A DNA stretch of 63,682 bases, filler included, from Octopus bimaculoides (lineage: Eukaryota): assembly GCF_001194135.2 (NCBI RefSeq). It is 6 parts of 6 records of this genome, joined end to end, with 100 filler letters (N's around TTAATTAATTAA, not from the genome) between each part and the next. Parts side by side here need not be neighbours in the genome. Positions count along the whole stretch, not along the records: positions 43,414 to 59,273 come from NC_068986.1; 5 more parts are not named here. One strand, 5' to 3'. Position numbers and translations under genes: made by a program. Each line of letters begins with the position of its first letter. The stretch's first letter is position 1. Shown here piece after piece: positions 1 to 63,682 of the stretch. The notes under the pieces were generated by a model. It worked only from the letters and a program-made list of their open reading frames with translations. It did not search any database and had not been told where the DNA came from.

Positions 1-380
1 ACACACACACATGCACACACACACACACACACATGTACACACACACACACACACAAATGCCATTCTCAAAAGGTGATCTCACTTTGCTAATCAAATTCTT
101 CAATATCTTGATGGCATCAGTGAGAGGATAGGGGGGGGGGGCTTACATCACAACCACCACCCCCACCACCACCATCACTACTACTACTACTACTACTAAC
201 AGATCCACTACATCCCCTCATCACCACCACTATCCTGCCCGTTGATGTAGCCTCTACATGGTTGCATGGCCTGCTAGAAATAGCAGCCAAATCTCCCTCA
301 AATCACATGCCACCATTTTTTAAAACGCCCCTGTAGGATACTGTTCGGCCTGGTTGCTACCTTCCCGATATTACAGAGAA

Positions 381-881
381 AAGGCCTGATGGTCACAGAT
401 GGATTGTCTTTGATTATAGGTCTGGATCAGGACTGACCTGGGGTTAAACAACAACAGCTATAGCCACTAATACTAACTCCTATACATTCGATAATGTAGT
501 CCTAGATACACTATGCCTGAATAAAAGATGCGATGGTCACATGTGGAACGTCTTTGATCATAGGCCTGTCTGGATCAGGACTGACCTGGGGCTAAACAAC
601 AACAGCTATAGCTACTAATACTAACTCCTATGCTATACATTCGATAATGTAGTCCTAGATACACTATGCCTGAATAAAAGATGGGATGGTCACAGCTGGA
701 ATGTCTTTGATCATAGGTCTGTCTGGATCAGGACTGACCTGGGGTTAAACAACAGTAGCAACCATTAGATTATGTAGTCTTAGATACACTATGTCTGGGT
801 AAAAGCTGGGATGGTCACAGCTGGAACGTCTTTGATCATAGGTCTGTCTGGGTCAGGACTGACCTAGGGTTAAACAACAAC
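381..881 (+). repeat. Tandem array, 4 copies of a 125-153 bp unit
   Basis: GATGGTCACA..TCTTTGATCATAGG..GGATCAGGACTGACCTGGGG.TAAACAAC starts at 388, 532, 685 and 810. Confidence 0.9.
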
Positions 882-1599
882 ACACCCCGCTACACTCATT
901 GGCAGTCATCGTACCCCACTTCACACAACCCATAACTGACCCCCCCCCCTTTCAATTCTCTATTCCCACACAAATCAGTTTTAGGGTGAGGTTTTTAATA
1001 AGATTATTTCTGTCACCGAGGAAGGGCAGTTGTTTAAGGTTCGAATTTTGGGAGTTGTTTTTCAGGGTTTAGTTTAAAAACACAATTCAGTACATCATCA
1101 TCATCATCATCGTCGTCGTCGTTTAACGTCTTGCTTTCCATGCTAGCATGGGTTATGTATGTGTATATGACTGTGTGGTAAGAAACTTGCTTTGTAACCG
1201 CATGGTTCCGGGTTCAGTCCCACTTCACGGCACCTTGGGCAAGTGTCTTCTACTATAGCCTCGGACCGACCAAAGCCTTGTGAGTGGATTTGGTAGACGG
1301 AAACTGAAAGAAGCCTGTCGTATATCTTTTGCTTTTTATCTCTTACTTGTTTCTGTTATTAGATTATGGCCATGCTGAGGTACCGCCTTGTAGTGTTTTA
1401 GTCAAAACAAATCGATCCCAGGATTTATTTTTAAAGCCTGGTATTCTGTCAGTCTTAATTGGCAAACCGCTAAATCAGGGGGGGGTGTAAACACACCATT
1501 ACGGTCTGTCGAGTGGTGGTGGGTGAATAAACACAGACACAAAGACACACACATAGATATATACATACATCTATACACACACACACACACACATATCTC

Positions 1600-1663
<64 letters not shown>

Positions 1664-2036
1664 NNNNNNNNNNNNNNNNNNNNNNNNNNNNNNNNNNNNN
1701 NNNNNNNNNNNNNNNNNNNNNNNNNNNNNNNNNNNNNNNNNNNNNNNNNNNNNNNNNNNNNNNNNNNNNNNNNNNNNNNNNNNNNNNNNNNNNNNNNNNN
1801 NNNNNNNNNNNNNNNNNNNNNNNNNNNNNNNNNNNNNNNNNNNNNNNNNNNNNNNNNNNNNNNNNNNNNNNNNNNNNNNNNNNNNNNNNNNNNNNNNNNN
1901 NNNNNNNNNNNNNNNNNNNNNNNNNNNNNNNNNNNNNNNNNNNGGTGTAAACACACCATTACGGTCTGTCGAGTGGTGGTGGGTGAATAAACACAGACAC
2001 AAAGACACACACATAGATATATACATACATCTAAAG

Positions 2037-2418
2037 CAGGGGTTCTCAACCATTTCTTTTTACCCTTCTGAGCGAGATCGTTGCCAGTGCCCCTGGACTG
2101 GCTCTTGTGCAGGTGGCACATAAAATACACCATTTTAAGTGTGGCTGTTGCCAGTACCGCCTGACTGGCCTTCGTGCGGGTGACACGTAAAAGCACCCAC
2201 TACCCTCTCGGAGTGGTTGACGTTAGGAAGGGCATCCAGCTGTAGAAACTCTGCCAAATCAGATTGGAGCCTGGTGTTGCCATCTGGTTTCACCAGTCCT
2301 CAGTCAAATCGTCCAACCCATGCTAGCATGGAAAGCGGACGTTAAACGATGATGATGATGATTTTCACCCATTAACGTGAGCCACATGGACCATATAAAT
2401 CCTTGTTGAGAACCATTG
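2037..2418. mobile_element. hAT/Charlie-like MITE containing a nested RTE-type 3' tail
   Basis: Termini CAGGGGTTCTCAACC and TGTTGAGAACCATTG, with flanks resembling NTCTARAN targets but not identical to each other. A related left end is at ~32740. Confidence 0.6.
2066..2362 (+). mobile_element. 3' UTR/tail of an RTE-like retroposon ending in (GAT)n
   Basis: ..GGAAGGGCATCCAGCTGTAGAAAC..CCCATGCTAGCATGGAAAGCGGACGTTAAACGATGATG. The same module recurs at 1095-1153(-), 15020-15240(-), 19205-19545(-), 20330-20390(+) and 60300-60647(+). Confidence 0.7.
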
Positions 2419-2859
2419 GTTTAGACTATGTTCTTTTGCTGTAATTTTGGGGCCAAACCAGGAGTATTGAATCGAAATCATTCGTTAAAAATCGTTTACT
2501 AATTCTTTTTTCTGACACCAACCATGAATAATAGGAATAATGTTCAGCAAACGTTGACTTAATTGGATACACATGTTCAGAGAGACATGATATTGTGGCA
2601 ATAAATCTATTGGCATGGGAAAAAGTAACAAAAACTACCAATACGGGTAAATTACGAAATAATATCCATGAGTAGGAATCGAACCCGTTTCACCCACCAC
2701 TGCTAAGTCTCTCGGTACGCCGGTCGTATACCTCCCCTTCCTCCTTCTGTAAACGCCAAGCTGGAGGAGTAGTGGGAGGAAACCCGTTGTTGTAGGAAGA
2801 GCAACAGGAAATCTTTTCCGTCTGCTTTTCCGTCACTTTCCGTCGGTTTTCACCTCATT

Positions 2860-4075
2860 CCGTTATCTCTCATACTTTGCTTCTTTCTTTCTGTCTTTGT
2901 TTTCCTTGTTTTTCTTCGTCTCTCGCCGTTCTTTTCCGTCTCTTACGTCATTCGTCGTCTTCTCTGTACGGATTCCTCCTCCTCCCCCTCATTCTTATTT
3001 TGTGTGTACGTCACTCAATCTCCCCCTCTCTCTGTCTCTCAATCTCTCTCTCTCTCTCATGATTATTTAACCTGTCTTTCTCGACCCCCACTGTTTATTT
3101 ACCTAATTCTCTTTCACTCTCTTCTCTCTTGTTTGTGTTTATTCTCCTCCCTCTCCCTCCTCTTAGTCTATCCCTTATCTTCCCCGTCTATATCTCTTTA
3201 TTTCTCTCTCTCTCTCTGTCATATCTCTATCTATCTCTGCTTTCTCTCCCCACTCTCTCACACACACGCTTTCTCTCTATAATCTCTCCCTCTCTTTCTG
3301 CCTATCTTATCTCCCTCTCTCTCTCTTTCTGCCTATCTTATCTCCCTCTCTCTCTCTATATATATATATCGTTCTCTCTCTCCATTTCTGCCTATCTTAT
3401 CTCCCTCTCTCTCTCTTTCTGCCTATCTTATCTCCCTCTCTCTCTCTCTTTATCAATCTATCTACTCTCTTTCCTCATTCTTTTCTCTCTATACTTTCTC
3501 TCTCACACACACTCACTATTTCTTTAAGTGCACCTCTCTCTCCAACTCATGCACATTCTCTCACACTAACCCTACACACACACTCTCTCTCTATCTCTCT
3601 CTAAACACACACACTCTAGTCTCTCTATCAATCCATATCCCTCTCCCTCACTTTCTCTCTCAAACACTCTCTCTCTCATACACACTTTCTCTCTCAAACA
3701 CTCTCTCCTCACACTTTCTCTCTTACGCTCTCTCTCTCTCTCTCTCTATCAACCCCGTCACTTTCTCATTCTCCCTCCGTCTCTCACACACTCTCTCTAC
3801 CTCCACCCCTCTCCTAACTCATTCACCAACATTCTTCTATTCTCGTGACTCAACACCCTAACTCTAACCCTACCCGACTCTATCCGTCATTTCACCCCCA
3901 CTCCACACACACTCCCCCCACTATAAACCCTATTTCCCCCCCCACTCTCTCTTTCTGCATCCCCGCCCTCCGTTAGCCCACATTCTCCTTCACTACCCCG
4001 TCTCTACCCAGAGCTTTAGTTTCTATTTCGAGCACCGTTCTCTACCACACCACACCGACACAACCCTATCATTTA
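2860..4075. repeat. CT-rich low-complexity tract
   Basis: Pyrimidine-rich + strand with (CT)n and short internal duplications. A similar tract lies at 8900-10480. Confidence 0.9.
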
Positions 4076-4359
4076 TTTTTTTTTACTTCCTGCTTGTGTC
4101 AGTCATTGGACTGCGGCCATGCTGGGGCACCACTCGAACGAATAGACCCCCAGCACGTACTTTTTTTTTTCTCCTTTAAGCCGGATACACGCATTCTATT
4201 GGTCTCTATCGCTGAATCGCATCGCACAAGTTATGGGGACGCAAACAAACCAACAACGGTTGTCAAGCTGCGTGGAAAAGACAAATTTAATACAAACGCA
4301 GACATACACATAATTATATATTAAACACTCACATGATGTGTGTGTCTGTGAGACCCATC

Positions 4360-4685
4360 TCTTTTACTCTTTTACTTGCTTCAGTCTTTTGACTGCGGCC
4401 ATGCTGGAGCACCGCCTTTTAGTCGAGCTAATCGACCCCAGGACTTATTCTTTGTAAGCCTAGTACTTATTCTGTCAGTCTCTTTTGCCGAACCGCTAAG
4501 TTACGGGGACGTAAACACACCAGCATCAGTTGTCAAGCGATGTTGGGGGGACAAACACAGACACACAAACATATACACACACATACATATATATATATAT
4601 ACGACGGGCTTCTTTCAGTTTCCGTCTACGAAATTCAGTCACAAGGCTTTGGTCGGCCCGAGGCTATAGCAGAAGACACTTGCCC
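4360..4685 (-). mobile_element. SINE family A copy, head truncated by gap
   Basis: Direct similarity to 15563-15996. A degenerate tail half also lies at 4080-4310. Confidence 0.85.
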
Positions 4686-5419
4686 NNNNNNNNNNNNNNN
4701 NNNNNNNNNNNNNNNNNNNNNNNNNNNNNNNNNNNNNNNNNNNNNNNNNNNNNNNNNNNNNNNNNNNNNNNNNNNNNNNNNNNNNNNNNNNNNNNNNNNN
4801 NNNNNNNNNNNNNNNNNNNNNNNNNNNNNNNNNNNNNNNNNNNNNNNNNNNNNNNNNNNNNNNNNNNNNNNNNNNNNNNNNNNNNNNNNNNNNNNNNNNN
4901 NNNNNNNNNNNNNNNNNNNNNNNNNNNNNNNNNNNNNNNNNNNNNNNNNNNNNNNNNNNNNNTCTTCAAATACTTTTCAGAATGTTTAAATTACGATTAT
5001 ATCGGTAATACTGACAACACATCACAATTTTTTTTTTTTTTTTTTTTCGAAATTTTAGGTTTCATTTTGTAAATATATATATGTGTATGTCTACGAACCC
5101 ACCAAATTTTTTTAAATTAAATTCCGATATAATCGTAATCTACACACTTTGAAAAGTATTTATAGAAAATTCCATTAAAAATTGCCCATTTTCTGAAAGT
5201 TATGAGTAACGAAATCCGTCTCGTGTGAATTTTCCGTAACTCCTCACCTCACCCTCAGCCCAATTTGCTTTTCACCATATATAATTAGAATCTACACCAT
5301 CTGAAGCATATCTGTAGAAATTTTCATTAAAAACTATCAATTTTTCTGAAAGTTATGAGGCAAAATGAAGCTCTACTGATCGAATATTATCTCGACACAC
5401 CAAGGCTAACGTGAAACCA

Positions 5420-5725
5420 ATAATAGAAAGTATTGAAGGAAGGAGATTGGAATGGCTGGGTCGAGTTTGTTGCTAGAAATCGAACTCAATTGTCAGGATC
5501 GCTTTGCAATGGGTTCCATAAGAAAAAAAGAAGACGTTGCCGACCAAAAGAAACGTGGCGGCGAACAATAGCAGAAGATCTTAAAAGCAGAAGGGTTAAC
5601 AATGGAACAAGCTGTCAAAGAACGCTTTCAGTGTTGGAAGCTAGAATGATCTTTGTTCTCGCCTCAAGTGCCACAAGGCACAATGAGAACCGAATGGATG
5701 AATGAATGAATGAAGGAATGAAGGA
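5420..5725 (+). mobile_element. RTE-clade LINE 3' end with (TGAA)n tail
   Basis: Decayed RRLEWLG..IVRIALQW..RPKETWRRTI.EDLK..FVLASSATRH followed by GAAT repeats. Confidence 0.75.
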
Positions 5726-5799
5726 ATATGAGGCAGCAAAGTCGAAGGATGCGGCAGACATGTGTAAGAACGTCTTTAGGGACATACATACTTACATAC

Positions 5800-5930
5800 T
5801 TCTGTTGAAGAGCGTAGGCTCGAAATGTTAAAGATTTTCTCTATTCCCGAGCGTTATACTAATACATCCATTTGTTGTTTACACCACTTGTCTTCGTCTG
5901 CTGTTTTTTTTCGTAAATTCTCCCATACAT
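5800..5930 (+). repeat. Penelope-like terminal repeat fragment (dispersed)
   Basis: GAAGAGCGTAGGCTCGAAA..GAGCGTTA.ACTAATACA recurs at 29238-29350. Family assignment is from memory. Confidence 0.5.
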
Positions 5931-6004
5931 ACATACATACATACATACACATTATATACACGCATACATATTATATAGGTATATACATACATATATATCA
6001 TATG

Positions 6005-6119
6005 ATTCCAGGTTCAGTCCCACAGTGTGGCACCTTGGGCAAGTGTCTTCTGCTATGGCCTCGGGCCGACCAAAGCCCTGTGAGTGGATTTGGTAGATGG
6101 AAACTGGAAGAAGCCCGTC

Positions 6120-6154
<35 letters not shown>

Positions 6155-6573
6155 TGTGCTTGTGTTTGTCCCTGCCACCATCGTTTGACAACCGATGTTG
6201 GAATGTTCACGTCCCCGTAACAGCGGTTCGGCAAAAGAGACCGCTAGAATAAGTACTAGGCTTCCAAAGAATAAGTCCTGGGCTCGATTTGTTCGACTAA
6301 AGGCGGTGCTCCAGCATGGCCGCAGTCAAATGACTGAAACTAGTAAGAGATAAAAGACTATATATACCACGCGCTTCTTTCAGTCTCCGTCAACCAAATC
6401 CACTCACAAGGCTTGGTTGGCCCGAGGCTATAGTAGAAGACACTTGCCCAAGGTGTCATACAGTGGGACTGAACCCGAAACCATGTGGTTGGGAAAATGG
6501 CGTGGCCGTATTGTAAGAAGCTTCCGGGTTCAGTCCCACTGCGTGACACCTTGGGCAAGTATCTTCTACTATA
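6005..6573. mobile_element. Three adjacent SINE family A copies in +,-,+ orientation
   Basis: 6005-6358(+), 6360-6492(-), 6505-6573(+). Confidence 0.85.
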
Positions 6574-7150
6574 NNNNNNNNNNNNNNNNNNNNNNNNNNN
6601 NNNNNNNNNNNNNNNNNNNNNNNNNNNNNNNNNNNNNNNNNNNNNNNNNNNNNNNNNNNNNNNNNNNNNNNNNNNNNNNNNNNNNNNNNNNNNNNNNNNN
6701 NNNNNNNNNNNNNNNNNNNNNNNNNNNNNNNNNNNNNNNNNNNNNNNNNNNNNNNNNNNNNNNNNNNNNNNNNNNNNNNNNNNNNNNNNNNNNNNNNNNN
6801 NNNNNNNNNNNNNNNNNNNNNNNNNNNNNNNNNNNNNNNNNNNNNNNNNNNNNNNNNNNNNNNNNNNNNNNNNNNNNNNNNNNNNNNNNNNNNNNNNNNN
6901 NNNNNNNNNNNNNNNNNNNNNNNNNNNNNNNNNNNNNNNNNNNNNNNNNNNNNNNNNNNNNNNNNNNNNNNNNNNNNNNNNNNNNNNNNNNNNNNNNNNN
7001 NNNNNNNNNNNNNNNNNNNNNNNNNNNNNNNNNNNNNNNNNNNNNNNNNNNNNNNNNNNNNNNNNNNNNNNNNNNNNNNNNNNNNNNNNNNNNNNNNNNN
7101 NNNNNNNNNNNNNNNNNNNNNNNNNNNNNNNNNNNNNNNNNNNNNNNNNN

Positions 7151-7214
<64 letters not shown>

Positions 7215-7809
7215 TGTATATACTAGCAGAGATACCCGGCCTTGCTCGGGATTAAAATGGCATAAATTTGATAGATATATATAAATATATAAATAATGAA
7301 CGGGAACGTGAAACTCCGAGTAACAGTCTTGTTATAGTCCTGGGGTCGATTTCTTCGACTAAAACCCTTTAATGCGGTGCTCCAGTATGGCCACAGTCAA
7401 AATAACTGAAACAGGTAAAAGAATGCGCGCGCGTGTATATACACATGCATATATAGGTTTATGTATGTATATCAGTTCCCGTCTACGAAATCCACTCGCA
7501 GGAAGACTTTGGTTGGCCCGGGGCTATAGAAGACACTTGCCCGAGGAGCCACAGTTTGGAATCGAACCCGGAACCACGTCATTGGAAAGCAAGCTTCTCA
7601 AACTATTCAACCCCACTACATCATTGTATACTACGCCATGCCACCATTACAACCGCACCATCGTCCTCCTTCTTTCAGTCACTATGTCACTCATTCATTC
7701 ATAATTCCATCACCGCCGCCACCACCACTATCACTTACGTATTTGACCTTGTTTTTACATCATCCACCACCACCACCACCACCATCATTACATTATTACC
7801 ACCGTCGCC

Positions 7810-7985
7810 GCCACCACCTTATCGACAGTAGCTCTCCTACCACCACCACCGTCGCCGCCACCACCTTATCGACAGTAGCTCTCTTACCACCACCACCGCC
7901 GCCACCACCTTATCGATAGTAGCTCTCTTACCACCACCGTCTCCGCCACCACCTTATCGACAGTAGCTCTCCTACCACCACCAGT
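7810..7985 (+). repeat. Minisatellite, ~4 copies of a ~42-45 bp unit
   Basis: CCACCACCTTATCGACAGTAGCTCTC.TACCACCACC repeated. Confidence 0.9.
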
Positions 7986-10551
7986 TGATCACTACCTACT
8001 CTGTCACAATTATTACCTCCACAGCCACCACTACTTATTCCTGTCCTCCCACCACTAGTTGATCACTGCCTCTTCCTCCAACTCTCTCACAATCAATACC
8101 TCCACAACCCCCACCATATAACTAACAGTATACACAATGTGGTCGTTCGGCGTGCTTGAAATAACAGCCATACTCCCGTAAATCATACTCATTACTCTCT
8201 GTATAAAAGGAAGGACACATTACGTAATAATGAATCTAGCACCATCCCTGCCTACTACAACAGCAACACGCATCCCTGCTAGACTGTACAATACTAGCAC
8301 CCATACACTACAGTACAGCAGTGGCAGACGACCACACTGCACCACAACCGCTACGCTACCATTCGAAGTGCATGACCACTGCAGCATTAACGCCCACGCT
8401 GCAGCTTCACCACAAAACTGCTACACTACCGCACAAACACATACACCACAGCACCATCTACTACAACTACTACTAGTACAACTACTACTACTACTACTAC
8501 TACCACAAGGAACTTCTACTACATCACTACTAACACACAGTCAACAGCGAAGCGTCGCCCTGCTAGAAATAGCAGCCAAAGCTCTCCTTCAAATCATACT
8601 CGGGTCTTGCTCAACCACGATTTGACCTAGGGTTAAACCATCACCACTATTACCATCTACTCCTACTGCTACTCCTTCAACCGGTTCACCTACCATCGTC
8701 ACCACCTTCACCGCCACCACCACTATCAATACATACTATTTACTACTACTACTATCCCTCCCTCCACCCTATGGCTACACTTCACCGATATCCATCCACC
8801 TCCACCACCACCATTATATTTATAGTATCCACCGCCACCTCCTTCATGGGGTGCAAGTTCATTGCCACCGTCATCACCTTCACGCCACCATTATATTTAT
8901 ACTCTCTTTCTTTTTCTCTTTGTGTTTGTCTCTCTCTGTCTCTTAATGTCTATTTCTCTTTCTCTATCTCTTTCTCTCCTTCCCCATCGCCACCATATAC
9001 ATAATACCTTTCCCTGCTCCACTCTCTCTCTCTTTCTTTTTCTCTTTGTGTTTGTCTCTCTCTCTCTTACTGTCTATTTGTCTTTCTCTTTTTCACTCTA
9101 TTTCTCTTTCTCTATCTCTTTCTCTCCCTCTCCATCGCCACCACACACATAATAGCTTTCCCTTCTCCCACCACCACCAGATTTATAGCCGGCGCTACAA
9201 CCACCACCATCACCACCACCACCACCATAATAGTACCGGCCGCATTACCTACCACCACATTATCTCAACCTCCCACCATACCTCTCTATTACCACTACGA
9301 CTACTACAACTGCTTAACCTTTCAACATTGTCTCAACGTCACCACCACCTCACTACTGTTTCCTTCCTCCTTATCTCTCCCTCCCACCACCTTACTTGTT
9401 GACTTCCCTACTCCACCGCCACCACCACGGAACAACCGATGTCTTTCTCACCCTTCCACTCCTATACAAACATGTATCTCCTCCCCTTCTTTCTCTTTCC
9501 GGCTTCTTCCTCCTGCATCGTCTGCTTTTTACCCCCTCCTCCCTCCACGATGCATGTGCATTCACTCTCCACCTCTTCCTAACCTCATTGCACTCTCGGC
9601 TTCTCCCTCTGTTTCTCTAATTGTCTGTATCCCCCTCTCTCTATTTCATATGTTACTATCATACGTCTCTGCTCCTACCACAGTTCTACGTCTCTGTCTT
9701 TTATTACACTAACTCTTCCCATTCCTCTTACCACATCCGTCATTATCACCTTCTTTTCCTTTATCGTCTGCTTTTATTGATTTGCTGCTTCTCTCTCTCT
9801 CTCTCTCTCATACTATCATTACCTCTTCACTCCATCTCTCTTTGATTATTTATCTGTCGTTCATCCTCTCCCTCGCCATCTCTCTTTATCTCTTTTTCTC
9901 TCTTCCACTTACTCTCTTTTTTCTCTATCTCTCAACACTGTTTAACCCTCTTACTACCCCTCTCTTTCTCTAATACTATTTCATCTCTCTCTTCTTCAAT
10001 CTTAACTATTTCTTCTATTACACTTTCCCTCTCTATCTCCCATTTTCTCTCTCCCTATTAGCTCTCTGTCTCTCCTTTTCCCTATTCACCTCATCCTTCC
10101 TTCCTCACCACATTTCTAGCGCCAACTCTTACTTCTCCCCCTTTGTACTCCCTCTCTTTCTCTTATCTTCCTCCCTATCATTGCTCCCCTTCTTCCTCTA
10201 TTTTTCCTCTCTTTCTCTCACATCTATCGTCTGCTTTACTCTCACTCCGATACTAATAATTTCTCTTCCTCTCCCTCTCTCTGTCACTCACCCTAACCCT
10301 CTTACAATCCCTCATTCTTCTTTTCCTCCTACCCCAACCTCTGTCTTAGTTCTCTCTTTCTTTTATTTCACTCCGCCACCCCCACCACACATCTTTACTT
10401 TTTTTTACCTTTTATTTGTATTTTTTTCCCTTTCTTAATTATGTTTTTTTATTGTGTTTTTCTTCCTATTTCGCCGTTCTTTATTTCCAGTCTGTCCTCC
10501 CTCCGCTCTAATGTCCGAACTGAACCCGACTTACTTAGGCCTTCTACTTAC

Positions 10552-10660
10552 CATTGCCACTCCCTCGTCTTGTTGCATGCGGGCGAAATCTCGGCTTCCC
10601 ACTCACTGAAGCGAAACTGTGACCTCGTCGACCCCGCTCCGCGTTTGTGTCTGCCATCAT
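10552..10660 (-). CDS. Candidate first coding exon MMADTNAERGRRGHSFASVSGKPRFRPHATRRGSGN, unknown protein
   Basis: CpG-rich, AAGGCATGATGG start, open to a consensus donor AATG|GTAAGT. No partner exon identified. Confidence 0.35.
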
Positions 10661-11635
10661 GCCTTCTTTATTAGTTAATCTCTTATATCTCCTGTTATGT
10701 GATCTGTCTCAATTTTTACACGCGATAATCTTATTTCGGGTCAACCGACTTGCTAGAAATGACAACCAAATCTGTCTCGAATCACTCTTCTTATGCTACA
10801 ACATGATGGTCACGCACGGCACGTCATGACTTCGTGTTAGTAGTTAACAGAAATACCATAAGTGTTCTTCTGTGTTAAAATTTTAATAAAAATTACATGG
10901 TGGATCCCCAAATAAATGAGGTTAACTTCATTTATTTCTTGTTTATATTGATTTTCAAGGGAAGATCGATAAAATAAATACCAGTTCAATATATTATTTG
11001 ATTTAATTAACTCTTTGTAATCAGCCAGCCAGTCAGTCAGCACAGATCAATGGTGATGAAGATGCGTGTACGTGTGTACAAAGGAAAAAAAAACGGGATT
11101 AAAATATAGGTGAATACTTTGTGTGCACTCTGCAGGTATCAAACCTGCCTAATTAAATTGTCCATTGAAAGCCATTATTATATTAATCTCCCGTAAAATT
11201 TAATTGCAGCTATCTCTCCAGTTTGTCAATCCGAAAGTAAAGGCGCGTGGATTCGATTCCCGGTTGCATGCCGTGTCGTTGAGCAAGACACTTTATTTCA
11301 CGTTACTGCAGACCACTCATCTGGCAAAAATGAATTGTACTTGTAATTCAAAAGGGCCAGCCTTTTCATATTTGGTGTCACACTGAATCTTGAGACCTAC
11401 GTTGATTGGATTAACTAGGAACCAACACTCTTCGTTGTAAGAGACAGGGTGCCAGAAATTAGAAGTGCGGTAAATGCTCTGATAACGATGGTAATTTGAT
11501 CAATCAAATATTGGATCGATAAATAAATATGAATGATTTTTCGCATCACAGAATTTTGAGATGCCACTCTATCCGAAACGTGCATGAGCTAATTAAAGAA
11601 TGTACAATTCTCTCTATGTTTTTCTGATATGTGTA

Positions 11636-11794
<159 letters not shown>

Positions 11795-12325
11795 TTAATA
11801 AAGAAATTATAATAAATGCCTGTTTATATCTCATTTATTCCCTACGTATGTATCGCCGTTGTGATTGTTTGGAAATCTGTTGGCGGACCTAGGGGCATAG
11901 TTAGATGCCCAACCATACCAGATTATCAGTGCAAAGGCGTGGCTGTGTGGTAGGCCGCCGCGGGTAGCTGCGGAGATAATACAGCATTCATTGTTGTCAA
12001 GGGTCATGGAGAACCTTGACAAAAAACTGTTCGCATTCCTTTTTGCGGGTCCTGACTTGTCGCTGCAGAGTTGTCTGCGGGCGACGAGTCAAATTGCTTG
12101 GGGACCCAAATGATTGGGGTCCTTTTTTTTAATATATAAATTGAACAATGTTTTCGAGGGGTTATCGGTCGGTGGGCGCCGGTGCCCCTCCCATTTTTTA
12201 TTTCAAACTTTTTTTGTTATCACCCTCATCTCATTAATGTCCGTGTCCAGCTCGCACCTTCTTTACGTTTGTCTGTCCTTGTTTGTCCCCTCTTTGTAAG
12301 GCCCTAATGGCCAATTTAATGAAAT

Positions 12326-12467
12326 AAAGAAGCTTGCTTCCCAACCACATGGTTCTGGGTTCAGTCCCACTACATGACACCTTTGGCAAGTGTCTTCTGC
12401 TACAGCCTCGGGCCAAGCAAAGCTTTGTGAGTTAATTTGGTAGACGGAAACTGAAAGAAGCCCGTTG

Positions 12468-12499
<32 letters not shown>

Positions 12500-12780
12500 T
12501 GTATGTATGTATGTATGCTTGTGTGTGTGTGTGTGTGTGTGTGTATTTGTGTCTGTCTGTCTGTCCGCGCTCCCATTACCACTTGACAACCGGTGTTGGT
12601 GTGTTTACGTCCCCGTAACTTGGGAGTTCGGCAAAAGAGGCCGATAGAATAAAGTACTAGGCTTACAAAGAATAAGTCCTGGGTTGGGTGGGGTGTGGAG
12701 GTGGTCGATCTGTTCGAATAAAAAGACGATGCTCCAGCATGGCTGCAGTCAAATAAATGGCTGAAACAGTTAAAAGAATA
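12326..12780 (+). mobile_element. SINE family A copy
   Basis: Direct similarity. Further partial copies at 1172-1324(+), 1330-1575(-), 7325-7425(+), 7470-7610(-), 13525-13745(-), 34795-35010(-), 39525-39655(+), 40140-40272(+), 48050-48590(+) and 53790-53990(+). Confidence 0.85.
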
Positions 12781-12879
12781 CTGATTTCATTCAATTCCTT
12801 TGAGCAAAAATGTCTTCACGGCGGTGCCCCAGCATGGCCGCAACGAAATGAGTGAAACGAGCGAAAGCAGAAGAGAACG

Positions 12880-13060
12880 CAGAGTAGCCATCTTGAATTC
12901 GACTCCCGACTGCGTCTCTCTGTCACAGCCATTCCTCCTTGTTCCTGCCAACCTTCTTTGTTTCGCCATGCATCAGTGACTTTCTGCCGCTTCCTCCTCC
13001 TCGCTTCACTGAATCTCTGCAGTTGCTGCTAATGCCACTGTTTCTCTCCACGCTCCAGTG

Positions 13061-13115
<55 letters not shown>

Positions 13116-13480
13116 CTCTCTCTCTCTGGCGCAGACCGGGCAAACATCTTGATGCACTTTTCAAAAGCAGACAGACACGCAACGGCCAGCCGTAGCATAG
13201 TAGTAGTGGTAGTAGCAGCGGTGGTGGTGGTGGCCGCAGCAGCAGTAGTAGTAGTAGTAGTAGTAGTGATGGCTGCAGTGGTGGTGGTGGTAGTGATTAT
13301 ATCATACTCAGCTTGAAGGAAAGGCGGGGCAGCGCCCTTGTGTGTCACGTGTCCCCAAGAGCGTTAAAGACTGACGCTAGACAGTAAATTTGCTCGTGGT
13401 TTGGAGAAAATACGTGGACGACGTCGGTGAGGTGGGGTGATTGAGAGATTCCAGCGGGATCGGCGTTTAGTGGGGAAGAA
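12880..13480. promoter_or_regulatory. CpG-rich promoter-like segment
   Basis: YY1-type GCCATCTTG at 12887-12895, GC box GGCGGGGC at 13323-13330, E-box GTCACGTG at 13344-13351, and visibly high CpG relative to flanks. Confidence 0.4.
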
Positions 13481-13883
13481 GGTATCGGTTAGAGAATAAT
13501 TTTTAGGGTAGACAAGCAGGTATACTTTAGGGTATACTGTGGCCATGCTGGGGCACCGCCTTCAATATTTATTTATTCGAATGAATCGACTCCAGTTCTT
13601 ACTTTTTAAGCCCGGTACTTATTCCTTATTCCATCGGTGTCTTATTGCTGAACCGCTAAGTTACGGGGACGCAAACACTCCAACACTGGTTTATCCAGCA
13701 GTGGGGAGCGCAAACACAGACAAAAAGACACGCACACAAATATATATATTTCTATATATATATTAATAAATCATAGGGTAGCAAAAACAATTTTAGAAAT
13801 TTTATTTACCACCAGTGGTCTAGCGAGAGTAAAAAAACAGTCAATAGACTATGTATTATTCATTATTTAAATGACTAATACAT

Positions 13884-13983
13884 NNNNNNNNNNNNNNNNN
13901 NNNNNNNNNNNNNNNNNNNNNNNNNNNTTAATTAATTAANNNNNNNNNNNNNNNNNNNNNNNNNNNNNNNNNNNNNNNNNNNN
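13884..13983. other. Scaffold join: 44 N + TTAATTAATTAA + 44 N (assembly linker)
   Basis: Identical 100-bp structures at 25895-25994, 43314-43413, 59274-59373 and 62552-62651. The 12-mer encodes stops in all six frames. Confidence 0.95.
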
Positions 13984-15562
13984 ATTTATATATATGCATA
14001 TATATCTATATATGCATATATAGATGCTTGTCAATATATGTGTGTATGTATGTATGCATGTATGTTTGCATATATGCATGAAGGTATGGTTGTATGCATA
14101 TGTATACCTATATGTAACAGAAAGGTAGAGACAGAGGCCAAGTGTGTGTGTGTGCATGTTTGTGAGAGAGAAAGAGAGGGAGACAGAAACCAAAATATGG
14201 CAAGACAAATGCATGTAGTTGTATGGTGATTGTGACAATGCTTATGATAATACAGATTATGATATTAATGCCGATAAGGATCCCTTTCTAATATAGGTTC
14301 AAGGCCTGAAATTTGGGGGGAGGGGTTAAATCAATTACATCAGCCTCAACACTAAACTGGTACTAATTTATCAATCTCTAAATGATGAAAGGCAAAATCG
14401 ACCTCAACGGAATTTGAACTCAAGACGTAGTGACAGGTGAAGTATCGTTAAGCATTTCATGCAGTGTGCTGATTTGTTTCTACTCTAGACACAAGGCCCA
14501 AAAGTTTTGGGAAGTAGTAGGGTCAGTCGATTAGATCAACCCCAGTACACAACTGGCACTTAATTTATCGACCCTGAAAGGATGACAAACGAAGTTGACC
14601 TTGGTGGAATTTGAACTCAGAGTGTATAGTCAGACGAAATACCACTAAGCATTTCACCGGGCATGCTACCAATTCTTCCAGCTCACAACTTTCTTGATGC
14701 CAATAATAATAATGATATTTATGAAGAGAATATTGATGTTGATAATGTTAGTAATGATAATGATGATGAAAATCTGAGGTAAACATAACACAAAGACATA
14801 AATAAAACTATTTCCTTCCATTTTATTTTGCGTGTGTGTTTCTGTTAGATTTTCTTATTTGCAGTTCCAGACTGTCTTTTTTCCATTTTGTTAATGAAAT
14901 TGTTTGTGATAACAAAATTTTTTTGATTTTGACTTTTTAAATTTAGAATCATTTATGGAATAATTTTTTAATGTTGCTTTTTAAATGATTCTCTATCATC
15001 GTCATTATCACCATTAATGACATCAGCAGCATCAATTTTATGCCCATTTTTCCATGCTTGCATGGATCAGATAGAGTTTATTGAGGGAGATCTTGTATAA
15101 GCAGATGCACTTCCTTTTGTCAGGACTTGCCAGTTTCCAAATAAGTTAATATTTCCACCAACTGAACAAGTTTCCATGAAAGACTGGAAATGAAGGATAT
15201 TTGCTTACAACTATGTAATGTCAAAACAAGGAGATATTAACTATATAATATAGTAGAAAATAAAATAAAATATACTGCCACATAACAAAAAATGAATTGG
15301 ACACAAATTTTGATGGTGTAATATACAGCTACTGTGTTATGTAAACAGACTGAATTGTGTCATGTTCATGTGGTACATAGTTAAAGTAACTATGACTTAT
15401 GATTTAAATTATAAAAATTTTTAAAATTAGTATTTAATTGTTAATACTAAAGGTTACAATTCTTAAGTGATTAAAAAACTCTACTGGCATTTTGTACTCT
15501 CACAAGAAATAATGTAAATTAGGAATAAACGTTGTTAATTACAATTATCTATATCAGAAATA

Positions 15563-15768
15563 TTCTTTTACTCATTTACTTGTTTCAGTCATTTGACTGC
15601 GGCCATGCTGGAGCACCGCCTTTAGTCGAGCAAATCGACCCCAGGACTTGGATGCCTAGTTCTTATTCGATGGGTCTCTTTTGCTGAACCGCTAAGTTAC
15701 GGGGACATAAACACACCAGCATTGGTTGTCAAGCAATGTTGGGGGGACAAACACAGACATACAAAGAT

Positions 15769-15827
<59 letters not shown>

Positions 15828-15996
15828 AATACGATGGGCTTCTTTCAGTTTCCGTCTACCAAATCCACTCACAAGGCTTTGGTCAGTCCGAGGCTATAGC
15901 AGATGACATTTGCCCAAGGTGCCATGCAGTGGGAATGAACCCGGAACCATGTGGTTGGTAAGCAAACTACTTACCACACAGCCACTCCTGCACCTA
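15563..15996 (-). mobile_element. Full-length tRNA-derived SINE, family A (CORE-like motif, internal microsatellite)
   Basis: Head GGTGCAGGAGTGGCTGTGTGG (A box), GGTTCATTCCC (B box), CORE-like CACCTTGGGCAA, central (TA/TG)n and tail AAACAAGTAAA.GAGTAAAAG. Octopus OR/OK-type SINEs are known; the exact family is not verified. Confidence 0.85.
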
Positions 15997-16009
15997 TTGT
16001 TAAAGTTCA

Positions 16010-16134
16010 TTATGTCTGGGTTTGTACTTTTGTATGAAAGTATTCTCATCTATATGTACTTCATCTGTGGTATTCACTGAACAAAGAGAAATAAAGAGAA
16101 TACCTTAATAAAAGAAGTACAAACCCAGACTTAA
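16010..16134. repeat. Short inverted repeat / hairpin
   Basis: GTCTGGGTTTGTACTT..GTATTCTC pairs with GAGAATAC..AAGTACAAACCCAGAC. Confidence 0.75.
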
Positions 16135-17627
16135 CAAAGTACATACCCAAATAACTATTCACACATTAATCTCATTCTGCCACTTAACATGAGGAACCTA
16201 CACAGCTAACGACCTAAACTTTAGCCACTGGACTACATACAGACGACTCCTCTCTGCTCTCCCACCAGACAGATTAAATTTGGAATGCCTTGATTGTAAC
16301 TAAACATGTTCACTCAACCGTGTCGACCTTCATTTTTGTGCAAAATATATTGTCACATATTTAGGTGCAAAATATACTGCCACACTAGCACATGGACGTG
16401 AGAAGCATACAGATTTAAAACTTAATCACATGTTCACTCTCTACAAACACTTGACAGAAAATATTCAGCCATATTTTAAACTTTGAATCTGAAGACAGTG
16501 AAGCTAGTCATTAAAATGTGATTTTTCTTCTGAAAAATCATTTTTGGTTACAACGTATGCTAAAATTTATTCAGTAAACCTTTTGCTTATGAAAAGTTCT
16601 TTCTGTAAGAACACTTTACAGTAAAATGTGATTCTCTGTCTTTTTGTCTTGTGGAAACTTATTCTGATACTTTTACAGTAAAGCACTTACATGAATGTAT
16701 TTGCAATGCAAAAACATAATTTGGTATTTATATTTTCCTATATACATATAGAGATATGTGATATAAATATTTTTTCCTATTTTAGTTTATTCATTTACAC
16801 ACACACACAAATATGTGTTCTTACACAAATGTGTGTGTGTGTGTCTGCATGTGTGTCTTTTAAGTGGCTTATTTAACTCTTCATTGTTTCAACTTCAACA
16901 ATCTTATACCAAACAGTCACTGACCAAACAAATAAAACTCCAAATCTTAAATAATAAATAATTTTGTAATAAGACAGACAACTTCTCGTTGCAAAACATT
17001 TACTAATGATTATCTACTTTATTGTACGAAACACTCAGGTATATGTAATTATTTAAGAAAATATTGACAATTCTCAAAAAAAGTAGAATCTATTATAAGA
17101 GATAAAGGGGTAACTTGTGAAGAATAGAGATGTCCTCTTGTTTCCAAAATTTACTTAAGGGTATCTTCAGAAAATAATTTCTCAAGTTATATTTTGTCTA
17201 AACCAATATGCCAATAATCATGGAAGAGTAGGACAGGAGAATATGACAAAAATATTTTAATGGTTTCTATGAGGATAAAGAAGTAAAGAATAAAGAAATA
17301 AATTGCAACATACAAGCTTAATTATTGATGAGATTATTGATGAAATATGACAACTGCAGATCAAATTTCTTGCTGAAAAAAATATAAATGTAAAAGAATA
17401 TTGCTCAAAAGCCAGTACTGTTGCTGTAATTGTTTAGCCTTGAGTTGGAGCCAAAGTTATATAATGTGAAAATTAATACAATAGTGAAAGTGGTATGATA
17501 ATTAACTTGGAATACCTGAAGAATTACTAAAACAGCCAAATTAGTAAAGGAATGGTGAAATAGGCATATCAGTAAAAGGTTTTTTTTTGTTTGTCTCTTG
17601 TGAGGGTCATTATGTAAGGAATATATG

Positions 17628-17981
17628 CATGCACTGGTTCTATTTCACATCTTTTATTATTGTTAATATTAGTCGGCTGGTTAACTAATAGATTGATTAA
17701 ATATTCGATCAATCAATCAATCAGTCAATCAATAATTTTGTCAAAATTCTTTCATTGCCATTCATGACCTCATCAATCATTAACTCCAGACAAACCTGAA
17801 GCAGATCTGGAGTAGAGAGTAGTTGTTATTGATAGGTCATGAATGACAATGAATTGATTTTGACAAATCTAGCTAAGTGATTGATTGATTGAGAATTTAA
17901 TCAACCAGTTGATTAAGTGGTTAAATGGTTAACCAATTGATTAACAACAATAAAAGAAGTGAAATAGATCTAGTGCACATG
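17628..17981. repeat. Degenerate long inverted repeat (foldback/MITE relic)
   Basis: Arms of ~165 bp pair from CATGCACTGGTTCTATTTCAC / GTGAAATAGATCTAGTGCACATG inward to ACTCCAGA / TCTGGAGT. Confidence 0.85.
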
Positions 17982-19001
17982 TTTATTACAAGCATAATGG
18001 CCATTGTGTGACACAACAAAATCTGTTTCAACTCAAGATTTTACATCAAATATCTTGCAAACCAAATACAAATAAGAAATTGTTATATCAATGGAGTTGG
18101 TATAATAGTACAATAAGTACATAAATCAAATTTGCATAATAGTGAAATTGATTTAAGAGTGAAATTGATACATGAGGACTAGAAGAAATAAGATGAGTGA
18201 ATGAGGTATTGGAAACTTTGTTTACAAGTTGTAAGTTCAAATGTGTTGCTAGTATTTTGCTGAGATATCATCAGGATATTTTCTTTTATAAATAGCCACA
18301 AAGAGTAGGGGCTAAATTGAGCCAAGAAATATTTAGATGGTCAAAGCAATCATCTCAATGATCTCTGCTATGGAATCCAAACTCTAGAGCTAATTATTGT
18401 CTAAATGGCACCCTATTCCACATTAAGTACATTTCACACCTGACATTCAAAATAAAAATGAATATCTTCAACAGTTGATTTTGTTGAACGTCAGATGAAG
18501 AAAAATTAATCCACCATATTTTAAAAGATATTTCATGACCATTCCATCTATTGTTTCCATTTTTTCTATTTGTTACCTGGACTACATTATTTAGCATGTT
18601 CTTTTTAAAGACAATAACGATTAGTTTGACTAATATTTAACTGTTATTTCTAACAGGTCAAACAATCCTGTAGATAAGACCACGTTCTTTTCTTATCCAA
18701 AGTAATGCCCCAAACGAGAGATTCCTTCCAGGAATGATATTTGTTAAGGATGTTAATTAAAATGATGGTAAAATATTGATGATGAATGCAAAACAACTTA
18801 TCTCTCTAAAATCAGCCTGCAGAGTCTAAAGTTCTGACTTATTTATTTGGTTAACAATCTTATTGTTCTACACCAACCAGCATACGTTAACTTGTGTGTT
18901 GTTTGTTTGTCAGATTTGCTGCGGGGTAGTGCTTGGGGATGACCCCTGTTAATGCTAAGTATTAAAACACCTGAAAGTCATAGACAGGCAAGACAACTCA
19001 C

Positions 19002-19070
19002 CTCAAATTTAATTCAGGAGTGATGGCTACCAATATCTCACTATCTTTGTAGCTTATTAACATCACATAC
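19002..19070 (-). CDS. Candidate internal exon YVMLISYKDSEILVAITPELNL, unknown protein
   Basis: Acceptor ccccagttcatttcag, donor GAG|GTGAGT, 69 nt open, phase 2 to 2. Confidence 0.35.
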
Positions 19071-20217
19071 CTGAAATGAACTGGGGATGAGTTGAGCTGA
19101 CAGACTACGACTTGATATATAAATAATGTAAGAACTATTTGCTGATGTGCCACAGCAATACACGTGTAAGATTAAATTCAATAACAAATTAAAAGCATAT
19201 GTCATTATATCATCATTGTTTAACATCTGCTTTCCATGCTGACATGGGTTGGATGGTTTGACATGGAGCTGACCAGCTGAAAGCTGTCCAGATACTAATT
19301 GTCTGTTGTAGCATGATTTTTACAGCTGGATGCCTTTCCTCATGCCAACCACCATGTAGAGTGTGCTGGGGGCTTTTTTGCACAGCACTGGCATAGATGC
19401 TGAATTTATGTAGCTCCAGCATAGGTGTGGACTGAAACAGGTGCTTTTTATGGGGCACTGGCACCTGAAAAGACAAGCCTGTATGTGTGGAAGACAGCGG
19501 TTTTACTTAGCCTCTTATGTCTTATCAAATACAGCAAATATATATATATCATAAATATTTAGTAGGGCCAGGGAGAAAGACTCTTATCTATGTTCCACTG
19601 AGGAGATCCAATGCAGAGGGCCAAAAGATAATTAATTGATAGTCATTAGAGTATATGACAAAACAATATGAAGTAAAATGGTTTGACTTGGGGTATTATG
19701 AGTTCAAATCCAGCAGTGGTCTTCTTGGTTTTTCATCTTTTTAGAGTTGGTAAAGTATAATACCAGCCCAGAGCAGAATTATTACAGAGTCTGACAAAAT
19801 ACCAGACAGATTTTTTTTCTCTGATTCTTTGTGGTCTGAATTGAAATGATGGTGTAGCTTACTTGGCTGGTAGACTTAATCTGTCATCCAGTTTAATGTC
19901 AATACCTGAAACCTTAAGTGTCTTTAGCAGAGTTCATATCATTTCACGTATTTGGGTTAGGTAACAAAGGTGAGGATAACTTTCTTTTTAACGGTCTCAG
20001 AAGAACTGGAAACAATACATAAATAGTCAATGATCATGACCTTTTCTCTCTGTCTGTCTCTCCGTGTCTCTCTTGCTCTCAATCTCTCCCCTTCTCTCTC
20101 TATCTCTCACACACTCACAGACACTCACACAAAGTAAATATAAAAATATCACATTTACTCTTCCAACTATTTTTGCATATTTCCATTAAAATTAATTGTT
20201 ACTATTTGAGATTTTAG

Positions 20218-20260
20218 GATTTATTCTCTGATGTGTTGCTGTTTCGGTACCTAAATCTAG
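20218..20260 (+). CDS. Candidate internal exon DLFSDVLLFRYLNL, unknown protein
   Basis: Acceptor attttag, donor TAG|GTGAGT, single open frame, phase 0 to 1. Confidence 0.33.
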
Positions 20261-21164
20261 GTGAGTGTGCAACTTTTGGCAAATTTGCTGTAGTTTGATG
20301 TGATGAGCATAGTTAAATGTTAAAGCTTTGTGTTAGACCTTCCAACCCATATAAGCATGGAAAGCAGATGTTAAATGATAACAATGCATATATATATATA
20401 GAGAAAGATAGATAGACAGACAGACAGACAGAACTGATGGATGGACAGATAGATGGCTATACATATAGCTTTATGATGATCATATGAATAAATAAGCTTA
20501 CAGGATGTCTGAAAGAGATGTGAGTGTCAGGGTAACTAAACACAATATAATTTCATGAAACTTGACGTTATGTAATCTCAATCACTTGTAGAGTGCTGTC
20601 AATCTATATATATTCTCTGTCTTATAAAGGGGAGTCCGCATTTTTGGATGCAGAGCCCTGAACAATCGCTAGGCTCACACACACACATTACATATATACA
20701 TATATATATATANNNNNNNNNNNNNNNNNNNNNNNNNNNNNNNNNNNNNNNNNNNNNNNNNNNNNNNNNNNNNNNNNNNNNNNNNNNNNNNNNNNNNNNN
20801 NNNNNNNNNNNNNNNNNNNNNNNNNNNNNNNNNNNNNNNNNNNNNNNNNNNNNNNNNNNNNNNNNNNNNNNNNNNNNNNNNNNNNNNNNNNNNNNNNNNN
20901 NNNNNNNNNNNNNNNNNNNNNNNNNNNNNNNNNNNNNNNNNNNNNNNNNNNNNNNNNNNNNNNNNNNNNNNNNNNNNNNNNNNNNNNNNNNNNNNNNNNN
21001 NNNNNNNNNNNNNNNNNNNNNNNNNNNNNNNNNNNNNNNNNNNNNNNNNNNNNNNNNNNNNNNNNNNNNNNNNNNNNNNNNNNNNNNNNNNNNNNNNNNN
21101 NNNNNNNNNNNNNNNNNNNNNNNNNNNNNNNNNNNNNNNNNNNNNNNNNNNNNNNNNNNNNNNN

Positions 21165-21217
<53 letters not shown>

Positions 21218-21329
21218 GATGATGATGATAATGATAACAACAGCAATAATAATAGTAACAATAAAATAACTATAATAATAATATTAATAAAATAACAATA
21301 ACAGTAATATTGATGATGATGATGATGAC

Positions 21330-21362
<33 letters not shown>

Positions 21363-22356
21363 TATTATTATTATTATTGTTATTATTATTATTATCATTA
21401 TTTTTATTATTATTGTTGTTGTTGATATTAATACATATGTACATAAATGTATGTTGCATACATATGTATGAAGGAGAATATATACGTGTATGTATATGCA
21501 AGAGTGTGCATACAGGCTGCCAGGTGTGCAAGCGTAATGTATGTGGATGTATGTGTATGAAGAGATATAAATGTACCAGTGTAAAAGAGGCTTTTCCATA
21601 TTCAAAGCCATTACTTACCATTCTTACTTACGGCAACTTCCTGAAATATGGAAAAGGTAAATCTATGTTGAAATTTTCTTCATATCTCTACTAGAGGATG
21701 CCATATGTAACAAAGAAAAATGTAATAAAATTACTAAAAAAAAAGAACAAGATAAAAAATATATAAATAAAATCAAATCAAAGAGAAAAGGAAACAAAAT
21801 ATTACTGAAATCAAAATAAAAAAATAATTTTGGGAAAATATATACATATGTGTGTGCTTATATGCATTTGTATGTGTGTACGTTTCTATACATGCACGCA
21901 CACATATATGTGTATAAATAAATATTATATATATATATATGCTTATATACATATACATTATATATATATATCTTTATATATNNNNNNNNNNATATATATG
22001 CTTATATACATATACATTATATATATATATCTTTATATATACTTATATATGTATATATATATATATATATATGTACAATATAGAAATTATATATTAGAAT
22101 ATATATATGTATGTAATATGTAAATATATGTGTGTGTTTAGGCATGTGTGCCAGTGTGTATGTGTATGGTTTTCAGAATTATCTATGATATATATTATAA
22201 GTCTCCAAGAAGTGTTTTGAATTCTTTGATTTTTATTATTATTACTTTTTTCTGCTAAGCCAGGAGAAGAGGTGTAAGAAAATACTATTCCAGTTTTAAT
22301 GGTTCAATGTCTCCAGGGTAAAAGAGATTTTCAAATCAAGATTCTTTACTTCTCAG

Positions 22357-22463
22357 GTAGGGAAAGCGCTTGTCGGCAAAATTCATTTGTTGTGAATCAC
22401 AGCATGAAGAGAAGATATAGTGAAATATCACAAACAAAGACTGAAATGGGTGGGGATGGGTAG
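22357..22463 (+). CDS. Candidate terminal exon (G)RESACRQNSFVVNHSMKRRYSEISQTKTEMGGDG*
   Basis: Strong acceptor attctttacttctcag; phase 1 is compatible with 20218-20260; retains CpGs in a CpG-poor block. Confidence 0.28.
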
Positions 22464-22636
22464 TTGTGGTGGTTGCCATGATGATGCTCATGGTGATGTT
22501 GGTGGTGCTACTGGGGTGTGTCAGAAGAAATAAGGTGCTGGATTGTGAGGATGGTGGTGTAGGAAAAAAAATTGTTGGTTAAAAGTAAATCTGTAAAGAA
22601 AATATATAAAATAAATTTAGTTTTCACATTTATACC

Positions 22637-22717
<81 letters not shown>

Positions 22718-23599
22718 CATGCACAAGAGAATATATTGTGTATACATTCACAAATATGCACACATACAGACGTATAAAACAAAGATATATATGCTTTTAT
22801 ATACTTATCAAGCAGATTATATATTTTTTATATAATTGTATATACATATATACATATATGTGTATTTGTGTGTGTATGCTTATACATTTTCTTTAAAAAG
22901 AAAGCTTCATTACTGCTTATTTTCATTTCATTTACAATTTCTTTTCTAACTACATAAAAACATATATACACATGTATATGTGTGTAAACTCATTCACACA
23001 CACACATACATATGTGTATGTGTGTATAATATAACTTTTTTTCTTTTTTCATCAGCTTTGGAATGAAAGTCTTTTTTTATTTATATTTAGATTTGCAAAG
23101 AAAGTAAACTATTGCCACATCACATCATTCCAGCAGCACAAGATATACCATAATTTCAAATAATATTAAAAAATGTTCAAGAAATGCTTTAGAATATTTC
23201 CATAGTTATGTATATGCATATGTATGTAAATATTTATATCTACATCTATGCATGAACATGTGTGTGTGTATGTGTGTGTGTGTGTGTGTGTGTGTATGCT
23301 GAGATGGAGAGAGACATTGAGTAAGTGAAAGTAAAATAACACGATGTGGTACTCAAATGGATGGAAACTTAAACTTGAAGTTCTTCATCCGGGGCCAAAT
23401 TTTGGCATCGAAAATCAGTTATGAAACCAATTTTTATGGTTCTGTTAAGGAGGTAGTTAGATTGATAAACAAAGTCAGGAATATGACATACAGATCACAA
23501 AATACTGAAAAAAAAAAACAAACAGAAAAGAAGAATTATGTAAAATTTTATCTCGACAGCTGTTTCAAGACAGCCATAACTTACATAATAACCACATTC

Positions 23600-25150
23600 A
23601 TAAGTAATATGTTCATGAAATTTTTAAAGTTAGTTAGGTCTCCCAATTCTAGAACAGGATGGTAAATGAAGAATATGCCTAGAAATTATATCCGATGACA
23701 TAAAATTACAAGATGATGTCACTAAATTTGTGGAAAATAGTTAGAGATATAAGTCCCTATGTTGCCAGGCAATAAGGTAATGGAAAGAGAAATGGAAACG
23801 TTTCCAAAGTGTAAAAGAGAGGTGTCAGGAAGATGCTTAAAATAAAACTAAATATCATCAACGCAATGAATAAAGAGCTATGCTAATATAACGATACTCC
23901 TTTTCTAAAATGGACAAAGGCAGAGCTACATGGATTAGATGGAAGTACCAGGAAGCTGTTCACAATATAAAATATGTAGCACTCTGAAAGTATTACCAAC
24001 AACCTCCACTTGCAAAGAAAAGAAGGCAAACACACCATAATGCTGTGATTTTGGATTCCTAAAACTACGTTGTACATAGTATAAGAAATAATACTATCTG
24101 CTGTTAGAAATATTCAAGACGTTACTGAAAGAGTAGGTCCATATATGAACAGAAAGAAGAACAACTGGACAAAGTGCTGGAAAGAGAAGGAATTAAATGA
24201 TTAATTCATGCAACAAACAGAGGATGTTGGGAGTAAAGGATTCTGGTTATGGCTGATAGATGGAAGCCTAAAATAAAAAACTGAATTTCTAATTATAGCC
24301 ACTGAAGAACAAAGCCATGAGAATAAATTTGATCTGATAGACAAGTAATATTGCTGTGCATGAATGGTGAGGTACACATGAGCTGAGAGAAAAATTCTGT
24401 GTAAAGCAATCATTTGTAACATGTAAGAGCAATGACAGTACTGCATGGACATGTAATGCTTATGGATGATAACAGATGAGTGAAGAAGTGCTAATAGTTT
24501 CAAGTAGAAGGTTTTAATAAAAGAGGAAAACCAATGATGACAACGTCTAAAGTTGTGAAGGCTTGTCTCAAGAAGCCAACCAATACTAGATATATATCAA
24601 AGAAACAGACCAAGTAATAAAATGTTGTTTTAAAGAGGTCGCAAGGCAGTCACTGCTCATAAGTAATTCTTTACGAAAACTTGAACAAACACCATCTATG
24701 AAAAAACTTTGAAAATCTCTACAATTATTGTAGGACAATCAACAAATCTATTGTGATGCCAGTAATCGATAGAGACAACAATGAAAGATCAAAACAGACT
24801 ATATAATCATTTAATAAGCCCTCTTCAGCTTCCAAATCAGATTTCTTCCTTGTTTCAACGCCATATAAATACACATGCTTTCTTCTAATCAATACCAACA
24901 TACAGCTCAACTACAAAGCTCACATAAATGTTTTTGAAAATTATAAAATGAAAAATAATCTAAAAATTCCAAGAACACTTAAAACTCTTGAAATATGATA
25001 AAGGAAGAGAATATATTCTGAGTTTATGTGATTCATTAAACTCAAGATTTTAATTTGAAACTTCCAATGATTTGCTTTTAAAAATGGCAGGTATTGAAAT
25101 TGCTAACGTTGGACTCTGCACATGACTCCAACAGTCTTATGAATTATGTC
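23600..25150 (+). mobile_element. Heavily decayed Dong/R4-like LINE (post-RT region)
   Basis: Fragments NIINAMN..KWTKAEL.GLD..TRKL, FWLWL..GSLK.KTEFLIIA.EEQ and LLTLDSAH resemble Dong/R4-like consensus segments. Many stops and frameshifts. Confidence 0.65.
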
Positions 25151-25516
25151 ATCTACAATTTATGTAACAGAAACCACTTCAGTTTGACAAAGTGAATAAG
25201 GGTTTTGGAATAGAACTTGGAATATAACCCCTCAATGAACATATACTGAACGAAGGGTAACTCAAAAACATATTTTACATACACAAAAGGAACAAAAATG
25301 AAAAAGGAAGATATCAATTTTAACACAGTGGACAGTCCATAGAGTCTGAAAATAAAGTATGCTATCTGTCAGTACATGGTGATAAGCTGTGTCATATAGT
25401 ATAACACCATATTAACAATGACAGGTCAAGCAACTAGCAAGAACATTTTCTCTTGCTGTTTTGGGATGTAATGACATTTGATAGCTTACATGATTTCATT
25501 TATGAGAACGTTTTAG

Positions 25517-25602
25517 AGCTTCAACACCAATTTATTCGATAGAATGGACATCTGTAATTCTACTCCAACAGAAGACAGAATGTTAAGTTATTCATTGAGA
25601 TG
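25517..25602 (+). CDS. Candidate exon SFNTNLFDRMDICNSTPTEDRMLSYSLR
   Basis: Consensus donor GATG|GTAAGT. The acceptor is ambiguous (25517 or 25572). Confidence 0.27.
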
Positions 25603-25829
25603 GTAAGTATATAATTTTATTCATTCCAATTAAACATCGTCATATTTGACAGTTTGGCAGTTACTTTATGTTTCTTTTTTTATTTACATTTCAAGCAATT
25701 TAAATTGTTGTTTTTATGTTCTTGTTCTTTTAATTTTAGTCAGTTGCTTGCATATATACATGCATATATTTATATAAATCTATATGCACATACATGGAGA
25801 CATATATATATATATATACATACATATGA

Positions 25830-25868
<39 letters not shown>

Positions 25869-26082
25869 CATGGATACATATATATATATATATANNNNNN
25901 NNNNNNNNNNNNNNNNNNNNNNNNNNNNNNNNNNNNNNTTAATTAATTAANNNNNNNNNNNNNNNNNNNNNNNNNNNNNNNNNNNNNNNNNNNNGGCTTT
26001 TCTTGCCATCGTTTTATCATGGTCCGTTGCTGTTCTAGTTTTAGTTTGGATTTCATTTGTTTTATAGCTTTTGTTGTTTCTT

Positions 26083-26139
26083 CTTCTTCTTCTTCGTATT
26101 TGTTAGGTAGATTGATTTCTTGTTTGTATTTGTCAGCTT

Positions 26140-26170
<31 letters not shown>

Positions 26171-26400
26171 TTGCTTTTGCACAGCTTCTAACGCTGGAGA
26201 TGTACTGCGGTGTCAGCTGTTCACTACCGGTGAACTAACGTAACACCTCTTATTTTTCGAACACTTTCCGGAGTATTCGAACGGTTCCAAGCAAGTGCTC
26301 CACCCTTATTGCAGTCCCTATTTGTTCCACGTATTTCTCGAGATTTTTGCTCACTATTCCCAGAGCTCCGACAATGATTGTCAAGTGGTCAAATTTGCAT
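26083..26400 (-). mobile_element. Dong/R4-like LINE 3' end with (TAA)n tail
   Basis: IIVGALGIVSKNLEKYVEQIG..LLGTVRILRKVFE followed by 3' UTR and TAA repeats. Confidence 0.8.
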
Positions 26401-27488
26401 AAATGAAAATTTACCTTTCTTCGTTATTTCTATTCGAGAAAATATCGGAAACGTCTCCTATGAATTTTGGTTGTGAAACTGTGAAACTGTCCTTCAAGAT
26501 TCTCCTCATTCTATTTACTGCACATTGCAAGCATTAAAAATTAAGTTTACATTCAAAGAATTTTCTCCGATCTGTAGTGCTGGATTCGTTGTTGCGTGCA
26601 ACACATGCACATTGGTGAATGTTGTAAATGTGATTAGTAAAATTTAGTTTATTCTCATCGTAATTGTCGTTTTTCATTGATTAAATGTTTAATTAACATT
26701 AATGTAATATCTGTTATTTTCGTTTTTGCTTAATTTAATTCCATTTAATAGTCATTAATAGATTGGTTTAATAATCAAAAACTTAATGTCTATTTATTCT
26801 TTTTTAATGTAAATTTAAATTCGTTAAGCATTGTGAATTTTAGGCTGTAGCCATTTTTTTTTTGTTCTTTGGTTTTGTACTCATCGTTATATAGTAACAA
26901 CTTTTTATGTAATTCTTGTTTTACTAAGGTACTCATTGTGCTCCGTGTTTTAGTGATTCTATGTAATCTCAACTACATATTTGTGTTCTTGTCGTTAAGT
27001 GCAATAATTCTTGAACAGCATTATACAATATTTTTGACGCTGTCAACAGCGTTGGATTGAATGTCATAGCTTAAAAGTTACAAGATATTTTCAGCAGAAA
27101 AGCTGATGATGTAATGTCTATGTTTATTCAAGTAATATTTACTCTTATTGCGGTGATTACTCAGCTGGCTCTACCCTTTCTTTTGTGGGTCCCCTTGGTT
27201 TGTTCGTACCTTTGAGTAACTTTATGTTCTTCGGTATAGTACACTCCGATTATAGCTTTACTTTCGAGCAGGAATCATCCAAAGTTTGATATAAGTCTAT
27301 ATCTAGATTTAATTGCCTCGCTTTTATTTGAATTAATTTTATGGTTAAGGGAATATCAGAGTCATATATCAAACTGGATCTTGATAAAAGCTTTAATCCA
27401 TTATCTTTGTCAGATCGTTGGAATATCAATTATTACAGGTTTCACTAGAAAAAGATTAATTATCATGGTTTGTCAAACAATAGATATA

Positions 27489-28785
27489 CAGGGTCTTACA
27501 AAAAATTTGATATCATTTCGCATTCTAATAACTTTGCCTGTTCTTATTGAAATGACTTCAAATTTTAACAGCATGTGTAGAAACAGATCAATATTTTATG
27601 CGTAATGTTTGATATGTTCATGTTATCAGGTATAGAAATGGCATTCACTGGAAGAGAAAAGGCGTTTTGTGTGTTGGCGTATGCTCGAGCACAGTTGAAG
27701 AAGACTGCAACGTGCATGCGAGAATTCTCTAGAATTTCAGCAATGGCAATGCGGATTTGGACATGGCACAAGAAATTCAAAGAGGAAGGCTGTCTCTGGA
27801 AGGCAAAAGGATCTGGACGACCACTAACATTGGAAGAGAAAGATGAGCGGGTTCGCAAAATACTGATGCGAAGCTCCAAGAAGTCCATAAGAAGAACAAG
27901 TCTGGAAAACCAGATTCCTCCAACGACAGCTTGGACCATACCCTTTTACTCTTTTACTTTTTTTACTTGTTTCAGTCATTTGACTGCGGCTATGCTGGAG
28001 CACCGCCTCTACTCGAGCAAATCGACCCCAGGACTTACTCTTTGTTAGCCTTGTACTTATTGTATCTGTCTCTTTTTCCGAACTGCTAGGTTACGGGGAC
28101 GTAAACACACCAGCATCAGGTGTCAAGCGATGTTGGGGGGACAAACACAGGCAAACAAACATATACACATACATACATATAATATATGCATATATCCGAC
28201 GGGTTTCTTTCAGTTTCCACCCACCAAATCCACTCACAAGGTTTTGGTCGGCCCGAGGCTATAGTAGAACACACTTGCTGAAGGTGCCACGCAGTGAGAC
28301 TGAACCCGGAATCATGTGGTTGATAAGCAAGCTACTTACCACACATCCACTCTTGCACCTAGGGAAATGCTTGCTAATGAAACCCTATAAGCTGCAGCTC
28401 GTTGAGGCCATAACGGCAGATGACAAGCGAAAGCGCCAACTTTGGGCTATGTGAAGGGCCTGGTTTATGTCCTGACTCATCCTGCAAACCTACAGGAACT
28501 CGAGCAGAAGATCACTACCACACTGGATAATGTTATCCAAGACATGCAACGCGTTTGGGAGAATCTGGACTAACGACTTGACGTATGCCGTGTCTCAGGT
28601 GGTGTGCATATTGAACATTTGCGAAATCATATATGGAATCCACATACGTTTGAATTTCTCATTCAAATTTGGAGGAATAAATCTTAAGTTGCTCAACATT
28701 AAATCTGTTTAGTTTCATTTGCCTTGGCTATGTGGTTTCTGTGATATTTACATCTCAAATAATATCAAATGTTTGAAGCACCCTG
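27489..28785 (+). mobile_element. Internally deleted Tc1/mariner-superfamily element with DUF4817-type HTH transposase, interrupted by a SINE
   Basis: TA-flanked imperfect TIRs CAGGGT..ATTTGATAT.ATTT. N-terminus MAFTGREKAFCVL..IWTWHKKFKEEGCL..SGRP..; after the SINE, RKCLLMKPYKLQL; C-terminus FWGYVKGLVY..RLDVCRVSGGVHIEHL. The catalytic core is missing. Confidence 0.88.
27943..28360 (-). mobile_element. Full-length SINE family A inserted in the Tc1-like transposase
   Basis: Same head, body and tail as 15563-15996. The transposase frame resumes on both sides. Confidence 0.85.
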
Positions 28786-28953
28786 TATATATATTAAAGT
28801 AGGTGCTGTTACTATAAGTAAAACCACACGCTGGAAAGGGAATGGCTCCTTGATAAAATCTTATATAGAATTTATCCTTATATTTAATTGATATATACAT
28901 ATATATATATACATGCATGTATGTACATATGTTTAATTGATAACTATATATGC

Positions 28954-29018
<65 letters not shown>

Positions 29019-32000
29019 TATCTATAAATACATACATAAACACAAACACACATATACACATAAACACATAAAACTCACATCACTCCACACAACACATACA
29101 CTACATTACTTCTACACATACACACACACCCAAACTAATGGGTTTGCACACACATGATAACCACACACATACGTGCACACATTTTTTTCTCTTCCTTCTT
29201 TTTTCTCTTCCTTCTTTTTTCTCTTAATCCTTTCTATCGAAGAGCGTAGGCTCGAAACTTAAAATACTTTTCCATTCTTTCTGAGCGCTAAACAAATACA
29301 CCTACTTGTTATTTCTACACCTGTCTTTGGTTTCTGTAAATTTGAACTATATATGTATATATGTGTGTGTGTAGCGATTAGAAACTCATCGATTATATTT
29401 CCACTCATGTGAGCGACATTTACGACTTTGAAAGAACTCAGCTCACAAAGTATAAATTACGCAAAGCAACAACATTAGCCTCAAACCAAGAAATAAGCGA
29501 GAAAGAATATCTGCCATACATTAAATAGAACTTGTGTGCATCACTGTTTCACAATTTCATCCTCGACAAGTAATTGTGACCGTAGCCATTCACGTCAAGC
29601 GATGGTGAAAATTCATTATTAGCTGTAAGTAGTGACCAAATGGATATCCATCACATTAATAAGTTCTACAACTTTGTATCCAACCTCGTTAATCTGATAA
29701 TGAAGGTACGTTGAAACGATTACGCAAACGCTTTTCAAAATATATCTAACACCGCATGAAATATTTCAGTAATCTTCTTATGTACACATATTTGTAAACA
29801 AATAGATAATATGAATGAAATAAATATCACAAAAATTCTATGATCTTGACAAAAGCATGGCCAGAACTATTTAAAAACGCAATCCCACTGTAAAAATATG
29901 TTAAACACAGGGGCCAAGGAGCTAATTTCACAACTGAGAAGAGAAGACCGTATAGAATATTCCCATCATTCATATACAGTCCATTACTGTTAAAAATCAC
30001 ACGGCCAGCTTCATCTCATTTAAAAGGGAATCGAAATAAGACACGAAGCGCATTTGATTGCTAAGAGCCTCAGGGTTAGAAGCTTAAAGAGTTGTGATCA
30101 ATGGAACTGTATTGTCATCGTCATCCTGTAGTTCGATTTGAATCATTCGAAGCAAAGTACAAGGCTGATCCATCTAATTCCCTTTCATGAATGTTAATCC
30201 TTCCGTGTCCGATCTATACTCTTCAAATCATCGATTTCAGGGAAAATCATCGGAGTTGATACTCAAGATACCAGGATTATGATGAATGCTACGATGGTTC
30301 TGATATCTCCTTTCACTCCTTTTGAATGAAACATGCGGGTAACCAGGTATTCACGGGGGTAAATATACGGCTTGATGCTTGGGATCTGAGATTATCTTCC
30401 CTTTCTAATCTCCGATTACACACTATCTTCATAACTCCGGATTTCGGAGATATGATGGATTAAAAATCGAAACAGCATTGAATAGCCACAAAGGGAATCG
30501 ATTTAGAAAGGATTTATTTAATACAATTGAAATGTTTAAAGATTTTGGATGAAAAACAAACAATAATTCTGCCGGCAACGGAATGAGAACTTAGTTACAT
30601 CTATAAACTCTCCAGCCACCTGCTAGGCTTCAGTAGGAGACGTGAGACCGGTATATGTAATTTCTTTTTTATCGTTCCTTGTTCAGTGAAAGCTTCAGTA
30701 TGGAAGCTTTGTATCAAAATTATTACTAGCTACGAGCAACTCCAATAGGAAACAAATTTTTATGGATACAAGAGAATACAGCAAAGAGAAAAGTATTCTA
30801 TTTCATCCACTGTACATACCATAAGCTACGACAAGCTCTTAAATCACATAGTATTAAGGTCAGTTATATCTGTGTAAACATCACTTACAGATAATAAAAA
30901 AAAATCTACAACCCGACACAACTCCGCATAAAACCACTCCGTCACCCAATTTGAATCAAAATCAATCTACATATCCTGCCAAAGAACAGTACCTCTTTAA
31001 CGAATTTGTAGATCGAGCAACCAGAAGAACCCCTAAGGTAGTGAAAGGTGTAATCTAGATCTACCTGAAAACAGGCTCCTGAGTAGTTCCCTTCAACTCC
31101 TTTCCAGATCAAAGAGAAGCTTGCTGATCTCATTGCTGTCACATTTTGTTTGTAAACCTCAGAAACTATCTGTTGGCACTGTTACAAATAATATGGTATA
31201 TTGTTCACAGGGCCAAACAATAGTTTGAAAATTCTCAGAAAAGCAGGCTTTGCCCAAATGAAGAATTTCAACCATGACGAATCCGTAAGAACACATAACT
31301 AGGTATTAGAATGAATTTACATTGCTGCCACCAGATATTGCTCCAGGAAACTTCCCAGCTGCCTGAAGGCCACCTTAAATACAAAATGGCTTATGTTAAA
31401 TTCAGGAGAATAATTGGTTATCACGGCCGTAGAGTTAGGTTGGCGTTCTCACATTTACACGACAAATGCAAACAGAAGCTGTGTAGATCTGCTAATGTCT
31501 CGATAATGCAGCCAGTTTTATCTAATGAAGATCGACCAATATATACCTCTTATTTTTTCAGTCTTGTCTAAAAAAAAAAGCAAGCAAAAAAAAAAAATAT
31601 ATATATACATCACAAGCATTAAATTCGTTTGCGTGGGTGAAACATGGTGTAGCGGAGATGAATTGAATCACTAATGCTTTCCAACACTATGCACACAGAC
31701 TGTCACACACACACACACNNNNNNNNNNNNNNNNNNNNNNNNNNNNNNNNNNNNNNNNNNNNNNNNNNNNNNNNNNNNNNNNNNNNNNNNNNNNNNNNNN
31801 NNNNNNNNNNNNNNNNNNNNNNNNNNNNNNNNNNNNNNNNNNNNNNNNNNNNNNNNNNNNNNNNNNNNNNNNNNNNNNNNNNNNNNNNNNNNNNNNNNNN
31901 NNNNNNNNNNNNNNNNNNNNNNNNNNNNNNNNNNNNNNNNNNNNNNNNNNNNNNNNNNNNNNNNNNNNNNNNNNNNNNNNNNNNNNNNNNNNNNNNNNNN

Positions 32001-32899
32001 NNNNNNNNNNNNNNNNNNNNNNNNNNNNNNNNNNNNNNNNNNNNNNNNNNNNNNNNNNNNNNNNNNNNNNNTATATATATTTATATTTATATATATGTAT
32101 GTATGTATATGCTGGAAATTCATAAACAGCGACTATTAGTGTCACGTTTTCCGATTTCTGAACAATCAATGCAATAAAAGAAACAATTTGATGTTTATAT
32201 TCAAGATAAGTAATAAAAACCGTTACATAAGCAGGTTACAATATTTTACCTTTTTATGGAAATTCTATAAGAACGTCAGTCGTTGGCACGCTACAAAAAA
32301 TTTTTGGTGATATATTACGAGAAAAATATTTACTTCTCTATGTGAATATATATACATGTGGATGTATGTGTGTGTATGTGTATTAGTGGATACTTGAGTG
32401 TATGCATATGTATATATGCATATTTGCACATAATAGTCAAAGTAAACTGCGTGTATGCAATCTACTGTAGCTGTATTATCTATAGCAATATGAACAACAC
32501 GAACAGTTACAATACGCTCACTAAGCGGAAAAAGTGAATTGCGTCGCTGTCATTGCTTATAAAGGATGAAACGGCAAAATGTTGCTTGTGAATGGACGAG
32601 AAATAAAACTTTGCTTGGCTAAAGTGCTATGCTCTCGTCTGTCATTTTCCTAGGTTTTCCCCCGTCTGTTTTCTTTCAATTTTTTTTCCAGATAGCTGTA
32701 TTAAAGTGGGTTAGAGTCCCCTTCTGATATTGCTCTAGCCTAGGAGTTCTCAACTACTTTTTATCCATGGATCCCTTTATTATTTTATTCTGGTGTCCCC
32801 ATCCCTTCGATATTTAAAAACTAGTTTTGTAGAAACTTCTTCCAAAATTTCTTCTTTGTTTCCTCACATTAACCTGTGTAGGTAGAACTATGCAAAATG

Positions 32900-33300
32900 T
32901 TAGAGAAAGAAACCTAGCTGTTTCTTGCAATATATATCAATACATACATCTTAAGCAGAACTTTTTCAGGCACCTTTAATATTTCATTGAGGATCCCAAA
33001 TTTACTATTTTATTGCCTAGAAAAATCTTATGATATGGACCCTCAGGGGCTATATGAAACCTAGCTGAGACCCACTTTTGCCCATTTTATATGGCAAAAT
33101 TTAAGCACTGTATTGCATGGAGACTCGATGGAAATTCTGATGTCGGCTTTAATACGCAAGGGGTTTGAACAGGTAGTTGTGAGGGTCTTAGAGTTTCAGA
33201 TAAGGTCAATCAAACTCAATTTGTGAGAAGAACTAAAACTTCATCAAAATACTAATAATGAATCTGATACTAAGACCAAAATGAGGAAGGAGACATGCCA
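32900..33300 (+). mobile_element. Possible very old LINE RT remnant
   Basis: Only a CLEKSYDM motif (cf. DLEKAYD) and weak downstream similarity. Confidence 0.3.
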
Positions 33301-33640
33301 TGGAGTTTATGTGTGGTGAAGAAATTAAACAGCAAACGTTACAACGGGTCATCGGCTATATGTATTACATTAGTTAAACCCAAAGAGCTTTTGAGAACAT
33401 CTAGTTAGTTCCATTAATATTATGTAATTTGAAGTAAATGTCTCCTTCACTCTAATGCCAGTCTATTCTATCATAAATTTTCTTTTTTGTAATTTCTATC
33501 TTTTACTTATGTCTGGGGAGAGTCATTCTCTTTTAGTGCCTTATAATTTAACACTCACCGGTAAAATTTCTACATTTCTGTTTTTAGAAACTTACTATTT
33601 TTAAATCTCACAACGTGAGATATTCAGCAACAATACTTTG

Positions 33641-33878
33641 TAGTAAAGATTGTCTGCCAATATAACATGGCAGTCCTGGTTTAGGATTAACGTTGCTGTA
33701 ATTTAGCCCCAGGAGACAGCGTCTCCAACTGGCTATAAGACACGATCTGTGTTCGAAAATATAAAGACAGAGATCGTGTCGTTTAGCCAGCTGGAGACTG
33801 TGTCTCCTGGGGCTAAATTAAAGCAACATCAGTCCTAAACTAGGACTGCCGTGTTGTGTTGGCAAACAATCTTTACTA
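33641..33878. repeat. Palindromic MITE-like element
   Basis: ~110-bp arms TAGTAAAGATTG..TTTAGCCCCAGGAGACA..GACACGATCT and their reverse complement around a ~16-nt loop. Confidence 0.88.
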
Positions 33879-35041
33879 TTTCTTTTTTATTTTCTTCTAA
33901 ATACTATTGAAATGTGTGCGTGTGTGTTTGTGGCTATATGCGTCCGTGTATATGTGTGTGTGTGTGTGTGTATGTGTGTGTGTGTATTTGAATTTAGCAC
34001 TAAAAATCACTATTGCCAAAACAGGCTAAGCGACCAGTCTACCGCACCACATTGTCGGCGCCCAAACAGCTGCGCCCAACAGGATCATTCTGTTCATTTA
34101 ATTCTTCTGTAAATTGCAGACACGGCTCGAAGGAAAAACAGAATCACAAAAACATTGCCAGTATTTTCAGAGCTAAGAAAATATAACACTAGAGAGAAAG
34201 CGTCAATTGTTTCCACTAACCACTACTGTCGCCAGTATGTTTATCAAAACACGCATTTCGTTAATAGATGACATTGCTTTTCACTAATGCCTTCAAAGAA
34301 ACAGCAAGTTTAAGCATTAAAAATAACATTAACAAGTAATCTCTAAATGACTGCATCAAGACTTTGTTGTCAAATAAGACGACAGCGTTGATGACGAAAA
34401 TTAACTTAGAAGAGAAAGCTGTATCACCAGTATATATATGTGTGGTGGGCGAATGGAAGTGTTATGACTCCGTTTACTTACAGAGTAGAGCGCTACATGT
34501 CTCATGATCTATTTATATATTGCATTAGGCTATTTGTAGGTTTAGTAGAGCAGCGCTTTTGAGATGGTGTAAGCAGCAGTTTCTTTCTCTTCTCTTCGTG
34601 TTGCTGTTTAGCATTTGATCTTCATGATCTAGTAGACCCCAACAGCTATTCCATTTATACTCAACCCGCCTAGTCTGCAGAATCTCCTATTCTAGGGCTG
34701 TCGAAGTTGTTGTTTAGTCCCCTGGACTGACCACATCCATCATCAAATGTGCTTCACATAATGTCATCAGATTCTTTCTTCATGCATTATTTTTTATATT
34801 TTACTTGCTTTAGTCATTAGACTGTGGCCATGCTGGTGCACCGCCTTCAAAGATATTTAGTCAAATGAATCAGCTCCAGTTGTTTCTAAGACTGGTACTT
34901 ATTCTCTCTTTTACTACCGAACCTCCAAGTCACGTTTGTGTGTGTGTGTGTGCGCGCGTGTGTGCGACAACCGGTGTCGATATTTTTACCGACACCGGTT
35001 GTCACACACAGACACACACACATATAGAGATAGATAGATAG

Positions 35042-35104
<63 letters not shown>

Positions 35105-37620
35105 CATTGAATATTTTGGACTAATGGGTATATATCAATTAGTGCATTGAAGTGTTCAACAGAGCACTGGCACACTTTGGGCTACTTGGTGTCATCCGAA
35201 GTTGGGGTATATTTCCGTTGTCTCTACTTCAGGAATCCGCAGTATTAGTTGAGATGATGAAAATAATTGATTATGTAACAAGAAAATGAATTCGGTATTA
35301 ACCTTTTTTTTCTTTTACAATGGTCATTCTTGCTACTGTCCCTTACAGTTGGAACTCTGTTCAGCATGTTGTGGTGCATCAGTTTTGCAGTCTGGATCTC
35401 ATCGAGTACATCCATGCATAAAGTTGTGTCGCGTTAAAAATCCTGAACTGTGGCTGTCGTGTTTTTTTTAAAAGCCTGTTTGGTTAGGGAATGAAACATC
35501 GCTCTAATTTTCAAGGTATACTTCGTCGAGAACATCGAACACAACTGAATAACGATCGGATATATACGTCGTAGCGCTTGTTGAAAACCATATTAAATTA
35601 AAGTTAATCTTTGATTATGAATCTTGTAGTTTTTATCACAAGCTTAATTCTAATTTTGAGTAAGGCTTTATATGCTGTCGCTCCAGTCTTTCTTGAACAG
35701 ATTTAAACATTGAGCTAACGCTCCCTACTGAAGTTGACGCGAAATATGTTGATTTAGCTCGCTACATTAATTATATTAGGAATGATTTAACTACACACAT
35801 ACAAAATCATACCCATATATATATNNNNNNNNNNNNNNNNNNNNNNNNNNNNNNNNNNNNNNNNNNNNNNNNNNNNNNNNNNNNNNNNNNNNNNNNNNNN
35901 NNNNNNNNNNNNNNNNNNNNNNNNNNNNNNNNNNNNNNNNNNNNNNNNNNNNNNNNNNNNNNNNNNNNNNNNNNNNNNNNNNNNNNNNNNNNNNNNNNNN
36001 NNNNNNNNNNNNNNNNNNNNNNNNNNNNNNNNNNNNNNNNNNNNNNNNNNNNNNNNNNNNNNNNNNNNNNNNNNNNNNNNNNNNNNNNNNNNNNNNNNAT
36101 ATATATATATATATATATAGTTAAGTTAATTTAGTGATAACATATTTAATGCTGTGAGTCTTATATTCATAACTAGGAATAGTTGTATGGTGAGGGAGAG
36201 AATATGAGAAGATTAGTGAATGAATAATATTGTTTTAATTATTTAAATAATTAAATCTGCTGAACGAAGCACAGATTTCATCATACCAGACGAAGAAGTG
36301 ATGAGGGAATCATTAATTAGATTCACAATATTTTACACATGTAGACATAGAAAATTGAAATTATTATTTACAGAATAAATTAGCCGGAGAAATTACATCC
36401 ATATAAAACACACATGCTCACACATACTCGCACTCACGCACTCACGCGCGCACGCTCGCGCTCGCGCGCTTATTTAAATATTTATAAGGAACAACGTTTC
36501 TTTCAGCCATATGTTCGATACAGCAGTGTGATTTATTTTTATTTTCTTTGTCATGATGTGGTTTTTGTTTACCATATTTTCATACGAGTTCCTTTTTGTT
36601 TATTCTGGAAAAAGAAAGTTACTAAATCCATCATCAAACTTTCTAAACCTCATAATCTCATACTCACACACTTACACACACCTTTACACACACACACACA
36701 CACACACACTTACATACACACTTACATACACACATTCATACACACACACACACACANNNNNNNNNNTGTGTGTGTGTGTGTGTGTGTGTGGCTTAGTGGT
36801 TAGAACTTTCGATTCACGATTGAATTGTCGTGAATGGTCGTGAGATCGACACAGCGGCGGATGCGTTCTGTCCCCTTCAGATACTTTATTTCATGATCTT
36901 CCAATCCATTCAGCTGGCAATGATAAGTTGTACCAGTAATTCAAAACGGCCAGCCTTATCTCATTCTGTGTCACTCTGCACCTCAATCTCCCTGAGAACT
37001 ACGGTAAGGGAGTGCATGTTTGCAGAGTGGTCAGGTATTCAGGCATTTGCACGTTATGTTCAGGTCAACTGGAACACACGTCATCATAACAGACGAATTG
37101 TACGTTGTATATATATATATATATATATATATATNNNNNNNNNNNNNNNNNNNNNNNNNNNNNNNNNNNNNNNNNNNNNNNNNNNNNNNNNNNNNNNNNN
37201 NNNNNNNNNNNNNNNNNNNNNNNNNNNNNNNNNNNNNNNNNNNNNNNNNNNNNNNNNNNNNNNNNNNNNNNNNNNNNNNNNNNNNNNNNNNNNNNNNNNN
37301 NNNNNNNNNNNNNNNNNNNNNNNNNNNNNNNNNNNNNNNNNNNNNNNNNNNNNNNNNNNNNNNNNNNNNNNNNNNNNNNNNNNNNNNNNNNNNNNNNNNN
37401 NNNNNNNNNNNNNNNNNNNNNNNNNNNNNNNNNNNNNNNNNNNNNNNNNNNNNNNNNNNNNNNNNNNNNNNNNNNNNNNNNNNNNNNNNNNNNNNNNNNN
37501 NNNNNNNNNNNNNNNNNNNNNNNNNNNNNNNNNNNNNNNNNNNNNNNNNNNNNNNNNNNNNNNNNATATATTCATGTCTATATATGTTTGTATATATACA
37601 TATATATGTGTGTGTGTGTC

Positions 37621-37668
<48 letters not shown>

Positions 37669-39071
37669 TATGATGCTATATTTTCAACTTATATGATATT
37701 CCTTGAAATTATTTTGTGAATAAAGGAAAACGAAACCAATACCTTGGGTAGATTAATAAATTATTATAGGCTAAAACTCCAGCTGCAGTATATTCCGTTA
37801 GTTAAAGTTTCGTGTCCGAAGGCAATGTTCATACGTAACTCACTGCTAGGAATATTATTATAAACGAAACTAACTAATTGAAACCTTGCAGATTATATAT
37901 ATATATAGAAAATGCTACATGTCATGTTAAGGTTTTGAAGTCGGCTGGGGGAAAATATTGGTCAATTTCTAGTCATATTAAACACCTCCATAAAACACAA
38001 TCCTCGCTGTCACCAAGACAAAGTGAATCAGAAATATGTAGAAAGAGTGTAAGTACATTGCCACTGAATGTTATTATTATAATCAGTCTTCCTCAACGGA
38101 ACTGAGTAGAATGCTCTCCGCTGATAAGGTGCAATAAGCCTGAAATATCTTTCTTTCTTCAGTTAAGCTGATTAATGGTCATAATATGTATTATATATTT
38201 TTTTTCTACTCTAGGCACAAGGCCCGAAATTTTGTGAGAGGTGGCACGTCGATTAGATCGACCCCAGTGCGCAAATGGTACTTGATTTATCGACCAGGAA
38301 AGGATAAAATGCAAAGTTGACTTCGTTGAGATTTTAACTCAGAACCTAAAGACAGACCTTTAAGCATTTCGACCGGCATGCTAATGTTTCTTATTTCTTT
38401 ATTGCCCACAAGGGACTAAACATAGAGGGGACAAACAAGAACAGACATAGGGATTAAGTCGATTACATCGACCCCAGTGCGTTACTGGTACTTAAATTAT
38501 CGACCCCAAAACGATAAAAGGCAAAGTCGAGCTCGGTGGAATTTGAACTCAGAACACGAAATACCCCTAAGCATTTCCCCCCGGCGTCCTAACGTTTCTG
38601 CCAACTCGCCGCTTTAATATATGTAGTATATATTATCTAGAGAAGGTGCCGAACACAAATTTTACAGTTGCTAGATTCGCCATCATAATGTCAATTGCTC
38701 TATAGGGTAGCACATTGTTTCCTTGAGCAAGGCACATTACTTCACGTTAGTTAGTCTACTCCACTGAGAACGAGCACCAACCGAGCGCTGGTGCATCTCT
38801 CTGTCCCCATGTCACACATTAAATCCGTCGCTTCGTCAAATGACGGGAGAGTTGAGTAATCTATGACTGTTCGCGACTGCACAGTTAACGGCAAATAGAT
38901 TACTAAACATATTTATTCTCAGTTGACCACTGGCTCTTTTTTATTATCCAGAAGACAATTAATTGATTGAATTAGATTTTAAAACACTAAAAGCGCATGC
39001 AAATTCTATGGGTAATCTCAGTTAATCGAGTATTTTGAAGTCACTATAGCAGACATGTAAACCAATCTTAC

Positions 39072-39121
39072 CCAATTTGTATTCAGTATGGAGGATGCTT
39101 CGTGCGGTATTTCGAACAGAT
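39072..39121 (-). CDS. Candidate 50-nt orphan exon
   Basis: Acceptor ctgtttggctttcag, donor TGG|GTAAGA. Two frames are open (LFEIPHEASSILNTNW or SVRNTARSILHTEYKL). Confidence 0.28.
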
Positions 39122-40879
39122 CTGAAAGCCAAACAGTGTGAATTAAAAATGAATCAGAAATAATAGGAAGCACCAAAATTATGTTTAACCCTTAAACGGC
39201 GGACATCATTAATTGATGTTTCACTTGACTACAGCGGCCATCATCGGTTCCTCTTTGAAAGACTTTTCATGAATACAACGATGATCAAAAGAAAAGTGAA
39301 TATTTTATGGCACTTTCCGATAAAGCGAATATAGATTTTATTGTGAGCAAGACTAACTATAATTATAGGGTTTGTCCCTATTAAAAGTGAAAATAAGTAT
39401 AACAATTAACTTTAAGAAAACCAGTTTGGCAGATATATTTATGCAACCTTTTCTCACTGTGTAAGGGTTAATTGAACCGTTTTTGTTTCTCTTTCTTTCA
39501 ATACAAACACACTAACTTGCTTACTAACCACATGGTTCCGGGTTCAGTCCAACCATGTTGCACCTTGGCCAAGTATCTTCTACTATAACCTCGAGCCGAC
39601 CAAAGCCTTGTGAGTTGATCTGGTAGACGGAAAATTAAAGAAGCCCCTCGTATATATATATATATATATNNNNNNNNNNNNNNNNNNNNNNNNNNNNNNN
39701 NNNNNNNNNNNNNNNNNNNNNNNNNNNNNNNNNNNNNNNNNNNNNNNNNNNNNNNNNNNNNNNNNNNNNNNNNNNNNNNNNNNNNNNNNNNNNNNNNNNN
39801 NNNNNNNNNNNNNNNNNNNNNNNNNNNNNNNNNNNNNNNNNNNNNNNNNNNNNNNNNNNNNNNNNNNNNNNNNNNNNNNNNNNNNNNNNNNNNNNNNNNN
39901 NNNNNNNNNNNNNNNNNNNNNNNNNNNNNNNNNNNNNNNNNNNNNNNNNNNNNNNGCTAATCCCTGTATATTTATGATGATAAATGGTTTTACCGATAAA
40001 GTTTTTTTCATACTGAACTACTTAGCAAAATTGTTAATTATTAATTCTATTATTAATTGACGATTCCCTGCCCTTATTCTTGTATATATATGTATATGTA
40101 GGTTTGTGTATATAGTTGCGTATTTTTCCCCCACCCCCACAAATATCACTTGACAACCAATGCTGGTGTGTTTACGTCCCCGTAACTAAGTGGTTCGGGA
40201 AAAGAGCCCAAGAATAAGTGCTAGGTTTGCAAAGAATAAGTCCTGGAGTCGATTTGCTCGACTAAAGGCGGTGTACTCTTTCACCACAACATTCTCTCAC
40301 TCTTTCTTCCTGTTTCTCTTGTACCTGTAATTGAAAGGGGCCAGCCTTGTCACACTCTGTGCCACGCTGAATCTCCCCGAGAACTACGTTAAGGGCACAC
40401 CTGTCTATGGAGTGCTCAACCAGTTGCACGTTAATTTCATGAGCAAGCTGTTCCGTTTGTCCAGATCAACTGGAGCCCTTGTCGTCGTAACCGACGGGAT
40501 GTCACGACTTTATACCCCACGGATAACGCTATCCTCGGTGCTATTCGAAGTCCGACTTTAAATGCCGGAACCAATTCCACAAGATATTATTTTTATCACT
40601 CAAATCGATATTTACCAATCCAATTAATATATAGTGTTTCATACAAAGAATGTTATCCTGACATACTAATTCCAATGTAACCTACTGTCCTAAACGTGAT
40701 TAACATCTACCTAAAACTCTGTGTGTGTTTGTGTGTGTGCCTCTGTGCGCTTGTATGTCAGGACAACTGTGTACATACGTACATACAAACATACATACGT
40801 ATATGCGTACAAACATAAACACAAATATACATACAAACACACATGCGTACAAACGTACATGCACGTATACATACATACA

Positions 40880-41950
40880 ATCATCACACTCTGGAAGAAC
40901 TGTCACCGTTATTACAAATATTTCAAAGGGAATATTCCAAGGCGACAGACTGTCTGCGCTTCTGTTTATTTTGAATGTAAACTGTACAAGAGCAAGAGAT
41001 ATTAATGTTACCATTAACTTCTTTGTTCACTATCTGAAGATCTATGCTTGAAATATTTAAACTGCTAAGAAACAGCTGGATTTAGTCAAAATAATTTCTG
41101 CTGATATAGGAATGGAATTCAGCCAAAAGACGTGTTCATATTTAACAATTGAACGTAATAAAAATGTTCCCTTAACCGAAAACCTTTACATCAATAGTCT
41201 CGCTATCTCCTGAGTTCCATACATTAACTGCTACAAATCCCTAGGTATTGATGAGGAAATATCAAACAAATGTGTTTTGAATAAAGATGGAGTAAGCAAA
41301 ATTTATTATACTAAACTCTAAACTAAATAAAAGATATGGCAGTCAGAACTTTCCTCCAACAGTGTATTTAAAATACCTATACTAATACCGGTTTTTCTGA
41401 TACTTGAATGTTAAGTAGTGGAAATCTGCTCTGTAGGCATTGAAAAGAGTGTGATCCTGGTTTCAACAGCAAAATTCCATCGAAAGAGTGACAATGACAA
41501 TCGCTGATCTCAATAAAGAGGGATGGGTCAAATTAAGATCAGCGGAGTGTTGGAATGTCGGATGGTAACAGGTTATATAAAGAGAATAACATACAGACGC
41601 GAAAAAATCACGCGCATATACACCTGCCGAAGAAAAGAGCACATAGCAAAAATAGGACAAACAGCTTACCCAAATTAAACACGCTGTGCATAACAGTTGT
41701 GCATAGACAAAATATTAAATTAAAACAGGCTTTTACCAAAACGTGTAGTGACAGACACATTATCAACCATACAGGACCACACAAGAAAACTATTACAAAA
41801 TAAACTTGATGGGACAAACTTGGTTATGTTGACAGGTATATCTTGTTGGGAAGCGTGATTGATACATCGCCACTTTATATGCACCCACAAAATGGTTTAT
41901 CATCACGATATGAAAAATGAGCGATGAATAAGCAAATTTAAACGAACCAA
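40880..41950 (+). mobile_element. Decayed Dong/R4-like LINE reverse transcriptase fragment
   Basis: KGIFQGDRLSALLFIL, HYLKIYA (from MDDLKLYA), DIGMEF..K.C, YKSLGI and KIWQSELS, with stops. Confidence 0.8.
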
Positions 41951-43278
41951 TCACCAAATGGAAAACACCAGCCAATGAACAAAGCACAAGCAGTGAACCA
42001 CACACACACACACATACATATACACACACACATACACACATACAAGGCGGAGAGCTGGCATACGTGCATATATATTTATGTATACGTTCGTATATGTAAC
42101 TATATCGTATGTTGTATATACATATATATTTGTATTTATGTGCTTTTCTGAGTATATTCTACTGATGAGGTAAAGCATTCTTTATGCAGAGCCAGAAATC
42201 CGGGATCTGGAATTATCCAGTAATTTTGTCTCTAAGTCTTCTCTCCTGGTGACATATGAACACTTATTGTGATTTTAGAGCCAAGCTTTGACTGCTGTTT
42301 CCGGCGTGGTGGTATCTCATAGATACCCGAAATTATCATTTTAAATAATTGTTACCTTTGATGGTTTTTATTCCCATGCTGGTCACTTGATAAAATCGGT
42401 ATTTAAATATCGATTTTATCCTTATTTATATAAATTTATATATATATATATNNNNNNNNNNNNNNNNNNNNNNNNNNNNNNNNNNNNNNNNNNNNNNNNN
42501 NNNNNNNNNNNNNNNNNNNNNNNNNNNNNNNNNNNNNNNNNNNNNNNNNNNNNNNNNNNNNNNNNNNNNNNNNNNNNNNNNNNNNNNNNNNNNNNNNNNN
42601 NNNNNNNNNNNNNNNNNNNNNNNNNNNNNNNNNNNNNNNNNNNNNNNNNNNNNNNNNNNNNNNNNNNNNNNNNNNNNNNNNNNNNNNNNNNNNNNNNNNN
42701 NNNNNNNNNNNNNNNNNNNNNNNNNNNNNNNNNNNNNNNNNNNNNNNNNNNNNNNNNNNNNNNNNNNNNNNNNNNNNNNNNNNNNNNNNNNNNNNNNNNN
42801 NNNNNNNNNNNNNNNNNNNNNNNNNNNNNNNNNNNNNNNNNNNNNNNNNNNNNNNNNNNNNNNNNNNNNNNNNNNNNNNNNNNNNNNNNNNNNNNNNNNN
42901 NNNNNNNNNNNNNNNNNNNNNNNNNNNNNNNNNNNNNNNNNNNNNNNNNNNNNTATATATATGTATGTATGTATGTATATATATATACATTCAGCAATGG
43001 TGATCTGTGATCTTAGGCCTACTCTAGCTATCTTAACAATCTCTGGAAGGACAGAAAGCATAGAAGAATTGCGTGCATTTGAACATACAACTGAAAGGGA
43101 TGATCTAATATTGCAAAGTATACAAAAAAAACTATCGTCTTGTAAAACTTGAAAAAATTTACGATCGGTACTCGAAAACAGCTACGATAAACATTCGGAT
43201 TCATTTTAGGAATAATGGAGTGTAGCTGTGATATATGACTCCCATTAGAGCAGCTATCCGCCCCTCACACACATGTGC

Positions 43279-43313
<35 letters not shown>

Positions 43314-43634
43314 NNNNNNNNNNNNNNNNNNNNNNNNNNNNNNNNNNNNNNNNNNNNTTAATTAATTAANNNNNNNNNNNNNNNNNNNNNNNNNNNNNNN
43401 NNNNNNNNNNNNNCAAGAAGACTACAAGCCGATAACCAAAACAGTAACAATGAGGATAAATACATTCTCATATATACATATCCATATATACACCCTTATA
43501 CACATTATGTCCCCTCACATATACCCATACTTATTCATACATACACAACTGTGTGGCCAACTATCATTACATCCGTATGTACACAACTACATACCTACCT
43601 ACATACTCACCTATGCATATACACATACATAAAT

Positions 43635-43673
<39 letters not shown>

Positions 43674-43774
43674 CATACATATATACATATACATACAACC
43701 ATGTAGATATCCACACCCAGCCCCCAACCCCTAACTCTCTCACGTTATATATACATATATATTATAATAATTAT

Positions 43775-43824
<50 letters not shown>

Positions 43825-45159
43825 TATGTATATATAAAGGTTATGAAGGGTATTGGAGTCAACCAAACCCTAAAGATACAAGCAATACCGAGTAAGTGCT
43901 GTATACCGACTAGTTTTGCCCCTGTCTTTGTAGCAACATGAGTGGGGAATATAACTTAGGCCGTGTATTAGCGTGTGTATATATAAATAAAGAAAAAGAT
44001 AAAGAGACCAATGGCAAAGTTAGAATTATATTTATGTATAAAGTCTTACAGCTGTTTCAGGGAAAATCCAATGTATCCCTTCATCGGAGACGGTAATAGT
44101 AGAAGAATGGATTATTACATCTATAAGAGGAGATTTCTAGTAAGAAGTGAGAGCGATAATATATATATATATATATANNNNNNNNNNNNNNNNNNNNNNN
44201 NNNNNNNNNNNNNNNNNNNNNNNNNNNNNNNNNNNNNNNNNNNNNNNNNNNNNNNNNNNNNNNNNNNNNNNNNNNNNNNNNNNNNNNNNNNNNNNNNNNN
44301 NNNNNNNNNNNNNNNNNNNNNNNNNNNNNNNNNNNNNNNNNNNNNNNNNNNNNNNNNNNNNNNNNNNNNNNNNNNNNNNNNNNNNNNNNNNNNNNNNNNN
44401 NNNNNNNNNNNNNNNNNNNNNNNNNNNNNNNNNNNNNNNNNNNNNNNNNNNNNNNNNNNNNNNNNNNNNNNNNNNNNNNNNNNNNNNNNNNNNNNNNNNN
44501 NNNNNNNNNNNNNNNNNNNNNNNNNNNNNNNNNNNNNNNNNNNNNNNNNNNNNNNNNNNNNNNNNNNNNNNNNNNNNNNNNNNNNNNNNNNNNNNNNNNN
44601 NNNNNNNNNNNNNNNNNNNNNNNNNNNNNNNNNNNNNNNNNNNNNNNNNNNNNNNNNNNNNNNNNNNNNNNNNNNNNNNNNNNNNNNNNNNNNNNNNNNN
44701 NNNNNNNNNNNNNNNNNNNNNNNNNNNNNNNNNNNNNNNNNNNNNNNNNNNNNNNNNNNNNNNNNNNNNNNNNNNNNNNNNNNNNNNNNNNNNNNNNNNN
44801 NNNNNNNNNNNNNNNNNNNNNNNNNNNNNNNNNNNNNNNNNNNNNNNNNNNNNNNNNNNNNNNNNNNNNNNNNNNNNNNNNNNNNNNNNNNNNNNNNNNN
44901 NNNNNNNNNNNNNNNNNNNNNNNNNNNNNNNNNNNNNNNNNNNNNNNNNNNNNNNNNNNNNNNNNNNNNNNNNNNNNNNNNNNNNNNNNNNNNNNNNNNN
45001 NNNNNNNNNNNNNNNNNNNNNNNNNNNNNNNNNNNNNNNNNNNNNNNNNNNNNNNNNNNNNNNNNNNNNNNNNNNNNNNNNNNNNNNNNNNNNNNNNNNN
45101 NNNNNNNNNNNNNNNNNNNNNNNNNNNNNNNNNNNNNNNNNNNNNNNNNNNNNNNNNNN

Positions 45160-46133
45160 GAACCGCTCGTGATTAGTATGCCAAGTTCAAAAATGGAAAG
45201 TTTGAACTCAAAGACGCATCTTTTTTCTGAGTTCGATGAAGAGTGATTAAACCAACTTTTGCACGAAAATTCTTGTCAAACGACGAGTGAAGAAATGGCA
45301 GAGAAAATGGAATGCTCGCTCCCACATTGCTATAGAGAAGCATCTTCACTCGATGGGAAAGGTTCAAAAGTATGGAGCATGGGTTCCGCATGCTTTAAGT
45401 GACAACAACAAAAATCAACGGGCCACAATCTCCGCTGGTTTACTTGCTCGTCACCGCTCAACTCATGGACACAAGCAACGATTTCTTTACAGAATCATTA
45501 CTGGCAACGCAAAATAGTGCCTCTACATCAATATGAAGCAGCGTAAGTAATGGCTTAACCCCGGTAAACAAGCGACACCGCGGTGAAAGAAGATCTTCAT
45601 TCGTGTAAAACGATGTTGTGCGTATGGTAAGACTGGGAGGGGGATTATCCATACCGAATTACTTGAACAGAATCAAGCGGTCAACGCGGAACTCTATGTT
45701 CAACAGATGGAACAACTCAACATGGCTATTCAAGAGAAAAGACCTAATCGTCAGCATTGAGTTCTTCTGCTGCACGACAACGCCCGCCTTCATATCGCCA
45801 ATAGGAGCAAGGAAGCCATTCAAACGCATGGCTGGGAAGTGCTGCCACACCTGCCGTACTCTCCTGATTTGGCACCAATAGATTTCCACCTCTTTCGATC
45901 TCTTTCACATGCTATACGCGGAGTTTCGTTCAATACTGATGCAGAATTGAGAGCTTGGTTGGATCAATTTTTCGAGTCGAAATCGGGTGATTTCTACCAA
46001 CGAGGTGTTGATAATCTTGTTGAACTTCGGGAAGAAGTTGTAAACAACAACGGTGAATACATTATTGAATAATTAGTTATTATTTTTTACTAAACATTTT
46101 AAAAAGGCAGCGGGAACTTAGTTGCCAACCTAA
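45160..46133 (+). mobile_element. Decayed mariner (DD34D) transposon, left end lost in gap
   Basis: Translation gives WVPHAL, ITGNAK (from ITGDEK), HDNA and YSPDLAPID with 34 residues between the last two Asp, plus several stops and frameshifts. Right TIR ...AACTTAGTTGCCAACCTAA is followed by TA. Confidence 0.95.
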
Positions 46134-46156
46134 TATATATATATATATATATATAA

Positions 46157-46222
<66 letters not shown>

Positions 46223-46235
46223 GCATAATACATAC

Positions 46236-46267
<32 letters not shown>

Positions 46268-46405
46268 CTGACATGATATTTTGAATGACGTTTATAGAAT
46301 ACACATGCATATCATATAACGCACTGTTTAGACTTTTTTTTTTGTGGAGTTTTGTGGAGACGAAAGAAAGCATTTACAAGAAAATCTATGAATTGTAATA
46401 CTTAC

Positions 46406-46533
46406 TGACAACGTATTTAGATTTGACGTATCCACCATGTATCACAAATCTACTTACAGTTGTTGACTGTTCACCAAGAGACGCTTGGTTGTTGGAACCA
46501 ATATTTACTTGAATACGTTTGACTTTTCCCTCC
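46406..46533 (-). CDS. S1 serine peptidase exon 3: EGKVKRIQVNIGSNNQASLGEQSTTVSRFVIHGGYVKSKYVV
   Basis: Acceptor tatttcattttatttcag, donor GTCA|GTAAGT, phase 2 to 1, joining exon 2 in frame (CT|G = Leu). Matches the S1 segment V.LG...EQ...V..I.H..Y that precedes the DIA (Asp102) motif. Confidence 0.9.
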
Positions 46534-47102
46534 CTGAAATAAAATGAAATATACCAAATGTTTAATTTCATATCATTATGTACTTGAAATTCTTCTCTTA
46601 GACGGAAATTTTTGTCCCTCATTTGTGGTATTGTAACATGGGTTTCTTATCGGGCACGGTTACTGTTTTCTTTATATCCATTTAAATACTGCTTCTTGAA
46701 CAGTGAGTGTGTTATTAAAATATAACTCTATGGCAATTGTTTGTCAGAACGATATTAGATACACTATGTAAAATGCACACAATCCATAGACAAAACGTTT
46801 ATAGATTGAATCGATGTAATCATTTCACACACGATTTTTATAAGTTGAAAACTAATGTATTAATACTAAATAAATATCTCCAATTATTTTATGTGAAAGA
46901 CAATTTATACTATGTTTGCTAGAAACATAAATTCCGATGTGAATTTTAACCTGATATTGAAGCCAGTATATATGTTAGTATTTACACCAACCAATTCTTT
47001 TCACACTTTATATTATACAAGCATAGCACCAAACCTTCTTTCATAATCAAGTGATGTAATATGAGTTGAAGACGTCAATATATATTTTATAAATATACTT
47101 AC

Positions 47103-47262
47103 AGACAGTGAGCTGCTGTCAAAACATGTGTAGCATCAATCAAAGTACCTCCACATGCACCATAACTATATTGTGAAGGCTGGTTAAATACTTTGAGATG
47201 GACAATGGATGGAAATTGACAGTTACTTGCTCGAGATCCACCGACGATTCCTTTCTGAGTGC
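47103..47262 (-). CDS. S1 serine peptidase exon 2: (G)TQKGIVGGSRASNCQFPSIVHLKVFNQPSQYSYGACGGTLIDATHVLTAAHC(L)
   Basis: Acceptor ttttctgattttctttcag, donor CT|GTAAGT, 160 nt open, phase 1 to 2. Contains the S1A motifs IVGG, CGGTL and TAAHC (His57). Confidence 0.95.
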
Positions 47263-47546
47263 CTGAAAGAAAATCAGAAAAGCAAATTGATATATATATA
47301 TTCCTGGATGAATTATTCTTGAATGTCTATATCACTTGTATATCACTTGAATATATCACTTGTATTTTGAAGCATTAACTGTATTTAAAAACTTACTTCC
47401 AAACTCCTTTTTCAAATTAAATCTATGATTTAAAAATATATGCAGCATTTACTGACATCGGCATGAACAATGATATCAGCTGGTATCAATACCAATTTTG
47501 AAAAGCTCTGTAACAAAAAACCTTTCGACTGGAGGGCCTGACTTAC

Positions 47547-47583
47547 CATTAGCAGAAACAAGAAGGTAGCACAGAGGCAGCAT
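47547..47583 (-). CDS. S1 serine peptidase exon 1, putative short signal peptide MLPLCYLLVSAN(G)
   Basis: ACCATG start 44 nt below an Inr, ending at a consensus donor AATG|GTAAGT in phase 1. The phase matches exon 2. Confidence 0.7.
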
Positions 47584-47622
47584 GGTATCACTAGATGTTA
47601 AGTTACAAGCGTAGAAGAGCTG

Positions 47623-47659
47623 AACTGATGCTAGGATTACGGAGAGTACGGTATTTATA
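47623..47659 (-). promoter_or_regulatory. TATA box and initiator of the S1 peptidase gene
   Basis: Minus-strand TATAAATA at 47659-47652 and TCAGTT at 47628-47623, about 33 nt apart and directly upstream of the ATG at 47583. Confidence 0.7.
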
Positions 47660-48762
47660 GGTAAGTCTCATTAGGAAAACATCCTTTCGTGAAAGAACAG
47701 CTGTAAATATCCATCAATATTCTAACAATATCGCAAAGAACAACAGAGAATGTTTCAATGTTATCATACAAAATATCTAATTATTAAAATTTTGCATAAT
47801 ACTCACAAAAGCGATGTTCTAATTTCTATTAAAGGAATGTTGTCACGTTTTGAAAAGTAATATTTAAAATTCATGTATGACAATGAGCAAAGAATCTCAT
47901 AGCAGAATCGATGTAACAGATGCCGCAATTAATAAGGAGAGCAGAGGCAAAATTACAACTAGAGACGAATTACTGAATTATTCAATGAATAATGAGAAAG
48001 CACAATACAATAATCCTATTTCCAAAGACATATATGCAAATTTTGAATATAGGCGCAGGTGTGATTGGGTGGCAAAAATTTTGCTTCGAAACCACTTGGT
48101 TCTGGGTTCAGTTCTGCTGCGTGCTAACTTGGGTAATTTTCCTGTATTATAGCCTCGAACCAAGCAAGGCGTTGTGAGTGCATTTGGTAGACGGAGTCTG
48201 AAGGAATCCCGCCATGTGTGTGTGTGTGTAATGTTTAAACACGAATTGGACTGCAAAGCCAATGGCTTAGCTGGCTGAAACTTCGAAATCACTGTCAGTA
48301 ATAATCTTGTTAAAAAACTATAAAACTATAAAATGTTACGAAAGTTTAGTGCAACCCTTCATGTTAATGTAAAATTATTTTCATAATAAGTGATCATAAA
48401 CATATACATACATACAGAAGCACGCACGCACACACACACACACACACACAGAGGCACGCAAACACACATAGTTATAATAATATGGGTAGTAGGCCTAAAA
48501 ATAAGTACTGGCCTCGATTTGTTTAACTCCCAATATTGTGCCGCAGCTTGGCTGCAGTCTAGAAACTGAAGCAAGTACAAGAATAAAAGAATATATATGT
48601 ATGAGTATATGCATATATATGTACATGTATGTACATACCTTCATCCACATGTATATATAGATGCATATCTGGGTACATGACGTTGCAAAAAAAACATGGA
48701 CAAAATGTTAAACAAGATACAAAAAACTCACAGGCCACACACACACACACACACACATACAT

Positions 48763-48800
<38 letters not shown>

Positions 48801-49299
48801 TACACACACACAAACATACGNNNNNNNNNNNNNNNNNNNNNNNNNNNNNNNNNNNNNNNNNNNNNNNNNNNNNNNNNNNNNNNNNNNNNNNNNNNNNNNN
48901 NNNNNNNNNNNNNNNNNNNNNNNNNNNNNNNNNNNNNNNNNNNNNNNNNNNNNNNNNNNNNNNNNNNNNNNNNNNNNNNNNNNNNNNNNNNNNNNNNNNN
49001 NNNNNNNNNNNNNNNNNNNNNNNNNNNNNNNNNNNNNNNNNNNNNNNNNNNNNNNNNNNNNNNNNNNNNNNNNNNNNNNNNNNNNNNNNNNNNNNNNNNN
49101 NNNNNNNNNNNNNNNNNNNNNNNNNNNNNNNNNNNNNNNNNNNNNNNNNNNNNNNNNNNNNNNNNNNNNNNNNNNNNNNNNNNNNNNNNNNNNNNNNNNN
49201 NNNNNNNNNNNNNNNNNNNNNNNNNNNNNNNNNNNNNNNNNNNNNNNNNNNNNNNNNNNNNNNNNNNNNNNNNNNNNNNNNNNNNNNNNNNNNNNNNNN

Positions 49300-49357
<58 letters not shown>

Positions 49358-50104
49358 CACACATAATATAAGGAAAATGCGGAGCTTGAACAAAGTAAAA
49401 ATCAATGTATTTGTCTGATAGTCACTTCCATATCGCCTATTTACGTTTCCATTTCTTACCATCATTCAGATTTGGTAATTAAGATTGCATTATGCATTTG
49501 AAAGGCAAAAATCTCTCCAGAGCAAAATTTAAGAATTATTTGTTCGCATCCTAATGAACGGAAAGTTACTTACAAACTGAGATAGCAGAATGCTTTTGTG
49601 TGTTTTTGTTTGTCAGTATGTGTGTCTTTTGTATTCCTTTCTTAAAATAGCTTGAGGTTAAACTACGACCACAGTGAGTAATGGCTAGTTGTAGTTCAGA
49701 GCAGCTAGGCAATACTATCATTCTCCTTTGATCGGTTTTATAAAAGCTGGCTACTACCCCTTTCTCTACTCACTTGTGGAGAGAATAAAAAGTAATATAT
49801 ATATATCTTAGCAAGAATCCAAATGAATACATGTATTCAACTTTTACTTATTTGGTTGTGAGAATTTCAATTTTTATTAGAATTTAAAAAATTTCTATTG
49901 ATGTATTAGTCTTATTTGATGATAGTTTAGGTTAAACATATTTTTAGTTTTTATAATTAATGGAGGTATGATTCACTATGTATCATATGTATGTAGTTAG
50001 ACTATTTTCAAATGGTGAAGGTACATTTCATTTTGAGGTTACTTCCTATTTTTATTTTAATTCTTCATCATTCATGTTGTGTTTATTTAAATGTAATTTA
50101 TTGA

Positions 50105-50148
<44 letters not shown>

Positions 50149-50781
50149 NNNNNNNNNNNNNNNNNNNNNNNNNNNNNNNNNNNNNNNNNNNNNNNNNNNN
50201 NNNNNNNNNNNNNNNNNNNNNNNNNNNNNNNNNNNNNNNNNNNNNNNNNNNNNNNNNNNNNNNNNNNNNNNNNNNNNNGATAATGGGAAAATACTATGAA
50301 TTAAGTTTTCCCTGAAATGTGAATACAAACGAAATGAAACAAGTTGCGCGTAAATCGTACCAGTGGTTATTGAGATATTGGGGGTCTAGGCGATATAAGT
50401 ATCCCAAACGGTGCATAATGGGAAAATACTTCGAAAATAAGTTAACTCGGAATGGGAAGAAACTCTAACATTTCGGTTAGACACATTAGGGGCTTTAACT
50501 TGCCAACGCAAAAATACGAGTTATTTTTACAGTAAATGTTTCTATTTTCGCTTTTCTTAAACACAATATTTCAATCATTTAGAAATATTTTTAAGTGAAT
50601 GGGATTTCAAAAATGTAAGTTGTTTGTAAAATAAGTTTTATATGTTAGCTTTCTTTAAACGCACAATATATTAATCTTTTTAAAAATTAGTTTCAAGTGA
50701 ATACAATTACAAAACTTTTGGCCTATTTTTAAAATATTTTAAAGTGAAAATGACTTTAAAAAATATGGTAAATATATCGTA

Positions 50782-51232
50782 AAAGATCCGTTCATAACCT
50801 CGGTGTGAAATGATTTCTTTGCATAGGTTTATTTCGAGTGCATTCAACGTATCTCACCGTCAAAGATTCGGATGCTATTTCTAGCACTCCCTGGCAGCAC
50901 GTAACAGCTATTTGCGATAACTGACCCGAAGTAGCTATTACGTGGTAACAAGGCGTGTAAGAAATAGCAAGCAAATCTGACCTTTTCCGGGAAGAGGAGC
51001 CGTTTTCACGTGATTTCGATGTCATGCGTTGAAAGCATGCGAAATAACCCGGAAAAGAAAAAATACTCCACGAAACAAAATTCCATTGGTGGGTAACTTA
51101 GAGTTTCCCGGAAAACTCCGAGGTCTCCACAACCCTCCTCCCCTTTCTTTTCTGGAAGAAAGTGACTTCCGGTGTGTTTGGGTAAGATACGTTGAATGCA
51201 CTCGAAAAATAACTGTACGAACGGATCCTTTA
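50782..51232. repeat. Degenerate inverted-repeat element within a composite repeat (50280-51670)
   Basis: TTTCGAGTGCATTCAACGTATCT pairs with AGATACGTTGAATGCACTCGAAA, and GATCCGTTC pairs with GAACGGATC. Surrounding direct repeats ..TAAATCGGACCACGGGTT.. at ~50350, 51455 and 51605. Confidence 0.7.
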
Positions 51233-52199
51233 TGAAATACATACCCAAAATCGGTACAGGCATGCTAATAGAAGGACGGATGAGACTCATAAAGCATGGC
51301 TGAGCATCTGGCGGAACAGAGAGGAAGAGACTGAAGCAGGAGAGATCAGGAATCGGACACTCGGTGAGCTGAATGTTTGGCGAAACAGAGGGAAAGAGAC
51401 AAAAGCAGGAGACGTCATGAATCGAATGCTCATGTGAATACAAATGGAATAAAACAAGTTTTGCATAAATCGGACCACGGGTTACCAAGATACATGGTTT
51501 TTTCGGGTACCTTTATAAATAAAACCGGCGTATAACGGGGAAAATGCTTTGAAAGTACGGTACCCTTTAAATGTGAACATACACATAATAACAGAAGTTT
51601 CGTGTAAATCGGACCACGGGTTCCCGATATACACGGTGTTTTCGGCTACCTTGAACTATTGGTGACCCATNNNNNNNNNNNNNNNNNNNNNNNNNNNNNN
51701 NNNNNNNNNNNNNNNNNNNNNNNNNNNNNNNNNNNNNNNNNNNNNNNNNNNNNNNNNNNNNNNNNNNNNNNNNNNNNNNNNNNNNNNNNNNNNNNNNNNN
51801 NNNNNNNNNNNNNNNNNNNNNNNNNNNNNNNNNNNNNNNNNNNNNNNNNNNNNNNNNNNNNNNNNNNNNNNNNNNNNNNNNNNNNNNNNNNNNNNNNNNN
51901 NNNNNNNNNNNNNNNNNNNNNNNNNNNNNNNNNNNNNNNNNNNNNNNNNNNNNNNNNNNNNNNNNNNNNNNNNNNNNNNNNNNNNNNNNACACATATATA
52001 TATATATTTGTTTTCCTTTATGAATATAACAAGTTCATTATCCATCATTTAATACAATTGTTAAATTATCTATTTTAATACATCAGCTGATAGTAAGGGT
52101 TTCAATGTGTATTCCCTTATTTGATTAATATAAAATTATTAGTTCTTGATATTTATTTATTCACATAATGCCTGTTTAATTATATTTATTTGGAGTTAC

Positions 52200-52910
52200 T
52201 CGACGTATATTCATTGCTATAATGTCTATTTAATTTTGTTTATTTGAATTTATTAAACATATATCTAATTCTATGTGAGTAATAAAAATCTATTTTTCTT
52301 TTATTGTTGATTAATTTGTACTTGGATGTAATGATCTGGAAAATTTCCGCAATGCATTAGTCATACTTTTTGCTTCCAGCACTGTAAGATTTTGCCCTGC
52401 TAATTAATTCCCACTTCAGTGTATATTCCTTATGTTTGTCCTTAATTTCCGAAATCAATCTACTTAAACTAGTGCTAGCTTCTTTCCTCTTATCTCTAAA
52501 AATGCTTTCATGGTTGGCTATCCCGCTTTTCATATAATTTTCCGTAGAGCCTATATAGTAGTAATCTTGTTCTCTGACGTTACTTTACACCTATGTATCA
52601 TACTTTTTTCTCTACAAAACTTTGTTAATGGATATCTATTTTTATTTTTATTGGCACAATCACAGGTTTCATTTTCGGGACCTTTCGCTGTTTCCTTATT
52701 ACTAATGCTGTACCTATTTCCCCCGTTTTCAGGGTTGTTTTCTTTATATTTATTTCTTATGTTATGAGTTTTAACTAATAACTTATCTTTTTTCCTCTTC
52801 ATATCCATCTTAATATTTATATTGTAAATTATTTTATGTTCGTGGTTGCTACTATTTGTATCAGCATATATATCTAAATTATTTGCATTAGTGTATTTAT
52901 TATCGTTGTT
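52200..52910 (-). mobile_element. Penelope-like element GIY-YIG endonuclease region
   Basis: NETCDC..YPL..FCREKSMIHRCKVTSENK, then frameshifted YIGSTEN..ANH..EYTLKWELISRAKSYSAGSKK. Explains ORF 52551..53165. Confidence 0.8.
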
Positions 52911-52911
52911 T

Positions 52912-52973
<62 letters not shown>

Positions 52974-52987
52974 ATCATCATCATCAA

Positions 52988-53051
<64 letters not shown>

Positions 53052-53076
53052 TTTATTATTATTATCATCATCATCG

Positions 53077-53141
<65 letters not shown>

Positions 53142-53204
53142 TAATCTCCTTTTTGTAGGCTGCAAGCTTACATTTTTTGATCTGCGTGTGGCGATATTAA
53201 TGGT

Positions 53205-53515
53205 TACGTTTTGGATTGATCCAAATTGATCAGTGCCCTACCCATGCCAGATTCCTTAACTGCCCAACTGCCCTGTCTACGATGTAGCGCACGAGGTGGA
53301 GGTTGCCATGGATGCTCTAGCTCGGCACGGCGCATGTTTGTGCCTTGTCGACCAGTTTCTCGATGACAAGCGCCAACCTCTTGGCTAGCACCTTAGCCAA
53401 AATTTTCTAATCTTTATTGAGCGGAGTGATGGGTCTCAAGTTATCTATTACGTCCTCCTTGTTTGGATCTTTTTTTTAGCAGTGGTACGGATCCTCGGCT
53501 CACAAAACTGAGGAT
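53205..53515 (-). mobile_element. L1/Tx1-like reverse transcriptase fragment
   Basis: KKDPNK.DVIDNLRPIT.LN.D.KILAKVLAKRLALV..AQTCAVP.RSIHGNLHLVRYI..ALINLDQSK. Confidence 0.8.
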
Positions 53516-53684
53516 NNNNNNNNNNNNNNNNNNNNNNNNNNNNNNNNNNNNNNNNNNNNNNNNNNNNNNNNNNNNNNNNNNNNNNNNNNNNNNNNNNNNN
53601 NNNNNNNNNNNNNNNAATTAAATGGAGTTGCTTGAAACGATCGTAGTGCATTACCTCTGGATATCTTTGTTGCTTATTTTAATT

Positions 53685-53740
<56 letters not shown>

Positions 53741-55060
53741 TAGGGGATGATGATATGTGTGTGTGTGTGTTGTTAAGTCAGTGTTTGTCAGCCACTATCA
53801 CATGAGAATGGTTGTGTTTTTACGTCTCCAAAACGTAGCGGTTTCGCAAACGGGTCGATAAAATAAGTACCAGTCTTTAAAAAAAAAAATAGGCAGTAGT
53901 GTCAATTCGTTCGAGTAAAAATTCTTCAATGTGGTGCCCCAACATGACCACAGTCTAATGTCTGAAACAAGTAAAACAAAAAACATCTGGCCTTTATTTT
54001 TCACCAGACGTTATTTATAGAGGTTACCGTATCATACACCTGTGCTATGCCTTTGGAAGCCTCCTATTGTCGACCGCCGTTTAATTTTAGTCTCCTCGAA
54101 TCCCAAACGAAAGTTCCTCGTATATTTCAGTTTGCAAAAGCCACGAGCAATAATTTTATCATTGATTGCTATCATTTACTTTATGGAGAAGGCAAAGCGT
54201 GAAGAAATTCACTGTCCCACATTGTTTCATAGTTTGTTTTAAATTGCCCTCTGTGTCATTGGCCGTTGTGGGCCAATAAAAGAGATAATAATAATAATTA
54301 GTATTACAATTATCATTGTTATTATCTAAGGCGGTGCGCTGGCAGAATCGTTAGTGCTATTGACGAAATGCTTAGCGGTATTTCTGAGTTCAAATTCCGC
54401 CGAGGTCGATTTTACCATTCATTCCTAAAGGGTCGATAAAATAGGGACTAGTTGAACACTTCGGTCGATGTAATCGACTTATCCCCTCCCACAAAATTGC
54501 TGACCTTGTGGCAAAATTTGAAATCTTTATTTTGACCTAGTAATAGCGGTTAAATAATTTTTAACCGCTTGAATTTAATAATTAATAGGGCTTTATTTAA
54601 TAAAAAGGTCTGTTATCTAGAAAAAAAAGCTGTTTATAAATACAATTTGCAGTTAAATAAATGCTGTCTACTTACTCAATTCAAACGACACTAATTAGAA
54701 ATATTACAAAAAAACTTATCGAAAGTAATTCATTCAATTCACTTGTTCGTTGTTAACACTCCACACATTATTCTTTCCTAGCAAACAATTAAGTGCTTTT
54801 TGTTTTGTTTTTCCTTTCTTGTTATTTCCATTAAACCCAATATAAGAAATTTTTTAATTTCTCGATCGATTTTAGTATTTAGGAAAAGTTAACTGATTTT
54901 TGTAGCTCTCATCAGTTCTTTACTTACTTACGAAAGCTAACTATTGCCTTAACTCTTTGATCATCTTTGCTTTAATTTTAAACAGAATGAAACATCCAGA
55001 CCAACATAAATACATCATTATTACATGTAAAAGAGATTATAAGATATACTATTAACTTAC

Positions 55061-55104
55061 CAGCTCTGGGTTGTTGTTCTCTTTACAAACCTGACGAATC
55101 AATT
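55061..55104 (-). CDS. Candidate 44-nt orphan exon LIRQVCKENNNPEL
   Basis: Acceptor tatttcacttcag, donor CTG|GTAAGT, single open frame, phase 1 to 0. Confidence 0.4.
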
Positions 55105-55715
55105 CTGAAGTGAAATAATTGTTAAAAAAAAAAAAACCTGAAATGTAAACAACGAAATACGCTGCTACAAGAACTACTTAAAATTTTGTTTTAGTCACCA
55201 TCTGTAGTAGAAAACAAATGAAAAAAACCCCTCAAAAAAACACAAAGCTATTCTATATGTGACCATATAGTCAATATATATCGTTTTGTATATATGTGAT
55301 ATATATTGTTTAATATAATGTAAAAGACGTTTAATAATATTTTCACTTCTTGCATTTAATAAAAATGCATTTTATATATCCATGAAGATATTTAGTACGT
55401 ACATCCAGTACAGATGAAAAGATTATTTAAGTATTAAATTTAGTATGGTGACATTTTTTTTTTCTGTAGCAATTTTGCTTTCGTTTCAATTAGCCATATT
55501 TTTACAGGAAACATTTGTAGCGGAAGCATGGCTGCTCTTATCCTTTAGCTGCCCACATTGTGCCGTTTTACTTTAACTCTGTATTTTGGTTCACCGCGTG
55601 ATGGTTAGGTCTCTTTAACTTTATTTGGATCGCCCAACCCTTAGCATGATGAACTAACATAGCGTGACATTATTATATAAACTATACGGGAATTCTGATA
55701 GAAGCACACCATATT

Positions 55716-55924
55716 TATTTCTTTATTGCCCACAGGGCAACGACAGACAAAGGAATTAAGTGGATTACATCGACCTCAATGCGTAACTGGTACTTATTTA
55801 ATCGATCTCGAGGGATGAAAGGTTAAGTCGACATCGGCGGAATTTGAACTCAGAACGTAACGGCACACGAAATATCGCTATGCATTTCGTCCTGTGTGCT
55901 AACAATTTTGCCAGCTCGCTGCCC
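55716..55924 (-). mobile_element. SINE family B with a 17-bp target-site duplication
   Basis: TAGAAGCACACCATATT at 55699-55715 and 55925-55941. Head GGCAGCGAGCTGGC..TTAGC, B box GAGTTCAAATTCC, body CTTTCATCC..GATCGATTAAATAAGTACCAG. Other copies at 14275-14692(-, two), 38205-38613(-, two) and 54327-54520(+). Confidence 0.88.
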
Positions 55925-56178
55925 TAGAAGCACACCATATTATCAACAGTAATTTTATTTTCGTAACGACATGAGCGTGTCCCTCCTCGACTTTGTTTCC
56001 TCATAACTTTCTGGAAAAATAGTTGTTTTTAATGAAATTTCCTACAAATATAATTTCAGATGGTATAGATTATTGTTATCGGAATTTAATGAGTGAGAGA
56101 AAAAAATTGGGGGCAGATATTTTACACATTTTAACTTTGCTTCCTCATATGTTTTGATGATATAAATTACAATTACAT

Positions 56179-56533
56179 GGTACTACTAAAGCAGCATGGT
56201 CCCGAACTCGCAGTCGCGCAGTTGCGCGTCCGCGCTAGCTAGTCGTGAGTGGTCGATCCTACAAAAAGTGCGCGTGTGTGCNNNNNNNNNNGCGCTAGCT
56301 AGTCGTGAGTGGTCGATCCTACAAAAAGTGCGCGTGTGTGCAAATGAATACGTGTTTAGGGTTAGGGTTAGGATCTACCACTCACGACTAGCTAGTAGTA
56401 CCCCCTAACCCTAAACACGTATTCATTTGCACACACGCGCGCACGCTTTGTAGGATCGACCACTCACGACTAGCTAGCGCGGACGCGCAACTGCGCGACT
56501 GCGAGTTCGGGACCATGCTGCTTTAGTAGTACC
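56179..56533. mobile_element. Non-autonomous foldback/MITE with ~130-bp near-perfect TIRs, 9-bp TSD and internal TTAGGG repeats (Mutator-like)
   Basis: TIRs start GGTACTACTAAAGCAGCATGG. CAATTACAT is duplicated at 56170-56178 and 56534-56542. (TTAGGG)2-3 lies at the inner end of each arm. Confidence 0.85.
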
Positions 56534-57429
56534 CAATTACATTGAAAAAATATTATGGGGATTGTTCCACCCTTTATCCTCTGAAATTTGTTAAGTAAAC
56601 ATATTTTTGATAAAATGAAAGCTATTAAATTTTTTCACAAAATATCCTTGTAAAATAGGGGCACGTCTTACACGCAAGCAAATACGATAAGTATCAGTGT
56701 ATTGACAGAAGTCCAGTAAATTTCGCTGTTTCCCTTTCGGTTTTACATTTTACCTCTGAAAATAGAGAGAAACTTAACATACACACACACACCTTCTCTC
56801 TCTTTCTCTCCTCAGCACTGAACACGGTAAAAATTCCAGATCAACACTCATATACTACTCAAACTATATGTTCTGGAGGTGTCAGACAAATATAAAAACC
56901 ACTATCTACAACTGCGTGTTGTGTGACACACGTGCGTAATTAAACAAATAAGAACCGAGAGTGGCCTCCCTTTAGGATTAGACGTTTATACTGTTAAAGA
57001 CTTATCTTTGCTAGATACAGCAGTAATTTCTTTCTGCGACCAACTTCCAACTCTATTTATTTGAAAGCAGCACATGACTTATGAGATAGAGATCACGACA
57101 GGTTGAGCTGAACTAGGTTTTCTGTTTCCAGCTTCAGTAGACAGTTGATACAGAAAGTAATGAGAAAACGAGCTGAGATCCATCAACCTGGACAAACAGG
57201 TTTCGTGACAAGCAGGGGGCTGTATATAGCGGTAACTGCCATCTAAATAGGTGCAATACAGCAGTAATTTCAATAGTATCAAATTCCAAATAGAAATAAT
57301 CATTTCACATTCATGTTTACACACACCATTCAGTGTATACTTCAATCGGTACTGCTGATTCAATTCTAATCTTTGTAAACGACCGTATAAATAAACATAT
57401 TGATATATAAGTCCCTCGTTACTCACATT

Positions 57430-57815
57430 TGTTGTTGCTGTTGGCACTCCGTCGCTTACGACGTCGAGGGTTCCAGTTGATCCGATCAACGGAACAGCCT
57501 GCTCGTGAAATTAACGTGCAAGTGGCTGAGCACTCCACAGACAAGTGTACCCTTAACGTAGTTCTCGGGGACATTCAGCGTGACACAGTGTGACAAGGCT
57601 GACCCTTTGAATTACAGGCACAACAGAAACAGGAAGTAAGAGTGAGAGAAAGTTGTGGTGGAAGAGTACAGCAGGGTTCGCCACCATCCCCTGCCGGAGC
57701 CTCGTGGAGCTTTAGGTGTTTTCGCTCAATAAACACTCACAACGCCCGGTCTGGGAATCGAAACTGCGATCCTATGACCGCGAGTCCGCTGCCCTAACCA
57801 CTGGGTCATTGCGCC
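57430..57815 (-). mobile_element. Full-length SINE family C (tRNA-like head, (CAA)n tail)
   Basis: GGCGCAATGACCCAGTGGTTAGGGCAGCGGACTCGCGG..GTTTCGATTCCC. The 3' half is shared with copies at 40272-40503(+), 36785-37095(+) and 11230-11405(+). Confidence 0.85.
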
Positions 57816-58479
57816 TCCTCATTCAGATACCATAGATACTCTAATTGCATTTCGTTCACATACACACACGACTGGCTTCCGTATAGTTCCTGACTCATAA
57901 ATTTACTCAAAAGGCATTAGTTAAACCGACAAGACGCATACCAAAAGGTACCTCACAGAAAAATGGGACCTCCTAACCAAACAGCCACATCTGCAAGACT
58001 ACTGCTTACTTATAAAGTTAGCATTAAAAAGTTAACATTAATGCGCTATAGATTAAATTTGCCTTACCTGTATTATTCCACTAAGCTCCGAGCAGAAACC
58101 TATGTCGGATCGAATTTGTCTTATATACAAAAATAAAGTCTGGGTTGTAATGAGGGCAAGCATGATTGTACGGTTCAAAAGTTCGCTTTCCAGCCACATG
58201 GGTTTAATAATCATAACTACAACACAACATTCTCGGTAAATGTTTGCTACCATAGCCTAAGTTTGACTAATACAAATCAACTTCAACCGAGACGGGGAAA
58301 ACTACTTCATCTCAAGATTCAATTGATATTTCACAGAACTGGATTTTTAAGTTAGAGGGACGATCCAACTGATTGGCTTTAAGTATAAATATATTAATAG
58401 ATCCGATTTATACAAAATAAAATCGACAGAGAAAATTAAAGGGGAGGAAGAAAGGTGTTATAAGTCCACCTTTGAACTT

Positions 58480-58760
58480 TTCTGCATTATGATCTGAAAT
58501 GTAAGATCTTCTCCAAAGTCGATTTTAGTGATTACTTCAACTTATCCTTATATTTAAAGATAGGTCCTCCTTTACCGCGGCATCCCTCCACTTGTTTATC
58601 ATACAAAATAATTTTTGGAATGCGGTCATCTTTCATTCGAACATGTCCCACGCGTCTGCAATGAATTCTCACTAGCATGCTTTGGGTACTGGAGATATCA
58701 CATTGTTGTCATTTTATGTAGCAGATATTGCGCAGACAGCACATGTGAAAGGTTTCAAGT
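58480..58760 (-). mobile_element. RTE/BovB-like LINE 3' fragment
   Basis: RVGHVRMKDDRIPKIILY..EG.R.KGGP.FKYKDKLK. Confidence 0.7.
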
Positions 58761-58962
58761 TTCTTTATGCGTCTGTAGTAAGTTCATGCTTACCTACCTA
58801 CATAAATACATAACGAAATGTTAGCGCCAAACAGTGTTTAGATATAACCAAAAAAGCTTTCAAGTTTCTTTATACGTCTCTAGTAAGCATGAATTCATGC
58901 TTACCTACCTACCTACATATATACATAACGAAATGTTAGCGCCAAACAGTGTTTAGATATAA
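58750..58962 (+). repeat. Tandem duplication of ~105 bp
   Basis: TTTCAAGTTTCTTTAT.CGTCT.TAGTAAG..CATAACGAAATGTTAGCGCCAAACAGTGTTTAGATATAA occurs twice. Confidence 0.85.
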
Positions 58963-59117
58963 GCAAAATTAGGTTAGTTAAAGTAGAGAAAATATTTCTC
59001 TTATTTTCACACCTTTTTACCATAAGAGAGATATTTTCTCCACGGTGACTGCTGTGAATTCGCCTTTTAGCAGTTGAAATATGTCACAAACATATTTCAA
59101 CTAACCTAAATTTTGCA
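58963..59117. repeat. Small MITE-like element with nested hairpins
   Basis: GCAAAATTAGGTTAGTT / AACTAACCTAAATTTTGC termini; internal stems GAGAAAATAT.TCTCTTAT and GTTGAAATATG. Confidence 0.7.
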
Positions 59118-59373
59118 TACATATATACAGTTGCAGCATGGAAGGTGTTTATAATCCATTTAAAAACACACAAAACCCGTTAAATTCACTTCAACATTTA
59201 AATATAATTTGCCAAAATATTTCCGTTGCTTTGAGACCGCGACCTGATCGCTAACAAAATTCCTGATCAAGTCNNNNNNNNNNNNNNNNNNNNNNNNNNN
59301 NNNNNNNNNNNNNNNNNTTAATTAATTAANNNNNNNNNNNNNNNNNNNNNNNNNNNNNNNNNNNNNNNNNNNN

Positions 59374-60064
59374 CTCGATTGAATAACTTTTTCTTACACT
59401 CATCTTGTCTTGGGGTGAAAATGACCAGAAAAATGATTTCCTATCCAAGGTGGCAAAGTTAAACTTTTTACATACCAATCAGGCAATCACGTAATTGTTG
59501 AACCAGTCAGCGAGCTCTCCTCTTGGCCGTTGGAAAGTTCTACGTGACTCGTTTTGCGTATGCACATTAATAATGACCTCATTTATCTCTACCAGGAAAA
59601 CTGTAGTTTGAAATTTGAATGTGCGAGTGTAGCTACAATGTGCTACGTCTTCATCTTGATCATTGACGAAGACGAGTGTTTGTGTCGCATGATGTGATTG
59701 GCTGAGATTAGGGACGTTTTGTCGTCACCAGCCACCTCTGCAATAGTAGCACAGTGAATCGCACCTGCAAGAATCGACCTTGAAGATAAGAGACATCTGG
59801 TAAATGCTCGGAAAAAACGAAGTGTTAAAAGTCAATTTTCATTGCTCAGCTGTGTAATTGAGTTACGAAAGAACACACAAGAATAGTTTTTGTGTCGTCA
59901 TTATTTTTACTTGCCAAAAAAAGATATTTTGAAAAGGATGGTATACACTGCATTAAAGCAGTTTGAATAAATATTAAAAAAAGAATGTTTGCTTCTTTCG
60001 TCTTTCTGCCGCTCTCAATTAGGTCTTATTTTGTGGTAGGTTTTATTATCGGGGAAACACGGTA
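59374..60064 (-). mobile_element. 5' end of the same pogo family including its TIR
   Basis: 59374-59945 is near-identical to 61983-62551. It ends in GGTCTTATTTT..GGTAGGTTTTATTATCGGGGAAACACGGTA, the reverse complement of a pogo-type TACCGTGTTTCCCCG terminus. Confidence 0.85.
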
Positions 60065-60377
60065 GCACTTGCATCTGAATGTTGTTTGCAGATTGTACAT
60101 ATATTTAATATATGGATCCATCTAATCCAGTGTTACTCAGGAAAAATCTCCTTCAGTTGAGTCGGCAACACATCTCATAGTAAACCCATGCATATCAGGA
60201 TCTTATGGATATCAATGAGGGAAATATATTCATCTCATACCTTCTGACTGTATTTATATTCTCTCCATCTCCCTCTCTCCCTCTCTTTCTCTATATATAG
60301 GGGATGACGGGGGACCGGAACTCATTGAGGTTTGCTGTGCTTGAAAAGACATGTCAAGCTAAGTAAAAGTATGGTTA

Positions 60378-60538
60378 CCCTTGCATAAAGGCTTGGCCCC
60401 TGCATAAAAGCTCGGCCCTTGCATAAAAGCTTGGCTCTTGCATAAAGGCTCAGCCCTTGCAAAAAGGCTCGGACCTTGCATAAAGGCTTGGCCCTTGTAT
60501 TAAAGGCTTGGCCCTTGTATTAAAGGCTTGGCCCTTGT
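60378..60538 (+). repeat. Minisatellite, ~8 copies of a 19-20 bp unit inside an RTE-type tail
   Basis: CCCTTGCATAAAGGCTTGG repeated. Confidence 0.9.
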
Positions 60539-60733
60539 GACCCTCTCCAGCTGAGCATCCAGTGGGCTTGTACGTGTTAGTGACACATAAAAAGCACCTG
60601 TGCCAGTGTTGCATAAGAGCACCCGGTACACTCTGTAAAGTGGTTGGNNNNNNNNNNACAGAAATTACGAAAAACGATCTACATTTACTTACCATTAACA
60701 TGTTTTTCTATTCAGAAACTCATTAACAATAAT

Positions 60734-62011
60734 TTATTCAAAAACAATCATATCATCATCCTCTGGAATGTCTTGCAAGTCATCGGTTTCCAAAATTCCA
60801 GCGGAGTTTTCGCTTAACTCAATTTCCCACAGAATTTTCGCTCCTATTCTCTCATGTCGAGCAATAGAGGTCTAACGGAATGAGAAGTTCTTATCCAGGT
60901 AGCCTGCTCATAGCGCATTGGCAACACAGCTGTCTGTGATTTTGTTCCATGAATTTGTCACCCAAGTCACGATCTCTTGTAGTCTGTGCTTCACAAAATT
61001 TCTACGTTCATTTCTCACTATTCTGTTTTCAATGTAGTCATTAATTTCCATGCGTAAGTGGTCCTTGAATGGTTTATTTATTGCAATATCAAGAGTCTGG
61101 AGATAAGCAATCATTCCTGCAGGAATCATGATTTGATCTATTCTCCTTTCTGCAAGGAAGTTCTTCATGTCTTTTGCACGGTGCGTGCTGGCTGAATCCC
61201 AAACTATCATACCTCTTTCGCTTCCTTGCAAAATCAATGGCAGCATGAAATCTATCCATTTCCTTAAAACTGCCTGTGTACACCATGCCTTTTCAGTTTC
61301 CACAACACAGATGCCTGAAACGCGTTCAATTTCATCCTTCCTGCCTTTGGTGATGATTAGAGGTGGGGCTTTACTTCCATTGAGACGAACTGCCAAAATA
61401 CATGTAACTCGTGCACTTTCGTAACCAGTGGAGGGAATGTAGATTGACGACGCAGCCCTTTGATCGATTGTCAATTGAGATCCTTGGCCCATGAACACTG
61501 CAGTTTCATCCATAGCAATCGTTACTAAAGTCTATCCCATCAACAAAGAACTTAAATGTGAGTGCACGTTTATTAATATCGGCATCTTCCATTTTGAACA
61601 GTGTTGTTGACCATCTAAGAGAAAATTCATGTCGCTGAAGGAAACCATCCAACCAGTGTTTTGAAGTTTTGAAGTCTTCTGGAAATATACCAAATTGTTG
61701 TGCATTTTAAGGGCAAATGTTTGAATATCAGCCCTGCGAACAATCAAAGCTCTTGCTCTCCTTTCAGAAACCCATTCACAAATGATGTCTTCCAGCTCAG
61801 AAAATGGTGGTCGCCGACCTGATCCACACTTGCGTTTCTTTGCATTTCCCTTGTCCATTTTTTAACTGAGTTTATCGTAGCCTGATCGCCATTTTCGAAC
61901 CATTCGGAGATCCAAATTCCTTTCTTTACAGAAAGCAGTAAGGTTCTTGCTCTGTGATTCCTCCACTATTCCTTTTTTGTACTCGATTGAATAACTTTTT
62001 CTTACACTCAT
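60734..62011 (-). pseudogene. pogo-superfamily transposase pseudogene (N-terminal HTH/Brinker-like domain, CENP-B-type HTH, DDE_1, DD35D), POGK/Passer-like
   Basis: MSVRKSYSIEYKKGIVE.., GSGRRPPFSELEDIICEWV.., MDETAV, WDSASTH and LQTLDIAINKPFK with 35 residues between the 2nd and 3rd Asp. In-frame stops at 61864-61862 and ~60908, plus frameshifts. Confidence 0.92.
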
Positions 62012-62651
62012 CTTGTCTTGGGGTGAAAATGACCAGAAAAATGATTTCCTATCCAAGGTGGCAAAGTTAAACTTTTTACATACCAATCAGGCAATCACGT
62101 AATTGTTGAACGAGTCAACGAGCTCTCCTCTTGGCCGTTGGAAAGTTCCACGTGACTCATTTTGCGTATGCACATTAATAATGACCTCATTTATCTCTAC
62201 CAGGAAAACTGTAGTTTGAAATTTGAATGTGCGAGTGTAGCTACAATGTGCTACGTCTTCATCTTGATCATTGACGAAGACAAGTGTTTGTGTTGCATGA
62301 TGTGATTGGCTGAGATTAGGGAAGTTTTGTCGTCACCAGCCGCCTCTGCAATAGTAGCACAGTGAATCGCACCTGCAAGAATCAACCTTGAAGATAAGAG
62401 ACATCTGGTAAATGCTCGGAAAAAACGAAGTGTTAAAAGTCAATTTTCATTGCTCAGCTGTGTAATTGAGTTACGAAAGAACACACAAGAATAGTTTTTG
62501 TGTCGTCATTATTTTAACTTGCCAAAAAAAGATATTTTGAAAAGGATGGCANNNNNNNNNNNNNNNNNNNNNNNNNNNNNNNNNNNNNNNNNNNNTTAAT
62601 TAATTAANNNNNNNNNNNNNNNNNNNNNNNNNNNNNNNNNNNNNNNNNNNN

Positions 62652-62692
<41 letters not shown>

Positions 62693-62825
62693 TTTTGCAA
62701 AGAGCAGCTCATTGGGCAGAGCGCACATTTTGAGGAAGGAATTATCTGTCTGAGGTCCTTGTGACTTGAAAGATGACTAAAGACTCCGGTGCATTTTTAT
62801 CTACACTGTGTTACGAAGGAATAAC

Positions 62826-62857
<32 letters not shown>

Positions 62858-62874
62858 TAACAACAATAATAATA

Positions 62875-63400
62875 ATATCCTGATGCAGTACCAGGCACTG
62901 GCTCTCGCGGCTTTTGATTGGATGTGTTATCATGTGCATTGCGTTGTCTTGGTATAAAAGATGGGTTACAGCAATTATTTTGCTCAACACCACAGATTAG
63001 CTGGTCAGTTGTTTGACCTTAACCAGTTGAACTTGTCCTTTGTTGACTGACGCTATGTGCATCTCTGATCACGAGCAGAAGTAGCGCGGAAGCTTCATAG
63101 CCATTCTTTGGAGTTTGAATAATTTACTTCTGGAAACATGGGTGTTTCGTTCAACATCCTTAAAAAAACCTTTTCCTCAAGGACCATTTGAGCAGGATGC
63201 GCTACTCGACTTGAAGAAAATTCTAACTGGGCTCCCACCTGCAAGGTCATGTACTGTTTATCTTGATATAAGGTCATCATGTCGTGCACATATGCTTGTG
63301 ATGCATTTACTTGGTAACCCTTATCAGACCTGTAATCATGATGAGTATACTGAGATCCGTATATTTTACCCGAGTGTCACTTTGATGGCATGCATTTCTC
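62875..63400 (-). repeat. Dispersed retroposon-derived repeat, with a decayed Dong/R4-like 3' end at 62690-62870(+)
   Basis: Recognised from memory as an abundant octopus repeat. The adjacent piece ends in a TAA tail. Confidence 0.45.
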
Positions 63401-63408
63401 TCTCATTC

Positions 63409-63657
<249 letters not shown>

Positions 63658-63682
63658 ATGTGAGAACGATAAATCACTGCTC

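What the first reader, a model, noticed from the sequence alone, without database searches (positions are those of the whole stretch)
46406..47659. Spliced S1 serine peptidase gene not resolved by the ORF track
The sequence shows three minus-strand exons with consensus splice sites and matching phases (1, 2, 1), spelling signal-IVGG-CGGTL-TAAHC-VIHGGY behind a TATA box and Inr. S1 peptidases are known major digestive and posterior-salivary-gland (venom) proteins in cephalopods. The sharp TATA/Inr promoter suggests tissue-specific high expression (inference).
Basis: partly seen in the sequence, partly recalled or inferred. Interest (0 to 1): 0.72.

Follow-up and report, generated by a model that had tools for sequence, protein, structure and literature searches.

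The report
First half of an annotated octopus protease gene

Summary
Minus-strand exons 47583-47547, 47262-47103 and 46533-46406 have GTAAGT donors, polypyrimidine-CAG acceptors and phases 1, 2, 1. They splice to a 108-aa peptide that hits Pfam Trypsin (E = 3.6e-14).

That peptide is 100% identical to residues 1-108 of XP_014776393.1, 'chymotrypsin-1 [Octopus bimaculoides]', 251 aa. The piece is 100% identical to the O. bimaculoides chromosome record CM046606.1.

The finding covers only the 5' 43% of the coding sequence, including the catalytic His64. Exons 4-6 carry Asp111 and Ser205. They lie beyond the left edge of the piece, behind an assembly gap. Adding them reproduces the RefSeq protein exactly.

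The O. sinensis orthologue has the same six exons and an identical TATA box and initiator. No indel occurs in 719 nt of exons 2-6, where about 10 are expected, so the gene is intact and under constraint. Amino-acid change is nevertheless fast (omega 0.72 overall, 1.3 in exons 2-3).

A tree places the gene in the cephalopod-specific S1 clade, next to cDNAs whose SP1 names and clade I take to be posterior-salivary-gland derived. Expression in that gland was not tested here.

Verdict: correct call, already known, low interest.

The parts
47654..47659 (-). TATA box (TATAAA; TATAAATA in full), at -33 from the inferred start site
   Evidence: Read directly. It is the only TATAAA-N22-30-TCAGTT pair in the window, with 0.09 expected. 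It is identical in O. sinensis and in both O. vulgaris copies. Function as a promoter is inferred.
47623..47628 (-). Initiator-like TCAGTT (fits YYANWYY with the next C); inferred +1 at A 47626, giving a 43-nt 5' UTR
   Evidence: Invariant in the three octopus species. The transcription start itself was not tested.
47547..47583 (-). Exon 1 coding part: ATG plus 12 codons plus 1 nt (MLPLCYLLVSAN-G), the signal peptide. It is 21 nt shorter, in frame, than in O. sinensis and O. vulgaris.
   Evidence: Identical to residues 1-13 of XP_014776393.1.
47263..47546 (-). Intron 1 (284 nt, GT..AG, phase 1)
   Evidence: 92.5% identical to the O. sinensis intron.
47103..47262 (-). Exon 2 (160 nt): short propeptide TQKG, mature N-terminus IVGG, Cys27, Cys49 and Cys65, catalytic His64 in TAAHC
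   Evidence: Same length and boundaries in O. sinensis.
46534..47102 (-). Intron 2 (569 nt, GT..AG, phase 2)
   Evidence: 92.1% identical to the O. sinensis intron, with 14 indels.
46406..46533 (-). Exon 3 (128 nt): EGKVKRIQVNIGSNN...VIHGGYVKSKYVV, ending in phase 1
   Evidence: Same length and boundaries in O. sinensis.
43414..46405 (-). 5' part of intron 3, cut by the edge of the piece. It holds microsatellites, a mariner fossil and the 982-N gap 44178-45159. Exon 4 lies about 1.7 kb beyond 43414.
   Evidence: No S1 motif or tblastn hit here. In the chromosome record the piece ends at a 1192-N gap, and exons 4-6 follow at L004 15904-16038, 16134-16279 and 17445-17594.
45160..46072 (+). Degraded Mos1-type mariner transposase remnant inside intron 3. 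It is a passenger, not part of the protease.
   Evidence: ORF 45839-46072 matches the Mos1 transposase C-terminus, E = 7.5e-18. Frame breaks upstream are seen. It is present at the same place in O. sinensis and O. vulgaris at about 85% identity.

Best explanation
The finding is the promoter and first three exons of a six-exon Octopus bimaculoides gene that RefSeq annotates as chymotrypsin-1 (XP_014776393.1, 251 aa).

The product is a secreted pre-pro-enzyme of the chymotrypsin fold (family S1).
- It has a very short signal peptide (MLPLCYLLVSA/NG) and a four- to six-residue propeptide.
- The mature N-terminus is Ile18 (IVGG). In this fold that N-terminus inserts to form the active site.
- The catalytic triad is His64, Asp111 and Ser205.
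- Ten cysteines in the mature chain allow five disulfides.
- Ser199 aligns with the position-189 Asp of kallikrein. This argues for chymotrypsin- or elastase-like cleavage rather than trypsin-like cleavage.

Only His64 and the N-terminal beta-barrel half are encoded in the piece.

What is shown: exon structure, identity to the RefSeq protein, family, intact triad, orthology, constraint on the reading frame, and clade.

What is inferred: signal-peptide cleavage, activation after Gly17, substrate preference, use of the TATA/initiator promoter, and expression in the posterior salivary (venom) gland or digestive tract.
For: Exons and phases were read directly.

Pfam Trypsin scores 53.5 bits for the 108-aa part. 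For the full protein it scores 166.4 bits over profile positions 1-220 of 220.

The 108 aa equal residues 1-108 of P0367 = XP_014776393.1. The piece is 100% identical to GCA_001194135.2 CM046606.1.

The O. sinensis orthologue XP_036359552.1 has six exons. Exons 2-6 have identical lengths of 160, 128, 135, 146 and 150 nt. The region is collinear with it across promoter, introns and the mariner fossil.

There are no indels in 719 nt of exons 2-6, where about 10 are expected from the non-coding rate (P about 5e-5). All 38 columns invariant across the 12 aligned sequences (window included) hold the family residue in the window peptide.

In the alignment to plasma kallikrein, Ser stands at the position of Asp189.

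In a neighbour-joining tree all but one of the 39 cephalopod sequences form a clade with 100% support. The gene sits in an 11-member subclade (86%) with SP1-Par-1, SP1-Abd-7, SP1-Oct-1 and SP1-Abd-10.

Published work reports that posterior-salivary-gland serine proteases all belong to a cephalopod-specific clade and dominate gland-specific expression in O. bimaculoides (PMC7656900).
Against: No expression data could be consulted, so neither the tissue nor transcription itself was shown here. RefSeq models are predictions.

The signal peptide lacks 7 codons present in the orthologue, and the other clade members also have longer leaders. Its hydrophobic core is only about 8 residues, so secretion efficiency is uncertain.

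The residue before Ile18 is Gly, not Arg or Lys, so the activating cleavage is unusual and its protease is unknown.

Exons 2-3 are no better conserved than the introns (88.5% against about 92% identity) and have omega 1.3. Taken alone, this would also fit relaxed constraint.

Intron 3 contains two unsequenced gaps.
Confidence: 0.92

Rival explanations
1. A decaying or recently inactivated gene copy (pseudogene) that still looks intact. On this view the fast amino-acid change and the truncated signal peptide reflect lost function.
For: Exons 2-3 have dN 0.132, dS 0.101 and omega 1.31, and they are slightly more diverged than the introns. Exon 1 has a 21-nt deletion in the signal peptide relative to O. 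sinensis and O. vulgaris. The 2015 annotation gave only fragments of 66 and 102 aa.
Against: The full 251-codon frame is open, with consensus splice sites. There are no indels in 719 nt of exons 2-6 against about 10 expected. The exon 1 deletion is in frame. All family-invariant residues and the triad are kept. Omega is 0.47 in exons 4-6 and 0.72 overall. Many replacements are conservative, such as K/R, I/V and S/T. The excess of exon over intron divergence is not significant (P = 0.13). The fragmentary 2015 models are explained by read-through into the GTAAGT donor and by assembly gaps.
Confidence: 0.05
2. A functional S1 protease that is not a salivary-gland (venom) component but acts elsewhere, for example in the digestive gland, haemocytes or development.
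For: Tissue was not tested. The gene lies on a different chromosome-scale record (117 Mb in O. bimaculoides, 120 Mb in O. sinensis) from the main paralogue group (35.5 Mb and 28.9 Mb records). In Hapalochlaena, published work reports that clade members are expressed non-specifically in several tissues.
Against: Its nearest relatives in the tree, apart from genome models, are the SP1 cDNAs. That these came from posterior-salivary-gland libraries rests on my recollection of their origin. The literature places all posterior-salivary-gland serine proteases in this cephalopod-specific clade. This rival concerns where the enzyme acts, not what it is, and it is compatible with the main explanation.
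Confidence: 0.35

Closest known systems
XP_014776393.1, chymotrypsin-1 [Octopus bimaculoides] (RefSeq; also UniRef fragments A0A0L8H0U4, 66 aa, and A0A0L8H147, 102 aa)
   Same: It is the same gene. Residues 1-108 are identical to the spliced peptide, and the same junctions are used. The piece is 100% identical to the genome record that carries it.
   Different: Nothing differs in sequence. The finding covers only exons 1-3. The 66-aa UniRef entry is exons 1-2 read through into the TAA of the exon 2 donor. The 102-aa entry is exons 5-6.
XP_036359552.1, chymotrypsin-1-like [Octopus sinensis] (orthologue), and the O. vulgaris head-to-head pair
   Same: Six exons with identical lengths for exons 2-6, a collinear locus including the mariner fossil in intron 3, and identical TATA box and initiator. 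Both share the motifs KGIVGGSRA and CQFP.
   Different: Amino-acid identity is 85% over exons 2-6 and 81% over exons 2-3. The signal peptide is 7 residues longer. O. vulgaris carries two inverted copies.
Cephalopod SP1 / 'S1 type peptidase' cDNAs (SP1-Abd-10, SP1-Oct-1, SP1-Par-1, Octopus kaurna and Sepia latimanus entries)
   Same: Same cephalopod-specific clade. Similar size of about 255 aa, an extra conserved Cys27...Cys126 pair, and a short pro-region without Arg or Lys before the I-V-x-G N-terminus.
   Different: Only 52-63% identical over the first 108 residues. Those proteins read TQ|IVGGSPA.NCEFP where this gene reads KG|IVGGSRASNCQFP. Gland expression is documented for them, not for this gene.
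Vertebrate chymotrypsin and elastase, and the plasma kallikrein catalytic domain (solved structures)
   Same: Same fold and catalytic machinery. The best matches to solved structures are elastase 1 for the fragment (E = 1.6e-07) and plasma kallikrein for the full protein (E = 1.1e-30). Ser stands at position 189, as in chymotrypsin.
   Different: Sequence identity is low (not tabulated here). Kallikrein has Asp189, giving trypsin-like specificity, and is activated after Arg. The octopus protein has Gly before Ile16 (chymotrypsin numbering) and a clade-specific extra cysteine pair.

Membership tests
Peptidase family S1 (chymotrypsin fold, Pfam PF00089) | Significant match to the Trypsin domain model | tested here: met
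   The fragment scores 53.5 bits against a cut-off of 20.6, over profile 1-84/220. The full protein scores 166.4 bits over profile 1-220/220.
Peptidase family S1 (chymotrypsin fold, Pfam PF00089) | Catalytic His57 in the TAAHC motif, with the flanking Cys42-Cys58 pair | tested here: met
   His64 in LTAAHC, with Cys49 and Cys65, is encoded in exon 2 at 47103-47262.
Peptidase family S1 (chymotrypsin fold, Pfam PF00089) | Catalytic Asp102 (DIAL-type motif) | tested here: met
   It is not in the piece. It is present as Asp111 in KNDIAIL, in exon 4 of the same gene, at L004 15904-16038.
Peptidase family S1 (chymotrypsin fold, Pfam PF00089) | Catalytic Ser195 in GDSGGP, with Asp194 | tested here: met
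   It is not in the piece. It is present as Ser205 in CQGDSGGPL, in exon 6, at L004 17445-17594.
Peptidase family S1 (chymotrypsin fold, Pfam PF00089) | Zymogen with a new N-terminus Ile16-Val-Gly-Gly after activation | tested here: inconclusive
   IVGG is present at residues 18-21. The preceding residue is Gly. The cleavage event and its protease cannot be tested with sequence tools.
Peptidase family S1 (chymotrypsin fold, Pfam PF00089) | Peptidase activity | not testable with these tools
   This needs recombinant or native protein.
Cephalopod-specific SP1 clade (posterior-salivary-gland serine proteases) | Groups with cephalopod SP1 sequences to the exclusion of other animal S1 peptidases | tested here: met
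   In a neighbour-joining tree of 47 sequences with 100 bootstraps, a cephalopod clade has 100% support. An 11-member subclade that includes four SP1 cDNAs has 86%.
Cephalopod-specific SP1 clade (posterior-salivary-gland serine proteases) | Shared gene structure (six exons, same phases) | tested here: met
   The paralogue in O. sinensis L001 also has six exons. It is split at the same points after TAAHCL and after ...YV[IV], and exon 1 ends in phase 1. The orthologue's structure is identical.
Cephalopod-specific SP1 clade (posterior-salivary-gland serine proteases) | Expression in the posterior salivary gland, or presence in saliva | not testable with these tools
   No transcriptome or proteome could be queried. 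No paper in the library cites the accession.

The most novel reading that the evidence does not exclude
The N-terminal half of this protease (exons 2-3, omega about 1.3, more diverged than its own introns) is under diversifying selection, while the C-terminal half is conserved (omega 0.47). Together with a lineage-specific 7-residue shortening of the signal peptide, this would mark a venom or digestive protease being retuned in O. bimaculoides.
Probability: 0.12. Interest if true: 0.3.

Novelty: already known. Interest (0 to 1): 0.1.

Why it matters
It matters little beyond quality control. It shows that the sequence-only reader can recover exact splice junctions, reading phases and a promoter of a real animal gene. 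It also shows that an ORF track misses such genes.

For cephalopod biology the gene is one more annotated member of the expanded, cephalopod-specific S1 family that dominates posterior-salivary-gland expression in octopods.

Four small points are useful to annotators.
- The 2015 protein set splits this gene into 66-aa and 102-aa fragments.
- Intron 3 still has two assembly gaps.
- The O. vulgaris models of the orthologue are mis-spliced.
- The pair O. bimaculoides / O. sinensis shows a high, unevenly distributed omega for this gene.

Tried and rejected
- **Exons 4-6 inside the piece.** I searched by motif scan in six frames and by permissive tblastn with six family members and the orthologue. 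Nothing was found. They lie beyond 43414.
- **First protein search.** The single-sequence word-index search returned only a 71-aa paralogue fragment and missed the identical RefSeq protein. The gene was found only through profile searches and a cluster listing.
- **Exact look-ups.** Look-ups of P0001 and P0292 were not on record.
- **Mariner ORFs in Pfam.** Pfam gave no hit on them. The search against solved structures identified Mos1.
- **Exons evolving faster than introns.** The trend is 11.5% against 8.7% mismatches, but it is not significant (Fisher P = 0.13). I do not claim positive selection.
- **Promoter conservation as proof of function.** Background identity is about 92%, so an invariant 8-mer between these species proves little. 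The chance test within the window and the TATA box of a distant paralogue carry more weight.
- **Other searches.** No tRNA or Rfam family was found in the piece. No paper mentions the accession.

Full report
**1. Observation**

On the minus strand the sequence shows three exons.
- Exon 1: an ATG at 47583, followed by 37 coding bases up to a G|GTAAGT donor.
- Exon 2: 160 nt, 47262-47103, behind a polypyrimidine-CAG acceptor, ending CT|GTAAGT.
- Exon 3: 128 nt, 46533-46406, behind ttttatttcag, ending A|GTAAGT.

The phases are 1, 2, 1. The spliced product has 108 residues plus one base.

It matches Pfam Trypsin (PF00089) at 53.5 bits, E = 3.6e-14, over model positions 1-84 of 220. Its best matches among solved structures are elastase 1 and other S1 enzymes.

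Upstream lie TATAAA (47659-47654) and TCAGTT (47628-47623), with the TATA box at -33 from the initiator A. This is the only such pair on either strand of the 59-kb window, where 0.09 are expected from shuffles.

**2. What is missing from the stated range**

Neither a DIAL-type Asp motif nor GDSGGP occurs anywhere in the piece in six frames. Permissive tblastn with family members finds only exons 1-3.

Downstream of exon 3 the piece holds several unrelated features.
- Microsatellites.
- A degraded Mos1-type mariner on the plus strand, 45160-46072. Its C-terminal ORF matches Mos1 transposase at E = 7.5e-18.
- A 982-N gap, 44178-45159.
- A further 764 bases up to the edge of the piece.

**3. Identification**

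The exhaustive representative search gave a 257-aa O. sinensis protein at 59% identity as the best single-domain hit. A profile search then gave XP_036359552.1 of O. sinensis at 74% identity over the full 108 residues.

A second profile search surfaced a 102-aa O. bimaculoides fragment, P0292. Its 90% cluster also holds P0367 and P0368.
- P0367 is XP_014776393.1, 'chymotrypsin-1 [Octopus bimaculoides]', 251 aa.
- P0368 is UniRef A0A0L8H0U4, 66 aa.

The first 108 residues of P0367 are identical to the spliced peptide. P0368 is exons 1-2 read through into the TAA of the exon 2 donor.

The genomic locus of P0367 is L004 (GCA_001194135.2, CM046606.1). It is 100% identical to the piece from 43414 to 57583. 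The piece's left edge abuts a further 1192-N gap.

All junctions have AG/GT boundaries. The result translates exactly to the 251-aa RefSeq protein.

So the window is O. bimaculoides. The gene is already annotated, and the finding is its first three exons of six. The full protein matches Pfam Trypsin end to end at 166.4 bits.

**4. Comparative anatomy**

The O. sinensis locus L002 is collinear with window 45161-48668. The collinear stretch covers promoter, introns and the mariner fossil, so that insertion predates the species split. The O. sinensis gene has six exons, and exons 2-6 have the same lengths of 160, 128, 135, 146 and 150 nt.

A more distant paralogue in O. sinensis (L001) is also split after TAAHCL and after ...YVI. 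Its exon 1 ends in phase 1, and it carries a TATATAAA 43 nt upstream of its ATG.

The TATA box and initiator of the window are invariant in O. sinensis and in both O. vulgaris copies. With about 92% background identity this alone is weak evidence.

Exon 1 of O. bimaculoides lacks 21 nt, in frame, relative to the other two species. The signal peptide is therefore only about 11-13 residues, with a hydrophobic core of 8.

In O. vulgaris (L003) the gene is present as a head-to-head inverted pair, each copy with all six exons. The deposited protein models retain intron 1 sequence or skip exon 2.

**5. Is it a live gene?**

Non-coding sequence between O. bimaculoides and O. sinensis shows 8.7% mismatches and one indel per 72 nt.

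Exons 2-6 show no indel in 719 nt, where about 10 are expected (P about 5e-5). The single exon 1 indel is in frame. All 38 columns invariant across the 12 aligned sequences (window included) hold the family residue in the window peptide.

The full protein has His64, Asp111 and Ser205, and ten cysteines in the mature chain.

Amino-acid change is nevertheless fast.
- Exons 2-6: omega 0.72.
- Exons 2-3: omega 1.31, with these exons slightly more diverged than the introns.
- Exons 4-6: omega 0.47.

The excess of exon over non-coding divergence is not significant (P = 0.13). I therefore read this as a rapidly evolving but constrained secreted enzyme. It is not a pseudogene, and positive selection is not demonstrated.

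**6. Mechanism**

By homology this is a secreted chymotrypsin-fold zymogen. Steps inferred from established knowledge of family S1:
- The signal peptide is removed.
- A short propeptide (NGTQKG or TQKG) is removed to expose Ile18.
- Ile18 pairs with Asp204, the residue before the catalytic Ser, to form the oxyanion hole.

The residue before Ile18 is Gly. Clade relatives have Gln there, so activation is not tryptic.

In the alignment to plasma kallikrein, Ser199 occupies the position of Asp189. This predicts chymotrypsin- or elastase-like specificity rather than trypsin-like specificity.

**7. Family placement**

I built a neighbour-joining tree of 47 sequences with 100 bootstraps. All but one of the 39 cephalopod sequences form a clade with 100% support, and all 39 group apart from the non-cephalopod outgroups.

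The gene pairs with its O. sinensis orthologue at 100%. It sits in an 86% subclade with SP1-Par-1, SP1-Abd-7, SP1-Oct-1 and SP1-Abd-10.

A published genome paper reports two relevant points (PMC7656900). Posterior-salivary-gland serine proteases of eleven cephalopods all belong to a cephalopod-specific clade. Such proteases account for 17-20% of gland-specific expression in O. bimaculoides.

Whether this particular paralogue is expressed there could not be tested. It lies on a different chromosome-scale record from the main paralogue group.

**8. Verdict**

The feature is a known, annotated gene of an ordinary kind. Interest is low.

Noticed in passing
window 45160-46072 (+): Degraded Mos1-type mariner transposase remnant inside intron 3 of the protease gene. 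The last 77 codons are open (E = 7.5e-18 to Mos1), and upstream parts are broken by stops and frame changes. The same insertion sits at the same place in O. sinensis and O. vulgaris at about 85% identity, so it predates their split.
   Followed up: partly
window 43414 (piece edge) and 44178-45159; L004 12425-13406 and 14171-15362: Intron 3 of the gene still holds two unsequenced gaps (982 N and 1192 N) in the chromosome-level O. bimaculoides assembly. The edge of the piece coincides with the second gap. Exon 4 starts about 1.7 kb beyond it.
   Followed up: yes
window 47547-47583 (-): Exon 1 is 21 nt (7 codons) shorter, in frame, than in O. sinensis and O. vulgaris. This leaves an unusually short signal peptide (MLPLCYLLVSA...). 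Whether secretion is affected is unknown.
   Followed up: partly
window 46406-47262 (-) against L002; exons 4-6 in L004: The substitution pattern along the gene is uneven between O. bimaculoides and O. sinensis: omega 1.31 in exons 2-3 against 0.47 in exons 4-6. Exons 2-3 are slightly more diverged than the flanking introns, though not significantly (P = 0.13).
   Followed up: partly
L003 104-6534 (-) and 10001-16147 (+) (O. vulgaris OX597819.1): The orthologue is present as a head-to-head inverted pair in the O. vulgaris assembly, but as a single copy in O. sinensis and O. bimaculoides. The deposited O. vulgaris proteins (CAI9724875, CAI9724876, CAI9724877) retain intron 1 sequence, skip exon 2 or fuse neighbouring genes.
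   Followed up: partly
UniRef A0A0L8H0U4 (66 aa) and A0A0L8H147 (102 aa): The 2015 O. bimaculoides protein set splits this gene into two fragments. One is exons 1-2 read through into the TAA of the GTAAGT donor. The other is exons 5-6, starting at an ATG inside intron 4.
   Followed up: yes
window 56179-56533: A 102-nt inverted repeat (56179-56280 / 56432-56533, 97% complementary). In addition, an exact 50-nt direct duplicate sits on either side of the 10-N gap (56232-56281 = 56292-56341). The duplicate looks like an assembly join artefact within a foldback element.
   Followed up: no
window 57444-57818; 54382-54487; 55738-55874: Interspersed repeats are shared with an unrelated O. sinensis locus (L001). 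Window 57444-57818 is mostly 92-94% identical to five copies there. The other two segments match a roughly 183-bp tandem array in introns of the paralogue.
   Followed up: no
window 52551-53165: A trinucleotide microsatellite (AAT/ATC-type) creates spurious long ORFs on both strands: poly-Asn/Asp, 204 aa, and poly-Leu/Ser, 127 aa.
   Followed up: no
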